Assembly (NCBI GenBank): GCA_963841435.1
Contig: CAWJCS010000005.1
Coordinates: forward strand, 1,184,001 to 1,248,000
DNA: 64,000 nt
Source: an uncultured delta proteobacterium
GTDB lineage: Bacteria > Myxococcota_A > Polyangia > Polyangiales > Polyangiaceae
Direction of reading: 5' to 3'
Made by a program: the position numbers and the translations under genes
In this document: in pieces, positions 1 through 64,000 of the stretch
Layout of the letters: every line of letters starts with the position of its first letter
Position numbering within the stretch: the first letter of the stretch is position 1
The notes under the pieces: generated by a model
What the model was told of the DNA's origin: nothing
The model's input: only the letters and a program-made list of their open reading frames with translations
Database searches by the model: none

Positions 1-9
1 CCGCCCGCC

Positions 10-713
10 TCAGAGGCGATTGGCGTAGGCGCTGCGCATCCCGTCGTACACGCCCATCGCGGTGGGCTCCGCCTCGAAGATGGGCCACGCGTCGGCAAGC
101 TGGGTGCCGGAGTCGTCGTTGATGAAGAGCCCCAGGCCGACGCCGGCCTGCACGGGGTGCTCTCCGCCCTTGTCGATGTGGAGAACCGTCTTGATGTTCG
201 CGTCCACCTCCTTGACGCCGCGAATGCCTTCCTTGAGGAGCATGGCGGTGTTCGCCCAGTTCGACGTGCGGCCGTTCACCGTGTTGGTCGAGGTGGGGTG
301 ACCGTCGGCGTCGCAGATGTGGATGAGCAGGCCGGGGGTGATCTCGTTGCCGACCTGCACCAAGTCCGGCCTGCCGCCCGCAGCGATGAGCGTCGTGATG
401 GCATTTTTCATGTAGTCGTACACGTGCGACGCCATCTGGCTCAGCGTGTCGTTCTGCCAGGCGACGGGAATGCACTGCTTGCCGGGATCCGCCCAGGTCT
501 TCACGCGCGCCGCCATCTCCGCCGTGTGAGCGAGGTCTCCGAAGCCGTCCGTCTGGCCGGCAGTGCCCCCGGCGCTTGTGGCAGGCCGCCGCTCCCCGGC
601 GCTGAGGTCGCGCCGCCTGCTCCGCCCGCTGATGTCCCGGTGTTGTCGGCCTGGCTGCAACCGAGCAGGGAAACACCGGCGACCAGCGTCAAACAAAGCT
701 TTCGAGCTCTCAT
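10..713 (-). pseudogene. Degraded GH53 endo-beta-1,4-galactanase lipoprotein
   Basis: Signal/lipobox MRARKLCLTLVAGVSLLGC starts at 713 in one frame; GH53 motifs DLAHT, TWADPGKQ, VQVGNEI, LHIDKGG lie in another frame. The DFHYSD segment and the C-terminal nucleophile region are absent. Confidence 0.7.
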
Positions 714-892
714 CCGCTTCTTTTTTGTGTCCCGCCCGCCCAGGCGGACGCTTGCGTCCGGGGAATGGACGCCTGCGCGCTCGCAGGTCGGAATTTCTTT
801 GTGCCACGCGCCTCCCGACGTGCCACGCGGTCCCCCACGGAGTGGACGGGGCCGCGCTGTCAGAGGGAGCACTCGGGTGGTACCTTCGCGGC

Positions 893-2408
893 GTGCGTGG
901 ACTATGGCTCGGGCTGCTCGCCGTGCTGTGCGGCTGCGCGACGGACGCTGGCGGCGGCGCCGCGCGTCCGGTCGCGGCAGGCGCAGGCGGTGCTGGGACG
1001 AGCGCAGGCGACGGCGGCAACGCCGCTGCCGGGTCGTCGAGCGGTTTCTCGGGTGATGCTGGCTCGTCAGGTGCTGCGGGAAGCGTTGCCGGGTCGTTCA
1101 ACCGGCGGCGGCGCAGGCCTGTCGTCGGGTGGCGTCGCAGGCGCGGCGGCCGGGCAAGGTGGGCTTGCCGGTGACGCGGGCGCGAGCAGTGGCGGAGGTG
1201 GTGCCGCCGCGGGCTCTTCGGCAGGTGGCGCCGCGGGGAGCACCACGGCCGGCGCGGATGCGCTCGCGGCGCTGCGCGCCTACCTCGCGCTCGCGCGCGA
1301 CACGCGTCCTTTGCTCGACGAGCAGCCGTTCGCCGTGGTGCCGCTGACGCGCGACGAGTCGAACCAGGCGACCGATCTGCTCTGGGACGACCATGTCGCG
1401 CTCATTCGCGACACGCGCGCCGAAGAGACCACACAGAAAGCGATCACCCTCGGCGACAAGACCCTCCGCTACGATTTCAAGGTTTTCGGGAGCGAGCCCG
1501 CTTCGGGCCATAGTCTCTATCTTTCCCTTCATGGTGGCGGCGAGGCCGATCCCAGCGTCAACGACGAGCAGTGGGAAAACCAGAAGGTTCTCTACGAGCC
1601 CGACGAGGGCATCTACCTGGCTCCCCGCGCGCCGACCGACACCTGGAATCTCTGGCACGAGGCGCACATCGACCCGCTGTTCACGCGCCTGATCGAGGAC
1701 CTCATCGTCTTCGAGGGCGTCAACTCGAATCACGTCTACGTGATGGGCTACTCGGCGGGCGGGGACGGCGTGTACCAGCTCGGCCCCCGCATGGCCGACT
1801 CGTGGGCGGCGGCAGCGATGATGGCCGGGCACCCGAACGACGCCCGGCCCGACAGCCTGCGCAACATCGGCTTCACGATCCACGTGGGCGGGCTCGACAC
1901 GGCCTACGACCGCAACCTCAAAGCAGAGGAATGGGGCGGGCTGCTCGACGGCCTCGAAGCAGCGGACCCCGGCGGCTACCCGCACGAAGTCCAAATCCAC
2001 CCCGACAAGCCGCACTGGATGGATCTCGAGGATGCCGTGGCCGTGCCCTGGATGGCGGCGTTCACGCGAGATCCCGTGCCGCGTCGCGTCGTCTGGCTAG
2101 AGGACGACGTGCCCCACGAGCGCTTCTACTGGTTGGCGGTGCCCACCAACGAAGCAATCAAGGCCACCAAGGTGACGGCGTCGGTGGACGGTCAGGCGAT
2201 CACCCTCGAGGTCAGCGGCGTCCAAAACCTCGACGTGCGTCTGTCCGACGCGCTCGTCGACCTCGACCAGCCCGTGACGGTGACCCAGGGCACGACGACG
2301 CTCTTCACCGGCACGGTGCCGCGCACGATCGGCGTCGTCGCTGCGACGCTCGCCGAGCGCGGCGACCGCGCCCTCACGTTCCCTGCGGAAGTCGCGATCG
2401 CGCTGTAG
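893..2408 (+). CDS. Alpha/beta-hydrolase lipoprotein (esterase/peptidase-like); apparent frameshift near 1097
   Basis: GTG 893 gives VRGLWLGLLAVLCGC plus a Gly-rich linker; this joins the 765..2408 frame if one T is removed at 1097-1098. Motifs LHGGG, GYSAGG (GxSxG), C-terminal His (KPHW). Confidence 0.7.
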
Positions 2409-2659
2409 TAAGGCGAAACCGCCTTCAAAGCTCGCCTGCCTCCTCCGGAGGCAACTGTCGCTCCGAGGCGCGGACGCGAAAAAGACGCGCTAGGAGAATC
2501 ACCCCAAGGTCGTGGAGTGGAACACGCGCGCTCGGTGAAGGGCGTTTGAGTCGGGGATTCGCCGAGCCGCGGCGCGTCGGCGATTGTTCGGTGCGAGCGA
2601 ATGATCGCGTGCTCGAAATCCGGATGGACCGCGGCAAAAGCGGTCGCTACTCTGAATCC

Positions 2660-3838
2660 ATGGGTCGAGGGCTCGTCGTCGCTGGCTGGCTGGTGCTTGC
2701 GTGCCTTTCGTGTAGCGGTCGCTCGCAGTCGGGCAATCTCGGGCGCGCCGCCGGCACGGGTGGCGAGGGCGCGGCGAGCGGCGGAGCAGGTGCCGGTGCG
2801 GCCGGTGGCGGGGCGGGTCAGGGAGGCGGGGCCGCGCGCAACGGTGGCTCTTCCGGCGGCGGCGCGGGCGCATCCGGCGGCTCGGGTGCGTCGGGCGGTG
2901 GCTCGCTCGGCGGCGCCGGCGCTGGCGGAGCGAACGCCGGCGGAACGAGCGCGGCCGGAGCCGACGGCGGCACGACGCTCGGTGGAACGAGCGCGGGCGG
3001 CGCGGACGCGGGCAGCGCGGGCTCGGGTGGGGCGGGCGAGGGTGGCGCCGGCGGCGCAGCGATCGAGCCGTGCGAGGACGGTGACTGCGATCTTGCCGTC
3101 GTGCGAGCCATCCTCGCGGCCAACGGGCTCACCGAAGACGACCCGCTCTACTCGGTGACCACGCTCGACGACAACGGACGCGTCGTCGAGCTCAACCTGC
3201 TCCCACTCGATCTGTTCGGCCCGCTGCCGGAGGGGATCTCGGTTCTGCCGCCGGAGGTCGGCAGACTGAGCGCGCTCCAAACGTTGCTCGCCGCAGGGGG
3301 CAGTCTCACGGACGTTCCCGATGAGCTCGGCGAGCTCGGCCAGCTAACGTGGCTCAACCTCGCCTACAACGACCTTACCCGCTTTCCCGAAGCCATCTTG
3401 CGCCTGACGCTCCTCGAACGGCTCGAGCTCGACGACAACCAGATCACCGACGTACCGGCGGGCATTTCGGCGCTCGTCGCGCTCGGCGACCTCTGGATGC
3501 CGTCGAACAGGGTCGAGCGGCTCCCCGAAGAGCTCGGCACCCTGCCGAGCCTCTACCAGATGAACTTCGGGTCCAACCGGTTGAGCGAGCTCCCCGCGAG
3601 CATCGGCGATCTGACCCTGATGAGTCGGTTGTTCCTCGGCGACAACCAGCTGAGCACCTTGCCGGACGCCATCACCAGGCTCGATCCGGTCAACCTGTCT
3701 TTCTCCAACAACGGTCTGTGTAACGTCTCGGCGGCCCTGCGCGCCTGGCTCGACTTGCACGATGATTCCTGGGCAGCGTCGCAATTCGCCGACACCGCGC
3801 ACCAGGTGCCCTGCGTCGTCGCGAGCGCGGCAAGGTGA
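2660..3838 (+). CDS. Leucine-rich repeat lipoprotein with Gly-rich linker
   Basis: Signal MGRGLVVAGWLVLACLSC, long GAS linker, about 7 LxxLxLxxNxL repeats. Confidence 0.85.
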   Translation: MGRGLVVAGWLVLACLSCSGRSQSGNLGRAAGTGGEGAASGGAGAGAAGGGAGQGGGAARNGGSSGGGAGASGGSGASGGGSLGGAGAGGANAGGTSAAGADGGTTLGGTSAGGADAGSAGSGGAGEGGAGGAAIEPCEDGDCDLAVVRAILAANGLTEDDPLYSVTTLDDNGRVVELNLLPLDLFGPLPEGISVLPPEVGRLSALQTLLAAGGSLTDVPDELGELGQLTWLNLAYNDLTRFPEAILRLTLLERLELDDNQITDVPAGISALVALGDLWMPSNRVERLPEELGTLPSLYQMNFGSNRLSELPASIGDLTLMSRLFLGDNQLSTLPDAITRLDPVNLSFSNNGLCNVSAALRAWLDLHDDSWAASQFADTAHQVPCVVASAAR

Positions 3839-3934
3839 GCCGGAGGCCGACGCCCACGGCCCCGCGGGCGGGCGGCGCGGGCGTCAGCCGTTCTCGGCGC
3901 TGGCCCGTGTCGGCGGCGGTACTATAGTCAGCGG

Positions 3935-5692
3935 ATGCGACCTGCTTGGTGGGCAGTCGTCGGCACGCTGACGCTCATGGCGTGCAGCCCGCGGAGCGCG
4001 AGTGAGGGCGCGGGCGGCACGGCGGGAACCAGCGGCAGCGGGGCCGGCGGTTGGGCAGCGGGCGGCAGCAGCGGAACCAGCGGCTCCGGAGCCGGCGGCG
4101 GCGGTACCAGTGGAGGGGGCACGGGCGGGACGGGTGGATCCGGCGGCACCGGGCTCATCCTGATCGACGCAGGCGATCCGGACGCGTGCGCGGAGGGCTG
4201 CTCGGCGGACCCCTGCGCGGAGGCGGTGCGGACGAAGCAGTCAGTCGGCTGCGAGTACTACGCGACGATGATGGACAGCATGGTGGGCGACGTCTGCTTC
4301 GCCGTCTTCGTCGCCAACACCTCGAGCTCGCCCGCCCACCTGACGGTCGAGTACGGGGGCGCCTTGCCCAACGTCGCCTCGTTCACCCGCATCCCCGAAG
4401 GCTACGGGCCCGGTCTCACGTATCGCGCCTACAATCCTGACGAGGGCATCGCCCCGGACGAGGTCGCGATCCTATTCCTTTCCGGTCCGACTGGCGATGT
4501 TGCGTTCCCCCAAGTCCCCTGCCCCGTCGAATCGGCGCTGCCCACCGGTGTGTTCTTCACGGGCACGGGCTACGGCCGGTCTTTCCGCATCACCACCGAC
4601 GTGCCCGTCGTCGCCTATCAGATGAACCCTTACGGCGGCGCCGGAACCAGCATCACCGGCGCTTCGCTGCTCTTACCCACGAGCGTGTGGGACACCAACT
4701 ACGTCATCGCGAGCGCCTTCGGCGACGGCGGCCTGGGACCCTCGCTCAACATCATCGCCCAGGCGAACGCCACGCGCGTCACCATCGTCCCCAACCGGCC
4801 CGTCGTGGGCGGCAAGGGCATCCCCGCGAGCAACGCGAACGTCCCCTTCGACCTCTTGCTCGGCCAGGGAGAGCAGGCGCAGATCTCCCAGGAAGACCTC
4901 ACCGGCAGCATCCTGTCCTCGGACAAGCCGGTGGGGCTCATGGCGGGCCATCAGTGCATGGAGATCCCGGCCGGCGTCCTCGCCTGCGACCACGGCGAGC
5001 AGATGGTTCCGCCCATCCGCGCCCTCGGCAGCGAATACGTGGGCGTCATGCACCGCCCGCGGGGCACCGAACCGGCGTTCTGGCGCGTCATCGGTGCGGC
5101 TGACGGCACCGTCCTCACCTGGTCGTCCGACGTCGGCGGGCCGACGAGCCTCGCGCTCGGTGAGGTTGCCATCTTCGCGACACGCGAGCCGTTCGTCGTC
5201 GAGAGTCAGGACGAGGATCACCCGTTCCTTCTCTTTTCCCACATGGTCGGCGTGAACTACGAAATGTCGATTCCCAACAACGCCGGTGATCCGGACTCGG
5301 TCCTCAGCGTCCCGCCGGCGCAATACCTGTCTCACTACGTCTTTTTCACGGACCCGACCTACCCGGAGACGAACCTCGTCGTCGTGCGCAAGAGCGTCAA
5401 CGGCCGCTTCGCCGACGTCAATCTCGACTGCAGCGGCCCCCTAACCGGCTGGGCTCCCGTCGGCGACTACGAGTGGACCCGCGCAGATCTGATGACCGGC
5501 AACTTCGAGGGCGTCGGCAACTGCTCGACCGGCCGCCACGTGATCGACAGCCCGAACCCCTTCGGAGTCTGGGTGTGGGGCTGGGGCTCGTCGCTCACCG
5601 AGGCGCAGACCACCAGCGTATCGTACGGCTACCCAGCTGGGATGAACGTGGAGCCCATCAATCCGGTCGTGGTGCCGCCGGAGCCGCGATAG
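3935..5692 (+). CDS. IgGFc-binding-domain lipoprotein
   Basis: Lipobox LMAC, Gly linker, motifs GCEYY, ASLLLPT, DHGEQMVPP, SYGYPAG typical of myxobacterial IgGFc-binding proteins. Confidence 0.75.
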   Translation: MRPAWWAVVGTLTLMACSPRSASEGAGGTAGTSGSGAGGWAAGGSSGTSGSGAGGGGTSGGGTGGTGGSGGTGLILIDAGDPDACAEGCSADPCAEAVRTKQSVGCEYYATMMDSMVGDVCFAVFVANTSSSPAHLTVEYGGALPNVASFTRIPEGYGPGLTYRAYNPDEGIAPDEVAILFLSGPTGDVAFPQVPCPVESALPTGVFFTGTGYGRSFRITTDVPVVAYQMNPYGGAGTSITGASLLLPTSVWDTNYVIASAFGDGGLGPSLNIIAQANATRVTIVPNRPVVGGKGIPASNANVPFDLLLGQGEQAQISQEDLTGSILSSDKPVGLMAGHQCMEIPAGVLACDHGEQMVPPIRALGSEYVGVMHRPRGTEPAFWRVIGAADGTVLTWSSDVGGPTSLALGEVAIFATREPFVVESQDEDHPFLLFSHMVGVNYEMSIPNNAGDPDSVLSVPPAQYLSHYVFFTDPTYPETNLVVVRKSVNGRFADVNLDCSGPLTGWAPVGDYEWTRADLMTGNFEGVGNCSTGRHVIDSPNPFGVWVWGWGSSLTEAQTTSVSYGYPAGMNVEPINPVVVPPEPR

Positions 5693-5749
5693 CGCAATGG
5701 CAGCGCACGGCCCGGCGTCGTCGAGGCATGCCGCCATCGACCTCGGGGC

Positions 5750-6968
5750 TCACGGCAAATAGGGGTCCAGCGCCGCGAACCAGAACGTCGGCCATGAGGT
5801 TGTAGCCGGTCTGGTTCGGATGGAGATTGTCGCCGAGGAGCGAATTCTTGTAGTTCGAGTCCGTCGTGAACGCCGTGTACATGTTGACGAGGACGATGTG
5901 TTGGCCCTGGGTCACGCGCGTCGAAACCAGGCCGGGCATCGCGGCGTTGTAGGTCTTGATGGCGTTGTTCGTCCCGTCCGTGCGCGACGGAACGATCTGC
6001 GCCAGGACGACCAGGATGTTCGCATCGCGCGTGTGGATGGCGTCGAGCAAGCTGCCGAGGCGAGTCGGTGCGCTCGAAACGCTGATGTTCCCGTTGATGT
6101 CGTTCGTGCCAATCATCAACGTGATGATGTGGGGCTGGTAATTCGGGATGCTCGTATTCACGAACGGCGCGATGCCGTTGTTGCCCTCGATCGTGTAGCC
6201 GCCGTGACCTTCGTGGTTCTTCGGGAACGTGACACCGTCGACCATCGGCACGCTGTAGTCGCTCGCCGAGCCGACGAACGTGATGTCGCGACTGGCGGCG
6301 AGCGCGAGGTGAAAGAGCGGCGCCCGGTAGCCTCCGGCGACGTTGTAGCCCTGCGTGATCGAGTCCCCGAAAGGCATGATCTTGCAGGGTCCGCTCGTCG
6401 GACAAGGCTGGTACCCGCTCGCGCCGCCGCTGCCCGCCGCGCCGGCACTGCCGCTCGCTCCGCCCTTGCCTGCGGCTCCTCCACCCGCGGCGCCACCGAA
6501 GCCGCTCGCCCCACCATCCCCGGCGTTCGAGCCCGCGACCCCGCCGCCGCCCGCCGTACCTGCCGCGCCGCCACCGGACATGCCGCCGTTCGCCGAGCCG
6601 GCCATACCAGCGCTCCCCGCGATCCCGCCCGCACCAGCAGGTGCGGACCCAGCCATGCCGGCTGCGGTACCCGCCACGCCAGCGCCTCCGTCCCCCGCCG
6701 CACCGCTGACGCCGCCCGAGCCGGACCCGCCCATGCCAGCGACCAGGCCGGTGCCTGCTGCACCGCCGCTGCCGGCCGTCGCCCCGCTCCCGCCGCCGCC
6801 CGCAGGGTTGCCCGACCCGCCGTTCCCTGCCGCGGGCTGGGTGGTGCCACCCGTGCCCGAGCCGCCGGTCGAGGGGGACCCGCCGTCGCCACCGCAAGCG
6901 GCGAGTAGGACCGCAAAGGTCGCGACGGGGAGCACCCAACGTATCGAACCAGATGGGCAATTTCGCAT
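5750..6968 (-). CDS. SGNH/GDSL esterase lipoprotein (CE3-like); apparent frameshift near C-terminus
   Basis: LLAAC lipobox, Gly linker, blocks GDSIT, HEGHGG, GTND, DNLHP. Removing one base at 5784-5785 gives ...MADVWFAALDPYLP-stop at 5750 and removes the overlap with the neighbouring gene. Confidence 0.8.
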
Positions 6969-7135
6969 TTTCTTACTCGGGCTCCTCGAAGGGTCCGGAG
7001 CGACTGCGCAGACCCGTTCTTGAAGTGTGACGCACGAGGGCCGCCCAAGCAATCGTCGGATCGCCTGGCTCCCTTTCAGGACATGCCGGAAACCCGAGCG
7101 GCCCATGCAGCCCGGAGCAGAATAATCCGAGAGGG

Positions 7136-7158
7136 ATTGAGCGTCAATTCCGTACAAT
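7136..7158 (+). promoter_or_regulatory. Inverted repeat ATTGA-N3-TCAAT next to a TACAAT -10 element of the LysR gene
   Basis: Palindrome at 7136-7148, TACAAT at 7153-7158, 5 nt before ATG 7164. Confidence 0.4.
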
Positions 7159-7163
7159 AACCC

Positions 7164-8063
7164 ATGGCGATCGATCTCGACGGATTGCGTTGCTTCGATG
7201 CCGTCGCGTCCACGCTGCGCTTCCGCGCCGCGGCCGCGCGCGTGCACCTTTCGCCTGCCGCCTTTTCCGACCGCATTCGGCGGCTGGAGGAGGCGCTCGA
7301 CGCGTCGCTGCTCGCGCGAACCACGCGTCGGGTGACGCTCACCGAGGCGGGCGAACGGTTGCTTCCGTTGGCTCGGCAGGTGCTCGCCTCCGTGGAGGCG
7401 CTGCACGGCGCCACCCAGGCTGGTGGACGCCCGGGCCCGTACGAGCTGGTGCTCGGCACACGCTACGAGCTCGGGCTGTCCTGGCTGTGTCCGGCATTGG
7501 AGCCGCTAGCGCGCGCTCACCCCGAGCGCACCTTGCACCTGTTCAACGCCGACACCCCCGATCTGCTGCGGCGTCTGGAAGGAGGGCACCTGGATGCGGT
7601 CGTGGCGAGCATGCGGCTCACCTCGCCACGGCTGAGCTATGCGGCGCTCCACCCCGAAGAGTACGTGCTCGTGAGCGCCAAGCCACGCGCGAAGGGTGAT
7701 CGGCGCCTCCTGCGCCGTGACGACGCGAAGAGCTTCACGCTTTTGGACGTGAGCCCCGACCTCCCTCTCTTTCGCTACTTTCTCGACGCGCTGCCCGACG
7801 CCGAGCCTTGGCCGTTCGAGCGCATCGAATACCTGGGCGGTATCGGCAACATCCGCCGCCGCGTGCTCGACGGCGGCGGACGGCTAGCCGTCCTGCCTCG
7901 CTACTTCGTCGCGCAGGACCTCGCCGCCGGGCGCCTGATCCGACACCTCACTCGTGTGCGACTGCGCTCCGACGCCTTCCGGCTGATCTGGCGCACCGGT
8001 CACCCGCGCGAACGCGAGCTCGTGGCACTCGCCGCCGAGCTCCGGCAGCGCCCGTTGAGCTAG
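7164..8063 (+). CDS. LysR-family transcriptional regulator
   Basis: N-terminal HTH FRAAAARVHLSPAAFSDRIRRLEEALDASLLARTTRRVTLTEAG; 299 aa. Confidence 0.95.
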   Translation: MAIDLDGLRCFDAVASTLRFRAAAARVHLSPAAFSDRIRRLEEALDASLLARTTRRVTLTEAGERLLPLARQVLASVEALHGATQAGGRPGPYELVLGTRYELGLSWLCPALEPLARAHPERTLHLFNADTPDLLRRLEGGHLDAVVASMRLTSPRLSYAALHPEEYVLVSAKPRAKGDRRLLRRDDAKSFTLLDVSPDLPLFRYFLDALPDAEPWPFERIEYLGGIGNIRRRVLDGGGRLAVLPRYFVAQDLAAGRLIRHLTRVRLRSDAFRLIWRTGHPRERELVALAAELRQRPLS

Positions 8064-8100
8064 GACCGCCGCAGCCTGCGCGGCGCCTCGGCACCGTCCC

Positions 8101-9519
8101 TCAGCGTCCATCCCGTGCGCCTCGCACCGACTCGTTCATCGTGGGCTCCGGAGAGCCGCCCGTCCCAGCCGGCAGCCGCCCGGCGAGAAGCTGGTCGGCG
8201 TCCGTGCGGAGCGTCCAGTACTCATGGAGCAGGTCGATGTAGCCCTGCGCCGCGGCGACTTGATCGCGCTTGGCCTGAAGGAGCTGGAAGACGCCCACGC
8301 CCATCGCGTTGTACTGGCGCTGCGTCTCCTCGAGCACCTGCTCGCGCAGTGGGAGTAGCGTCGTCTTGTAATACCGGAGGCTCTCCGCCGCGACCGAGAG
8401 TCGAGACGCCGTGGCCCGAGCACGCGCTCTCAGCCGCACCGCCGTGTCGGCGAAGAGCTTGCGCTCGCGACGCATGACCGCAAGCTCCATCGCCGTCTCG
8501 CCCCCACCCTGATAAAAGAGCGGCACCTCGAGCTCGGCAAGTGGGCCGACGCCCCAGCCGCCCTCGCGCCGCTCTGCCGAGACGCCCGCCCTGAGGTCCG
8601 GCACCCAACCCTCGAGGCGCGAAAGGTTCGCGCGGCGTGCCGCTTCCTCGAAGCGACGCCGTGAGAGGGCGAGATCGAGGCTTCTCTCCACGACGCGGGA
8701 CTCGATGTTCGCGAGCACGGCGTCGACAGGGAGGGGATCCGGCATGCTCTTGGTCGCCGTCCACTGAGCGGCGCCAGAGCCCCACAGACCCATCAGCGCA
8801 TTGAGCGTCTCTCGCTCTGCCGCGAGAGCGGCCTCCGCCATGGCGTAGGCGATCCGCGCCTCCTCGTAGAACGAACGCTCGCTCGCGAGCGCCAGGTCCG
8901 TGATGTTTCCGGCTTCGTGCAAACGTTCGGCCATGTCGACCGACGCGCGGAGCGACTCGAGCACCGTGCGCCGGAGCTCGAGCCGCTGCGCGGCCGCCTG
9001 GTAATCGAAGAACGTGCTCCGCGTTTCGAAAGCGAGCTCGACCGCCTTCGTTGCCACCTCGAGCTTTTTGGTATCGAGCGCCGCCTGACCCGCGCCGTTT
9101 CGCCAGGGCAAAAAGAGCAGCTCCGAAAGACCGAGGCTCGCATCGATGTCGAGCTCGGGGCGCGCTTCCGCTCCGTAACGCAGGGCGGCGCTCACGGTGG
9201 GATTGGGGAGCCGTACGGCGTGCACGAGCTTCCCGCGGGCGATACCGAGCTCCTCGAACGCGGCCTGCAGCGCTTGGTTGTCGTAAAGAGCAATTTGAAC
9301 GGCCGCGTCGGGCGTCAGGGGCTGGCGAAGCAGTCGCTCGGTCTCGGTATGGGCTCGCCTGCCCGATTCTCGTTCTTGCCAACGGACGTCCTTGCCCAGG
9401 CGCGCCGAGGTCAGTTCGCGGACGCCATCGTAGCCGGCTCCTTCGGGCACACAGCCGGCCGCGAAGAGGAGCGCCAAGAGCGCTGCAGAAGCTCGCGTGG
9501 GTTTTCGTCCGCGCTTCAA
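8101..9519 (-). CDS. TolC-family outer membrane protein (copper-resistance associated)
   Basis: TTG start overlaps the upstream stop; lipobox AAGC; LPNP, ELEVPLFYQG and helical OEP repeats; downstream of a multicopper oxidase. Confidence 0.85.
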   Translation of the reverse strand: MKRGRKPTRASAALLALLFAAGCVPEGAGYDGVRELTSARLGKDVRWQERESGRRAHTETERLLRQPLTPDAAVQIALYDNQALQAAFEELGIARGKLVHAVRLPNPTVSAALRYGAEARPELDIDASLGLSELLFLPWRNGAGQAALDTKKLEVATKAVELAFETRSTFFDYQAAAQRLELRRTVLESLRASVDMAERLHEAGNITDLALASERSFYEEARIAYAMAEAALAAERETLNALMGLWGSGAAQWTATKSMPDPLPVDAVLANIESRVVERSLDLALSRRRFEEAARRANLSRLEGWVPDLRAGVSAERREGGWGVGPLAELEVPLFYQGGGETAMELAVMRRERKLFADTAVRLRARARATASRLSVAAESLRYYKTTLLPLREQVLEETQRQYNAMGVGVFQLLQAKRDQVAAAQGYIDLLHEYWTLRTDADQLLAGRLPAGTGGSPEPTMNESVRGARDGR

Positions 9520-9752
9520 GGCTGGACCTCCGCGGGGGGCTTCTTGGGCACGAGCTTCATGACGCTTGGGATGGGCGCTTCCGCCTGCTTCGGAGCGAGT
9601 GGGTCGAAGCTCGGGCAGAGGGGCGCGCCGAGCTCGGGCAAAGGGGCCGTGGCCGCCGTGGCGCGACCCGGGTCGCGCGCCGTCGTCGAAAGCTCCGTCG
9701 GCGTGCAAGCCGCCGTGGCGACCCCTACCATCACTGCGATCAGCATCTTCAT
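9516..9752 (-). CDS. Small lipoprotein of the copper operon
   Basis: MKMLIAVMVGVATAAC lipobox; tightly spaced between oxidase and TolC genes. Confidence 0.65.
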   Translation of the reverse strand: MKMLIAVMVGVATAACTPTELSTTARDPGRATAATAPLPELGAPLCPSFDPLAPKQAEAPIPSVMKLVPKKPPAEVQP

Positions 9753-9764
9753 GATCCAAAGCCC

Positions 9765-11114
9765 TCAAACGGCGATGCCGTCGCGATCGAGGTCCTCGCG
9801 GCGTGCAAGGTCCGATCTCGTTCCAGGCGGGCTCTCGTACCAGCCCGGATCTTTGTCGTAGCCATCGAGCTCGTCCCGCACTTTCACGATCGTGAACATG
9901 CCGCCCATCGTGATGTAGTCGTGCGGCCCTTCGGCGTTGACCATGGCAATGCTGTTCTTCGGCGTTTTCATCTGCATCCCACCCATGTCACCCATCCCCG
10001 TTTCCCCCATGGTCATGTAGGCCGGCACCAGGGACCGCACGCGCCGATCGAAGGCCCCGGGCTTGACTCCGATCATGTTCGGGATGCCGTGCCCCATCTG
10101 GTTCATCACGTGGTGCGTCATGTGGCAGTGCATGGCCCAATCGCCCGGAGCATCCGCCACGAACTCGACATCGCGGGTGCTGCCCGTCGGGACGAGCACG
10201 GTCGTTTCGGGCCACTGCGCGGATGGAGGGATCGGACCGCCGTCGGTGGCCACGGTCTTGAAGTGGTAGCCGTGAAGGTGGATCGGATGATGGTCCATGG
10301 CGCTCAGGTTGCCGAGGCGAATGCGCACGCGATCGCCGGTCTTGCAGACGAGCGGGGTCGTGCCGGGAAACGCCTTGGCGTTCATGGTGAGGATGTTGAA
10401 GTCGGTCATCTCGTTCGGGTCGGGTCGCAGCGTGCCCGGCTTGATGCTCCACTCGCTGAGCATGATCACGAAGTCTCGTTCGACTCGATACGAGGCGGGC
10501 GGGCGGCGTGGATGCACGACGATCATGCCGATCAGGCCCATGGCCATCTGGGTCATCTCGTCGTGGTGCGAGTGGTACATGAAGGTGCCGTGCTGGCGGA
10601 ACGTCCACTCGTATTTGAACGTCTCACCCTGTTTGATGGCGCGCTGGGTCAAGCCGCCCACGCCGTCCATACCGTTCGGAAGGTAGACGCCGTGCCAGTG
10701 CACGGTCGTGGGGGCGGCGAGCTTGTTCGTGACGTAGACGCGCACGCGGTCACCCTCGACTGCTTCGATCGTGGGCCCGTGCACCCCGCCGTTGTAGCCC
10801 CAACATTTCGCGTGCAGCCCAGGGGCGAACTCGTGGTCCACCTCCTCGACCGTGAGGTGGTAGACCTTGACGCCGTCTACGACCTTGAACGGCAGCGTGG
10901 AGCCGCCGGGGGTCACGCTGGGCGTGTAGTCGCGTCCGGGCACACCGGGGGCGTCGTGAGGCTTGTCGACCGCACCACCGCTGTAGCTCGCCTCCCACGT
11001 GTGCGTGGTCGGCGCAGCCCGCGCCTCGCCACTGGCAAGTAGCGCGGCCCCTCCCGCCAGCGCTGCGCCCGTCAGAACCGCTTCTCGTCGCGTCACTCCT
11101 CGTTGCTCTGTCAT
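9765..11114 (-). CDS. Tat-exported multicopper oxidase
   Basis: TRREAVL twin-arginine signal; HWHG, YHSH, HPIHLHG, HCHMTHH Cu motifs; Met-rich tail. Confidence 0.95.
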   Translation of the reverse strand: MTEQRGVTRREAVLTGAALAGGAALLASGEARAAPTTHTWEASYSGGAVDKPHDAPGVPGRDYTPSVTPGGSTLPFKVVDGVKVYHLTVEEVDHEFAPGLHAKCWGYNGGVHGPTIEAVEGDRVRVYVTNKLAAPTTVHWHGVYLPNGMDGVGGLTQRAIKQGETFKYEWTFRQHGTFMYHSHHDEMTQMAMGLIGMIVVHPRRPPASYRVERDFVIMLSEWSIKPGTLRPDPNEMTDFNILTMNAKAFPGTTPLVCKTGDRVRIRLGNLSAMDHHPIHLHGYHFKTVATDGGPIPPSAQWPETTVLVPTGSTRDVEFVADAPGDWAMHCHMTHHVMNQMGHGIPNMIGVKPGAFDRRVRSLVPAYMTMGETGMGDMGGMQMKTPKNSIAMVNAEGPHDYITMGGMFTIVKVRDELDGYDKDPGWYESPPGTRSDLARREDLDRDGIAV

Positions 11115-11752
11115 TTCTTTCCCTGCTCGTTTTCAGACTGGTCGTGCCTGCAGTGCAGCCATTGCCTGTGATCGACGCCGGCGAAAAGTCCTTCACGCCG
11201 AGCAAGCACCATGCCACCGAGAACCGCCCAGCTCACTCGCGCCGCTGCTCGCAGCCACCGACGGTAACGCGCGATCCAACGGGCGAACCGCCTCGAATTC
11301 CATGCGGCCGTATGGGCCCGCTTCCAGCAAGCCGCGCACCGTATCCGATCAGGTTACTTGGCGTGTCCGGCGCGGCCACGAGGGCGGCGAGTCTGGATTC
11401 GTGCCGCAGACCAACGAATCCCCACAAGGGCGCACGTTTGCCCGTGCGCCAAACCTGGCGATGTCGCGTCGGCAAGCGATATCGGTGTCGCGGGTCGTAT
11501 CGGCGCCGGACGAAAGGCGGCGCTCCTGCGCCGTCAAGGCGGGCAGCTACCGGGAAGCGCTGAATCCAGGATACAATCCGCCGTCTGCCTCTGCCCGCGC
11601 AGCAACGCACACGCCATGTCCTCCAACGCCACTCGCCCCGCCATACCGGGGATCGCCGCGGTGGGCGCCCGTAGCCAGAGCGGCCCGGAGCTCGGTCGCG
11701 GGGAATCGTCACCGCGGATGGTTCGGCCCCGCGCGAGTGGGGGGGGGCCGAA

Positions 11753-13015
11753 GTGGCGGATTGGCTGAAACTGAGCGTCTACGCCCTCGTTGCCGCCGCG
11801 GCGCTCGCGCGCGCCCGGACGGCGCAAGCCCGCACGCGCAGGGTGCTCTACGCGCTCGTGCTGGGCGTGCTGGCGGTGGAGCTCCGGAGCTATGGGATTC
11901 AGATTGCGCGAGCGCTCGCGGCCCCCCCTGAATGGGACTTTCTCTGCTTCTGGCTCTGGGGGCGTCTGGCGGTCACGGGCGCGGACTTCTACGATCCAGC
12001 CGCCAGCGCGTGGTTCGCGGCGGGTCGAAGCGCCGACTTCGTGCACGAGATCATCGGCGTCGGCTTCTGGTACCCGCCTTGGAGCATGCTTCTGTTCGCG
12101 CCGCTCGGGCTTGCGTCGCCCGAACGTGCCCTCGCCGTCTGGTACCTCGTGCAGGCGTCGTGCCTCCTCGCTGCGAGCTGGCTCGCCTGGCGGCTGCTCG
12201 CGCCCCGCACCGGTAGGCTGGGCCTCCTCGCCACCGCCGCGCTGATCCTGGCGCTCCCGGCGACCCGGCAGACGTTCCAATACGCCCAGACGCACTCGCT
12301 CAATCTGCTTCTCGTTCTGCTCGCGTACAAAGAACGCGACCACCCGCGGGCTGGACTCTTTGCTGCGCTCGCCACGATGGTGAAGCCCTATCTCGTCGTC
12401 ACGTTCGGATTGCCGCTCCTACGCAGGAATTGGCGGGCCCTCGGTGTCGGCGCCGTCACGGTCGGGCTCGTGCTCGTCCTCACCGGTCTGTGCTTTGGTT
12501 GGGATCGTTTCCACACGTTCCTCGTCAGGAATCCCGCAGAGCGCTTTCCCGTCGGCGTGTTCAGCGAAGGTGTGAACCAATCGTTCTTCGCCGTCGCGCT
12601 CCGCCTCACCGGCATGGAGGAGCAAGCGCGGGAGCCGATGCTGCGTGCGATCCTGGAAGGGCTTGCGCTGATGGCGTCGGCCCCGGCCCTCTGGGCAGCA
12701 TGGATCACGCGACGCTCGGCCCCCCTGCTTTGCGGGTTTGCTCTTTTGTCGGCCGCCCTGCTCGCGTACCCCTTCACGCTCTCGCACTACGGCATGATGG
12801 TGGCGCCCGTCCTCGTGCTCCTTGCGGTTGGCAGCTCCACGACCACGGCGCGCCAGGCCCTCGGTGCGGCGCTGATCGTCGCGGTCGTCTTCCTCTCCGG
12901 CGCCAGGGGCGCCGGCCAGGCCTTCTGGGCGTTGGTGCTGGTGATCGGGTGGATCGTTTTCGAGGCGGTTCGCGTCTCGAGGCAAAGCGCGACGGGTGAA
13001 GTGAGCGAGACGTAG
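11753..13015 (+). CDS. GT87/DUF2029-like membrane glycosyltransferase (GT-C)
   Basis: Multi-TM; DF..W, FWYPP, Q.H, VKPY, NQS motifs. Confidence 0.75.
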   Translation: MADWLKLSVYALVAAAALARARTAQARTRRVLYALVLGVLAVELRSYGIQIARALAAPPEWDFLCFWLWGRLAVTGADFYDPAASAWFAAGRSADFVHEIIGVGFWYPPWSMLLFAPLGLASPERALAVWYLVQASCLLAASWLAWRLLAPRTGRLGLLATAALILALPATRQTFQYAQTHSLNLLLVLLAYKERDHPRAGLFAALATMVKPYLVVTFGLPLLRRNWRALGVGAVTVGLVLVLTGLCFGWDRFHTFLVRNPAERFPVGVFSEGVNQSFFAVALRLTGMEEQAREPMLRAILEGLALMASAPALWAAWITRRSAPLLCGFALLSAALLAYPFTLSHYGMMVAPVLVLLAVGSSTTTARQALGAALIVAVVFLSGARGAGQAFWALVLVIGWIVFEAVRVSRQSATGEVSET

Positions 13016-13214
13016 GCAGCGGCGCATCCTCCACGAGCAGTTCGTGCAACGCTTTCGTGCCGGTCCGCTCGTCGCGGGAACGCTGATGTTCTGGGGCTTC
13101 TTCGCCGGTCGTCCACGCTTCCGACGAGTGAAGGTCGGGAAAACGTTTGACGGAAAATGAGCCGCCAAACCACTGCGATCTTGTCGTGGTGCCCCACGAC
13201 GCCCGGCCCCGCCA

Positions 13215-16004
13215 ATGACCAGCACCCGACGATCGAGCCACGCGTTAACTTTTTGCCTAGTCGTGACGGCCACTTGCGCGGCCTCGTGCGGGGACGAGTC
13301 CTCCGGAGCCCGGGGAGCCGGCGGCGGCGCGGGAGCGCCGGGCTCGGGAGGAACGGGCCAGGGTGGCAGCGGCGGAGCGACCGGTGCCGGAGGCGCGACA
13401 GGAGGGTCGGCCGGCACGGGTGGAACTGCTGGGCTATCGGGCGGTAGCGGCGACGGGCCGAGCGGTGGGACGGCGGGCGGCGCGGGAACGGATTCGGCGG
13501 GCACGAGCGGCACGACCGACACCGGGGGTACCGGCGACGGCGGAACGAGTGGCAGCGACGGAGCACCCGGCGGCGCGGGAGGCGGCGCCGGCACGGCGGG
13601 GGGCGGCGCGGGCACGGCCGGCATGGGCGGTGCTGCGGGCGGGACCGGCGCGCCGGGAAGGTCGATCCACAACGGGCGGCGCGGCGAAGGCTTCAACGAC
13701 GGCTGGAAGTTCAACCGCGGCGACGTATCGAACGCAGAGGCCTCGAGTTTCGACGACTCGGGCTGGAAGAGCCTCACGCTGCCGCACGACTGGAGCATCG
13801 AGCTCGCGTTCAACTCGAGCTCGCCCGGCGGGTCGAATGCCGGCTACCTCGACGGCGGCGTGGGTTGGTACCGAAAGAGCTTCACGGTCGATCAGGCAGC
13901 GAACGGCAAGCGCATCCTGATCGATTTCGACGGCGTCTACATGAACAGCGAGGTCTGGATCAACGGCACCTCGCTCGGCACGCGGCCCTACGGGTACTCG
14001 AGCTTCGAGTACGACCTCACGCCTTACGTCACGTTCGGCGGCAACAACGTCATCGCCGTGCGCGCAAACAACAACCAGCCCAACAGCCGCTTTTACTCGG
14101 GCAGCGGCATCTACCGCAACGTCTGGCTCGTCACGCTCGACCCGGTTCACGTCCCGTACAACGGCGTGTTCGTGACGACGCCGTCGATCTCGAGCGCGTC
14201 GGCGACGGTGTCGGTGGCCACCGAGGTCCAGAACCAGGGCTCGGGTGCCGCGTCCGTGACCACAACCTCGACCGTACTCGGACCCTCCGGCGCGGTGGTG
14301 ACGTCGGCGGACAGCGGCGCCACCAACGTCGCGGCGAACGCTACGTCCACCGTCAGCAAGATGCTGACGGTGCCGTCACCCGAGCTCTGGTCGCTCGGCG
14401 CGCCCAACCGCTACCAGGTGAAGGTCGAGGTCAAGGTCGGCGGCGCGGTGGTCAACACGTACCTTGCGCCGCTCGGGTTCCGAACGGCGGCGTTCGACGC
14501 CAACACCGGCTTCTCGCTCAACGGGCAGAACACGAAGATCCACGGGGTCAACATGCACCACGACCTCGGGGCGCTCGGCGCCGCGATCAACTACCGGGCC
14601 ATCGAGCGCCAGGTGGAGATCCTCAAGGGCATGGGCGTGAACGCCATCCGCACGTCCCACAACCCGCCCGCGCCCGAGTTGCTCGACATCACCGACCGGC
14701 TCGGCGTCCTCATCCTCGACGAAGCGTTCGACACCTGGACGCAGACCAAGACCACGAACGACTACGGCAAAGACTTCTCGACCTGGGCGCAACGGGACAT
14801 CCAGAACATGGTCAAGCGGGACCGCAACCATCCCAGCATCATCCTGTGGAGCATCGGCAACGAGGTCGGCGGGTCAACGACCTCGACGGCGACGAGCCTC
14901 ATCAACTGGGTCAAGGCGCTGGACACGACGCGCGCGATCACCTGGGCGTCCAACAAGATGGGCGGCCCGCACGTGAGCGAGGGCGACGACCGCAACGTCG
15001 CCAACCTGCTGGACGTCGTCGGCTACAACTACGCCCCTTACGCCGGCGACTACGACGCAGACCACTCTGCCCACCCCACCTGGAAGCTCCTCGGCACCGA
15101 GATCGCGGCCGCCGTGCGCAGCCGCGGCATCTACCACACGCCGGCGGGCACCATCACCAAGGCGACCTCGCAGTCGAGCCCGGACCGGCAGTGCTCGTCG
15201 TACGACAACGAGGCCGCGGGCTTCGGCGACAGCGCGCAAAACTCCTACAACTACGAAAATTCGCGGGCGTTCGTCGCCGGCTCGTTCATCTGGGCGGGGT
15301 TCGACTACATCGGCGAGCCGACGCCCTATTCGTCGTGGCCGTCGAAGAGCTCGTACTACGGCGCCATCGACACGGCCGGCTTCCCGAAGGACGTGTACTA
15401 CTTCTACAAGAGCCGCTGGACGAGCGCGCCCATGGTTCACCTGCTGCCGCACTGGAACTGGACGTCGGGCACGATGGTGACGGTGTACGCTTACAACAAC
15501 TGCGACAGCGTCGAGCTGTTCCTGAACGACGCGTCGCAGGGGTCCAAGAGCATGAGCGGGGGTGCGCTACGCGCGGAGTGGACCGTGGCGTGGGCCTCGG
15601 GGACCCTGCACGCGGACTGCAAGGTCGGCGGCAGCGTGGTCGCGAGCGACGAGAAGCGCACGGCTGGGAACGCGTCGAAAGTCGCGCTATCTGCCGACAG
15701 GACCACCATCGACGCCGAAGGCCTGGACCTTTCGTTCATCACGGCCGACATCCAGGACACGAACGGCGTCATGGTTCCCGACGCCGCAAGCTCGGTCAGC
15801 TTCAGCGTCTCGGGTCCCGGCGAGCTCGTGGGCGTCAACAACGGCAACCCCACCGACACGACGTCTTACAAGAGCGCGAGCCGCAAGGCGTTCAGCGGCA
15901 AGGTGCTCGCCATCGTGCGCTCCACGGGCGCACCGGGGACCATCACCGTCAACGCCACCTCGTCGGGGCTCACGGCCGGCGCGGCGATGGTAACGGCCGA
16001 GTAG
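13215..16004 (+). CDS. GH2 beta-galactosidase-like lipoprotein
   Basis: LPHDW, FDGVY, HHDLGALG, IRTSHNP, NHPSIILWSIGNE, WAGFDYIGEP; lipobox and about 130-aa Gly linker. Confidence 0.95.
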   Translation: MTSTRRSSHALTFCLVVTATCAASCGDESSGARGAGGGAGAPGSGGTGQGGSGGATGAGGATGGSAGTGGTAGLSGGSGDGPSGGTAGGAGTDSAGTSGTTDTGGTGDGGTSGSDGAPGGAGGGAGTAGGGAGTAGMGGAAGGTGAPGRSIHNGRRGEGFNDGWKFNRGDVSNAEASSFDDSGWKSLTLPHDWSIELAFNSSSPGGSNAGYLDGGVGWYRKSFTVDQAANGKRILIDFDGVYMNSEVWINGTSLGTRPYGYSSFEYDLTPYVTFGGNNVIAVRANNNQPNSRFYSGSGIYRNVWLVTLDPVHVPYNGVFVTTPSISSASATVSVATEVQNQGSGAASVTTTSTVLGPSGAVVTSADSGATNVAANATSTVSKMLTVPSPELWSLGAPNRYQVKVEVKVGGAVVNTYLAPLGFRTAAFDANTGFSLNGQNTKIHGVNMHHDLGALGAAINYRAIERQVEILKGMGVNAIRTSHNPPAPELLDITDRLGVLILDEAFDTWTQTKTTNDYGKDFSTWAQRDIQNMVKRDRNHPSIILWSIGNEVGGSTTSTATSLINWVKALDTTRAITWASNKMGGPHVSEGDDRNVANLLDVVGYNYAPYAGDYDADHSAHPTWKLLGTEIAAAVRSRGIYHTPAGTITKATSQSSPDRQCSSYDNEAAGFGDSAQNSYNYENSRAFVAGSFIWAGFDYIGEPTPYSSWPSKSSYYGAIDTAGFPKDVYYFYKSRWTSAPMVHLLPHWNWTSGTMVTVYAYNNCDSVELFLNDASQGSKSMSGGALRAEWTVAWASGTLHADCKVGGSVVASDEKRTAGNASKVALSADRTTIDAEGLDLSFITADIQDTNGVMVPDAASSVSFSVSGPGELVGVNNGNPTDTTSYKSASRKAFSGKVLAIVRSTGAPGTITVNATSSGLTAGAAMVTAE

Positions 16005-16058
16005 GGGTGTGCGGCCCCGGCTTGCTCTCAATGGTGACGTCCTGCATCCTTCCAATCC

Positions 16059-16583
16059 ATGCAAGGCAATGCCCGCGCGGCACTTGCGCTGTTGGCGCTC
16101 CTCTCCGCGCACTGCGGGAAATCGTCCAGCGACGATCCCCCGAGCGCGACCCACGGTGGCAGAGGGGGCATGGCCGGATCAGCCGAGCCGAGCGCCGGCA
16201 CGGGCGCGGCGGGCGCAAGCCTCGGCGGTGCAGCGGGCGCAAGCCTCGGCGGCACGGCGGGCGTAAGCCTCGGCGGCACAGCGGGCGCAAGCCTCGGCGG
16301 TGCGGCGGGTGCAAGCCTCGGCGGCACAGCGGGCGCAAGCCTCGGCGGTGCGGCGGGCAGCGTCGGGGGCAGAACGGGCGGAGACGCAGGGGAGGGCGGC
16401 GCCGGAGGCGCAGTCGATGACGCTTGTCCCGACACGCGCCCTCAGAGCTCGACCACCTGCGCCGTGAGCGCGGACGCAGTGTGCACCTACGGTCGGGACG
16501 TGTGCCGCTGCTTCACGCCGGATTTCATGAATCAGCCTCCGCTCTGGAACTGCACGACCACGGGGGCCGGCGGCTCCAACTGA
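16059..16583 (+). CDS. Small Cys-containing lipoprotein with octapeptide repeats
   Basis: LSAHC lipobox-like signal, AGASLGG(A/T) repeats, 6-Cys C-terminal domain. Confidence 0.65.
   Translation: MQGNARAALALLALLSAHCGKSSSDDPPSATHGGRGGMAGSAEPSAGTGAAGASLGGAAGASLGGTAGVSLGGTAGASLGGAAGASLGGTAGASLGGAAGSVGGRTGGDAGEGGAGGAVDDACPDTRPQSSTTCAVSADAVCTYGRDVCRCFTPDFMNQPPLWNCTTTGAGGSN
16209..16352 (+). repeat. Six 24-bp in-frame tandem repeats
   Basis: Unit gcgggcgcaagcctcggcgg(tgca/cacg) encoding AGASLGG(A/T). Confidence 0.9.
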
Positions 16584-16654
16584 GCGCGATCTCGCTCGCC
16601 CGGGCGCGAGCGAAGCACGGGGCCAATGAGGCCCACGGCGTTCGGAGGTGAGAA

Positions 16655-16689
16655 CAGGGGGCGCGTCCCCGTGGGACCGGCGCCCCCTG
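16655..16689. terminator. GC-rich hairpin between convergent genes
   Basis: CAGGGGGCGC...GCGCCCCCTG arms with inner GTCCC/GGGAC; no U-tract. Confidence 0.5.
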
Positions 16690-16702
16690 CCAGGGACCTA
16701 CC

Positions 16703-16900
16703 TCAGCGCAATCGAACCGACTCGGCGCGCGGCCCTTTCGGGCCTTCGCCGGCGGTGTACGTGACGGCGAGCCCCTCGCGGAGCTCCGCGAACGTCACGC
16801 CTTCCAGCGCCGAATTGTGGAAAAACAGATCCTTGCCGGACGAGGTCGAAATGAAGCCAAAACCCTTGTCCGTCAAACGCTTGATCGTACCATCTGCCAT
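16703..16900 (-). CDS. Cold-shock domain protein
   Basis: 65 aa; KGFGFI (RNP1), DLFFHNS (RNP2), KGPRA. Confidence 0.95.
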   Translation of the reverse strand: MADGTIKRLTDKGFGFISTSSGKDLFFHNSALEGVTFAELREGLAVTYTAGEGPKGPRAESVRLR

Positions 16901-17098
16901 TGTCGTTCGCTCCTTCAGACGTTCGAAGCGACTCGCTGCAATCGACGTAGGCCGACCGAAGACGGGAAACTCCCAAAGCCGGCGTGCAGTGTACTCTGGC
17001 ATGCCCCTTCTGTAAAGGTACACGCTTTCAGCGCTCGCGGATCGGCCTTCCCGGTGGGCCGGCCGCCTCAGGATGGGTAACGCCGGTGCAGGGGCCGC

Positions 17099-17944
17099 TC
17101 ACAAGGGGGGGACGCCGTCGGCGCACGCTGGCGCGCCGTTCGACGAGCCGGCTTGGCCCATTTCTCCGGCTTGGCCGCCCTCGCCGCCGGCATCGGAGCA
17201 AAAGGTGCATAGCGTTTCGCACGATTGGTACGCGGGGTTGCCAGCCTGGAAAGTGGTGAGGCGGGATGGGTCGCCGCAGGGGTTGTCGATGCGCCCGATG
17301 ACTTGGCCTCCGATGAGCGCGCCGCTCTCGGCGTCGAAGGTCATCCGGTAGGTGTTCGGGGGCGACTCCGCGAGTCGGATGACGATCTGACCGTCGCAAC
17401 GCAGGTACGAGACGGCGGCGCCGGGCGGACAGGACACGAGGAGCGATGCGACGAGCTCATCGAGCGTCGGGGCGCAGCCGCCGCTCGGGACCACCGAGCA
17501 GATCGATGCGACGGTGCCGAAGCAATAGGCCACGTCGGGATAGGCGCAGTTGCAGGAAATGTCTCCGCTGTCGCCGGAGCCGGCCTCGCCAGAATTGCCC
17601 GCTGCGCTCGCGCCGGCGACGCCGCCGATGCCACCGCTGCCGGGCTCGCCGGCGACGCCGCCCGTCGGTGCGCCAGCGCTGCCGGCGCCGCCCGCCGCGG
17701 GCCCCATGCCACCGGCAACGTCCGCTCCGCCCGAGCCGCCGGTGCCCACTCCGCCCCCTGCGCTCGTGGGCGCCGAGCCGCCATCGTCCGCCCCGCCGTG
17801 GGTGCTGCCAGCGCTCGCACCGGCGCCGCCCACGCCCGTCGCCGCGCCGCCCCTGCCGTCGAGGTGCTGCTCCGAATGGCCCCCGCAGCCGGAAGCTACG
17901 ACGACCCCTAGCACTACTGTCAGAGTCTTGGAGGAACAGATCAC
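17099..17944 (-). CDS. Hypothetical Cys-rich lipoprotein with Gly linker
   Basis: VVASGC lipobox, GA-rich linker, Cys-rich C-terminus; start uncertain. Confidence 0.6.
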   Translation of the reverse strand: MICSSKTLTVVLGVVVASGCGGHSEQHLDGRGGAATGVGGAGASAGSTHGGADDGGSAPTSAGGGVGTGGSGGADVAGGMGPAAGGAGSAGAPTGGVAGEPGSGGIGGVAGASAAGNSGEAGSGDSGDISCNCAYPDVAYCFGTVASICSVVPSGGCAPTLDELVASLLVSCPPGAAVSYLRCDGQIVIRLAESPPNTYRMTFDAESGALIGGQVIGRIDNPCGDPSRLTTFQAGNPAYQSCETLCTFCSDAGGEGGQAGEMGQAGSSNGAPACADGVPPL

Positions 17945-18140
17945 GATCCGGCAGAGAGAACATGAGCCACGAAAGCAACTGGCGCGGCCAGCGGGCGGCC
18001 GTCTTCGAGCACGAAATGGACGCAAGACGTGGGCGCCGCCGTCCGAAAAGTTCGCCGCTCGCCAATCTGCGAATTTCTCGAAGGAAACGCGAATCTCTGA
18101 CAGTAGTGCTAGAGCGGCGCGCGCCAGCCATTTCATCGGG

Positions 18141-19061
<921 letters not shown>

Positions 19062-19175
19062 GCTGGTTCTCCTTCCGGGTCGGGCGCGGCCTCGCGGCGC
19101 CGCAGGGCCCGAGCTTCGCACGTCGCGCCCGGCACCGGCCCGCGGCACCCGGTCCACCGGGCGGAAAGGCTGCGC

Positions 19176-19775
19176 TCAGGCGAGCGGGCGGCGCGCGACG
19201 ACCTGAACCACCGCGCTCTTGCCGGCGTGATAGGCGCCTTCGCGCACCTCGCGAAGCTTCTCCTCGCCGACCAAGAGCTCGAGACCCGAGAGCTCCTCAC
19301 GGAGGGCCGGAAGGGTCATCAGCATGTCGAGGGTGGGTGGGCCGCCCGTTTTGAGCTCGAGCTGCTTCGGCGTGTACGCCTCGAGCAGCAGGGCTCCGCC
19401 GGGCCTGAGCGCCGCGACGACCGAACGGTGCACCCGGGCGCGCAGCGCCGACGGCAGGTGACACCAGATCGAGACGATGCCGTCCCAGCGCTCGACACCG
19501 AGATCGAAATCCGCAAGGTCTGCCACCACGGTGTGGATGTGAAGCCCGCGTTCGGAGGCGAGCGCCTGCGCCTTCGTAAGTCCCACCGAAGAGCCATCCA
19601 CGCCGGTGACGTGAAAGCCGAGCCCGGCGAGAAACACGGCGTTTCGCCCTTCGCCCTCGGCAAGGCAGAGCACCTCGCCATTCGGAGGCAGGTAGCGTGC
19701 GGCGGTCGCCACGAGAAAGTCGTTCGGCTCGGTACCGTACGAAAAGCCCGGCTGGGAATAGCGCTCGTCCCACAT
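19176..19775 (-). CDS. Class I SAM-dependent methyltransferase (TehB-like)
   Basis: MWDERY, YGTEPN, LCLAEGEGRNAVFLA, TGGP. Confidence 0.9.
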   Translation of the reverse strand: MWDERYSQPGFSYGTEPNDFLVATAARYLPPNGEVLCLAEGEGRNAVFLAGLGFHVTGVDGSSVGLTKAQALASERGLHIHTVVADLADFDLGVERWDGIVSIWCHLPSALRARVHRSVVAALRPGGALLLEAYTPKQLELKTGGPPTLDMLMTLPALREELSGLELLVGEEKLREVREGAYHAGKSAVVQVVARRPLA

Positions 19776-19807
19776 CGATGACCGACGGACCGACAGCGTA
19801 GCACGCG

Positions 19808-19965
19808 TCAGGCAAGCGCGCGGATGACGGTGGCGCGGAACGGCGCGGCCATCAGGTCCATCAGCGTCGCGAAGACGCCCGCGTCCGCGGCGGCCTTCAG
19901 GTGCGCATTCCGAGTCTCGGCCGACTCCCAGTCGGCGATCTCAACGAGCGGGTCGGGGTGCTCGA
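19808..19965 (-). pseudogene. 3' remnant of a small ABM/Dabb-like gene
   Basis: Reads LEHPDPLVEIADWESAETRNAHLKAAADAGVFATLMDLMAAPFRATVIRALA-stop with genome-like codon usage; no start; overlaps the GT1 stop. Confidence 0.45.
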
Positions 19966-21308
19966 GCGCTCGACGACGCGTCGAGCAGGGCCTCCGCCGC
20001 GTCGAGGCCGTTCTCTTGCGCGAGGAGCTCGCCGAGGCGCATCGCCTCGACCTTCCAGCGGTTCCCCGGCTCGAGCATGGCGGGTAGAATTTCGGCGCCG
20101 ACGCGCTCGAGCGGCTCCGCCCCCGACATGCCGGGACAGGTGATGGCCTCGACGCAAACGCCCACGCCGAGCCGCGCTACCACCTGGGCCACCGCCGGCT
20201 GATCACCGAAGCCGGGGCTCACGAGCAAGGGGACCCCGGAAAGCAGCGCTTCGTGGAAGGTGTTTCCACCGCCATGGGTGAGCATCACGTTAACCAGGCC
20301 GTGGGCGAACAGCAACGGCTGCGGCACGAACGGCATCGCCACCACGCGCTCACGCGCCGCGGGGCCGAGCGTGGCCTCATCGACGCCGAGCTCGGCAGGC
20401 GAGGAGTCACAGGTGGATGCGACGACGACGGCCCCGGAGCGCAGGGCCGACGCGGCGAGCGTCGTGTAGAGGCGCTTGAGGAACGCGACGTGCGTAGCAC
20501 CCATCCGCGCGAACATGCGCGTGACGACGGTTCCGAGCGACAGCAGCACCACCCGCTTGCCGAGCTCACGCTCGCCGCGCAGTCGCTCCAAAAGCGCCCG
20601 ATGCTCGGCTGGAGCCGCCGGCAGATCCTGAACGCTTGGCAGCGACTCGCGAGCCACCCCGAGCAGCCGGAACCAAGCAGGCAGGCCGGGACACAGGTGG
20701 GGCGACGAGAAGGCTGCGAGCTTCAGGGCTTCGTCGCTCGGGATCACGAACGCGCGAGGTTCCCCCTCGAAGCCGCGACACCCGGACGCTCGCAGCGCGG
20801 CGAGCTCGCCCTGGTAGATCGGGTCGTCTCCGAACGCGGCCGGCAGCGTGTGCAGCGCCCCCGGAAAACCACTCACGATACAGGTCCGATTCTCGACGCC
20901 GAGCCGTCGCAACGCGACGTAGAACCAGAGGGCGAAGAAGTCGTAGACCCCGAGGGCGATGCGCCGTCCTTCGAGCGCGCGTGTGATCGCCATGGTGGCG
21001 CCCTCACCCACGTCATTCGCCCGCGCGACGATGCGGCGGAACACCCGAGGCCCTCCGGAGAAGTCCGGGTCGCGGTCGCGTAGAAATGGCGCGACGGCGT
21101 CGAGGTCCAAAAACGTCACGCCGAGCTCCGAGAGGGGAGCCTTCCACGCCGCTGCCGGCTCGTTGCCGTCGCCACTGATCGCCCAGATCACCGGCCGCCC
21201 CCGCTCGACGAGCCGCTTGGCGAGCGGCATGAGCGGGCGGATGTGCCCGGCGCTCACCGGCGAGCCGAAGAGGACCACCCCGCTCGCGTCATTGTCCTGG
21301 TCAGACAT
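19941..21308 (-). CDS. GT1 family UDP-glycosyltransferase
   Basis: GHIRP N-terminal His; FVPQ...THGGGNTFHEAL..GVP....GFGDQ donor-binding box. Confidence 0.85.
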   Translation of the reverse strand: MSDQDNDASGVVLFGSPVSAGHIRPLMPLAKRLVERGRPVIWAISGDGNEPAAAWKAPLSELGVTFLDLDAVAPFLRDRDPDFSGGPRVFRRIVARANDVGEGATMAITRALEGRRIALGVYDFFALWFYVALRRLGVENRTCIVSGFPGALHTLPAAFGDDPIYQGELAALRASGCRGFEGEPRAFVIPSDEALKLAAFSSPHLCPGLPAWFRLLGVARESLPSVQDLPAAPAEHRALLERLRGERELGKRVVLLSLGTVVTRMFARMGATHVAFLKRLYTTLAASALRSGAVVVASTCDSSPAELGVDEATLGPAARERVVAMPFVPQPLLFAHGLVNVMLTHGGGNTFHEALLSGVPLLVSPGFGDQPAVAQVVARLGVGVCVEAITCPGMSGAEPLERVGAEILPAMLEPGNRWKVEAMRLGELLAQENGLDAAEALLDASSSARAPRPAR

Positions 21309-21699
21309 GCTCGCCTTCGTAGGCCACGCCCGCCCTCGGGACAATTCAGGGTAAGAAGCGCGCGCAGCGCCGTCGCGCTGATTGCGCGGGGGACAGGGCA
21401 TTCGAACGCATTCCACCGGGACAGAGCCCGCCGCGGAACTCGACACAATCGGACGGTGCGTGATCTTGGCGCGTTCAGCCTGCGGGCCGGACCCGCCTGT
21501 TTCGCCCGCGAAATAATCTCGGCGACGATCGTGGGGCCGGCGCCGCTCGTGGGTTGAGGAGACTCCGAAACCGTGCTGTCGTGAGCCTCGGACGGGCGAC
21601 GAACACCAGGTGGCCACGATCACGACGCCATCCCGGGGGGGACAGAGCGCATCGGCGAGCTCCGGTTCCCCCCTGGACCGGGTCATCTCCGACCGAGCG

Positions 21700-23331
21700 A
21701 TGATCGCGCTGCTCGTCGCGCTCTGGGTGTGCGCGCTCCTCGTGGTCGGCGTACGCGGTGAGTTTCCGGAGAACGACTCGTGGGCGTACGCCCGGGCGAC
21801 GGAGCATTTCATCCGGACGGGTCGGGTGGTGCGCCTGGAGTGGACCTACGCCCCGGTCATCACCAACGTGATCGTCGGCGGGATCTTCGCCAAGCTCTTC
21901 GGCATGTCGTTCGCCGTGCTCCGGCTGTCGAGCGTCGTGATGGGCGGCCTCGGAATGCTGGGGGTCTACGCGTTGTGTCGCGGGCTTCACTGCGGGCCCG
22001 CGCGCTCGGCGCTCACGGCGGCCGCCTTCGCGTTCTGCCCGTTGCACTTCGGGCTTTCCTATACGTTCATGACGGACGTGCCGTACACCACGCTGGCGAC
22101 CTTCAGCTTGGTCGCGCTTTGCGCGGGGCTGCGGCTCAAGCGCTGGTGGCCGGTCGTCGCGGGCGTGGCGCTCGCTGTTGCCGCCGCCCTCTCCCGTCAG
22201 ACCGGCGTGGTGCTGATCGTGGCGCTGCTCGCGACCCTCGCGCTGGCTCGCATGCGCACGCGACGTGATTTCGTGATCGTGAGTCTCGCCGGGCTCGGGC
22301 TCGCCCTTCTGGCCACGCTGGTGGAGCGCGTGCTGATGGGCTGGAGCAACTTCGGCGTCCTGCGCGCGCTCACCTCGGCCGTGCTTGGCGGGACACCGGT
22401 CTACTCCTTCGCGAGCCACGCCGTGCCGAGCTTGTTCTGTCTGGGCCTCGCCGGGTTTCCGCTCCTCGTCGCGTTCGCCGTGGAGCGCCGTTTTACACGT
22501 GCGGAGCTCATCGGCGGCGCGTGCATCGCGCTCGTCTCGCTCGCGTTCGTGCTGGTCAAGCTGCGTCACAAGCCGTTTTACGGGAACATCCTGGACGAGA
22601 GCGGCCTGGGGCCCATCATCGTGCACTGCGCGAGCCAGCGCCCCATGGTGCCCGGCTCGATCTGGTGGAGCCTCGTCGGCCTTGGCGCGGCATCCGGGGG
22701 CCTGTCCCTCTACCTGATCGGCGCTTGGGTGCTGCACGTGGCCTGGCCCGCGCGGCGCGAGCGACCGGACCTTCTGCTCTTGCCCATCGGCGTCGCCCTC
22801 TACCTCGTGCCCGTGTTCCTCCGGAACCCCTATTTCAACCGCTATCTCCTGCCCGTCATGCCGGCGTGGCTCGCGGTGCTCGCCCTGTCGCGCGGGGCCG
22901 AAGCGTTCCGAAGCCAGGCGCGGCTCGCGGGATCCGGCGCCCTCGCGATCGTCGCGATGGCGAGCATGGCCGTCACCGTGGATTACCTCGGCAACCTGGG
23001 AGTTCGGCATGCGCTGGTCGCCCCGCTACTGGCAAACGGCACGAACCCCGGCGAGATCGAGGCCGGCGCCGAGTTCGACGGTTACTATCGCTACGATCGC
23101 CCCGGTGTGAAGAACACGGCGACCGACACCGAGAACAACTGGCTCAGGGACCGCGGCACCGAGCTCATCAAGAGCACGGCGGTGTGGCCTCACCCAGAGC
23201 ACTACCTCGTGTCGTATTGCCGGGAGGTCCCGGGCTACCGCCAGGTGAAGAGCGAAGCGCGCACCCGTTTCGTGCCTCCCACCGTCGATCGTCTGTTCTT
23301 GCTGGAGCGCGTCAAGCCCGCCGCTCCCTGA
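21700..23331 (+). CDS. ArnT/PMT-like (GT-C) membrane glycosyltransferase
   Basis: NDSWAY, FMTDVP, RQ, RYLLP; many TM segments; start could be GTG 21610. Confidence 0.75.
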   Translation: MIALLVALWVCALLVVGVRGEFPENDSWAYARATEHFIRTGRVVRLEWTYAPVITNVIVGGIFAKLFGMSFAVLRLSSVVMGGLGMLGVYALCRGLHCGPARSALTAAAFAFCPLHFGLSYTFMTDVPYTTLATFSLVALCAGLRLKRWWPVVAGVALAVAAALSRQTGVVLIVALLATLALARMRTRRDFVIVSLAGLGLALLATLVERVLMGWSNFGVLRALTSAVLGGTPVYSFASHAVPSLFCLGLAGFPLLVAFAVERRFTRAELIGGACIALVSLAFVLVKLRHKPFYGNILDESGLGPIIVHCASQRPMVPGSIWWSLVGLGAASGGLSLYLIGAWVLHVAWPARRERPDLLLLPIGVALYLVPVFLRNPYFNRYLLPVMPAWLAVLALSRGAEAFRSQARLAGSGALAIVAMASMAVTVDYLGNLGVRHALVAPLLANGTNPGEIEAGAEFDGYYRYDRPGVKNTATDTENNWLRDRGTELIKSTAVWPHPEHYLVSYCREVPGYRQVKSEARTRFVPPTVDRLFLLERVKPAAP

Positions 23332-23396
23332 CGGGTGCCGTGGGCCTTGCCCTTCGTCGCGTTCCGGGGTCTGGGCCGGAAGCACGACCGCGAAGG

Positions 23397-24683
23397 TTAC
23401 GGCTTTTCGAGCTTGGCGATCGTGTCCTTGAGGGTGCTGTCCCCGCGCATGCACGGGTAGCAGTGCTCGAGATCGTTCGGCGCGCACAGGGTCTTCTGAT
23501 CGAGCTCGTGCAGGTACTCGAGCACGAGTGTGCCGCCGGCCTTCCCCGCGAAGTCGAGCAGGGCGCGCTTGTCCTCGCAAGACTTCGCGTTGCGCAGCTT
23601 CACTGCCGCGTAGACGGGTAACGCGGCGGTGCGCTCGAATTCCTTGCTCGCGAGCCAGTTCTGCGCGCGTTGACGCACGCCCTCTCGCGCGTCGCCGTGG
23701 AACGAAAGCTCGTACATCAGCGCGGCACCGGTTTCCCCCATGGCGCCGGTGAGCAGCGTGTAGCTATCTGCCGCGGCGCGCCGGTCGTTCGATGCCGCGG
23801 TGGTGAGCAAGAGCTGGGCGACGTGCTTGTCCTGTTTGAGCTCTGGGTGCCGGGCCACGAGCCGCTCGATCAGCGAAGGCACCTCCGCGTCGCGCCGCTG
23901 CGTGAGCAGCGAGTCGGCCAGCGACAGTAAGAGCGCGGGCTCGTCGCGGCTGACTTCCTTTTTCGCGGTCGCCGGCTTCTCGTCGGGCACGGCCGGCTCT
24001 GCTGGCGTCGACGGGGCGGGCTCGGCCGGCGTGTCGCTCTGCGTGGTTCCCCCGCGCTCGCTCGCGCTTGCCTTTTCGGACTGCGGCCCCGAGCGCAAGA
24101 GCGAGCTCGCGCCGATCCCGAGACCGACCAGCACGAGCGCCGCGAGCGTGGCGCTCGCACCGAGAAGAACGGCACCCGGCACGCGCTCGAGCCGCGACCG
24201 GAGCGCTTCCGGCAGATGATCGCGCATGGCGTCGCCCACGCGCGAGAGGCTGGAGAGTGTGGTCGAACGTTGCGGCGGCTCGGTGGGAATGCCGAGCGAG
24301 CCGGCTCGGGGCGGTGGCGGGATGGACGGTGGCGGCACGCTGCCCGAACGTGCGGGCGGCGGGATGGCGGCAGAGCTCGCTCCAACCGCTGGCGGCCGCA
24401 CGCTCGGTGCGCGTGCGTTCTGACCACCCGCGGGATCGAGCGACGGAAGCACCGGCATCTCGTCGGGCCGGCGCACTTGGGTCGGCAGGTCGTCAGTGTC
24501 GTCTTCCTTCGTGAGCTTCGGCGGGGGCGGGGGCGTGCCGCCGCGCGGAGGCTCGGGCGGCGCGGGCACGGGGGGAAGCGACCCGGGCTGCACCGACTTG
24601 CGAGCGGTGTGCTTGACGGTCGTCCTCGACCTCGCTTCGGCGCTACCGGGCGGAGGTGGCGGGGAGCTCGGAGTGCCGACCAT
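23397..24683 (-). CDS. Hypothetical Pro-rich single-TM protein with helical Cys-containing C-terminal domain
   Basis: 430-aa ORF, Pro-rich N-terminus, one TM, ends CYPCMR. Confidence 0.6.
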   Translation of the reverse strand: MVGTPSSPPPPPGSAEARSRTTVKHTARKSVQPGSLPPVPAPPEPPRGGTPPPPPKLTKEDDTDDLPTQVRRPDEMPVLPSLDPAGGQNARAPSVRPPAVGASSAAIPPPARSGSVPPPSIPPPPRAGSLGIPTEPPQRSTTLSSLSRVGDAMRDHLPEALRSRLERVPGAVLLGASATLAALVLVGLGIGASSLLRSGPQSEKASASERGGTTQSDTPAEPAPSTPAEPAVPDEKPATAKKEVSRDEPALLLSLADSLLTQRRDAEVPSLIERLVARHPELKQDKHVAQLLLTTAASNDRRAAADSYTLLTGAMGETGAALMYELSFHGDAREGVRQRAQNWLASKEFERTAALPVYAAVKLRNAKSCEDKRALLDFAGKAGGTLVLEYLHELDQKTLCAPNDLEHCYPCMRGDSTLKDTIAKLEKP

Positions 24684-24827
24684 GGCCAACCTAGTCTACG
24701 TCGTTAGTCGGAGCCTGTCGTCTCCGAGTTTTGCCGGTCCCACCTGCCGGGGCCTGCGGGCAGCACGGCCGTTGATTTCTCGGGCGGCACGGCGGAAATT
24801 CCGGCCGGACGGAAAGGCACGGTATCG

Positions 24828-25265
24828 ATGACGGTCAAACGGATGGATAACGTCGGGATCGTGGTGGAGTCGCTCGATACCGCCATCGCCTTCTTCGCCG
24901 AGCTGGGCCTAGAGCTGGAAGGGCGAGCCACGATCGAAGGAGAGTGGGCAGGGCGCGTCACGGGCGTCCGCGACCAGCGCGTCGAGATCGCCATGATGCG
25001 CACGCCGGACGGTCACGGCCGCCTCGAGCTCTCTCGATTTCTCACGCCACCCGTGGTGGCCGATCACCGGAGTGCCCCGGTGAATGCACTCGGCTACCTA
25101 CGCGTCATGTTCGCCGTGGAGGACATCGACGGGACGCTCGCCCGCCTCCGCAAGCACGGCGCCGAGCTCGTCGGCGAAGTGGTCCAGTACGAAAATGCCT
25201 ATCGCCTCTGCTACATCCGGGGGCCCGAACGACTTCTCATCGGGCTCGCCCAAGAGCTCGACTGA
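24828..25265 (+). CDS. VOC/glyoxalase family protein
   Basis: MDNVGIVV, ELSRF, RVMFAVEDID, YIRGPE. Confidence 0.92.
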   Translation: MTVKRMDNVGIVVESLDTAIAFFAELGLELEGRATIEGEWAGRVTGVRDQRVEIAMMRTPDGHGRLELSRFLTPPVVADHRSAPVNALGYLRVMFAVEDIDGTLARLRKHGAELVGEVVQYENAYRLCYIRGPERLLIGLAQELD

Positions 25266-25379
25266 CGGCGATTGGCCGCGCGGGCTCTGATGGCGCGTGC
25301 CGGCCCGCCTGCCCTATGGCCCGCGCCGCGCGTGCATGACAGAATGAGGCTCTACTTGGAGGTAGGGCGCAGGCAGCTG

Positions 25380-25800
25380 TCAGCCTTCTTCCTCGGCTCG
25401 TTCCGTGCTGAGGAGCTTCCCCGCCGTATCGAACGCCACCTCGTGCTTCTTGCCGTCGATCTCGACGACGAGCTCGTAGGTGGGCGCTGAACTCCTCTGC
25501 GCCGCCGTGACGCGCTCCACCCGCAACACCTTGGCTTTCGCAAAGCGCGACCGCGCAAGGCCTTTCTTCACAGCGTCGGGCAAATCCTTGAACGCGATCA
25601 CGCGCTCTTCCGTGAGGATCTTGCCCGTCGGGCGACACGATGACCTCCGTGGTCGAGCCGCTGAGATCGAGTTGGACTTCGTAGTTCGTCTTGCCGTGCT
25701 CGACCTCTCGAACGAACCGCGTCATTTTGCCCCGCGGATGCCTGGCTGCGACCGAGTTGATTACCGCCCCCGGCCGCGCATAGGGATTTGTTTTGGCTAA
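25380..25800 (-). pseudogene. PepSY-like periplasmic protein, frameshifted with a disrupted 5' end
   Basis: EVEHGKTNYEV..EVIVSPDG joins KILTEE..DLPDAVK..TYELVV..EVAFDTAGKLL if one G is removed at about 25625; in-frame stop and no signal peptide upstream in an AT-rich patch. Confidence 0.55.
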
Positions 25801-25949
25801 AAACTAATGACTCGGAGCCGCTCACCCCTCAGATTTTGCAAGCGGGCGCACGGGAGTCGAGCTCGCAGCAGAGCCCAACGGCGACAGCGCTAGCGGTGGC
25901 GTCGGCTAGGGCGCCACCCGTGCGAGCGGCGGCTGCAGGCTCAGGGGGC

Positions 25950-27047
25950 TCAGCGCAGCGAGGGGCTGGGCGCGTGAACCGTCTCCTGCTCCTTCACGGG
26001 TGGCTCGTGAGCGCTTTGCGAGGGCGAGGGCCGGCGCATGCGAAGATAGCCGGGGAGCTCGACCGGCAGCCGCACGCGTGCCGATTCGAGGAGCGCTTCG
26101 GCGACCCGCACATCGCACCAACCCTCCTCCCCGGAGGGCTCGGGCTCGCGATCGCTCAGGATGCAGTCGGAAAAGTACTCGAGCTCCGGCGCAAACTGGT
26201 CGCCCCGCTCGAAATGGGTGGGTTCGGTGGTGCCATCGACCGTGAGGTAGTGCACGAGGCCGTTGACGTAGTCGTAGGCGGGCTCCACCCGGAGGTCACC
26301 AAGAGCACCGGCAACGCGGTAGCTCGATACGCTGGCCGTGCTGTTGCCGACCGTGAACTCCGCGAGGCGGTCGCTCGGAAAGCGCAGAACGGCGCTCATG
26401 GTGTCGTCCACACCGTTCACGAAGACAGCGCTGCCCATGACCTCGATCGGCTCGGCATCGAACAGGTTGCGCGCGGCATTGATGCAGTACACGCCAAGGT
26501 CATAGGTCGCCCCGCCCGCCACCTCCGGCTTGCGGCGGGTGTCGCCGCTGCGCACCACGTGCGTGAAGAACGAGCTGAAGAGCTTCGGCTCCCCGAGCCT
26601 GCCCGAGCGCGCGATTTCGACCGCCTGCAGGGTGGCTCGCTCGAAGTGCAATCGGTAGGCGATCATCAGCTTGACCTCGCGGGCTTCGCACGCATCGATC
26701 ATGGCGCGGCAGTCCTGGACGCTCGGTGCCATGGGCTTCTCGCACAGCACGTGGGCCCCGGCGCTCGCGGCGCGGAGCGTGAACTCACGATGATAGGAGT
26801 TTGGCGTGGCGACATAGACGGCATCGACTCCGGCGCGCTCGATGATGCTTTCGAGCTCGTCGTAGTCGCCGTCGGCCTCGAGCTGGTAGCGCTCGCGCAG
26901 CTCGGCGCGCTTTTGGGGGTCGCCAGAAACGACGGCAATGAGACGGGAATTTGGTGCGGCGTGCTCGAAGGCGGGCAGAACCGCCTCCTGGGCGATGTTT
27001 CCAGCACCGATGACGGCATAGCGAATCGTTGATTTCGACTGAGTCAT
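25950..27047 (-). CDS. Gfo/Idh/MocA family oxidoreductase
   Basis: GAGNIA, DAVYVATPN, HVLCEKP, GGATYDLGVY. Confidence 0.93.
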   Translation of the reverse strand: MTQSKSTIRYAVIGAGNIAQEAVLPAFEHAAPNSRLIAVVSGDPQKRAELRERYQLEADGDYDELESIIERAGVDAVYVATPNSYHREFTLRAASAGAHVLCEKPMAPSVQDCRAMIDACEAREVKLMIAYRLHFERATLQAVEIARSGRLGEPKLFSSFFTHVVRSGDTRRKPEVAGGATYDLGVYCINAARNLFDAEPIEVMGSAVFVNGVDDTMSAVLRFPSDRLAEFTVGNSTASVSSYRVAGALGDLRVEPAYDYVNGLVHYLTVDGTTEPTHFERGDQFAPELEYFSDCILSDREPEPSGEEGWCDVRVAEALLESARVRLPVELPGYLRMRRPSPSQSAHEPPVKEQETVHAPSPSLR

Positions 27048-27163
27048 GAGCCCCACGAATGCATGCCACGCGCCACCCTGCCGAACGCGACGAACGCCTC
27101 GCAGCGTCGCGTCCCGCCCCGACGGGGCGGTTTCGTGCGGGTCGAAAGTGCTTCGAACCGGGC

Positions 27164-27787
27164 TCAGCTAGCCCGAATTACGGCGCAGGCCGCCGGCTTC
27201 AATGCCTGCGGCTGACCGTCGTCCTCTCGCGCGTCCACGACGATAGCGCGATCGACGAGACTCCGCGGGTCGTGCTCGCGCAGGTTCCCCCCGCTCGTCA
27301 TGATGAGCAGCGCACCGTTGCCGTGCTCATCGATGCTGATGTTGCCGAGGTCCCCAAGGTGTTGTTCCCCCGAGCCCGGCAGGCCGTGCCGACTATGGCG
27401 GGGATTGAGGTGCTCGGCTGCGGCAATCGATTGAGCGTCGCAATCGCTTCGGTCGACCACGTGCACGCCGAGGCGGGTATTAGGTGGCGCGTCGTGAAGC
27501 ATGACCTCGATGCGCACGCCCGAGGTGACCTCTTCTAGCTTCGCCGTTCCGGCTGCTTTGCTGCCGCCCGCCGGTTCCAGCGCCGCCTTCGCCCGCTTGA
27601 AAATCGTGCCAGGCGGCAGCAGGTCGCCATTCTTTGCCGGATCCGCCGAGCCAACGGCTCCCGAGCGATCCCCGGTCTGCGTGCTCATCACGGTTCGACC
27701 CTGGTCACAGCCGCTCGCGATGGCGAGGAGCGCCGCCGCGAGCGACGGAGGAGCGTGTCGCAAGCCTTTCGTGCAACGTTTCATCAT
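27164..27787 (-). CDS. Cu/Zn superoxide dismutase-like lipoprotein with degenerate Cu site
   Basis: HLNP..H...HLGDLGNI, RAIVV, ACAVI; lipobox ASGC. Confidence 0.8.
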   Translation of the reverse strand: MMKRCTKGLRHAPPSLAAALLAIASGCDQGRTVMSTQTGDRSGAVGSADPAKNGDLLPPGTIFKRAKAALEPAGGSKAAGTAKLEEVTSGVRIEVMLHDAPPNTRLGVHVVDRSDCDAQSIAAAEHLNPRHSRHGLPGSGEQHLGDLGNISIDEHGNGALLIMTSGGNLREHDPRSLVDRAIVVDAREDDGQPQALKPAACAVIRAS

Positions 27788-27952
27788 GGTCCGACCGAAC
27801 GCACGCCGCGTGCCAGGCACGAAGGCTGCATTGCAAGTCACGTGGACGACCTGGCACGAATCCCCGTTCTCGCGACCTTTCCGGGGCAGACCGCCCCAGC
27901 CGGGCTCGAGTGCGGCAACCCTGTTTGACCCACGCTCGAGGAGATCCGACCC

Positions 27953-28312
27953 ATGCTCGCTCGCATCAAGAACACCTGGAACCAGCTGAAGAGCTTTCCG
28001 CCCGGGACGCGTTTCGAGGCGTTCCACCGCAGCCAGGAAGGTCAACCGCCCTGGATCGCGGCGCTCTACATCGTGCTCGCGGCAGTCTCGTTCGTGGTCG
28101 GCGTGATCTTGGCGTTCATCCCGGGCCCGGCCGTCGTATTCTTTGCGCTTTCCGCCGGCCTCGTGGCGACGCGGTCCGTGTGGATGGCGCGCTGGATGGA
28201 CCGCATGGAGGCTCGCGGGAGAAAGCTCTGGGCGTCGTATCGGGGGTGGCGAAAGCGACGCCGGCGGCACCATGGCCAAAACGGCCGCGAGACGCGCCCG
28301 AACAGCACCTGA
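27953..28312 (+). CDS. Small membrane protein (PGPGW-like)
   Basis: Two TM segments around FIPGPA; basic tail. Confidence 0.65.
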   Translation: MLARIKNTWNQLKSFPPGTRFEAFHRSQEGQPPWIAALYIVLAAVSFVVGVILAFIPGPAVVFFALSAGLVATRSVWMARWMDRMEARGRKLWASYRGWRKRRRRHHGQNGRETRPNST

Positions 28313-28321
28313 CGAACCGCG

Positions 28322-28528
28322 TCAGTCGCCCTCTCGAGTCGTGGCCCGAGCTCGCGCGAGCCGCGCGGCGCACTCGACGTGACCGGCTTTGGTCGCCAGA
28401 TCGTGCGCGGTTTCGCCCTTGTCGTTCTCGAGCAACGGATCGGCACCGAGGGCGAGCAGCTCCTCGAGGCTATGGAGATTCCGGTTTCCGGCGGACTCCA
28501 TCAGGGGGTATGGCCGGTCCCCTGGCAC
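28322..28528 (-). CDS. Short ankyrin-repeat ORF or remnant
   Basis: PLM..A, LLALGADP, GETAHDLA..GH; 68 aa directly after the tamB stop. Confidence 0.5.
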   Translation of the reverse strand: MPGDRPYPLMESAGNRNLHSLEELLALGADPLLENDKGETAHDLATKAGHVECAARLARARATTREGD

Positions 28529-28529
28529 C

Positions 28530-31500
28530 CTACTCGAACTCGAGGCGCCAGCGCACGTCGGCGCCGAGGTTGCCGAGCGCCGAGCTCGAGATGTCGTTGA
28601 CGTTGTCGTAGGAGCTTTCGACGCTCACGCGGTTGGAGAGGCGCCACTCGACGTTGGAGCGCACCTCGCGCGATTCGGCGAGGCCCGTGGTGACGTTGGC
28701 GCGCACGCGGTCGTTGAGGCGCTTGCCGATCGTCACCGTGGGCTCGGTACGGCCCGTCCGCGACGAATAGGAGCTGCCGAAGCGAAACTCGTCGATCACG
28801 GGGACCGCGCTCGTGACGGCCTTGTCGGCGCCGCTCAGCGTGCCGAGCGCCTCGAGCGCCACGCTCTCGCCCACGCTCGCCGACTGCGCCTGGTCGAGCT
28901 CCGTGCGTGTCAGCCCCACGGTGAGCAGCAAGAAGACGTCGTCCTGTGCGAGCGCGGGGTCGCTCGTGAGATCGATCTTCAGGTCGTCGGCGTCACCATG
29001 AGCGTGCATGCGAATCGTCCAGTGGCCGCCACCCACGCTCGAGGCGCTACCGCTCGAGCTGCTCGCCGCCGAGCTGCCGCTCGTGGTCGAATTCTCCGCG
29101 TAGCGGCGGTACTCCGTGACGGCCGTCACGTCGACGTTCGGCGCGATGCGCGTTTCGTCGTCGAAGCGCACCGTGCCCTGCGTCACTTCGAACACGCTGC
29201 GGCGCAGCGTGATCCGCCCGCCGGGCTTCACCTCGACGGTGCCGCGCAGGCCGTAGCGACCGTTAGTGCCCTTGAGCACGAGACCCTCGTCACCGAGCGT
29301 CAGATCGGCCTCGACGAGCTCGTTTTTGATCTGCAGCGCACGGGCCGCCCGCACGGTGATGTCGAGGTCGACGACGTCTTCGGCCGGATCGTACGCTTCG
29401 AAGCTCGTGCGCTTGCCGCGCCGGCCGAGCGACTGGAGCTCCGCCGTCATCGTGACGGGGCGCCGGTACTCGAGCGAGCGCAAGAGCACGTTGCCGGACA
29501 GGCGCGGCAGCGCCGGCTCGGAGCCGGTCCCCGGCTTCCAGGTCGCGAGCAGGTCCGCGTCCGCGCTCGCACGCACGCTTTCGCCGAGCGGCAGCGCGAT
29601 CTCCCGGGCGGTGAGGTCGAGGCGCATCGCGCTCAACGAGAAGCCGCGCACGGGTCCGCCACCCTTCACGCCGAGCGTGCCGTTGCCGAACCGGGCGGAG
29701 CCACGGGCGACGTTGAGCTCGCCGCCTTCGAGCTTGAGCGCGAGATCGATGTCGGTGATCGGCGAGGCGAGCCCGTGCAGCGTGAGCTCGCCGCCGCTGA
29801 GCTCGAGCCCGCCGTCATAGACGGGCGCCCGCAGTGGACCCTTGACGGCGAGCTTGCCGGAGACCGTACCCTTGGCGCGCTCGACGCGGGAAAACGCCTG
29901 CGTTAGCGCCGAGAGGTCCATCGGCCGCAAGCTCAGCGTGCCATCGACGCGCGGCACGTCCCGGAGCGACGCCACGTCGCCCGTGACGTCGAACGTGGCC
30001 CGGTGCCCGCTCGGCGTGACGGCGAGAACGCTCAGCGCGGGCACGCTCACCGCGCCGCCGCCGAGCTCGATGGCCCGCGAGCCGGGCAAGACGCGCGCCG
30101 AGTAACCGCCACGCGAGAACGAGAGGTCGGCGAGAGCGAGCTTGGCGCGCGACGAAACGGGATCGGCGACGCGCCACTCCGAGAGGTCGAGCGTCCCCGA
30201 CAGGTGCCCCTGAACGCGGGAGTCCGAGAGCGCGAAAGTAGGGACGAGCTCCGCGAGCGCGCTCGCGTCGAGGCCGTCGAAGACCACGCGGCCGCGCGCG
30301 AGCTTGCTGCGCTGCTTGGTCATCTGCAGGTGGTCGAAGCGCACCTGGCCGCCGAAGAGCGAGCCCGACAGGTCGAAGACGCCGCTCGCACGGTCGGTCT
30401 CCCATTCCGAGGGGTCGAAGGGCGGCGTGATGGCAGCGCCGCACCCCGTGCGCCCGATCACCTTCTCTGCTTCGTTTAGCGCCGTGAGCTCGTAGCGAAA
30501 CTCCGACGAAGGCAAGGTCGCGCGGCCCACGCGCACCGACGTGATGCGCCCGCTGCCGCTCCCCGAAAGCTCGTCGATCGAACCGCCGAACTCGGCCACC
30601 CCCGACGCTCTTCCGTCCGCCACGCGAAGCGCCGCCGGGAGGGCGTCGATGTCACCGATGGGCACGTCGCTCGCCACCAGGTGTCCCTGGAGGGTGCCGC
30701 CAGCCCGGATCTCGAAAGACCCGAGCACCGAGCCCGAGCCTTTGTGGAGCGCCATGGAGGGAACGGAGAGCGTCATGCCCCGGTAGCTCGCCTCGCGATC
30801 GAACCAGCGGAAGCGGTAGTCGCCTTCGCCGCTGTCGTAGTGCTCTCCCCAGAGATCGAAGCGCTTGAAGGCCAGTTTGCCATCTGTCTCGAGCACACCG
30901 CCGCCACACGGGTCGCGCTTGCCCCCGAGGACGTAGTGAACGTGCGCGTCAGCGCTCGTCACGCCCTCGAGATCGGTCCAGCGCGGGTCCTGGTCGAAGT
31001 GCCAAATGGCCAAAAATTCCTGCAAATCGAAGCCCGGGCTCTTCACGGTGGCGTCGGCGACGAGCGTCGCCCCGGCGTCGAAATCCATGCGCCCGCTCGG
31101 GATGGTGTACGGGCTCGTGCCCTTCTGCGCGACGACGTCGGTGAGCTCGAACCAGAGGGGCCGAAAGCGCACCTTGGCGCTCTTCAGGTCACCGAGCGGG
31201 AAGCCCCCGAATTCGAAGCCCTGGATCTTCAGGTTGCCGGTCAAGAGCGGGTCGCCCATATCGCCGGCCATCTCAACGTCAACCTCCGCGTTGCCGGCCC
31301 AGGGGATGTCAACGAGCGGGCTCACGTCCGAAAGGTCGATCTTGGAGCCCTTGGGAATCGACAGCGCGATCGTGTTGGCGAACCCGATCGAGATCAGGCG
31401 CGAGTACACGCTCGATTTTCCGAAATCCGTGCGCATGTCGAAAAACTCGAGCGCCTTCGGCACGACGCGGAACTTGCCGTGCAGGGTCGCGTGCTTCACG

Positions 31501-32918
31501 CCGATCATGTGCTTGCGACCGGGCTGGCTGAACGCTCGGTCGAACACCTCGAAATCGCGAGTTTCTCCCCAGAGATCGCCCTCGACGCGCACCGGCGCGA
31601 GCGCGCCGTGGATGCGGCGGGCGTGCGTTTCCTTGATGTCCCAGCTCACGATCGTTCGTGGCGTCACGTTCAGGTCGCGCATCAGCGACGTGAATGGGAC
31701 GTCGGCTTGATCCATGGCCTCGATGCTGATGGGCGCGCCGGGCTTGAGGGGCTCGATGCGCGCGTTCGTGATGGTGACGTGCCCGTCGGCGAATCCCATT
31801 TCGAACTTGGGGACTTGCACGACGTCGGCGGCGACGTGAAGATCGACGGCGAGGTCCTGAGCGATGCGATAGGGCCCGAGCGCGATACCCTTGCCGGTCA
31901 GCTTGCCGTCCAGCTCCGGCAACTCGAAGCTTCCGTCGTAGCGAATGTCCCCGGCGAACGCCACGGAGCCGCGGAGCGTTAGCGTCGTGACGAAGCGGTT
32001 CACGAGCGCGACGGGCGCCCGCAGCACGACGTGGCCGGCAAGCAGCGGGAGGTGATCGGGACGCGGCGTGACGTGCAGCTGCGAGACGCGCGCGACGATG
32101 CCGCGTGGATCGGCTTCGCCCGCGGCCTCGCAGCCGGCGCTCCGTCCCGGGGCGGGGCTGTCGTCGAGCGTCGCGAGCAGCGACAGGCGCCGCACGTCGA
32201 ACCCGTCGGGGGCGATGCGGCCGCGCGCCTCGAGGCGGCAGACGAGATCGTCCTCCTGGATCTCCTGGCCCTCGGTGGGGCTGCCGGTGGTCCGGTCGAT
32301 GCGGCGGCGCACGATACGGCTCTCGTCTGCCTGCAGCGAGATCTCGAACGAGGGGCCGCGATCGGCGAACACGTCGAGGTCGACGGGGCCGGTTTCCACG
32401 CCCACGCCGTCGACCTCGACGCGGAAGCGCCCTTCGGTCACCGACAGTGTCGAGAACGGCGCGCGCTGCGCCGCCGGACCGGGGCGCGTCTCGGGCAGGT
32501 GGTAGCGGAGGTTCTGGACCTTGCCGTCCTTCAATAAGAGGCGAGCGTGAGGGCGGCGGATCTCGATGTCCCCGAGATCGAGCCGACCCCCGAACAGGGC
32601 AAAGACGCGCGGCGCGATGCTCACCGACTCGGCGGTGAGCGCGGGCGAGCCCCCGTCCGAGGCAGGAATGACCAGGTCCGAGACCTGGAGCCGGAGCGGC
32701 AGGAGGCGAAGCTCGACGCGATACCGCGCCGAAAGGCCGAGCTCCTGCGCCATGATGCGCGCGGCTTCCCGCTCGGCCCAGCGCTGCAACGGGCCGCTCG
32801 AGATGAGGAAGGCCGCCGCGATGGGCGCCGCCCCGACGAGAGCGAGCAGGGCGACCACGATCCGGGCGAGGGTTCGCCCCAGATCGGCCCTCCTCGGGGC
32901 TCGCCGCGCTTCGCTCAT
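28530..32918 (-). CDS. tamB: Translocation and assembly module TamB (DUF490) protein
   Basis: About 1460 aa, N-terminal TM, beta-rich body, C-terminal LTSDPAL...TVTIGKRL...ADVRWRLEFE. Confidence 0.85.
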   Translation of the reverse strand: MSEARRAPRRADLGRTLARIVVALLALVGAAPIAAAFLISSGPLQRWAEREAARIMAQELGLSARYRVELRLLPLRLQVSDLVIPASDGGSPALTAESVSIAPRVFALFGGRLDLGDIEIRRPHARLLLKDGKVQNLRYHLPETRPGPAAQRAPFSTLSVTEGRFRVEVDGVGVETGPVDLDVFADRGPSFEISLQADESRIVRRRIDRTTGSPTEGQEIQEDDLVCRLEARGRIAPDGFDVRRLSLLATLDDSPAPGRSAGCEAAGEADPRGIVARVSQLHVTPRPDHLPLLAGHVVLRAPVALVNRFVTTLTLRGSVAFAGDIRYDGSFELPELDGKLTGKGIALGPYRIAQDLAVDLHVAADVVQVPKFEMGFADGHVTITNARIEPLKPGAPISIEAMDQADVPFTSLMRDLNVTPRTIVSWDIKETHARRIHGALAPVRVEGDLWGETRDFEVFDRAFSQPGRKHMIGVKHATLHGKFRVVPKALEFFDMRTDFGKSSVYSRLISIGFANTIALSIPKGSKIDLSDVSPLVDIPWAGNAEVDVEMAGDMGDPLLTGNLKIQGFEFGGFPLGDLKSAKVRFRPLWFELTDVVAQKGTSPYTIPSGRMDFDAGATLVADATVKSPGFDLQEFLAIWHFDQDPRWTDLEGVTSADAHVHYVLGGKRDPCGGGVLETDGKLAFKRFDLWGEHYDSGEGDYRFRWFDREASYRGMTLSVPSMALHKGSGSVLGSFEIRAGGTLQGHLVASDVPIGDIDALPAALRVADGRASGVAEFGGSIDELSGSGSGRITSVRVGRATLPSSEFRYELTALNEAEKVIGRTGCGAAITPPFDPSEWETDRASGVFDLSGSLFGGQVRFDHLQMTKQRSKLARGRVVFDGLDASALAELVPTFALSDSRVQGHLSGTLDLSEWRVADPVSSRAKLALADLSFSRGGYSARVLPGSRAIELGGGAVSVPALSVLAVTPSGHRATFDVTGDVASLRDVPRVDGTLSLRPMDLSALTQAFSRVERAKGTVSGKLAVKGPLRAPVYDGGLELSGGELTLHGLASPITDIDLALKLEGGELNVARGSARFGNGTLGVKGGGPVRGFSLSAMRLDLTAREIALPLGESVRASADADLLATWKPGTGSEPALPRLSGNVLLRSLEYRRPVTMTAELQSLGRRGKRTSFEAYDPAEDVVDLDITVRAARALQIKNELVEADLTLGDEGLVLKGTNGRYGLRGTVEVKPGGRITLRRSVFEVTQGTVRFDDETRIAPNVDVTAVTEYRRYAENSTTSGSSAASSSSGSASSVGGGHWTIRMHAHGDADDLKIDLTSDPALAQDDVFLLLTVGLTRTELDQAQSASVGESVALEALGTLSGADKAVTSAVPVIDEFRFGSSYSSRTGRTEPTVTIGKRLNDRVRANVTTGLAESREVRSNVEWRLSNRVSVESSYDNVNDISSSALGNLGADVRWRLEFE

Positions 32919-33002
32919 CGTCGAAAGCGTAGCCCCGGACGCGAGGTCCGGCACAAATCGCGGAAATTTGCTAGGAGTCGGCTGGGTGAAGACGCCGCGC
33001 GC

Positions 33003-33422
33003 ATGAAACTCTCCCAGGGCGACAACCACCTGATCTCCGCCCGCGACGGTCTCGCAATCTGCCAGGTCTGGCTGCGTCCCGATCTGAGCGCGGACGATGG
33101 CGCCAGAAACGCCAGGCAGATGTCGGATTTTCTGACGACGAACGTGCTCCGCCCCGGCACCCTCTACCGCGGCATCATCTTCGATCTACGCCGCGGCCCG
33201 CCAGTCTTCGGTCCGAAGACGCGCGAGGCGCTCGCCGGCTTCTTCGCCGCCGCCGCGAGGAGCGGCATGGGCGTCGCCGTGCTCGTTGGCAGCGCGCCGA
33301 TCCAGGTGCTGCAGTTCAGGAACCTCTGCCGCGACTCCGCGGGCCGCGCGGACGTCTTCGACAACGAGTCCGACGCCGTGCGCTGGTTCGCCGGGCTCGA
33401 CGCCAACCGCGACCGACCGTGA
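33003..33422 (+). CDS. Hypothetical STAS/SEC14-like small protein
   Basis: 139 aa; IIFDLR, VFDNESDAVRW; GTGA overlap with the next gene. Confidence 0.55.
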   Translation: MKLSQGDNHLISARDGLAICQVWLRPDLSADDGARNARQMSDFLTTNVLRPGTLYRGIIFDLRRGPPVFGPKTREALAGFFAAAARSGMGVAVLVGSAPIQVLQFRNLCRDSAGRADVFDNESDAVRWFAGLDANRDRP

Positions 33423-34570
33423 TCGATTCGAAGCTCCCCGCCGTCGGCACCACCATCTTCACGGTCATGTCGCGGCTCGCGGAGGAGCACGGCGCCGTGA
33501 ATCTCGGGCAGGGATTCCCCGATTTCGACCCACCTGCGGCGCTCTGCCGGGCGCTCGCGCATCACGTCGCCGCGGGCAGGAACCAATACGCGCCCATGGC
33601 CGGTATTCCGAGGCTCAGGGAGCAGATCGCGCTCGCCATCGAGCGCTCGTACGGCGTGGCCGTTGACCCGGAGAGCGAGATCACCGTAACGAGCGGCGCC
33701 ACGGAGGGGCTGTTCGACGCGGTCGCCGCCGTCGTGCGCCCCGGCGACGAAGTGATCGTGCTCGACCCCGCGTACGACGCCTACGAGCCCGCGGTGCTGC
33801 TGCAGGGAGGACGTGCCATCCACGTCCCGCTCAGGAGTCACGACTTCTCGGTCGACTGGCAGCGCGTGGCGGACGCGCTCACGCCGCGCACACGCCTCCT
33901 TATCCTCAATTTTCCGCACAATCCAACGGGCGCCGTGCTCGCGCCGGGCGATCTCGCGACGCTCGCCGACGTGCTCTCGGGCACGCCGACGCTCGTGCTC
34001 TCCGACGAGGTCTACGAGAGGCTCCTGTTCGACGGGCGCGAGCCGCAGAGCCTGCTCCGCAACGCGGAGCTTCGCGAGCGGAGCTTCTGTGTCGGCTCGT
34101 TCGGCAAGTGCTTTCACGCGACGGGCTGGAAGGTCGGCTGGGTCACGGCTCCCGCCGTGCTGAGCGCCGAGCTTCGCAAAGTGCACCAGTTCGTGACGTT
34201 CGCGACGTTGACGCCGGCGCAGCACGCGCTCGCCGACGTGCTCGCACAGAGCCCGGAGCACGTCGCGTCGCTCGCGGGCTTCTTTCAGAACAAGCGCGAT
34301 CGGTTTCGCGCATTGCTCGCCGACTTGCCCTTCGAGCTTCGCCCCGTTTCGGGCGCCTACTTCCAGCTCGTTGACTACTCGGCCATCTCGCGCGAGGACG
34401 ACGTGAGCTTCGCTCGGCGCCTCACCACCGAGATCGGGGTCGCCGCCATCCCGCTGTCGCCTTTCTACGAAACACCGACGGGCGAGCGCCTCGTCAGGTT
34501 CTGCTTCGCCAAAGAGGAAGCCACGCTAAAAGCCGCCGCCGAGCGGCTCGGCCGACTCCGCTCGGCGTGA
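33419..34570 (+). CDS. ybdL: PLP-dependent aminotransferase class I (methionine aminotransferase-like)
   Basis: SKLPAVGTTIFTVMS, NLGQGFPDF, PHNPTG, DEVYE, SFGKCFHATGWKVG, RFCFAK. Confidence 0.85.
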   Translation: MIDSKLPAVGTTIFTVMSRLAEEHGAVNLGQGFPDFDPPAALCRALAHHVAAGRNQYAPMAGIPRLREQIALAIERSYGVAVDPESEITVTSGATEGLFDAVAAVVRPGDEVIVLDPAYDAYEPAVLLQGGRAIHVPLRSHDFSVDWQRVADALTPRTRLLILNFPHNPTGAVLAPGDLATLADVLSGTPTLVLSDEVYERLLFDGREPQSLLRNAELRERSFCVGSFGKCFHATGWKVGWVTAPAVLSAELRKVHQFVTFATLTPAQHALADVLAQSPEHVASLAGFFQNKRDRFRALLADLPFELRPVSGAYFQLVDYSAISREDDVSFARRLTTEIGVAAIPLSPFYETPTGERLVRFCFAKEEATLKAAAERLGRLRSA

Positions 34571-34698
34571 GCCGGCGCGGGCGCGGGGCTCCGGCGCCGC
34601 CCCGAACCAGCCGAAAACCACTCGAAACCACGGCCTGCGGGCGCCACACCGGCCCGGCTTCCCCCGTGGCAGACTGGTGCTAGAAGGGCCGCCCCGCG

Positions 34699-35634
34699 AT
34701 GCCCAGCCTGTCCCCCGCCACTTTTGCCCCCGAGAGGCAGCGCGCCGCCGATGCGCTCGAGCGCGCGGTGGAGTGCGCGGAGCACGCGACGAGCGCCCGC
34801 CCGGTGACGCTCGTCCGGCCGGAGGACATCACCGCGCTCGGCGCCGCCGACCTGCGCCGCTATCTCGACCGCGTGATGCTCGGCGACCACGCCGACGAAG
34901 GCCTCGACGCCCTGCTCGTGTCCGGCACCCTCGACGTGTTGCTTCCCGAGGTGAAGGCCATGGTCGGGTTCGGCGACGGCGAGTGGCGCCACAAGGACGT
35001 CTGGAAGCACACCAAGCAAGTCGTGATTCAGAGCGTGCCGCGGCTCGAGGTGCGCTGGGCAGCCCTGTTCCACGACATCGGCAAGGTGAAGACGCGCAGC
35101 ATCGCGCCCAACGGCGAGGTGCACTTCTTCGGACACGCCGAGGTCGGGGCCCGCATGTTCGACAAGCTCGAGCGGCGTGAGCACCTCTTCAACCCCGATC
35201 CGTCGCTGCGCGAAACGGTGCGCTTTCTGGTGTTGCACCATCTGCGCGCGAGCCAGTACGACGGGAAGTGGACGCCGAGCGCCGTGCGCCGCTTCACGCG
35301 CGAGATGGGGGCCCACCTCGAGGATCTGCTCTGCCTGTCGCGCGCCGACATCACCACCAAGCGCCCGGAGAAGAAGCGGCGCGGCGTGGCGCTCATCGAC
35401 GAGCTCGGCAACCGCATCGGAGAGCTCGCCGCCGAGGACGCCGTCGCACCACCCCTGCCGACGGGCGTGGGAAACGCGCTGATGGCGGCGTTCGGACTGC
35501 CGCCGTCGCGCCTCGTCGGCGACATCAAGCGTGCGCTCGAGGCCGCCATCGAGAGCGGCGAGATCGAGCCGCACCTCGAGTCCGAGGCGTACGTCGAGTT
35601 CGTGGCGCAGAACCGCGTGCGCTTCGGGCTGTGA
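34699..35634 (+). CDS. HD-domain protein resembling the C-terminal half of a CCA-adding enzyme
   Basis: HKDVWKHT, LFHDIGK, GHAEVGA, HHLR, SAVRRF, RADITTK. Confidence 0.8.
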   Translation: MPSLSPATFAPERQRAADALERAVECAEHATSARPVTLVRPEDITALGAADLRRYLDRVMLGDHADEGLDALLVSGTLDVLLPEVKAMVGFGDGEWRHKDVWKHTKQVVIQSVPRLEVRWAALFHDIGKVKTRSIAPNGEVHFFGHAEVGARMFDKLERREHLFNPDPSLRETVRFLVLHHLRASQYDGKWTPSAVRRFTREMGAHLEDLLCLSRADITTKRPEKKRRGVALIDELGNRIGELAAEDAVAPPLPTGVGNALMAAFGLPPSRLVGDIKRALEAAIESGEIEPHLESEAYVEFVAQNRVRFGL

Positions 35635-35651
35635 GCGTTCGGCACGGCGTC

Positions 35652-37238
35652 ATGCCGAGCCGACGCACCGCCCTTTTCTTGCTCGCGAGCGCGGTGCTGC
35701 TGCTCGGTCTCGCCATCCGTCTGCCCGACGTGGGGGCAACCTGCAACGTTGACGGCATCCTGTACTGGTTCGGCCGCACCAAGCGGTTCTGGGAAGCGCT
35801 CGATAGCGGCCGCTGGGAGCGCACGTACCAGTCGCCACACCCCGGCGTCATGGTGATGTGGATCTCGGGCGCGGCGCTGCGCGTCGCCGGCGTGCTCGAG
35901 GCGCCCATCGGCCCGCTCAGCGTTACGGCGGCGACGCTCCCGCTCGCCGTGCTCGGCAGCGTCGTTCCGGCGGCGACGCTGCCGCTCGTTTATCGGCTTT
36001 CGCGAGATCCCGATGCGGCGGCACCTGGCCGCGCGCTCGATCGGGAGGCCGCCTGGCTCGCGACGCTCACCGCGGTCCTCCTCGCGACCGAGCCATTTCT
36101 CGTCGCCCACTCGCGCACCTTTCACCTCGATGCCACAGCCACGGGCTTCGTCTGGCTCGGCGCGCTGTGCGGCACGCTCGCGTTCGTGGAACGGCGCTTC
36201 GTCTGGGCGGTGGCCGCGGGCACGCTCTTCGGCCTCGCCGCACTGACGCGCCTGTTCTCCGTCGCCTTCGCGCTCGGCCTCGCGCTCGCCTGCATCGGGA
36301 CGTTCGTCGTCGAGAGGCCGCGCACGACGCGCCTCCCGCTGCTCGTCGCCACCATGGGTGCCTCGGCAATGCTCGTTTCGTGGCTGCTCTGGCCCGCGCT
36401 CTGGACGGCTCCCGTGAAGACGCTGCGGCGCGCCCTCGAAAGCGGCGCCCGCGTCGCGGGGTCGGGCCACGCCGTTCTTTCTTGGGGCAAGGTGTACGAG
36501 CGCGACCCGGGCATCGCGCACTACGCGGGCATCCTGTTGATGCGGCTCTCGCCCGAGGTGCTCGGCGCCGCGCTCTTCTCGTGGCTCGGGCTCAGGCGCG
36601 CGCGGAGCCGCACGTGGCGCACGCTCGCGGTGCTCGCTTGCACCTACGTGCCGGCCACCATGGTTCTCCTCGCGAGCCCGAAGAAGGGCGATCGCTATCT
36701 GTTGCCGCTGTTCCCCTTTTTGGCCTTCTTGGCCGCTCGGGGCGCGCTCGAGCTCACGCGGCGTCTCCGACTTCCCGAGCGCTTCGCGCGGCAACGCCCC
36801 CGTCTGCTCTGGGGCGTCCTCGCGTTGCTGCTCGCCGGGCGCTGCGCCAGGCTCGCGCGCGTCCATCCACTGCCCATCACCTGGTGCGCCTCGTACCCGG
36901 GGCTGAGCCCCGAGCGCGTCATCACGCTCGGCCAGGGCGAGGGCTTCCGCGCAGCGGCGCGCTGGATCGCCGCGCAATCGCCGCGCCGGACGCCCACGGT
37001 GCTCTCGGCCTACGCGCGCGGCGTCGTCATGACGCCATGGCTTCACTTCCGCAGGGCGCGCCGCGGCGACGACGCCGACTTCGTCGTCACCTATCTTTCC
37101 TCCGAGCAGCGCGGCCTCGACGCCGGCGTGAACCGGTTTGCGGTCGGTAAGCCTGCCCACGAGATCCGCTTCGAGGGCCGCACCTACGTGCGCATCTACC
37201 CGGGGCCGCGGCGGCGCCGAGGGCGAAGCCGCGACTAA
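35652..37238 (+). CDS. GT-C (PMT-like) membrane glycosyltransferase
   Basis: HPG, EPFLVAHSR..HLDA, KKGDRYLLP; multi-TM. Confidence 0.7.
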   Translation: MPSRRTALFLLASAVLLLGLAIRLPDVGATCNVDGILYWFGRTKRFWEALDSGRWERTYQSPHPGVMVMWISGAALRVAGVLEAPIGPLSVTAATLPLAVLGSVVPAATLPLVYRLSRDPDAAAPGRALDREAAWLATLTAVLLATEPFLVAHSRTFHLDATATGFVWLGALCGTLAFVERRFVWAVAAGTLFGLAALTRLFSVAFALGLALACIGTFVVERPRTTRLPLLVATMGASAMLVSWLLWPALWTAPVKTLRRALESGARVAGSGHAVLSWGKVYERDPGIAHYAGILLMRLSPEVLGAALFSWLGLRRARSRTWRTLAVLACTYVPATMVLLASPKKGDRYLLPLFPFLAFLAARGALELTRRLRLPERFARQRPRLLWGVLALLLAGRCARLARVHPLPITWCASYPGLSPERVITLGQGEGFRAAARWIAAQSPRRTPTVLSAYARGVVMTPWLHFRRARRGDDADFVVTYLSSEQRGLDAGVNRFAVGKPAHEIRFEGRTYVRIYPGPRRRRGRSRD

Positions 37239-37265
37239 CGAAGCGCGCCCGGCGCCGTGCGCGGC

Positions 37266-38723
37266 TCAGCCTCCGGGCTTACCGCGAACCAGGGCGCGCC
37301 GCACCGCGGCGAGCGGCGCCGCGTCGTCGAGGACGATGCGTCCGTTCGGTGCGCGTCGCACGCCGAGGTCGCGAAAAAGCGCGGCCGCGTCCATGGGCGC
37401 GCCTGCGCTGCGTAGCGGCGCGCGAGCGGCACGAGCTCGGGGCCACCGAGCGCGGTGTCGGCCACCTCGAGCGTACTCTCGAGGCTCCACACCTCCGAGG
37501 CGACCCCACCCTGCGCGAGCACGGCGCGCAGGCCGTCTTCGAGGCCCAGAGAGCCCTTGCTGCGAGCCCGCACTGCCACGTCGGCGCTGAGGCAGAAAAG
37601 TGCGCCCCCCCAGTAGAGCTCGCCGTAGCCGCGCGCGTGCTCGAGCCCGTGCTCGGTCATGGCGGGAAGGCCGCGTGGCATGTCGCCCAAGAAGTCGCTC
37701 CACAGCTCCCCCTCGTCGAGCCAGCCCATGCGCGCGCGGATCAGCGGCTCGAAGTAGGTCGCGAGTCCCTCGTCGAACCATTTTCCCTCGCCGAGGTAAG
37801 ACGGGGTGCCGACGTGAAAGAGCTCGTGGACGAGCACCCAGTCGTGCGGCAGCTCCGCTTCGGTCGTGTGCTCGCCGAGCAGGAGCACGATGCCCGGGCC
37901 GCTCTCGGGCAAGAGCTTTCCGAACGGCACGCCCGCCCGCCCCGGGATCGGCGCGACCACGACGAGCGTGTCGTCGTCGGGCGCGCGACCGTAAAAGTCG
38001 GCAACGCCCGTGGCAGCTCGCTCGACCCACGCGACGAGCGTCGACACCGGCAAGTCGAGCGGCCCGTCGAGCAGGGCGACGCGCACGATGCTGCCCTTGA
38101 CCTTGACGGCGTGCACCTCGCGCGGCGCGAACGCGACGTACGTTCCGACGCGAAGCTCGTGCGATTCGATGGAAAACGTCCCGTCGGGCCCGACCCTGAG
38201 CCCGGTGGCGATCGCGGCCGAAGACGGCACGAAGCTCACCTTCACGGGGTCGCCCGTACGCTGCGGCACCGGCGTGAACAAAAAGCTCGAGACTGGCGCG
38301 ATGAGTGAGCGCCCGAAGCGCGAAGCGATGTCGAGATCGTCGTAGCGCTTCGCCATGGCATCGAGATCGACCCGATACGAAACCCGTGAAACGCCCCCCG
38401 CCTCCTTTCGCGCACGAAGCGCATCGCGAGACGCACCGGTCACGAAGGCTTCGAGCTCGAGGTCATCGGGCACGACGCCCGTCACCGGTGCACCCGTGCA
38501 GCGAAGATCCACCGAGACGACCCAGGGAGCGGCCCTCGGAACGTCGATCGCCGCATCACAGACGCGCGGACCCGCGTCGGTCGTGGGGTGCGCAACGTGC
38601 GGAGCCGATTGCGGATTCTCCGGCGGCGTCGGGCGCACGGCGCCGCACCCCGGGCCCGCAGCGAGGAGGCCCGCGAGGAGGCCTGCTTGATAAACGCGAG
38701 CAGGGTGCCCCACCCATCCGTAC

Positions 38724-38725
<2 letters not shown>
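37266..38725 (-). CDS. M61-like zinc metallopeptidase lipoprotein; apparent frameshift near 37402
   Basis: HELFH, WFDEGLATY, YWGGA; adding one G at about 37402 gives the tail GAPMDAAALFRDLGV...LAAVRRAL ending at 37266. Confidence 0.7.
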
Positions 38726-39731
<1,006 letters not shown>

Positions 39732-39741
39732 GGGACGCCGT

Positions 39742-41121
39742 ATGAACTGGCAACGACCCGCCCGCACGATGGTGCTGCTGGGCTCAGTGCTCGCCACGGC
39801 GTGCGGCGGTGACTCGAAGGACGACAACGGGTCGCCGGGCGCGGCCTGCACGCCCGGCTCCAGCACGGGTTGCGAGGGCGGCACGGTGTGCGAAGCGGTC
39901 GAGGGCGGAGCGCCGGCCTGCTTCGCTCCCCTCGTGCTCCGCGGCCGCGTCTTCGACGTGACCGACGACGGCGCGATCGCGGGAGCGCTCGTGGTCGCTC
40001 GCGATGCCAACGGCGCCGCGGTCTCGGCGGTGGCGACGACGGACAACGACGGCAGCTACAGCCTGGAGGTGCCGGCAACGCGCCTTCCGAGCGGCGCCGT
40101 CGCCGAGGCGAGGGTGATACTGCGCGCGGACGCGAGCGGGTACCTCACCTTCCCGCGAGCGCCACGCGTCGCGGTGCCGATCGATCTCGAGGCGGCGACG
40201 GGGAACCCCGCGGCCGTCGCCTCGGCGCTCACCGAAATCGGGCTGATTCCGCTTTCGGACGGCAACAATCTCGGCAGCGTCTCGGGCCGCGTGCTCGCGG
40301 ATCGGCCGGGCGGCGCGCTGATCGTGGCCGGCACCCAGACGGGCGTCGCCGACCGCGACGGCGCGTACACGGTGTTCAACGTTCCCGTAGGCAGCGCGAG
40401 CGTCGAAGGCTACTTGCCGGGCGTGAACCTCGAGAGCCAAGCGGTTGACGTGAAGGCGGACCAGGCGCTCGCTGGCGTCGACCTCTCGGTGCTCAGCGCC
40501 GCGACGTCGAGGGTGAGCGGCAACGTGCAGATCGTCAACGCGCCCGGTGGCTCGACGACCAGTGTCATCCTCGTCGTCGAAAGCACCTTCGACGAAACCA
40601 TGGCGCGCGGCGAAGCGCCGCTCGGCTTGCGGGCCGCCAACGTGAGCGGCGCCTGGTCGATCCCGAACGTTCCCGCCGGGCGCTACGTCGCGCTCGCGGC
40701 CTTCGAGAACGACGGCCTCGTCCGCGACCCGGACACCAGCATCGGTGGTACCGAGATCGTCCATCTCGAGGTGACGAGCGGCAACATTTCGCTGACGCAG
40801 GGCTTCAAGGTCACGGGCGCGCTCGCGGTCGAATCGCCCGGCAGCGAGATGCCGGAAGAAGTGAGTGAGCCGTTCGACCTGTCCTGGGAGGACGACTCGA
40901 GCGAGGACGGTTACGACCTGGTCGTTTTCGACGCGCTCGGCAACGAGACCTGGCAGAAGTCGGGTATCGTCGGACCGAAGGGCAACGCCCCGGTCACGGT
41001 CGCCTACGCGGGTCCGGCGCTCGAGCCGGGCATGTACTACCAATTCCGCGCGACCTCGATCAAAGGCGGTGTCCCGATCGCCGCCACCGAAGACCTGCGC
41101 GGCGTGTTCGTCGCCCGCTGA
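39742..41121 (+). CDS. Lipoprotein with carboxypeptidase-regulatory-like beta-sandwich repeats
   Basis: LATAC lipobox; repeated GRV..T.DGSY.L and SVSG.V modules. Confidence 0.65.
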   Translation: MNWQRPARTMVLLGSVLATACGGDSKDDNGSPGAACTPGSSTGCEGGTVCEAVEGGAPACFAPLVLRGRVFDVTDDGAIAGALVVARDANGAAVSAVATTDNDGSYSLEVPATRLPSGAVAEARVILRADASGYLTFPRAPRVAVPIDLEAATGNPAAVASALTEIGLIPLSDGNNLGSVSGRVLADRPGGALIVAGTQTGVADRDGAYTVFNVPVGSASVEGYLPGVNLESQAVDVKADQALAGVDLSVLSAATSRVSGNVQIVNAPGGSTTSVILVVESTFDETMARGEAPLGLRAANVSGAWSIPNVPAGRYVALAAFENDGLVRDPDTSIGGTEIVHLEVTSGNISLTQGFKVTGALAVESPGSEMPEEVSEPFDLSWEDDSSEDGYDLVVFDALGNETWQKSGIVGPKGNAPVTVAYAGPALEPGMYYQFRATSIKGGVPIAATEDLRGVFVAR

Positions 41122-41210
41122 GCGTCTCGCCGCCGTGAGCGCCGCGGTCAGCGGGCCGGAGCGCGGTGGATGGCGTCGGTGGTGCTCTGGTAGTCTCCGG
41201 GGCGCCGTCG

Positions 41211-42245
41211 ATGAAAGCGTGGGCCGTGCCCCTGTCGTTGATGTTCGGCACCGCTACGCTCGGAGCGCGCGCCGAGCCGGCGCACGCTCTCGCGACCCTG
41301 GCTCTTGCGCGAAGCGGCGGCGCCGAGTCGTGCATCGCACCCAAAGCACTGATGAGGGCGGTCGAACGACGACTCGGGCGCCGAGTGTTCGTGAGCGATG
41401 CCGCCGATCTTCGCCTTTCGATCCAGCTCGACGCCACACCCGGACCCGCGTGGCGCGCACGGCTGACGCTCCACGACGGCATCGGTCGAGAGCTCGGCCG
41501 CCGTGAACTCGTCACCGAGGCGCCCGATTGCTCGGCGCTCGACGCGTCGCTCGCGCTCGTCGTCGCACTGCTGCTCGATGCGCCGCCCGAACCGCCGCCT
41601 GCGCCGACACCCGCGACCGAGACCGCGGCGCCACCACCGCCCGCGGCGCCTCCCGTCGCGGCGAGCCTCCCGCCGACCGCGATCAGACTACCGAAGGACA
41701 CCGACGCGCCGCGCACGCCGTGGCGCATCGGGCTCGCGCTTTCGGGGGCGCTCGCGATCGGCTCGTTGCCGGGCGTTGCACCCGGCGGAGCCGTCAGCCT
41801 CGAGCTCGGGCCGCCACGCTTCGCCACCATCCTGGTTTTCGCAGAGCTGTTCCCACCACGCGCGTCGTACGTCGAGTCGACGACGAATCGCGGCGTGCGC
41901 GTCTCGCTGCAGCGAGCCGGGATCCTCGTTTGCCCGCTCGAACACGCCGCCGCGCGCGTGCGCGTCGCGGCCTGCGCCGGCGAGCTCGCCGGGCGCAGCG
42001 CAGCCGAGGCGTTCGGCTTCGACGAGAACGAGCGAGTCAGCGGCTTCTGGTTCTCGCTCCAGGCGGGCGCCGTGGCCTCGCTTCGGCTCGTGGGGCCGTT
42101 GGCGCTGCGAGCGGCGGCGCTCGCTGAAGCCGCGATCACCCGGAACGGATATGTCGCGCAGCAGTCGAACGGCGCCAAAATCGGCCTGTTTCGCGCGGCC
42201 CCCATCGCCTTCGACGCACAAATCGGCGTGGGAGTGGAGCTTTGA
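41211..42245 (+). CDS. Hypothetical exported protein with C-terminal beta-strand (barrel-like) region
   Basis: Signal peptide, 2-Cys domain, Pro linker, amphipathic strands ending GVGVEL. Confidence 0.55.
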   Translation: MKAWAVPLSLMFGTATLGARAEPAHALATLALARSGGAESCIAPKALMRAVERRLGRRVFVSDAADLRLSIQLDATPGPAWRARLTLHDGIGRELGRRELVTEAPDCSALDASLALVVALLLDAPPEPPPAPTPATETAAPPPPAAPPVAASLPPTAIRLPKDTDAPRTPWRIGLALSGALAIGSLPGVAPGGAVSLELGPPRFATILVFAELFPPRASYVESTTNRGVRVSLQRAGILVCPLEHAAARVRVAACAGELAGRSAAEAFGFDENERVSGFWFSLQAGAVASLRLVGPLALRAAALAEAAITRNGYVAQQSNGAKIGLFRAAPIAFDAQIGVGVEL

Positions 42246-42351
42246 GGCCAGCCGGGGGCGCGACGGCTAATAAGGGTGGCGGTATGCCCCCACTGACGAG
42301 CGTTGAGGCACGGCATGCGTTCCCTACCGAAAGCCCCCCCGAGCGCCCCGC

Positions 42352-42876
42352 ATGACGGCCGAGGGCTCGGGCCTAAGCTTGCGAGAGGTGTTCGATGAGC
42401 ACGCGGCCTACGTCTACCGCGCGCTCCGTCATCTCGGCGCGCCGGAATCCGAGATCGACGACCTCTGCCAGGAGGTCTTCGTCGTCGTGCACCGGCGGCT
42501 CGGATCATTCGAGGGACGCTCGAGCCTTCGGACCTGGCTGTACGGGATCTGCATGCGGCTCGCGTCGGACCATCGACGGCGGGCGCGCGTGCGTTACGAG
42601 CGTGCGGTGGCGGACCCCGGACGCGACCTTGCGGAGCCGAGTAGCTTCGCGCCGGACCGTCGCACCGAGGCGCGGACGCAGCTTCTCCAGCTTCTCGACT
42701 CGCTCGACGACGACAAGCGTGACGTCATCGTGCTCTACGAAATCGAGGGTCTGTCGATGAGCGAGGTGGCCGCCGCGCTCGGCTGTCCCCTGCAGACGGC
42801 GTACTCGCGGCTGCACGCAGCGCGCGCGAAGCTCATCGCGTCCGCGAAACGCCGCGACGGGGAGGAAGACACGTGA
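42352..42876 (+). CDS. ECF RNA polymerase sigma factor
   Basis: DDLCQEVF, FEGRSSLRTWLYGI, EGLSMSEVA..LG.PLQTAYSRLHAAR. Confidence 0.93.
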   Translation: MTAEGSGLSLREVFDEHAAYVYRALRHLGAPESEIDDLCQEVFVVVHRRLGSFEGRSSLRTWLYGICMRLASDHRRRARVRYERAVADPGRDLAEPSSFAPDRRTEARTQLLQLLDSLDDDKRDVIVLYEIEGLSMSEVAAALGCPLQTAYSRLHAARAKLIASAKRRDGEEDT

Positions 42877-43613
42877 CCACGTTCGACGAACCGACGCGCC
42901 TGTCCGAGCTCGGCTCGGAGGCACCCGATAGCTTGCGGCAGCTCTTGTCTGCCGCGCGCGGCGACCTACCGACGGCCGCAGAGCTCGCGCGCGTCCAGGC
43001 GCGACTCGATCCGCTCTTCCACACGCCGCCGCCGGCTCCAGCTCCGGCGCCGAGCGCGGCGGCCCTCGCGCCCACGGCAAAGCTCGGGTTGCTCGCGCTC
43101 GGTGGTGTCGCCGTGGCCGGCGCCATCTGGCTCGGGACGCGAAGCGAGCCCGCACGCCCCACGGCGAAACCTGCCGCCCCAAGCGCCGAGCAAACCATCG
43201 ACCCACCCGAACGCGCGGCGCCGCCCGCTCCGAAGCCCTCCCCCGAGCCGGCTCCGGCCCAAAGTGAGCCCGCCGTGCCCGCCGACGAAGGACCTTCCTC
43301 GGTGAATACGCCACCTCCCGCGCCCCATCGCACCGCCGCACCTCGCCCCGAACCGCGTCCGGAGGACGCCCTGCTCGAGGACGCGCGAAAGGCGCTCTCG
43401 TCCAATCCGCAGCGCGCGCTTTTGCTCACTCGCGAACACGAGGTAACCTATCCTGGTGGCGTGCTCACGCAGGAGCGCGAGGTGATCGCGATAGAAGCGC
43501 TACGGCGCCTCGGACGCTCGGAAGAGGCCGCCAAGCGCCTCGAGCGGTTCGAGCAGCGGTACCCTCAATCCGCGCACCGGCGAAAGCTCGAAGGCCCCGC
43601 CACGGCCCCATGA
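42873..43613 (+). CDS. Putative single-TM anti-sigma factor with C-terminal TPR-like domain
   Basis: GTGA-coupled to the sigma gene; TM, Pro linker, EREVIAIEAL..LGR..EA..F..RYP. Confidence 0.75.
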   Translation: MTTFDEPTRLSELGSEAPDSLRQLLSAARGDLPTAAELARVQARLDPLFHTPPPAPAPAPSAAALAPTAKLGLLALGGVAVAGAIWLGTRSEPARPTAKPAAPSAEQTIDPPERAAPPAPKPSPEPAPAQSEPAVPADEGPSSVNTPPPAPHRTAAPRPEPRPEDALLEDARKALSSNPQRALLLTREHEVTYPGGVLTQEREVIAIEALRRLGRSEEAAKRLERFEQRYPQSAHRRKLEGPATAP

Positions 43614-44572
43614 CACGCTGGCCGCTTGCCGGTGCCTGCCTGATCCTGCTGGTAGGCGCTGCGTCGGGCGCCTGCACGGACGACGTGCTCGTCGGTCTGG
43701 ACCTGCCGCGCGACGGCGGCGCCGGCACACTGCCGTCGGACGCGGCGAGCGGCAACGCGGGCACGAGCGCCACCGCGGGCGTTGGTGGCGACGCGGGCAC
43801 GAGCGCCAACGCGGGCACTCTCGGTGACGCCGGCGCGAGCGAGCCCACGTGCCAACCTGTGAGCTGCCAGGGGAAGATCTTTCGATGCGGCGATTGTATC
43901 GACAACGACGGCGACGGTGCGGTCAACGCCGAGGACAGCCAGTGCCTCGGCCCCTGCGACGACACGGAAGATTCTCTGTTCCTCGACCTTCCGGGAGGCA
44001 ACGGCGGCGGATGCCGTGAAGATTGCTACTTCGATCGCAATTCGGGGTCCGGCAACGACGGTTGCCGCTACAGCGCGAGCTGCGACCCCCTTTCGGTGGC
44101 CCCGGACTACCCACCGAGCGGCAGCTCGAGCTGCGCGCTCGTCGAAAGCGGCACGGTGCCCGGCCTCGGCGCGACGTGCGACGAGCTTGCCGCCTCGCAA
44201 CCTCAGGCGTGCCTCGACGCCTGCTTGCCTCTCACGCCCAACGGCTGCGACTGCTTTGGCTGCTGCGAGCTGCCCGCCGGCAGCCAGCGCTACGTGTGGC
44301 TCGGCTCGTCCGCCACGAACGGCCAAGGCACGTGCACCGAGGACGTGCTCGACGATCCGTCGCTCTGTCGCCCGTGCACACCGGTCCCCTCGTGCTTCAA
44401 CGACTGCGGCCCGTGCGAGGTGTGCGCCGGACGACCGACGCCCGATCCGAGCTGCAACGGTGGTGGGCCGCGCTGCACGCTCGGACGTCCCGCTTGCGGC
44501 CAGATCGGTGAAGCGGCGTGCAACGCGGGCTCGTACTGCATCACGGGCTGCTGCATCCCCGAACCGCGCTGA
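43610..44572 (+). CDS. Cys-rich lipoprotein, paralog of 38724..39731
   Basis: SGAC lipobox, DNDGDG, DCYFDRNSG, NGCDCFGCC, YCITGCC. Confidence 0.75.
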   Translation: MTRWPLAGACLILLVGAASGACTDDVLVGLDLPRDGGAGTLPSDAASGNAGTSATAGVGGDAGTSANAGTLGDAGASEPTCQPVSCQGKIFRCGDCIDNDGDGAVNAEDSQCLGPCDDTEDSLFLDLPGGNGGGCREDCYFDRNSGSGNDGCRYSASCDPLSVAPDYPPSGSSSCALVESGTVPGLGATCDELAASQPQACLDACLPLTPNGCDCFGCCELPAGSQRYVWLGSSATNGQGTCTEDVLDDPSLCRPCTPVPSCFNDCGPCEVCAGRPTPDPSCNGGGPRCTLGRPACGQIGEAACNAGSYCITGCCIPEPR

Positions 44573-44692
44573 GCGCACGTTTCCCGACATCCTGCGCAGG
44601 AGAGAAGTCACGGCAAACGCGTGGGCGCGACCTACCGACTTTGCGCATTGCTCCGAATTTGGGATCATAGAGAGATTAGCGGAGGCTTTTTC

Positions 44693-45601
44693 ATGACGCG
44701 TTTCGGCATCGGTGTTCTCTCGGGGCTGTGTTTGATCACGGGATCGATCGTCGCGTGCAGCGGCAGCTCGACGAGCTTCAACGACGCAAAGGGAGGCGCG
44801 GGATCGGGCGGCTCCGGTGCCAGCTCCGGCAACGGAAGCGGCGGATCAGGCGCAACGGGGGGTAGCGCTACGGGCGGCAGCGCGGGCAAAGGAACCGGCG
44901 GCTCGGGGACGGGCGGCAGCTCCGCTGGCAATGGCGGCACCTCGGGGGACGGCGCGGGCGGCAACGCTGGCGACGCCACGGGCGGCACGGGCGGCACGGG
45001 GACGGGCGGCAGCGCGGGCATGGCGGGCGGCGGCGGAACGGGCGCGATGACCGGGTATCACCCTCCCCCCGAACAGGTCGACGCCTGCACGAGCACCTGC
45101 CAGAAAGCAGCCGACGCGAATTGCGACAACGGCGACTCGCTCGCCACGTGCATCACCGATTGCAGGACGGCCATCCGTGTCGAGGCGTGCTCGGATGCGT
45201 GGGACACACTCTTCGCATGCCAGGCGATGGACACCGTGGAATGTAACGGTGACGGCCAGCCGACCTTCCCCGATTGCGTCGACGAGTACGCCCTCGCGAT
45301 TGCGTGCGTCTACGACACCGCCATCGGCGGCGACCTCGAACCGCCCTGCTCGGACTACTGCAACGCCCAGGCCGACGTGATGTGCGACAACTCGACGAAC
45401 AGCGCCGATTGCACGCAAGAATGTCAGCTCGTCGGGACGATCGTCGAAGCTTGCGATACCGAGTACGTCGTGTACCTCGACTGCGCGAAAGACGCGGACT
45501 TTACCTGCAACGCGGATGGCGACCCGTTCGCGAACGCCTGCGCCGCAGACTATCTCCGCTTCTTGGCCTGCGTCGTCACCGAGTACGACATTCAGCTCTG
45601 A
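44693..45601 (+). CDS. Cys-rich lipoprotein with duplicated CxxxC domains
   Basis: IVAC lipobox, Gly linker, two related halves (C...C..A...C.N...C...C..VEAC...CN.DG.P). Confidence 0.7.
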   Translation: MTRFGIGVLSGLCLITGSIVACSGSSTSFNDAKGGAGSGGSGASSGNGSGGSGATGGSATGGSAGKGTGGSGTGGSSAGNGGTSGDGAGGNAGDATGGTGGTGTGGSAGMAGGGGTGAMTGYHPPPEQVDACTSTCQKAADANCDNGDSLATCITDCRTAIRVEACSDAWDTLFACQAMDTVECNGDGQPTFPDCVDEYALAIACVYDTAIGGDLEPPCSDYCNAQADVMCDNSTNSADCTQECQLVGTIVEACDTEYVVYLDCAKDADFTCNADGDPFANACAADYLRFLACVVTEYDIQL

Positions 45602-45702
45602 GCGGCGCGCGGGACCACGACGCTCGAGCCGCAGTTTCCCGCGGGGGCGTGCGGTCGTGCCGGTGGAAGGTCATGGTGACCCGGCGTGACGGCCAGGCGT
45701 GG

Positions 45703-47388
45703 TCAGTAGCGCGCGGGCGGCCCGTAGAGGGTCTCGCGCCATTCGGCGTAGCCGCCGGCGCCGCCCGTCAGTGTTTGCACGAGCATCTGGCTCGAATCGA
45801 TCTCGTGGATCACGCTCGCCGTGGAGAACGCGACGAGCACGTTGCCGTTCGGCAGCTGCTGCACGTCACCGAGGACGTTGCTCGTCGTCCCGGGCTGGTA
45901 CGTCCAGACCTGCATGGCGGTGAACGTCCCCATCTCGTTCAGCTGGTACTTGTAGACCGTCGATGAGCCGCTCGAGCCGTTGTTGAAGAACAGGAAGGCG
46001 CCACTGCCGTCATCCGGCATGTCGTGCCCGTGGTTGACGCGCCAGCTACCCTCGACGCAGCCGGGTGCGGGCGCTCCCGAGCAGCTTCCGCCGAGCTGCC
46101 AGAGCACCTGCCCCGTGTGGCTGATCTTGACGAACAGATTCGGGTTGCGATCGCTGATCGTGTAGCTGTCGTCGGTCGGATGATAGTGAAGGGCGTTGGC
46201 GTGAAAGCGGTTGGAGCCGCCCATGCCCGATCCACCCGTGTAGACGCTCGCGTCGATGCGCGCGACGGCGGTGACGTTGCCTTGGGCATCGCCTTCGATG
46301 AGATCGCTCGGCTGGTCGCCGCTCTGCTGGATCCAAGAGAGGCAAGCGGCCTTGCCGCCCGTCGGCAGCACGGTGATGTCGTGATGACAGTTGGAAAATC
46401 CGGGGATCTTGGTCTCTCTCGTCAGCCCGTCCATGGAGACACGATCGACCTGGCCGCCGTTGTTCGACCCGTTGCCGACGTTGAGCGAGACCATCCACAT
46501 GTGCTGACCGTCACCGCTCATCTTGGCGCGGCTACACTGTGGGGGTGCCGGCGCCCACCACACGGGCTCGCCGTCGGCGTCGAGGATGAACGCATAGGAA
46601 GTGCCGCCCCCGCCGCCCATCATGCCGCCACCACCGCCGCCGATGCCCGTGCTCACGGTAATGAAGCCGCGGGCCTGCGACGCGGCGGCCGGACCCGCCA
46701 TGCGCGTCACGCGCGGCAGCGCGCTCGGCGCCGCACCGGTCGTGATCGAGTACTCGTTGCTCGTGCAGGTCGTGCCGCCCCCGGCGACCTCGACGTGGAA
46801 GTTGTAGGTCTTCGAGGCTTTCATGCCGAGCAACAGAGTCCGAAAGCTCGGCCCCTGGGTCACGTCGACGGGCGCCGTCAGCGTCAACGTTCCACCCTCG
46901 AGACCGAACACGATGCTCGCGCTCGTCGGGCTCGCCATGTTAACGGACCAGTCGACGATACCAACCGTCGGGATGCCGCCGTCGCCGGCCTTGTCCGCGG
47001 TCTGTGACGTCACGGTGAAGGTGCAGGTGCCCACGCCCGTGCCCGCGGCGCCGCTCGCGCCACCCGTGAGGGAGCCCGCGGTGCCTGCCCCCGCGAGTCC
47101 GGCGCTGCCTCCCGTCGCGCCGCCCACCCCGCCCACGCCCGAGCTGCCGGAAGTGCCACCCGTGCCCGCGCCGGCGAAGCTGCCCGCGGCTCCGGAGGTA
47201 CCCCCGACGCCGGAGCTGCCGCCCACCCCCGATGTGCCGCCCGTCGCGCCGCCAGTCCCGCTGCCGCTGCTGCCGCCCGTACCGCCCGACACGTTGGTGC
47301 CCGGCTCGTCGCCCGACGAGCAGCCACCCGCGATGGCGAGAGCAAACAGGGAGCCGAAGAGAGTCTGGAACGATCGAGGGTAAAACAT
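45703..47388 (-). CDS. Arylsulfotransferase-like beta-propeller lipoprotein
   Basis: AGGC lipobox, HHDI, FHANAL, ISDRN, WQLGG, HD, QQLPNGNVL. Confidence 0.7.
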   Translation of the reverse strand: MFYPRSFQTLFGSLFALAIAGGCSSGDEPGTNVSGGTGGSSGSGTGGATGGTSGVGGSSGVGGTSGAAGSFAGAGTGGTSGSSGVGGVGGATGGSAGLAGAGTAGSLTGGASGAAGTGVGTCTFTVTSQTADKAGDGGIPTVGIVDWSVNMASPTSASIVFGLEGGTLTLTAPVDVTQGPSFRTLLLGMKASKTYNFHVEVAGGGTTCTSNEYSITTGAAPSALPRVTRMAGPAAASQARGFITVSTGIGGGGGGMMGGGGGTSYAFILDADGEPVWWAPAPPQCSRAKMSGDGQHMWMVSLNVGNGSNNGGQVDRVSMDGLTRETKIPGFSNCHHDITVLPTGGKAACLSWIQQSGDQPSDLIEGDAQGNVTAVARIDASVYTGGSGMGGSNRFHANALHYHPTDDSYTISDRNPNLFVKISHTGQVLWQLGGSCSGAPAPGCVEGSWRVNHGHDMPDDGSGAFLFFNNGSSGSSTVYKYQLNEMGTFTAMQVWTYQPGTTSNVLGDVQQLPNGNVLVAFSTASVIHEIDSSQMLVQTLTGGAGGYAEWRETLYGPPARY

Positions 47389-47430
47389 CAGCGCTTTCGT
47401 CCTATTGCCACGGCGGGGCTCGCCCGACAT

Positions 47431-48777
47431 TCACGGGGGGTGCTGGGCCTTCCCGGAAGTACCCGGGGAGCCTCCCGAAAAGGCCGCCGTGAGCACGCGC
47501 GATGCATAAGGCAAAATCAGCCCAGGAAGTCCGAGCCGCGGCGCGAGGAGCCCGGCGAGTCCGAACAAGAGGACGAGCGTGCGCTCGACGTAAAAGTATC
47601 CGTCGGGGTATTCGACGCTCTTCATGACCTGCCGCAGATGCCCGCGCATCTGACGATACCCGGAAAGCCTCTCGAGCTCCGCGCGATCCAGGCGAGAAAA
47701 ATCGCCGATCTTGGTGTTACCGAGCACCTTCAGGTACTCGCGACCCACCTTGCGCAAGAGCTCCTGGTCGCCTCCCGGCGCGACGAAGCCCATGTGCTCG
47801 AGACCCCGCAAGATGCGCTCGTCGTCCTTCGCGAGGACGCCGAGCACGACGCCCTTCATACCCTCCGCGAGGGCCGGCGTGACGTCCTCGACGGCGCCGA
47901 AGTCGAGCAGCACGAGCTTCGGTCCCGGCCGGACGAGGAAGTTGCCCGGGTGCGGGTCGGCGTGGAACACGCGGTGATCGAGCAGCATCTGAAAGTAGCA
48001 CTCCGCGAGCAGCTTCCCCACGGCCTCCGGATCGATGCCCGCCGCGCGCTGCGCTTCGACATCCGACACCTTGATGCCGGGCTCGAACGACATCGTGAGC
48101 ACGCCGCCACGGGTGAGCTCGCCGACGACGCTGGGAATCACCACATCCTCGCGACCCGCGAAGACGGCGCGGAGGCGCTCCATGTTCTGGCGTTCGTGCG
48201 CGTAGTCGATCTCGCGCGCCAACATCGAAGCAAGCTGATCGAGCATGCGCTCCACGCGAGCGATGGGGAGGAAGAGCCGAATCATCGGCATCACCGAGCG
48301 CAGCACGCCGAGATCGCCGGCGATGAGGCGCTCGATGTTCGGGTAGCGGACCTTGACGGCGAGGTCGCGACCGTCGAGCGCCGTGGCGCGGTGAACCTGA
48401 GCGAGCGATGCCGCCGCCAGTGGCTCGCGCTCGAAGCTGCCGAACCGCGCGAGCGCATCGGGACCGAACGCTTCCTCGAGGCGACCCGCGACCTCGTCGA
48501 AGGGTCGTGGCGGCACCTTGTCTTGTAGCTCTTCGAGGGCTTCCCCGAACGCGGGCGGCAGAAACGTCGCCGTGACGCCGAGCACTTGCCCGATCTTGAT
48601 GAAGACGCCGCGCAGCGAGGAGAAACCGTGCGCAAGGCGGCGCGCGTTGCGCCTGTGCGCACGCTCGAAGAGCCGTGCGCCGCGCTTCTCGCCGACGAGC
48701 TTCGCGAGCACCCACGTCACGCCGTACGACGCGAAAATCGACCAGAACAGCGTGAGTGCGCGCAGCGAACGGAGCAC
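47431..48777 (-). CDS. ABC1/UbiB family atypical kinase
   Basis: FIKIGQ, AAASLAQVH, AVKV, FHADPHPGN, LDFG. Confidence 0.92.
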   Translation of the reverse strand: MLRSLRALTLFWSIFASYGVTWVLAKLVGEKRGARLFERAHRRNARRLAHGFSSLRGVFIKIGQVLGVTATFLPPAFGEALEELQDKVPPRPFDEVAGRLEEAFGPDALARFGSFEREPLAAASLAQVHRATALDGRDLAVKVRYPNIERLIAGDLGVLRSVMPMIRLFLPIARVERMLDQLASMLAREIDYAHERQNMERLRAVFAGREDVVIPSVVGELTRGGVLTMSFEPGIKVSDVEAQRAAGIDPEAVGKLLAECYFQMLLDHRVFHADPHPGNFLVRPGPKLVLLDFGAVEDVTPALAEGMKGVVLGVLAKDDERILRGLEHMGFVAPGGDQELLRKVGREYLKVLGNTKIGDFSRLDRAELERLSGYRQMRGHLRQVMKSVEYPDGYFYVERTLVLLFGLAGLLAPRLGLPGLILPYASRVLTAAFSGGSPGTSGKAQHPP

Positions 48778-48803
48778 GAGGCGGGTAGCCTAGTTCGCGT
48801 CCG

Positions 48804-48935
48804 GCCTTCGCGCTTGATTCGCGCCCGCAAGCACGAAAAATCGCAGGCAACACCCGCCGGTGCCCCCCTCGCGCCCAGCCTTCGCGCTTGATTCGCGCCC
48901 ACAAGCACGAAAAATCGCAAAACAACACCCGCCGG
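48804..48935 (+). repeat. Two direct copies (57/58 bp) of a REP-like imperfect hairpin
   Basis: Copies at 48804-48860 and 48878-48935; arms TTCGCGCTTG / CAAGCACGAA. Confidence 0.85.
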
Positions 48936-48970
48936 CCCCGCGCTCGTGCTCGAGCTCCCCGCCACACACC

Positions 48971-49300
48971 CCACTTCGTGCACCTCGCGCCCCCCGCGCG
49001 GCTGACAAGCCACTTCGTGCACCTCGCGCCTTACCCGACCCCGCGCGGATGACAGCGCCACTTCGTGCACCTCGCGCTCCCCGCGCGACTGACAGTGCCA
49101 CTTCGTGCGTCTCGCGCTCGTGCTCGAGCTCCCCGCCACACACCCCACCTCGTGCACTTCGCGCCCCCCGCGCGGATGACAGCGCCACTTCGTGCACCTC
49201 GCGCCTTACCCGACCCCGCGCGGATGACAGCGCCACTTCGTGCACCTCGCGCCTTACCCGACCCCGCGCGGATGACAGCGCCACTTCGTGCACCTCGCGC
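48971..49300 (+). repeat. Array of eight 20-bp cores with 19-28-bp recurring linkers
   Basis: CCACTTCGTGCACCTCGCGC at 48971, 49010, 49058, 49098, 49145, 49185, 49233, 49281; copies 4 and 5 each have 2 mismatches. Confidence 0.92.
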
Positions 49301-49400
49301 CTGTCCAATCGCCTCCCCAACGCGACGCACGGCCAGATGACTCAAACTCGCCCGGGACCACTGGACGCGGCCCCCAACTCATATTATAGCCTCTTTCAAG

Positions 49401-50177
49401 TTGAGACGAACGCGAGAACGCACCCTCCCGATTCGGGGCGAACAGCTGGCTCTCCCCCTCAGGGGTCCGTGGGGCGGCAGGCGGTCTCACGCCGGGCGCA
49501 AACCAGGCCCACAGCCGAAGACGCCGCACCGCGCGCGGCCACGCCATCAGGCGGGGCACCCCGTGCACGTCACACTGCGCGCGGGGCTCGGCTCGCTGCG
49601 CAGCCAACATCTGTACCCGACGGTGCGGCTGGCGATTGCCCGATCTTCACGCCGCGATCCCGCGCGGTTTCGCATTCCCGAGTTTTCCGTTCAGGACAAT
49701 CATGTCCACTTGCTCGTCGAGGCGCGCGACGCGCGAGCGCTTTCGAGCGGCGTGCGCGGGCTCGCCATCCGAATCGCGCGCTACGTCAACGACCTGCTCA
49801 TGCGTCGCGGGCGCCTCTGGGCGGACCGGTGGCACGGCCGAGACCTGAAGTCGCCCCGCGAAGTGCGCGCCGCGCTCGTTTACGTTCTCGCCAATTTTCG
49901 CAAACACGCGCGAGGCCCGCTCCCCGGAGGAATCGATCCCTGCTCCTCCGCTGCTTTTTTTGGGGGTTTTCGAGGTTGGAACCCCGAAGCCTCGGGGCAC
50001 CCCCCGTTCGTCGGGCGTGCGCCGCCCGTGTTCGTCGACCTCGAGCACCGCGGGCGAGGCGCTGACGAACCTGCGAGACCGGTCGTCACGGCAAAAACGT
50101 GGCTCTTGAGACTCGGGTGGCGGCGTTCGGGCCTCATCGGCCTCCACGAAGCGCCGAAGCCAAACCTCCGCCGCTGA
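49401..50177 (+). mobile_element. Y1/HUH tyrosine transposase-like nuclease (RAYT / IS200-like superfamily)
   Basis: HVTLR, QDNHVHLLVE (HUH at 49701-49709), YVLAN (Tyr at 49881), DP.SS; flanked by repeats; start codon uncertain. Confidence 0.85.
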
Positions 50178-50183
50178 GGCTGT

Positions 50184-50467
50184 GGTCGCTCGCCGCGCCA
50201 CCCCGCCGCTCGCCGTGCCACCCCGCCGCACGCGGTCGCTCGACGTGCCACCCCGCCGCACGCGGTCGCTCGACGTGCCACCCGCCGCACGCGGTCGCTC
50301 GGCGTGCCACCCCGCCGCACGCGGTCGCTCGACGTGCCACCCCGCCGCACGCGGTCGCTCGACGTGCCACCCGCCGCACGCGGTCGCTCGACGTGCCACC
50401 CCGCCGCACGCGGTCGCTCGACGTGCCACCCCGCCGCACGCGGTCGCTCGACGTGCCACCCCGCCGC
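50184..50467 (+). repeat. Tandem array of about eight 30-bp units plus a degenerate leading copy
   Basis: Unit CGCGGTCGCTCGACGTGCCACCCCGCCGCA from 50231; two units are 29 bp (C3 instead of C4). Confidence 0.95.
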
Positions 50468-50486
50468 TCAAGGCCGCACGCGGCGC

Positions 50487-51089
50487 TCAGAACGCGAGGT
50501 ACGGCAGTTTTGCGGCGGTGGACTTCACTTGCTCGGTGCCGTCGAGCAGCTGCCCGATGGGGTCCCACTCGCCCTTGACGAGCGCGTCGCGCGCCGCCGG
50601 CTTCATCGTCGCCGGAAAGCTCAGCGAGCCGGCGCTCACGGTGCCGCTCCCGAGATCAATCGTGAGCTCGAGCGCCGGATCGTTCTCGATCGCGGCGGCG
50701 AGCGCGAGCACGGCGTCGTGACTCACCGACACGCAGGGCATCCCGAGCGTCGTGGAGTTGCCGAAGAAGATCTCGGCGAAGCTCTCGGCCACGACGGCCC
50801 GGATGCCGAACTTCGCGAGCGCCTGCGGCGCGTGCTCGCGCGAGGACCCGCAGCCGAAGTTGGCGTTCGAAAGCAGGATCGAAGCGCCCGCGAAGCGCGG
50901 GTCGTTGAGCGGGTGAGTCTTCGGCTTGCCGCTCTCGTCGAAGCGAACGTCGTAAAAGAGCGACGCGCCAAGACCGTCGAACGTGACGCACTTCATGAAG
51001 CGCGCCGGAATGATGCGATCGGTGTCGATGTCGTCGCCCGCAACGTAAACACCGCGCCCGGTTACCTTCGTGATCTTCTCGAGTGCCAT
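50487..51089 (-). CDS. leuD: 3-isopropylmalate dehydratase small subunit
   Basis: DIDTDRIIPARF, NFGCGSSREHAP, SFAEIFFGN. Confidence 0.97.
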   Translation of the reverse strand: MALEKITKVTGRGVYVAGDDIDTDRIIPARFMKCVTFDGLGASLFYDVRFDESGKPKTHPLNDPRFAGASILLSNANFGCGSSREHAPQALAKFGIRAVVAESFAEIFFGNSTTLGMPCVSVSHDAVLALAAAIENDPALELTIDLGSGTVSAGSLSFPATMKPAARDALVKGEWDPIGQLLDGTEQVKSTAAKLPYLAF

Positions 51090-51334
51090 TGTCTATTCGC
51101 TCCTTCGCTTCGCCTAGCACCGTGATCTGCTCGAGCGAAAGCTCGCGCTGAAATCGCTGTCGGTGCCACGCTCGATGCCGCCATGCCTCTTCGAGCGGGC
51201 TTCGCTCTCGGCGACCGCGTCGAGCAGCGTCCGCCGCGTTGCCGCGGCTCGCCGAGCGTCGTGGGCCGCCCGGACGCCGTGCCGCTGCTGAGCGGTGATC
51301 CCGTGAGGTGCCATAGCGTCTACGCCGCGCTCGC

Positions 51335-52747
51335 TCACGAAACTCCGAACACGCTGCGCGCGTCCGCGATGCTGCCCTCGATCGCCGCGGCGGCGACCAT
51401 CACCGGGCTCATCAGCACGGTGCGACCCGTGGGGCTGCCCTGGCGCCCCTTGAAATTGCGGTTCGACGACGACGCGCAGAGCTCGCGCCCAATGAGCTTG
51501 TCGGGATTCATCGCGAGGCACATCGAGCAGCCCGGCTTTCGCCATTCCCAGCCGGCGTCGCGGAAAACGGCGTCGAGCCCCTCGGCTTCGGCGGCGCGCG
51601 CCACCTCCATCGAGCCCGGCACGGCGAGCGCCCGCACGCCCGGGGCCACTTTCTTGCCGCGGATGAGCCGCGCGACCTCGCGAAAATCCGAGAGCCGCCC
51701 GTTCGTGCAGCTGCCGATGAACGCGACGTTCACGGGCACGCCCTGGATCGGCTTGCCCGCCTCGAGCTGCATGTACTCGAGCGCCTCCTTGATCGAATCG
51801 CGCTCGGCCTGCGTCTTGCCGTCCTCGGTGCGCGGTACGTTCTCGACGATGCTCACGGCTTGCCCCGGGTTGATCCCCCAGGTCACGGTCGGCGCGATGT
51901 CCCCCGCGTCGAAGCGAACCACGTCGTCGTACGTCGCGTCGGCATCCGAAGCGACCGACTTCCAGAACTCGACCGCGCGCTCCCACGCATCGCCCTTCGG
52001 CGCGAGCTCGCGCCCCTTCAGGTACTCGAACGTCGTCTCGTCCGGATTCACGTAGCCGACGCGTGCACCGCCCTCGATCGACATGTTGCAGAGCGTCATG
52101 CGCTGCTCCATGCCGAGCGCCTCGATCGCCGGCCCCGCGTACTCGTACGCGTAGCCCGTGCCGCCGTTCACGCCGAGTCGGCGGATCACGTGCAAAATGA
52201 TGTCCTTCGCGTACACGCCCGGACCGAGCTTGCCGCTCACCTCGATGCGACGCACCTTGAGTGGCGCGAGGCTCAACGTCTGCGTCGCGAGCACGTCACG
52301 GACCTGCGTCGTGCCGATACCGAACGCGATCGCACCAAAGGCGCCGTGCGTCGACGTGTGCGAATCGCCGCACGCAATGGTCATGCCCGGCTGCGTGAGC
52401 CCGAGCTCGGGACCGATCACGTGCACGATGCCCTGATGACCCGAGTTCATGCCGAAGTAGCGAATGCCGTGCTCCTCGCACGCCTTCTCGAGTGCGACGA
52501 TGAGCCCCTCGGCGAGACTGTCGCGAAACGGCCTGAGCCGCGTATCGGTCGGCACGATGTGGTCGACCGTCGCGAAGCTGCGATCGGGCCGCGCCACGCC
52601 GAGCCCGAGGTCCTTCAGCATCCCGAACGCCTGCGGGCTCGTCACCTCGTGCAACAGGTGCAACCCGATGAAAATCTGCGACGCGCCCGACGGCAAATCG
52701 CGAACCCGGTGTCGCTCCCACACCTTCTGGAAGAGGTTCTTTCCCAT
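51335..52747 (-). CDS. leuC: 3-isopropylmalate dehydratase large subunit
   Basis: [47 protein letters not shown]. Confidence 0.98.
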
Positions 52748-52769
52748 GCGCTGAGCCTGACCCCCGACA

Positions 52770-52848
52770 ATACTTTAGTCTAGTGAAACTTTCTGCACTC
52801 ATACAGTAGTAATACTAAATCTAACCGACCGCACTGCCGAACCAGTGC
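52770..52848 (-). promoter_or_regulatory. AT-rich leuC upstream region with a Leu-codon cluster (possible leader-peptide control or promoter)
   Basis: Minus-strand codons TTA GAT TTA GTA TTA CTA CTG (52824-52804), stop at 52780. Confidence 0.45.
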
Positions 52849-53123
52849 GCGGCCGAAGTCTCGTGGAAGCTGCCCCCGCACCGTCCGCAACGTTCGGCCC
52901 GCGTCCTCGGCAAAGCCTCCGGGCGCGGGCGCCCGCCAAGCGCCCGCTTCGCGGTCGCGGGGGCGCCAACACACCGCTGCTCCCCGTTCGTCGCCACTGC
53001 TGACCACGAGCACGCGACATCGCACGCCCGTCGTCGCAAACCGTACGGCGGCGACGTGCCAACCAAGCGGCACAGGACCCTCAGCTCTTCACCGGCGCTC
53101 GGCAGAACCCATTGGCCCGCAGG

Positions 53124-53228
53124 GCACGACTTCGCGCCGCACGACTTCGCGCCGCACGACTTCGCGCCGCACGACTTCGCGCCGCACGACCTCGCGCCGC
53201 ACGACCTCGCGCCGCACGACTTTGCGCG
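53124..53228 (+). repeat. Seven 15-bp tandem repeats
   Basis: GCACGAC(T/C)TCGCGCC; last copy degenerate. Confidence 0.93.
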
Positions 53229-53240
53229 GCGCGACCACCC

Positions 53241-53327
53241 CGCCCGCTGCCGCCGCACCGCGCGACGCACCCGCTCCGCCCGCCGCCGCCCGCTGCCGCC
53301 GCACCGCGCGACGCACCCGCTCCGCCC
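53241..53327 (+). repeat. 41-bp direct duplication
   Basis: Copies at 53241-53281 and 53287-53327. Confidence 0.85.
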
Positions 53328-53417
53328 ACCGCCGCCCGCGGCCGCCGCGACGCTCGACCCGTCGCCGCCCGCCGCCGCCTGGTGCGCCCGAGCGACGCCG
53401 GTTGGCGCGGGGGCGGA

Positions 53418-55397
53418 TCAGCGGACGCAGACGCTGCGGCCCACGTCGAGGCCGTGGAGGCCGAGGCTGAAGGACGAGCCCTCTTTCTGGCGCTCCGCGT
53501 GGAAGACGGCGAGCTGGTACACGTTGCCGAGGGTCATGTCGTAGTCGGACGCATGAAGTGTCGTCGTGACGGGCGTCGAGCCCGTGGTCGTCAGCGTCGC
53601 GGAGGAAATGATGGTTTCGTCGGTGTCGGCCAAGAGCGAGAGCGTTCCGCTCAGGGGCACGTGCCAGCCGCCGAGATCGACCGCGAGGTGCCCGTTCAAG
53701 AACACCCAGACGTCGTCGTCGCCCGTGAAGTCGAGACGCACGGAGCTCTGGTTGTCGTAGCGGAACCACAGCTTCACCTCGGTCGTGAAGTGGAAGTTGT
53801 GAGTGGGGGATGGGAACGGCGCCGTCGCCGTGGGGATCGGCGTCGTCACGCCGAGAGTGGTCGCGACGGTGGTTTCCCAGGGCCAGCCCGCCCAACCGTA
53901 CTCCTCGGGTACCTTGCCCTGGTAGCGGGTCTCCGTCAGTATGCCGGGCGCGGAGTCGAGGGGGAAAAATAAGGGGTTCCCGTCGTAAACGGGTTGGTTG
54001 ACGAGCGCGCAGCAGCTGTAGGTAGAGCCGAAGTACGAGCACGGATCGACACAGCTCTCGCCGGGGCCGGGTGTGCAATAGGGGCAACCCGTTCCGGCCT
54101 GCCCGCCGTACTGAGCATGCAGGTACGTCGTCATGCCAGCCCACTGCTCGCCGCTCGCGCCCCAGCGGTTGACGTAGCCTCCCCCGCCGTCGTCGAAGAG
54201 CACGATCTCACCGGGCACCGTCGCGTTGACGCCGGGCGTATCGCGGTACCACTGCGCGAACGCGGCGGCGCCGTGCATGAAGCCGTTGGTCGTGCTCGCC
54301 GTGCTCGATTGCATCGGCTTGCCCTCGGAGTCGAGCAGCGGCTCGACGAGCCCCTGCGCGGCGCCGTTGCTGTTGAAGCTTGGCCCGAAGTCGGGGTGAC
54401 CCCCCGCAACCGTCGAGGCGTTGAAGTCGCGGAACACCGCGGGCACCCGCAAGGCACATTGCCCGGCGACGCGATCGCAGCTCGCCGCGCTGCACGTGAA
54501 GCCTGCCTCGACGGTGCACGTAGACGAGCAGCCGTCGTCGTCCGTCGTGTTGCCGTCGTCACACGCCTCGCCATCGACGACGATGCCGTCTCCGCATACG
54601 CTCTGGCAACCGAGCGCGGGGTCGCATTGCGGCTCCACGCGACAGATCGGCGAGCAACCGTCGAACGCGAGCACGTTGCCGTCGTCGCAGCCTTCGCCGG
54701 CTTCCTTCACGCCGTTGCCGCACGTCGTGGGCGCGCACACGCTCGGCGAGCCGGTACACTTGAAGGTCTCCTCGACGAGGCAGTCGGGCCCACATCCGTC
54801 GTACGGGGAGTTGTTTCCGTCGTCACACGCTTCCCCCGACTCGACGTTGCCGTTGCCGCACACGGCGCCCTCGGTGCACGGCCTGCCCGGCACGGGGCAC
54901 GAATGGCCGGGCTCGGTGGCGCACGTCGCGCTGCAGCCGTCGCCGCTCACGGCGTTGCCGTCGTCGCACGTTTCGTCGCCCGTGAGGAGCCCGTCGCCAC
55001 AGGACGGCGCGCACGTCACGTCCGTGCATTCGGGCTCGTTCTGGCAGGTCCGGGAACAGCCGTCGCCGCTCGTGAGGTTGCCGTCGTCACATTGTTCGTC
55101 GGGATCGCGCACGCCGTCGCCACAGCCGGGCGGGGCCCCGGCCGCGCCGGACTCGCCGCTCACGCCGGCCGAGCTGCTGCCGCCGCTGCCCTTACCGCCC
55201 GACGCTCCACCCCCCTGGCCGCCCGGGCCGCCGGTGCCGCCGACCGACGGCGCTCCGGCCTGGCCCCCCTCAGCGTCGTCGTCGTCGTCCGCAGCGCGCC
55301 TGCCGGAGCACTGCGACAGCGCACCCAGACACAGCATGAAGAGCGCCGCGCGCACCGTTCGTCGCGCGCGCCGAGAAGCAAACGAAGCCCACACCAT
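53418..55397 (-). CDS. Fibro-slime (PA14-like) domain lipoprotein with myxobacterial Cys-rich repeats
   Basis: Five CG(D/N)G...E.CDDGN...DGC repeats; HPDF, NFHFTTE, FTGDDDVWVFLN..LAVDLGG.H, FHAER; start uncertain. Confidence 0.88.
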   Translation of the reverse strand: MVWASFASRRARRTVRAALFMLCLGALSQCSGRRAADDDDDAEGGQAGAPSVGGTGGPGGQGGGASGGKGSGGSSSAGVSGESGAAGAPPGCGDGVRDPDEQCDDGNLTSGDGCSRTCQNEPECTDVTCAPSCGDGLLTGDETCDDGNAVSGDGCSATCATEPGHSCPVPGRPCTEGAVCGNGNVESGEACDDGNNSPYDGCGPDCLVEETFKCTGSPSVCAPTTCGNGVKEAGEGCDDGNVLAFDGCSPICRVEPQCDPALGCQSVCGDGIVVDGEACDDGNTTDDDGCSSTCTVEAGFTCSAASCDRVAGQCALRVPAVFRDFNASTVAGGHPDFGPSFNSNGAAQGLVEPLLDSEGKPMQSSTASTTNGFMHGAAAFAQWYRDTPGVNATVPGEIVLFDDGGGGYVNRWGASGEQWAGMTTYLHAQYGGQAGTGCPYCTPGPGESCVDPCSYFGSTYSCCALVNQPVYDGNPLFFPLDSAPGILTETRYQGKVPEEYGWAGWPWETTVATTLGVTTPIPTATAPFPSPTHNFHFTTEVKLWFRYDNQSSVRLDFTGDDDVWVFLNGHLAVDLGGWHVPLSGTLSLLADTDETIISSATLTTTGSTPVTTTLHASDYDMTLGNVYQLAVFHAERQKEGSSFSLGLHGLDVGRSVCVR

Positions 55398-55568
55398 GAC
55401 ACGATGTTTTTCCGCCTGTTCGACCCGAGGTCAAGCAACACTCCGCGCTTACCTCGCCCTACCTTGGAGCCTCGAGTCCTCGCCAGCTCTCCCGCACGTC
55501 GATCCTCGTGCGCCGACGGCGACGACACGCGCCCGAGGACTTGGCGCGGCATCGAGGCGTCGCGACGC

Positions 55569-56784
55569 TCAGCCGAGCATCTCTGCGAGGTTACGGGCGA
55601 GCCGCAAATACACCTCGGCACCGAGCCGCGCGTCGAAGCTGCACACCTCGCGGAAGTCGTCCTGGCGGATCCTGAGCGCACGAAGCGGCTCGGTGGCGCG
55701 GCAAGGCTGCTGGCTCTTGCCGCCCCCAGCGAGGGACTCGGGATAGAGGACGGACGACGAGCTCATCGTCCAGCCCTGCGGCGTCACGGCCGTGCCGTGC
55801 ATGATGACGTAAGCGACGCGGTCACCCGCGTCGAAACGCGGAATGCGCTGCTCCGCCTCGAAGCTCACCTCGACGGCGGCCGCGCGAGCCTTCTGCACCA
55901 GGTCGCGCGAAAGCCCGCGGAACAGCGGACAGTGCTCGAGGTAGGCGAGGTCACGCGAGGAGAGCGTGGGCTCGCGGTCGTCGCGCGAGACATTCGACTG
56001 GCCGATTTCGATGACCACGGCCGTGGCGTTGTCGGTGGCGCCCTTGGTGAGGGCTTCGTTCACGAGGCTGACGGCAGCTTCCTGCGGGTGCCCGCGGCGG
56101 CTCAAGAGGCCCACCTGGGCTTCGTCGTTGATGGGCTCGTAGGCGCCGTCGCTCAGAATGACGAGGCGATCGCCGGTCGCCACCTCCGCGACCATCTGAT
56201 CGACCTTGACGGTCTCGCCGCCGCCGAGCGAGTTGGTGAGCGCGTTCGGCCCCTCCTGCCCCATGTTCGGCGTCTTGACGCCCGCCGAGACCAGCGAGCC
56301 GTGGAGCGTGTGATCGGTCGTGACCTGGATGGTCGTGGTCGGCCGCGAGAGGTAAGTCCGGGCGTCTCCGACGTGCGCGATGAACGCGTGCGAGCGCAAG
56401 AGCAACACCACCTCCAGCGTGCACCCCATGCCGCGCACGCCGACGCCGCGAGCGGACGCGGCGCGCAGGGCCTCGTGGGCTCGCTGCACGACGCCGAGCA
56501 GCGTCTGGGCCACGTCTTGCCGCGCGGCGAGAGTCGGCATGCGCACGAACGCATCGAAGGCGGTGCCCCAGCCGGGGTTCGAAAGCATGCCGAGCGTTGC
56601 GTCAACCGCCATGCGCGCTGCAACGCCACCGCCGGAGCGGCGCCCCACGCCGTCGGCGACGACGAACAGGCCGAGTGCGTGATCGGCGCCCCAGAACGTC
56701 CTCGTTCTGCTCGCGCTTGGAGCCGATGTGCGATGCACCGCCGTAGGTCGTCAAGAAGTCGAAACGCGACAGTGTCCAGTACAC
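55569..56784 (-). CDS. PP2C Ser/Thr phosphatase fused to a cNMP-binding-like domain; apparent frameshift near 56695
   Basis: SHIG.KREQNED in one frame joins VADGVG, HVGDAR, TDH, LSDG, TDNAT; C-terminal PLFRGL..GDRVAYVI.G. Confidence 0.85.
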
Positions 56785-56942
56785 CGAGACCTCGGATCAG
56801 AGCTTAGCAGGTCGCCGGGCGACAACGTCGCGGTCAATTCGCGAAGCACGCCGCTCCAGCGCGTCGGTGGAACGGCGTCGCATCGTGACGAGCGCGGCTC
56901 GCTCCGGAGGTCGCCACAATCTCCACTCCTCGTCGAACAACG

Positions 56943-59168
56943 TCATGTCTTCTCACAGGCAAAAAGCGTCGCTGAAAGCGCTGGAATCGGCGCGCTCAAC
57001 ATGCCGCCCGTGATCTGCACGGCGGGCAACGCTCGGATCTCGGGGGAGCTCGCGTCGAAACGGTAGGCCTCTGCGCTCGTGCAGGCCGCTTTGCCGGCCG
57101 AGAGCTTGATGGCTGCCTGGTAGTTGTGGCGCTGGTCCTTGTTGATGACGACGATCGTGAGGCGTCCCGGTCGCTTGGTGTCCGTCGCCGCGTAGACGGA
57201 CGCCTTCTCGATGTCACCCTGGGCGAACACGGCGGTGTCGCCGAAGCTTCCGCCCTTACCGTCGTAGTTGCGATAGAGCGCAAACGCTGCCTCGATGTAC
57301 TTCGGCAGGGGACCCACGCCGGCCCCGTTGCCCCAGTAATCGCCCAGGTAGAGGCCCTCCCTGCCGAAGATCCCGAGCACGTCCGCCTGCGCGAGGCCGC
57401 CCGACACGTGATCACCAGTACCGTAGTTGTACTCCGTCAGCGAAATCTTCGTACCGGGGTAGTGCTTTTCGACGAGCTCCTCGAGCCAGGGAATCAGCCG
57501 AATCGGCTTCTGCCACTGATCGACAATCCAGCTCTTTTCCCGGAACGTCGGATCCCAGAGGCTGCGCGGCGCCGCCAGGCGCGCGTCGATCGTCTTGTGC
57601 GACACGTCGTCTTCGGTGATGCGCTTTTGGCCGCGCACTTCCGGGTACCAGTGCACGTCGAGCACGTGCACGAGGCGGCGATGGTATTTCTGCTCGAGCT
57701 TCTTCGCCGTCTCGAGGAAGTACGCGAGGTAGGTCTCGTACTGCTTGTCCTCGTCGGGCGCGCTGGTGAGCGACATGAACTCGCTCCAGCCGAAGGCGAC
57801 CGCGCCGAGCACTTCGGCGCTCGGATCGATTTCGGTGATCATCGAAGCCGTCGCTTCCGTCCGCTCGGCCATCTCCTTGTACGTCGTGTGCTCCGGGTGC
57901 ACGCGCGGGTGGGTCAACGGCCAGAGCGCCGGCTCGTTGTCGAGCGAGTAGAAGCGCACGCCCCCCTTCTTTGCCGGCCCGAAGCGCTTGACGAGCGTGC
58001 GCACGAATTCGTCTTGGAAAACCTTGCCGTCGGTGAGGTCGGGCTTGTCGGACGGCCCCGCCGGGTTCTTGGCGAACGAGCGAACCCAGCGCTTGCTCGG
58101 CGCCTTGTCCGCCTCCTTCACGCTGCCGCGCTTGTCGGCCGACGCGTAGTCAACCATCGGAATGGTGACGAGCGAAGCTTCGCCGCGCTGCTGATTCTCC
58201 GCCACGAAGTCGATGAACTGCGCGCCGGGCACGTCGCAGTCCTTGTAGCCGAGATTCGTACAGGGCCAGTCGTCGCTCGAATGCTGGTAGTCATTCCCGG
58301 CGTTGGAGGCGTTGAGCTCCCAGTTGTAGGCTGTCTGGCGATTGCCACCCATGCGGCGCACGCTGGGCCGCGCGTCCCCCGACTGCTGCGAGTTGATGCC
58401 GTAGACGAAGGGGCTGATGGGACCCACCACGCGCTCCGGCGCGACCTCGAACGCGAGCACGCCGCCTTCGGTCACCGCGAGGGGCGGCTCGGCCTTGGGT
58501 GGGCGTGGACGATCGCGACCCTGGGTCGTCGGCAGCACGGCGAGCGCCACCTGCTTGCCGAAGCTTTCGACCTTGAGCCCACCGATTTGCAGCGTCTCCG
58601 GGTCGTAGCCGAGGCGGAAGATCATGTTCGCCTCGCCGGGTCCGTAGCTCTGACCGGCGATGAAGCGGACGTACACCTTGCGCCACTCTGACGTCGCCGC
58701 GAGCGAATGCATCACGCTCTTCGTGTAGGGCGCGACGCCCTTCTCGAACACGAACTGGGTCTCTGCCGTGCCGTCCTCGCGCGGTCCTGTGGCACGCACG
58801 AAGAACGACGCGAACAGCACGTCGCCCTTTTCGACGGGCGCGGCGTTGGGGGCGACGAGCTGGACGGTCCACTCGGAATTCGACGCCTCCTTCACCTGGG
58901 CCTCGACGGCCTCGGAAAATGGCTGTCCCTCGACGGGCACCTTCTTGATGGCCACCTTCGTCGCATCGCCTGCCACGGTGAACGCATCGAGGCCGGCCGT
59001 GCCGAGCAATGACGTGCTCGGCGGGAGATCGGCGGGCAGCTCGGGAGTCGGCGCCTGATCCGGGCTGCGCGCGCCTGCCTCGGCACCGGTGGTGACCGGT
59101 GCGGGCTTTCGCACGATGCAGCTCGAGAGGGCGAGACCGAGGAGAAGTGTGGCTCGGCGCGGCGACAT
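56943..59168 (-). CDS. GH44 endoglucanase/xyloglucanase lipoprotein with N-terminal CBM-like module
   Basis: R.GGNR..YNWE.NASNAG.D, LDNEPALW..THP, DVHWYPE, TEYNYG; LSSC lipobox. Confidence 0.9.
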   Translation of the reverse strand: MSPRRATLLLGLALSSCIVRKPAPVTTGAEAGARSPDQAPTPELPADLPPSTSLLGTAGLDAFTVAGDATKVAIKKVPVEGQPFSEAVEAQVKEASNSEWTVQLVAPNAAPVEKGDVLFASFFVRATGPREDGTAETQFVFEKGVAPYTKSVMHSLAATSEWRKVYVRFIAGQSYGPGEANMIFRLGYDPETLQIGGLKVESFGKQVALAVLPTTQGRDRPRPPKAEPPLAVTEGGVLAFEVAPERVVGPISPFVYGINSQQSGDARPSVRRMGGNRQTAYNWELNASNAGNDYQHSSDDWPCTNLGYKDCDVPGAQFIDFVAENQQRGEASLVTIPMVDYASADKRGSVKEADKAPSKRWVRSFAKNPAGPSDKPDLTDGKVFQDEFVRTLVKRFGPAKKGGVRFYSLDNEPALWPLTHPRVHPEHTTYKEMAERTEATASMITEIDPSAEVLGAVAFGWSEFMSLTSAPDEDKQYETYLAYFLETAKKLEQKYHRRLVHVLDVHWYPEVRGQKRITEDDVSHKTIDARLAAPRSLWDPTFREKSWIVDQWQKPIRLIPWLEELVEKHYPGTKISLTEYNYGTGDHVSGGLAQADVLGIFGREGLYLGDYWGNGAGVGPLPKYIEAAFALYRNYDGKGGSFGDTAVFAQGDIEKASVYAATDTKRPGRLTIVVINKDQRHNYQAAIKLSAGKAACTSAEAYRFDASSPEIRALPAVQITGGMLSAPIPALSATLFACEKT

Positions 59169-59286
59169 GGCGGCCGAGCCTACCTCGCTCGGCGGCGCAT
59201 GCCAGGGGCTCCGGCCGGAGCGCGGCGCTTCGCTCTTCGGGGAGCGCACCGGCGCTGACGCCACGGGGTCGTGGTATCGAGGGCGC

Positions 59287-60150
59287 ATGCGCGTCCTAGC
59301 TTCCGCTCCGCTCACTCTGGCCATCGCGCTCGGCTGCGCACCGGCACCCGCCCCGAGCGCGCCATCCCCGCCTCCACCGGCTGCCGCAGCGAGCCCCGCC
59401 TCGGCGCCGCCGCCCGCATCCGCCGACCCGATGGCGGCACCCACCTCGCCCGCGGCAGCGGCACCCGCCTCGCCCATCGACGCTGCGGTCAACGCCGCCG
59501 ATCGGTCGCCCGAGGATCGCGCGCTCGACGAGGGCCGCAAGCCGAAGGAGCTGCTCGCCTTCTGCGGCATCACGCCCGGCATGAAGGTCGCCGAGCTCGG
59601 CGCGGGAGGCGGCTACACGACGGAGCTGCTCGCGCGCACGGTGGGGCCGAGCGGTCACGTGTGGGGCCAGAACTCGAAGTTCTTGCTGGAGCGATTTGCG
59701 GAGGGGCCCTGGTCGGCGCGCCTCGCAAAGCCCGTGCTCGGCAACGTCACGCGGAGCGACCGCGACTTCGACGATCCGCTGCCCGCCGACGTCAAGGAGC
59801 TCGACGCCGTTCTGATCGTGCTCTTTTACCACGACACCGTGTGGCAGAAGGTTGACCGCGCGCGCATGAATAGAAGCGTGTTCGCGGCGCTGAAGCCCGG
59901 CGGCAGCTACTGCATAGTAGACCACAGCGCGCGCGCGGGCAGCGGGGCCGGCGACGCCCAGACGCTCCACCGAATCGACGAGGCGCTCGTGAAGCGCGAG
60001 GTGACGAAGGCGGGCTTCGTGCTCGGCGCGGAGAGCCCGTTTCTGGCTAACCCCGCCGATGCGCGCGACTGGAACGCGTCACCGCGCGCGGCCGGGGAGC
60101 GCCGCGGCACGAGCGACCGTTTCGCGCTGCGCTTCCAAAAACCCAAGTGA
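59287..60150 (+). CDS. Predicted SAM-dependent methyltransferase lipoprotein (COG4798-like)
   Basis: ALGC lipobox, D..RKP.ELL, ELGAGGGYTT, YHD, LKPGG, LHRID, SDRF.LRF.KP. Confidence 0.85.
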   Translation: MRVLASAPLTLAIALGCAPAPAPSAPSPPPPAAAASPASAPPPASADPMAAPTSPAAAAPASPIDAAVNAADRSPEDRALDEGRKPKELLAFCGITPGMKVAELGAGGGYTTELLARTVGPSGHVWGQNSKFLLERFAEGPWSARLAKPVLGNVTRSDRDFDDPLPADVKELDAVLIVLFYHDTVWQKVDRARMNRSVFAALKPGGSYCIVDHSARAGSGAGDAQTLHRIDEALVKREVTKAGFVLGAESPFLANPADARDWNASPRAAGERRGTSDRFALRFQKPK

Positions 60151-60214
60151 CACCTCGCGGCATCCTCGCCCGAGCAGACGCCACGTTGCGACGCCACGCG
60201 ACGCCCAGAACTCG

Positions 60215-61584
<1,370 letters not shown>

Positions 61585-61588
<4 letters not shown>

Positions 61589-63039
61589 GCGGCCACCTGG
61601 AGGAACACCGAGAACGTGCTGCCGCTGCCCGGCTCGCTCGTGACGCTGATGAACCCACCGTGCTCTTCGATGATGCCGTGCACGACGCTGAGGCCGAGGC
61701 CCGTCCCCTGACCGATGTCCTTGGTCGTGAAAAATGGCTCGAAGATGCGCCCTTTGGTGGCAGCATCCATGCCTTGGCCGTCGTCGCTGACGCGCAGGTA
61801 GGCGCGCTCCCCACCCGGCGCGCGCCGGCTCACGCCGTCGGGCACGGGCTCGAAGCCGTACGAGATGGTGACGTGGCCACCCTCGTTGCAAGCCTGGATG
61901 GCGTTGACGACGAGATTCGACGCGACCTGCTCCAGCTGCATCGGGTCGCCCATTGCTAGCACGCTCGCGTCGGAAGTGACACTCAGGCTCACGTCACGCT
62001 TCTTCGCCATCGGCTCGAGCAGCTTCACGATCGAGCGCGAGACTCGCCCGAGGTTGACCGCGGCGATCTTCGGCTCGCGTGGACGAGCAAAGTCCATCAA
62101 TTGCCGGATGATCGTCGCGATGCGCTCCGCCTGCTCGGCGACGACGCTCAGGTACTCGGCGTGTGTCGTGCCCTCGGGGACGGTGCGGCGGATCATTTTG
62201 ACACGCCCGACGATCACGTTGAGCGGCGTCCCGAGCTCGTGTGCGACGCCCGCGGCGAGCCGGCCCACGGTGATGAGCCGGTCGGCGTGCCGGAGCTGCT
62301 CGAGCGTCTCGATGCGGGCGAGCGTCTCCTCGTGCATCTGCTTTTTGGCCTGCGCAAGCCGCTCGCACATGGCGTTGACCTCGCGCGCGAGCTCCCCCAC
62401 CTCGTCGTTCTGGTCGAGCGAAAGCGGGCCCTCGAGGTCGCCCTGACCAACGCGCTTGGCCTTGAGCGAAAGCTCGCGCAGGGGCCGACCCACGAGCCAC
62501 ACGCCGACGACCGACACGCACACCCCCGAGATCACGATCATCGCGAGCGTCGCGATGATGCTGTTGACGATGCTGTTTCGGACGTAGACATCGCGCGAAT
62601 CGAGGCTCTCGGCGATCTCGATGACCCCGAGCAGGCGCACGCCTTCACGCACGGGGACCCGCGTGACGAGGTATTGCCGGTCGGGCGCCGCAGGATCGTT
62701 CAGGACGGCGTGATCGACGGCACCCAGCGTTGCGAGCCGCGGTTGCTCGAAGATCGGCAGGCGACCCGAGGCGGAACCGTCGCGGGAGAGCCACTCGATG
62801 CGCAGGCTCGGCCGTTGCTCGTCCGCGCGACGAATGAGCTCGAGCACCTGGTCGGGCCCGAGCGACGACCAGGTGCTCGCCACGGCGACTCCGAGTGTGG
62901 CGCCGATCAAGCGGTGATCTTTGCGCATGTCGGAGTCGAACAGCTCGATCTCACGCTGGACGCGCACCCAGCCGAAGGCAACGACGACCGCGAGCGTGCC
63001 GAGGATGCTGGCGAGCACGACCTTGAACGCGAGCTTCAT
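61585..63039 (-). CDS. Membrane sensor histidine kinase with HAMP domain
   Basis: Two TM segments, DEVGELA, AHELGTPL, NLVVNA, DDGQG, FFTTK, GTGLGL. Confidence 0.95.
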
Positions 63040-63146
63040 CTGACCGCCTGGAGGCTGGGGAGCACCGCCGGCCGGCGCACCATTCCCGCTCGCGAGCTTA
63101 ACACGCCTGCCCAAGCCCCCGCCGACCAATGCTAAAGGCCTCGCCC

Positions 63147-64000
63147 ATGGATTGGCGACTGGGACTGTTCCTCGTGCTCGGGCTCGCGGCGCTCGTGAGC
63201 GCCTTCGGCGGCTGCGTTGGGCAGCGGCCGGGCGCGTCGACGAGTGGCCCGAAGCTCGGCGGGCTCGACATGAAGCAAGGCAACGCAAAATTCGGTGAGG
63301 TGCCGGGCGTGCCGGTGCTCGGCAAGCAGGGCATCCGTGAGTTCGTGGTCGACAACGACGCGAAGAAGGTCGTCGTGTCGTTCGTCCCCGTGGAAGGGCA
63401 GCCCTTCAAGGAGGCTCTGCGCGCGGAGATCAAGCAGCCCTCGGGCAATCCCTGGGACGTCCAGGTGCACGCCTTCACGAAGGCACCCGTCGAGCGCGGC
63501 GACGCGCTGCTCGCCACCTTCTACTTTCGCACCGAGTGGGCGCCCGAGGAGAGCGGAGAAGGTCAGACCGAGTTCGTGTTCGAGCTCGCCAAGGACCCGT
63601 GGACCAAGTCGGTGAGCTTTCCCGTCCGCGCGAGCCGCCAGTGGAAGAAGGTCACCGTGCCGTTCGCAGCCGAGGAGAGCTACGCGCCTGGTGAAGCGCA
63701 CATGATCTTCCGGCTCGGCTACACGCCCGAGACGATCGACATCGGCGGTGTTACGGTCGAGAGCTTCGGGAAGAAGCTCGCGGTCAGCGACCTTCCCGTC
63801 ACCAAGATCACGTACGCCGGCAGCGAGCCCGACGCGCCCTGGCGCGCCGCTGCCGCCGAAAGGATCGAAAAGATCCGGAAGGCGGACCTCGGTATCACGG
63901 TGAAGGACGCCACCGGCAAGCCGGTGCCCGGCGCGAAGGTCGAGGTGACGCTCAAGAAGCACGCGTTCGGCTTCGGCACCTGCGTGCCTGCCGATCTCAT
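63147..64000 (+). CDS. Probable GH10 xylanase lipoprotein with N-terminal CBM-like module (runs off the window)
   Basis: Absent from the ORF track because no stop is in the window. MDWRLGLFLVLGLAALVSAFGGC; WRAAAAERIEKIRK...HAFGFGT, typical just ahead of GH10 barrels; catalytic domain not visible. Confidence 0.7.
   Translation, partial: MDWRLGLFLVLGLAALVSAFGGCVGQRPGASTSGPKLGGLDMKQGNAKFGEVPGVPVLGKQGIREFVVDNDAKKVVVSFVPVEGQPFKEALRAEIKQPSGNPWDVQVHAFTKAPVERGDALLATFYFRTEWAPEESGEGQTEFVFELAKDPWTKSVSFPVRASRQWKKVTVPFAAEESYAPGEAHMIFRLGYTPETIDIGGVTVESFGKKLAVSDLPVTKITYAGSEPDAPWRAAAAERIEKIRKADLGITVKDATGKPVPGAKVEVTLKKHAFGFGTCVPADL

Follow-up and report, generated by a model that had tools for sequence, protein, structure and literature searches.

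Here, we present an analysis of a Y1/HUH nuclease gene and its flanking repeats in an uncultured delta proteobacterium of the Polyangiaceae, starting from a 64-kb stretch of its DNA (the window). Our analysis shows that Y1 genes of this kind are tied to tandem arrays that are local, do not form hairpins and change fast, in the absence of dispersed repeats. The pairing of gene and arrays is a family-wide and specific trait. On the question of how it arose, we see an even chance that the window holds an old IS200-like single-gene insertion whose enzyme amplifies, in cis, the sequence at the ends of the element.

The inserted segment and its Y1/HUH gene

The Y1/HUH gene of the window lies between two repeat blocks, as proposed in a preliminary description of this DNA, most of whose features are present at the coordinates given, and its HUH and tyrosine motifs are intact. 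The segment is framed by two host genes on the minus strand, i.e., a gene for an ABC1/UbiB-type atypical kinase (47431..48777; Pfam ABC1, E 2.7e-66), which by synteny is located directly 3' of leuD in relatives, and leuD itself, which encodes the small subunit of 3-isopropylmalate dehydratase (50487..51089; Pfam Aconitase_C, E 7.1e-22, and synteny). The gap between leuD and abc1 is 1,710 bp in the window versus ~70 bp in L056, ~70 bp in L062 and ~120 bp in L060, in agreement with the earlier expectation of an empty ubiB-like/leuD site in relatives, and no Y1 gene was found beside leuD across the loci of 16 relatives. Based on this difference in length, sequence comparison identifies a segment of ~1.68 kb (48793..50470, plus strand) as an insertion between leuD and abc1; it consists of the left repeats, a core of ~0.88 kb with the Y1 gene and the right array. 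A by-eye comparison with the same three relatives places the left border just past TAGCCTA (48786..48792), the last host bases kept at the empty sites.

The left repeat block spans 48795-49302 and has two parts. The first is a 74-bp module present 1.9 times (48795..48935, plus strand; Tandem Repeats Finder, 91% matches), which contains GCGCTTGATTCGCGC and, inside the duplication, a terminator-like site on the minus strand (48857-48843). This module had been described as a duplicated hairpin; the duplication is real, but shuffled sequence folds just as well as the module does in single-stranded form (z +0.81 and +0.30 for the plus strand and -0.15 for the minus strand). The second part is a nested array (48943..49302, plus strand) made of two copies of a super-unit of ~175 bp with four 20-bp cores apiece, separated by mutually related linkers of 19-28 bp; between 48971 and 49302, Tandem Repeats Finder reads it as either period 48 with 6.9 copies or period 87 with 3.7 copies. 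The core pattern CCACYTCGTGCRYYTCGCGC occurs eight times in the window, always on the plus strand within 48971-49300, and in none of 100 shuffles, confirming the eight cores counted previously. Between the left block and the gene is a 5' region without repeats (49303..49400, plus strand). It has an AT-rich box, TATTATAG (49380-49400), and, at the start codon, the motif TTCAAG-TTG, which the window copy has in common with paralogs D and E; a scan of this region for the sigma-70 consensus found no promoter.

The gene itself (49401..50177, plus strand) is intact, has a TTG start and encodes 258 aa; its assignment derives from Pfam Y1_Tnp, the family alignment, an AlphaFold model and a fold match. 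Downstream are two to three degenerate 20-bp proto-units (50187..50233, plus strand; Tandem Repeats Finder, 20 bp x 2.3), which include CCGCCGCTCGCCGTG; in the 3' flank of paralog B, this sequence occurs just once. The right array follows (50207..50467, plus strand), with a 30-bp unit repeated 8.8 times (Tandem Repeats Finder, 96% matches), which fits the earlier estimate of about eight 30-bp units; it ends 19 bp from the stop codon of leuD. Its units are spaced by 30, 30, 29, 30, 30, 29 and 30 bp, and the alternation is caused by one C more or less in a C-run, which may be genuine or may stem from an assembly error in the homopolymer. Both repeat blocks are C-rich on the plus strand, with a skew (C-G)/(C+G) of +0.18 to +0.42 per 100 bp, compared with values near 0 in the flanking genes. 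The C-richness noted previously is thus correct for the two window blocks but is no general rule, because upstream arrays across loci are C-rich on the sense strand in 17 cases and G-rich in 15.

The window gene encodes a member of the Y1/HUH superfamily, a nuclease-ligase of single-stranded DNA, from a clade that is rich in Polyangiaceae and, by predicted structure, closest to RAYTs. The HUH motif is H101-V-H103 (in the context D-N-H101-V-H103-L), and the catalytic tyrosine is found in A-L-V-Y161-V-L-A-N-F (YVLANF); H101, H103, Y161 and N165 are each conserved in at least 90% of 89 aligned sequences. An AlphaFold model based on this alignment (pLDDT 86.7, pTM 0.81) was used in place of an earlier model from 18 sequences (pLDDT 51.8), which gave weak matches only, and places Y161 in a predicted helix (residues 152-163). 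Using Foldseek, the model matched 28 PDB chains at E <= 0.001; the best is 4er8_A, from the complex of an E. coli RAYT with a REP (E 5.7e-6), with the transposases of IS608 and ISDra2 next, and the best 19 of these 28 matches are all Y1 transposases (4er8, 2vjv, 2a6m, 2xo6 and 2f4f among them). Model and matches together support the beta-alpha-beta-beta-alpha-beta HUH fold; searching PDB sequences with the single protein or an 18-sequence profile returned nothing relevant. Against Pfam Y1_Tnp (PF01797; gathering cut-off 23), the protein scored 22.5 bits in hmmscan of the ORF and 24.0 bits in a six-frame scan of the genome, in which four of the six paralogs were above the cut-off. In a difference from RAYTs, it scored 28.2 bits against the NCBIfam model REP_Tyr_transpos (NF047646), which has a cut-off of 80, and none of the six paralogs passed (19.9-40.1 bits). 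The protein is ~100 residues longer than IS200 members and has conserved N- and C-terminal additions. The family comprises 6,470 clusters at 50% identity with E <= 0.001 and extends to MAGs of Planctomycetota and Thermodesulfobacteriota, so that it is not a purely myxobacterial system.

Y1 genes and tandem arrays occur together

The genome that contains the window (an assembly of 7.78 Mb, 95% complete) has six Y1 paralogs, of which the other five are 46-76% identical to the window copy at the protein level. Arrays are present within 1.5 kb of all six paralogs (12 arrays, 3,771 bases), while 5,000 random sets of six sites had a mean of 0.96 arrays and a maximum of six, with at most five sites having an array, so that not one set reached 12 arrays or six array-bearing sites. 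Among other mobile genes, only two of 21 (DDE, rve and integrase genes) had an array within 1.5 kb. Moreover, among noncoding-like arrays with a length of 150 bp or more, 10 of 63 fall in the 0.28% of the genome that lies within 1.5 kb of Y1 genes.

These controls largely refute the idea that the link is due to chance or artefact, i.e., that the arrays reflect ordinary replication slippage in unconstrained intergenic DNA or faulty assembly, and we regard this as highly improbable. Arrays do occur elsewhere in the genome, including a perfect 23-bp array of 17.7 copies at C5:1744407 where there is no Y1 gene, and unusual homopolymer stretches, the longest of 1,573 bases, demonstrate that the assembly is not error-free; both observations would fit such an explanation. 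A search for sequencing runs listed three from soil metagenomes, all of one study, and the five Logan contigs that fall on the stretch are short (39-305 bases), of low depth and do not span an array. An exact scan of metagenome contigs gave no match to the 30-bp unit and, for the 20-bp core, 20 single matches on separate contigs and no array, which we take as chance.

The link extends to relatives. Y1 matches were found in 21 of the 41 genomes searched (the window's included), with 1-18 matches in each. A matched control drew on 20 regions, each no longer than 20 kb: array cover was 19.8% of bases up to a distance of 1.5 kb from the gene and 2.3% farther out; in these regions, 14 of 14 copies in G003 and two of six in G025 had arrays. 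At 79 public loci, array cover was 9.3%, 3.5%, 2.8%, 0.9% and 0.6% at distances of 0-0.5, 0.5-1, 1-1.5, 1.5-2 and 2-3 kb, respectively; because the compared loci are kin, such counts overstate their independence, and short-read MAGs may break or collapse arrays. That independent assemblies from many species show the same link with a smooth decay over distance also argues against chance or artefact. In distant homologs, arrays are less regular and were found at four of 10 loci of other families and at one of seven Planctomycetota copies. Array periods across loci range from 10 to 228 bp; near Y1 genes, 35 of 84 periods are divisible by 3, which is the expectation for noncoding DNA, versus 29 of 35 among distal arrays, suggesting that the distal arrays are coding repeats and adding a further argument against a chance association. 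Thus, homologs consistently have flanking arrays and comparable arrays are far rarer elsewhere, so that two of the three findings that the preliminary description would have counted against itself, homologs without arrays and arrays equally common at unrelated sites, are contrary to what is seen.

The repeat units and their origin

Sequence comparisons indicate that the units are local, non-palindromic and fast-changing. The units in the window flanks have no significant secondary structure (overall folding z -0.3 to +1.9); the right-array unit, for instance, folds no better than shuffled sequence (z +1.87 and +1.41), and no Rfam family matched at E <= 0.1. Elsewhere in the genome, the units of the window had only chance 15-19-mer matches, plus one 28-nt match at 93% identity, and the most frequent 16-mers of the genome reached at most 30 copies, apart from one homopolymer and runs of CGT/ACG triplets. 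REP hairpins, CRISPR repeats and coding repeats were all rejected as identities for the window arrays. In the case of CRISPR, the left linkers are mutually related (four identical 28-mers and three related 19-20-mers) and the right array has no spacers; the lack of tnpB and cas genes noted previously is borne out across the entire assembly, in which no TnpB zinc ribbon and no Cas1 was matched.

The preliminary description had proposed testing whether units co-vary with the protein tree. They do not: among 18 pairs whose proteins are at least 80% identical, none have units in common, and closer proteins do not come with more similar units. One Polyangiaceae MAG has eight copies with ~86-95% protein identity and ~0.92 kb of DNA in common; the arrays of these copies lie outside or at the borders of the 0.92-kb unit and differ between copies, and three of the eight (L155, L171 and L174) carry none. 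L002 and L003, which are 93% identical in protein and have 838 bp in common, both contain a 21-mer in the 3' flank, in ~9 copies in one and in three to four degenerate copies in the other. In such recently multiplied relatives, the mobile unit is ~0.84-0.92 kb and has a conserved 3' hairpin.

A few short sequences recur among otherwise unrelated units. The right-array unit of the window holds the 9-mer GCCGCACGC, which is also present in arrays at four other Y1 loci (seven arrays at five loci versus 0.475 expected), and CGTGCGTCC occurs at four loci versus 0.108 expected. The 15-mer that heads the right array has one counterpart in the 3' flank of paralog B, without repetition. Upstream of the gene, the 5' motif CCGAATCAAG (with at most one mismatch) is present at 20 of 52 loci, often iterated, with a density of 1.27 per kb over a background of 0.03-0.05 per kb. 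GCCGCACGC, the 15-mer and the 5' motif would fit an origin of array sequence in the ends of the element.

The shared cores GCCGCACGC and CGTGCGTCC are what would be expected if the arrays were functional cis elements, either iteron-like sites for binding or cleavage on which the Y1 protein depends for its mobility or regulation, or a non-palindromic counterpart of REP/BIME clusters that selection maintains between the host genes as insulators of transcription, terminators or RNA elements. Consistently, the upstream arrays of a locus resemble its downstream arrays slightly more than arrays from different loci resemble each other (Mann-Whitney p 0.004 in direct and 0.024 in inverted orientation), the sense strand of most downstream arrays is C-rich (20 versus five G-rich), arrays often begin within 100 bp past the stop codon (13 of 29 loci), and tandem REP pairs, or BIMEs, are known at RAYT loci (PMC8266576). 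Nevertheless, we find a role as cis elements doubtful: the units do not follow the protein, copies that are ~86-95% identical have different arrays or none, neither the folding analyses nor Rfam gave a signal, and periods that vary as widely as those described above are hard to square with one recognition geometry. In the window itself, the left and right units resemble each other no more than chance pairs do, with a score of 9 compared with 10 for the 95th percentile of pairs between loci. By the same measure, a motif CGTGC(C)ACC apparently common to the left core and the right unit was discarded.

A different order of events would explain the link by target choice, with the arrays present first and the element favouring tandem repeats or other slippage-prone DNA, or positions next to them, as insertion sites. 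The arrays of the recently multiplied subfamily, which fall beyond the conserved unit of 0.92 kb and vary from copy to copy, are compatible with this order. So are the two mapped insertions, A (the window) and E, both of which lie within tens of bases of the stop codon of a gene, at sites where the spacers of relatives are short and GC-rich with small palindromes. On the other hand, no arrays are present at the empty sites: the three spacers of ~70-120 bp read at A contain none, and at the equivalents of locus E, where paralog E lies within an insert of 3.29 kb and three relatives have ~25-45 bp, a repeat scan in five relatives detected none. These empty sites come from other species, with leuD DNA only 74-80% identical, so that arrays could still predate the insertion in the lineage of the window. 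At locus F, the right-hand neighbour is absent from the 1.5-kb flanks of the relatives' loci, and no empty site is definable. The native leuD-abc1 spacers of relatives are also not significantly similar to the units of the window (18 comparisons; best z 3.09, all others <=2.15), which leaves a derivation of the arrays from the native spacer unsupported; a 12-base identity seen by eye between the array end and the spacer of one relative is within chance. Finally, some arrays are element-derived, as seen for the iterated 5' motif, the 3' 21-mer of L002 and L003, and the 15-mer of A and B. Altogether, we judge it unlikely that the arrays came first.

Known systems and a possible mode of action

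REPtrons, or TnpA-REP systems, consist of a RAYT gene flanked by REP hairpins or BIMEs, as in E. coli (yafM/rayT, PDB 4ER8), Pseudomonas and Stenotrophomonas. The window locus resembles them in that its protein is a Y1/HUH enzyme with 4er8_A as the best structural match, the gene is embedded in repeats on either side, and source annotations name relatives 'REP element-mobilizing transposase RayT'. It differs in that its units are direct and non-palindromic and do not alternate in orientation, no unit population is dispersed through its genome, and the gene is inserted, occurs in several copies and has a patchy distribution among relatives, whereas RAYTs are single-copy genes with vertical inheritance and no sign of mobility. 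REPs beside RAYT genes are typically inverted and have a GTAG-type foot at the 5' end; units with GTAG were found in the flanks of two relatives only (L003 and L009). The tyrosine motif is Y---NP in RAYTs (class 2) and Y---Q in class 1 of IS200/IS605 (PMC6006769, Table 1); the Y---NF of the window protein keeps the Asn, has Phe in place of Pro and is without the class-1 glutamine.

The single Y1 gene, the empty site, the lack of tnpB and, in recently multiplied relatives, the mobile unit of under 1 kb with its 3' hairpin are features in common with IS200. Set against these, the window protein is longer, and the window copy has none of the imperfect subterminal hairpins that IS200/IS605 elements have at both ends. 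Such elements also occur as several near-identical copies per genome, whereas the five other paralogs of the window genome are only 46-76% identical to the window copy; nonetheless, copies A and E are insertions relative to relatives, and the Polyangiaceae MAG described above has eight copies at ~86-95%. For the IS200/IS605 family, the portions of the literature examined make no mention of flanking tandem arrays, and literature searches with term look-ups in PMC3733652, PMC6006769, PMC5581495 and PMC8266576 gave no account of non-palindromic direct arrays beside Y1 genes. The layout fits neither a REPtron nor a classical IS200/IS605 element, as had been suggested. A 3' hairpin is conserved in the recently multiplied subfamily, so the window copy may once have had such a hairpin and lost it, or had it overwritten.

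TIRYTs, or TIRtrons, reportedly go back to work by Di Nocera in 2013 and Quentin in 2018. They form subclass 2.1 of TnpAY1, are RAYT-like proteins of ~240 aa without REPs, and are prevalent in delta-proteobacteria among others (PMC6006769, Table 1). The window gene is similar to them in its low copy number and diverged paralogs. TIRYT genes have terminal inverted repeats with the consensus GGGG[AT][CG]A[CG], whereas the window gene is flanked by direct arrays; a search for inverted repeats in 48700-50600 gave six pairs, none of them terminal, of which the longest pair the gene with the right array through arms of 31-35 nt at 71-74% complementarity. Likewise, the window protein had no Pfam match to the C-terminal HTH of the DnaA_C type found in TIRYTs.

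For the reading we consider to have an even chance, we infer that the enzyme causes the amplification and acts in cis. According to this model, the arrays would be local amplifications of sequence at and beside both ends of the element. During replication, the enzyme would attack single-stranded DNA, with a preference for action in cis, and nick short cores near the ends, e.g., GCCGCACGC on the right; the nick would then be rejoined out of register or provoke slipped or re-primed synthesis. Units would be gained and lost in this way, and arrays would build up and turn over at each copy. Speaking against amplification by the enzyme, the units lack significant secondary structure, whereas solved Y1 transposases recognise hairpins, which is consistent with the titles of the matched PDB entries. 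The arrays found elsewhere in the genome away from any Y1 gene and the lower regularity of arrays in distant homologs count against it as well.

Tandem copies of element ends are also produced by rolling-circle HUH elements, including those of the Helitron type. The enzymes of these elements are either eukaryotic Y2 proteins with Rep and helicase fused or transposases of IS91/ISCR, and not Y1. The window locus is comparable in that an HUH nuclease is tied to head-to-tail multiplication of element-end sequence, and it differs in that the element encodes no helicase and the enzyme is of the Y1 type. As an analogy, end multiplication of the Helitron type may be the closest guide to how the window system works and serves as a lead.

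More tentatively, and with the balance of probability against it, we speculate that the clade is a repeat generator, each copy of which makes and reshapes arrays de novo from bordering sequence by repeated nick-and-rejoin on single-stranded DNA, a bacterial counterpart of rolling-circle satellite formation. If so, it could represent a missing intermediate on the path from IS200-type elements to REPs and BIMEs, in which local amplification of the ends came first and dispersal later; how RAYTs make and spread REPs is still an unsettled question. The family may thus stand between insertion sequences and domesticated REP systems and offer a system in which the birth of repeats by an HUH enzyme could be watched directly. 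Should the arrays have a cause other than the enzyme, their strong link to the gene would still call for an explanation of its own. The arrays may also be a practical reason why these genes are frequently positioned at contig ends in Polyangiaceae assemblies; in G003, the distance to a contig end is 1.6 kb or less for nine of 18 copies.

A Y1/HUH nuclease gene between two repeat blocks

The Y1/HUH ORF (49401-50177, + strand) starts with TTG and encodes a protein of 258 aa. It scored 22.5 bits against Pfam Y1_Tnp (cut-off 23; 24.0 bits in a six-frame scan) and 28.2 bits against NCBIfam REP_Tyr_transpos, which is below the cut-off of 80. In an alignment of 89 relatives, H101 and H103 (context D-N-H-V-H-L) and Y161 (context A-L-V-Y-V-L-A-N-F) are at least 90% conserved. 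A structure model built from 18 sequences was poor and was replaced by an 89-sequence model (pLDDT 86.7, pTM 0.81); the top PDB match of this model is 4er8_A, the E. coli RAYT bound to a REP hairpin (E 5.7e-6, 132 columns, 20% identity), followed by the IS608, ISDra2 and IS200 transposases. Based on the conserved HUH and Tyr motifs and these matches, we conclude that the protein is a Y1/HUH nuclease, the modeled fold of which is nearest to the RAYTs. It carries conserved additions at the N terminus (QL-L-PF...WGG-R--AGRKP) and the C terminus (TWLL--GWRR-GL). Relatives are named "putative transposase" or "REP element-mobilizing transposase RayT" in databases, and the family comprises 6,470 clusters at 50% identity with E ≤ 0.001; the nearest public loci are mostly from Polyangiaceae MAGs, with some from Planctomycetota and Thermodesulfobacteriota. 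The assembly containing the window (G000; 7.78 Mb, 6 contigs, 68.7% G+C) has six paralogs, of which B to F are 46-76% identical to the window's copy (paralog A) and copy D is frameshifted.

The repeat layout proposed in the preliminary description was recovered by Tandem Repeats Finder, with arrays on both sides of the gene. The left block consists of a 74-bp module in 1.9 copies (48795-48935, 91% matches) and a nested array (48971-49302) that is read with a period of 48 (6.9 copies) or 87 (3.7 copies). Its 20-bp core occurs eight times between 48971 and 49300, always on the + strand, while none of 100 window shuffles gave any match. Read directly, the left block is hierarchical, with two super-units of ~175 bp that contain four cores each, with related 19-28-bp linkers in between; therefore, it is not a repeat-spacer array. 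To the right, a 20-bp stretch in 2.3 copies (50187-50233) overlaps the 30-bp right array in 8.8 copies (50207-50467, 96% matches), in which successive units are spaced 30, 30, 29, 30, 30, 29 and 30 bp. The + strand of both blocks is C-rich, as had been described. As for the "duplicated hairpin", the duplication is present, but the sequence folds no better than shuffled sequence. Between leuC and the gene after it (53124-53348), at ~3 kb from the Y1 gene, lies a separate 46-bp array in 2.5 copies (94% matches); a minus-strand ORF there reads as AKSCG repeats.

Insertion at the leuD-abc1 spacer and at paralog E

The search for an empty site between the UbiB-type kinase gene abc1 and leuD, suggested in the preliminary description, was successful. 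Among 16 leuD loci of relatives, none has a Y1 gene beside leuD, and in four the kinase gene is still present within the flank. The unpublished genome G046 contributed one of these 16 loci and entered into no other result. The kinase-leuD gap in three of the four loci is ~70 bp (L056 and L062) or ~120 bp (L060) compared with 1,710 bp in the window. At L052 in genome G056, the closest relative by leuD DNA (80% identity), the site carries a different insert: the gap is ~775 bp and holds an unrelated small ORF, which has a lipoprotein-like N terminus (MRKLVLAVVGLTGTLALGCSS...). In the window, host similarity on the left stops at TAGCCTA (48786-48792), and the 74-bp module begins at 48795. On the right, 19 bp separate the end of the array from the leuD stop codon. 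Between the two arrays lies a non-repeated core of ~0.88 kb (49303-50186). We conclude that the Y1 segment is an insertion; with the insert at L052, the leuD-abc1 spacer is a recurrent landing place.

At paralog E, a 3.29-kb insert (arrays, gene, arrays and ~670 bp more) occupies a site at which three relatives have ~25-45 bp. An unlikely alternative explanation for the arrays is a target preference of the element for repeats; at the equivalents of the paralog E site in five relatives, no arrays were found. A 39-bp array in 17 copies immediately precedes the ~670 bp (contig C6, 469469-470137), which read as a small + strand ORF containing Cys; this array might belong to the 5' region of the ORF.

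Specific association of arrays with Y1 genes

With a period of at least 10 and a score of at least 100, G000 contains 322 arrays covering 0.74% of its bases. All six Y1 paralogs have an array within 1.5 kb (12 arrays, 3,771 bases). Were this link due to chance, random sites should resemble them; 5,000 random six-site sets had a mean of 0.96 arrays and a maximum of 6, with at most five sites having an array. Among other mobile-element genes (3 DDE_Tnp_1, 8 rve and 10 phage-integrase), only 2/21 have an array within 1.5 kb. Moreover, 10 of the 63 noncoding-like arrays of at least 150 bp lie near Y1 genes, in 0.28% of the genome, although the coding/noncoding split is rough and some of the remaining 53 resemble coding repeats.

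In the relatives, the consistent flanking arrays anticipated by the preliminary description were found as well; these loci are related to one another, and the counts thus overstate independence. The Y1 family is present in 21 of 41 genomes searched, including G000, with 1-18 matches each. Excluding the window's locus, 20/29 loci have an array in the flank (≤1.5 kb), and several of these arrays reach contig ends. Array cover in 20 regions of up to 20 kb is 19.8% (11,013/55,680 bases) within 1.5 kb of the gene versus 2.3% (6,391/283,180 bases) beyond. For 79 public loci, cover drops with distance: it is 9.3% at 0-500 bp, then 3.5%, 2.8% and 0.9%, and finally 0.6% at 2-3 kb. An array is present within 1 kb at 39 of them, including 17 of the 20 closest loci, and in 26 the gene lies within 1 kb of a contig end. 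Of 52 pooled loci, 40 are flanked by one or more arrays, including 21 with arrays on both sides. The association varies with kinship: arrays accompany 30/36 same-genus loci outside G000 but 4/10 other-family loci, and, in the 20 regions of up to 20 kb, 14/14 copies in G003 versus 2/6 in G025, which belongs to another family. Of all 18 copies in G003, 9 lie ≤1.6 kb from a contig end. Altogether, we conclude that the gene-array association is real and specific.

Other repeats in G000 include a perfect 23-bp array in 17.7 copies (C5:1744407-1744814), which has no Y1 match within 1.5 kb and lies 21 kb from paralog B. Nine noncoding arrays with a period of ~100-180 bp were examined (e.g., C4:111071, C6:1393318, C4:21268, C5:1091391 and C5:1476576), and five have a tRNA gene (Leu, Asp, Thr, Arg or Ser) within 200 bp; these may derive from repeated attachment-site duplication by integrative elements. 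Long homopolymers at C2:851351-853368 (1,573 A followed by 445 T) and C6:1694929-1695473 (runs of 191 and 354) are probably assembly artefacts; a 148-bp array in 3.3 copies stops 25 bp before the former.

Relation to known Y1 systems and a model for array growth

In arrays near Y1 genes, the period has a median of 44 (10-228), with 2.8 copies (up to 21.6) and 91% matches. Their units are not REPs: when units or unit pairs were folded on both strands, the nine folds gave z of −0.30 to +1.87 versus shuffles. Beyond chance 15-19-mers and one 28-nt match (93% identity), G000 has no dispersed copies of the window units, and it has no abundant REP-like 16-mer; the dispersed 16-mer TAGCACTACTGTCAGA occurs 22 times. 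The arrays are not coding, the period being divisible by 3 in 35/84 Y1-adjacent versus 29/35 distal arrays. CRISPR arrays are ruled out by the mutually related linkers and by the lack of a Cas1 match; the reported absence of tnpB and cas genes agrees with our finding neither TnpB nor Cas1. Neither an Rfam match nor terminal inverted repeats were found.

Published Y1 classes (Quentin et al. 2018, PMC6006769; Di Nocera et al. 2013, PMC3733652) have subterminal hairpins, REPs, atypical secondary structures, terminal inverted repeats or nothing at their flanks. The words "tandem", "array" and "direct repeat" are absent from the main text of PMC6006769, as is "tandem" from that of PMC5581495 (Bertels et al. 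2017); in the portions of PMC8266576 (Corneloup et al. 2021) considered here, "tandem" refers only to BIMEs. Table 1 of PMC6006769 gives the Tyr motif as Y---Q for class 1 and Y---NP for class 2; that of the window protein, Y---NF, matches neither. The system works like a relative of IS200/RAYT systems but fails the defining tests of REPtrons, and the early impression that its layout is unlike that of a REPtron holds, the units being neither hairpins nor dispersed. We conclude that the locus is a new variant on the Y1 transposase-plus-repeat theme.

In one Polyangiaceae MAG, eight copies (L155, L160, L163, L166, L168, L171, L172 and L174; ~86-95% protein identity) share only ~0.92 kb of DNA with sharp borders, from ~75 bp 5' of the gene to ~130 bp 3', with a conserved 5' end (CTTCATGAACTGAC...TAAAATTAGTGCC) and a small conserved 3' hairpin (GGAGGGC-CGA-GCCCT). 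Arrays, if any, lie outside or at these borders and differ from copy to copy. These copies resemble an IS of ~0.92 kb that is active now or was so recently. Loci L002 and L003, from different genomes (93% protein identity), have 838 bp in common in different contexts; a 21-mer in the 3' flank is present in ~9 regular copies in one and in 3-4 degenerate copies followed by the contig end in the other, indicating that an element can carry part of an array along and that this part can vary in copy number.

In some arrays, the units derive from element ends. The 5' motif CCGAATCAAG (≤1 mismatch) lies upstream at 20/52 loci and downstream at 2/52, and is often iterated; the related TTCAAG-TTG is found at the start codon of paralogs A, D and E. 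The 3' flank of paralog B contains one copy of the 15-mer that heads the right array of the window. GCCGCACGC occurs in seven arrays at five loci (0.475 expected), among them this right array and the array downstream of paralog F. The sharing of GCCGCACGC among loci would also be compatible with arrays of functional iterated sites, a less probable reading; the suggested co-variation of units with the protein tree was not observed, as 0/18 pairs at ≥80% protein identity share units versus ~3-5% of more distant pairs.

These observations agree with an IS200-like element of a single gene, the borders of which are zones of recurrent tandem duplication. We favor enzyme-driven amplification in cis as the cause of array growth, because the link is specific to the Y1 family rather than to mobile DNA in general and decays within ~1.5 kb, because young arrays (91-100% matches) sit next to genes that are old and diverged, and because the units are partly end-derived, yet locus-specific. 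In this model, the putative nuclease would amplify its own flanks by nicking single-stranded DNA at short cores near the element ends, followed by out-of-register rejoining or nick-provoked slippage.

In a Planctomycetota MAG (L154-L167), the Y1 copies are 82-88% identical in DNA and accompanied by a 190-bp upstream module with a palindrome of ~88 bp; at L164 and L159, the whole Y1 gene is tandemly duplicated with a period of ~1.37-1.40 kb.
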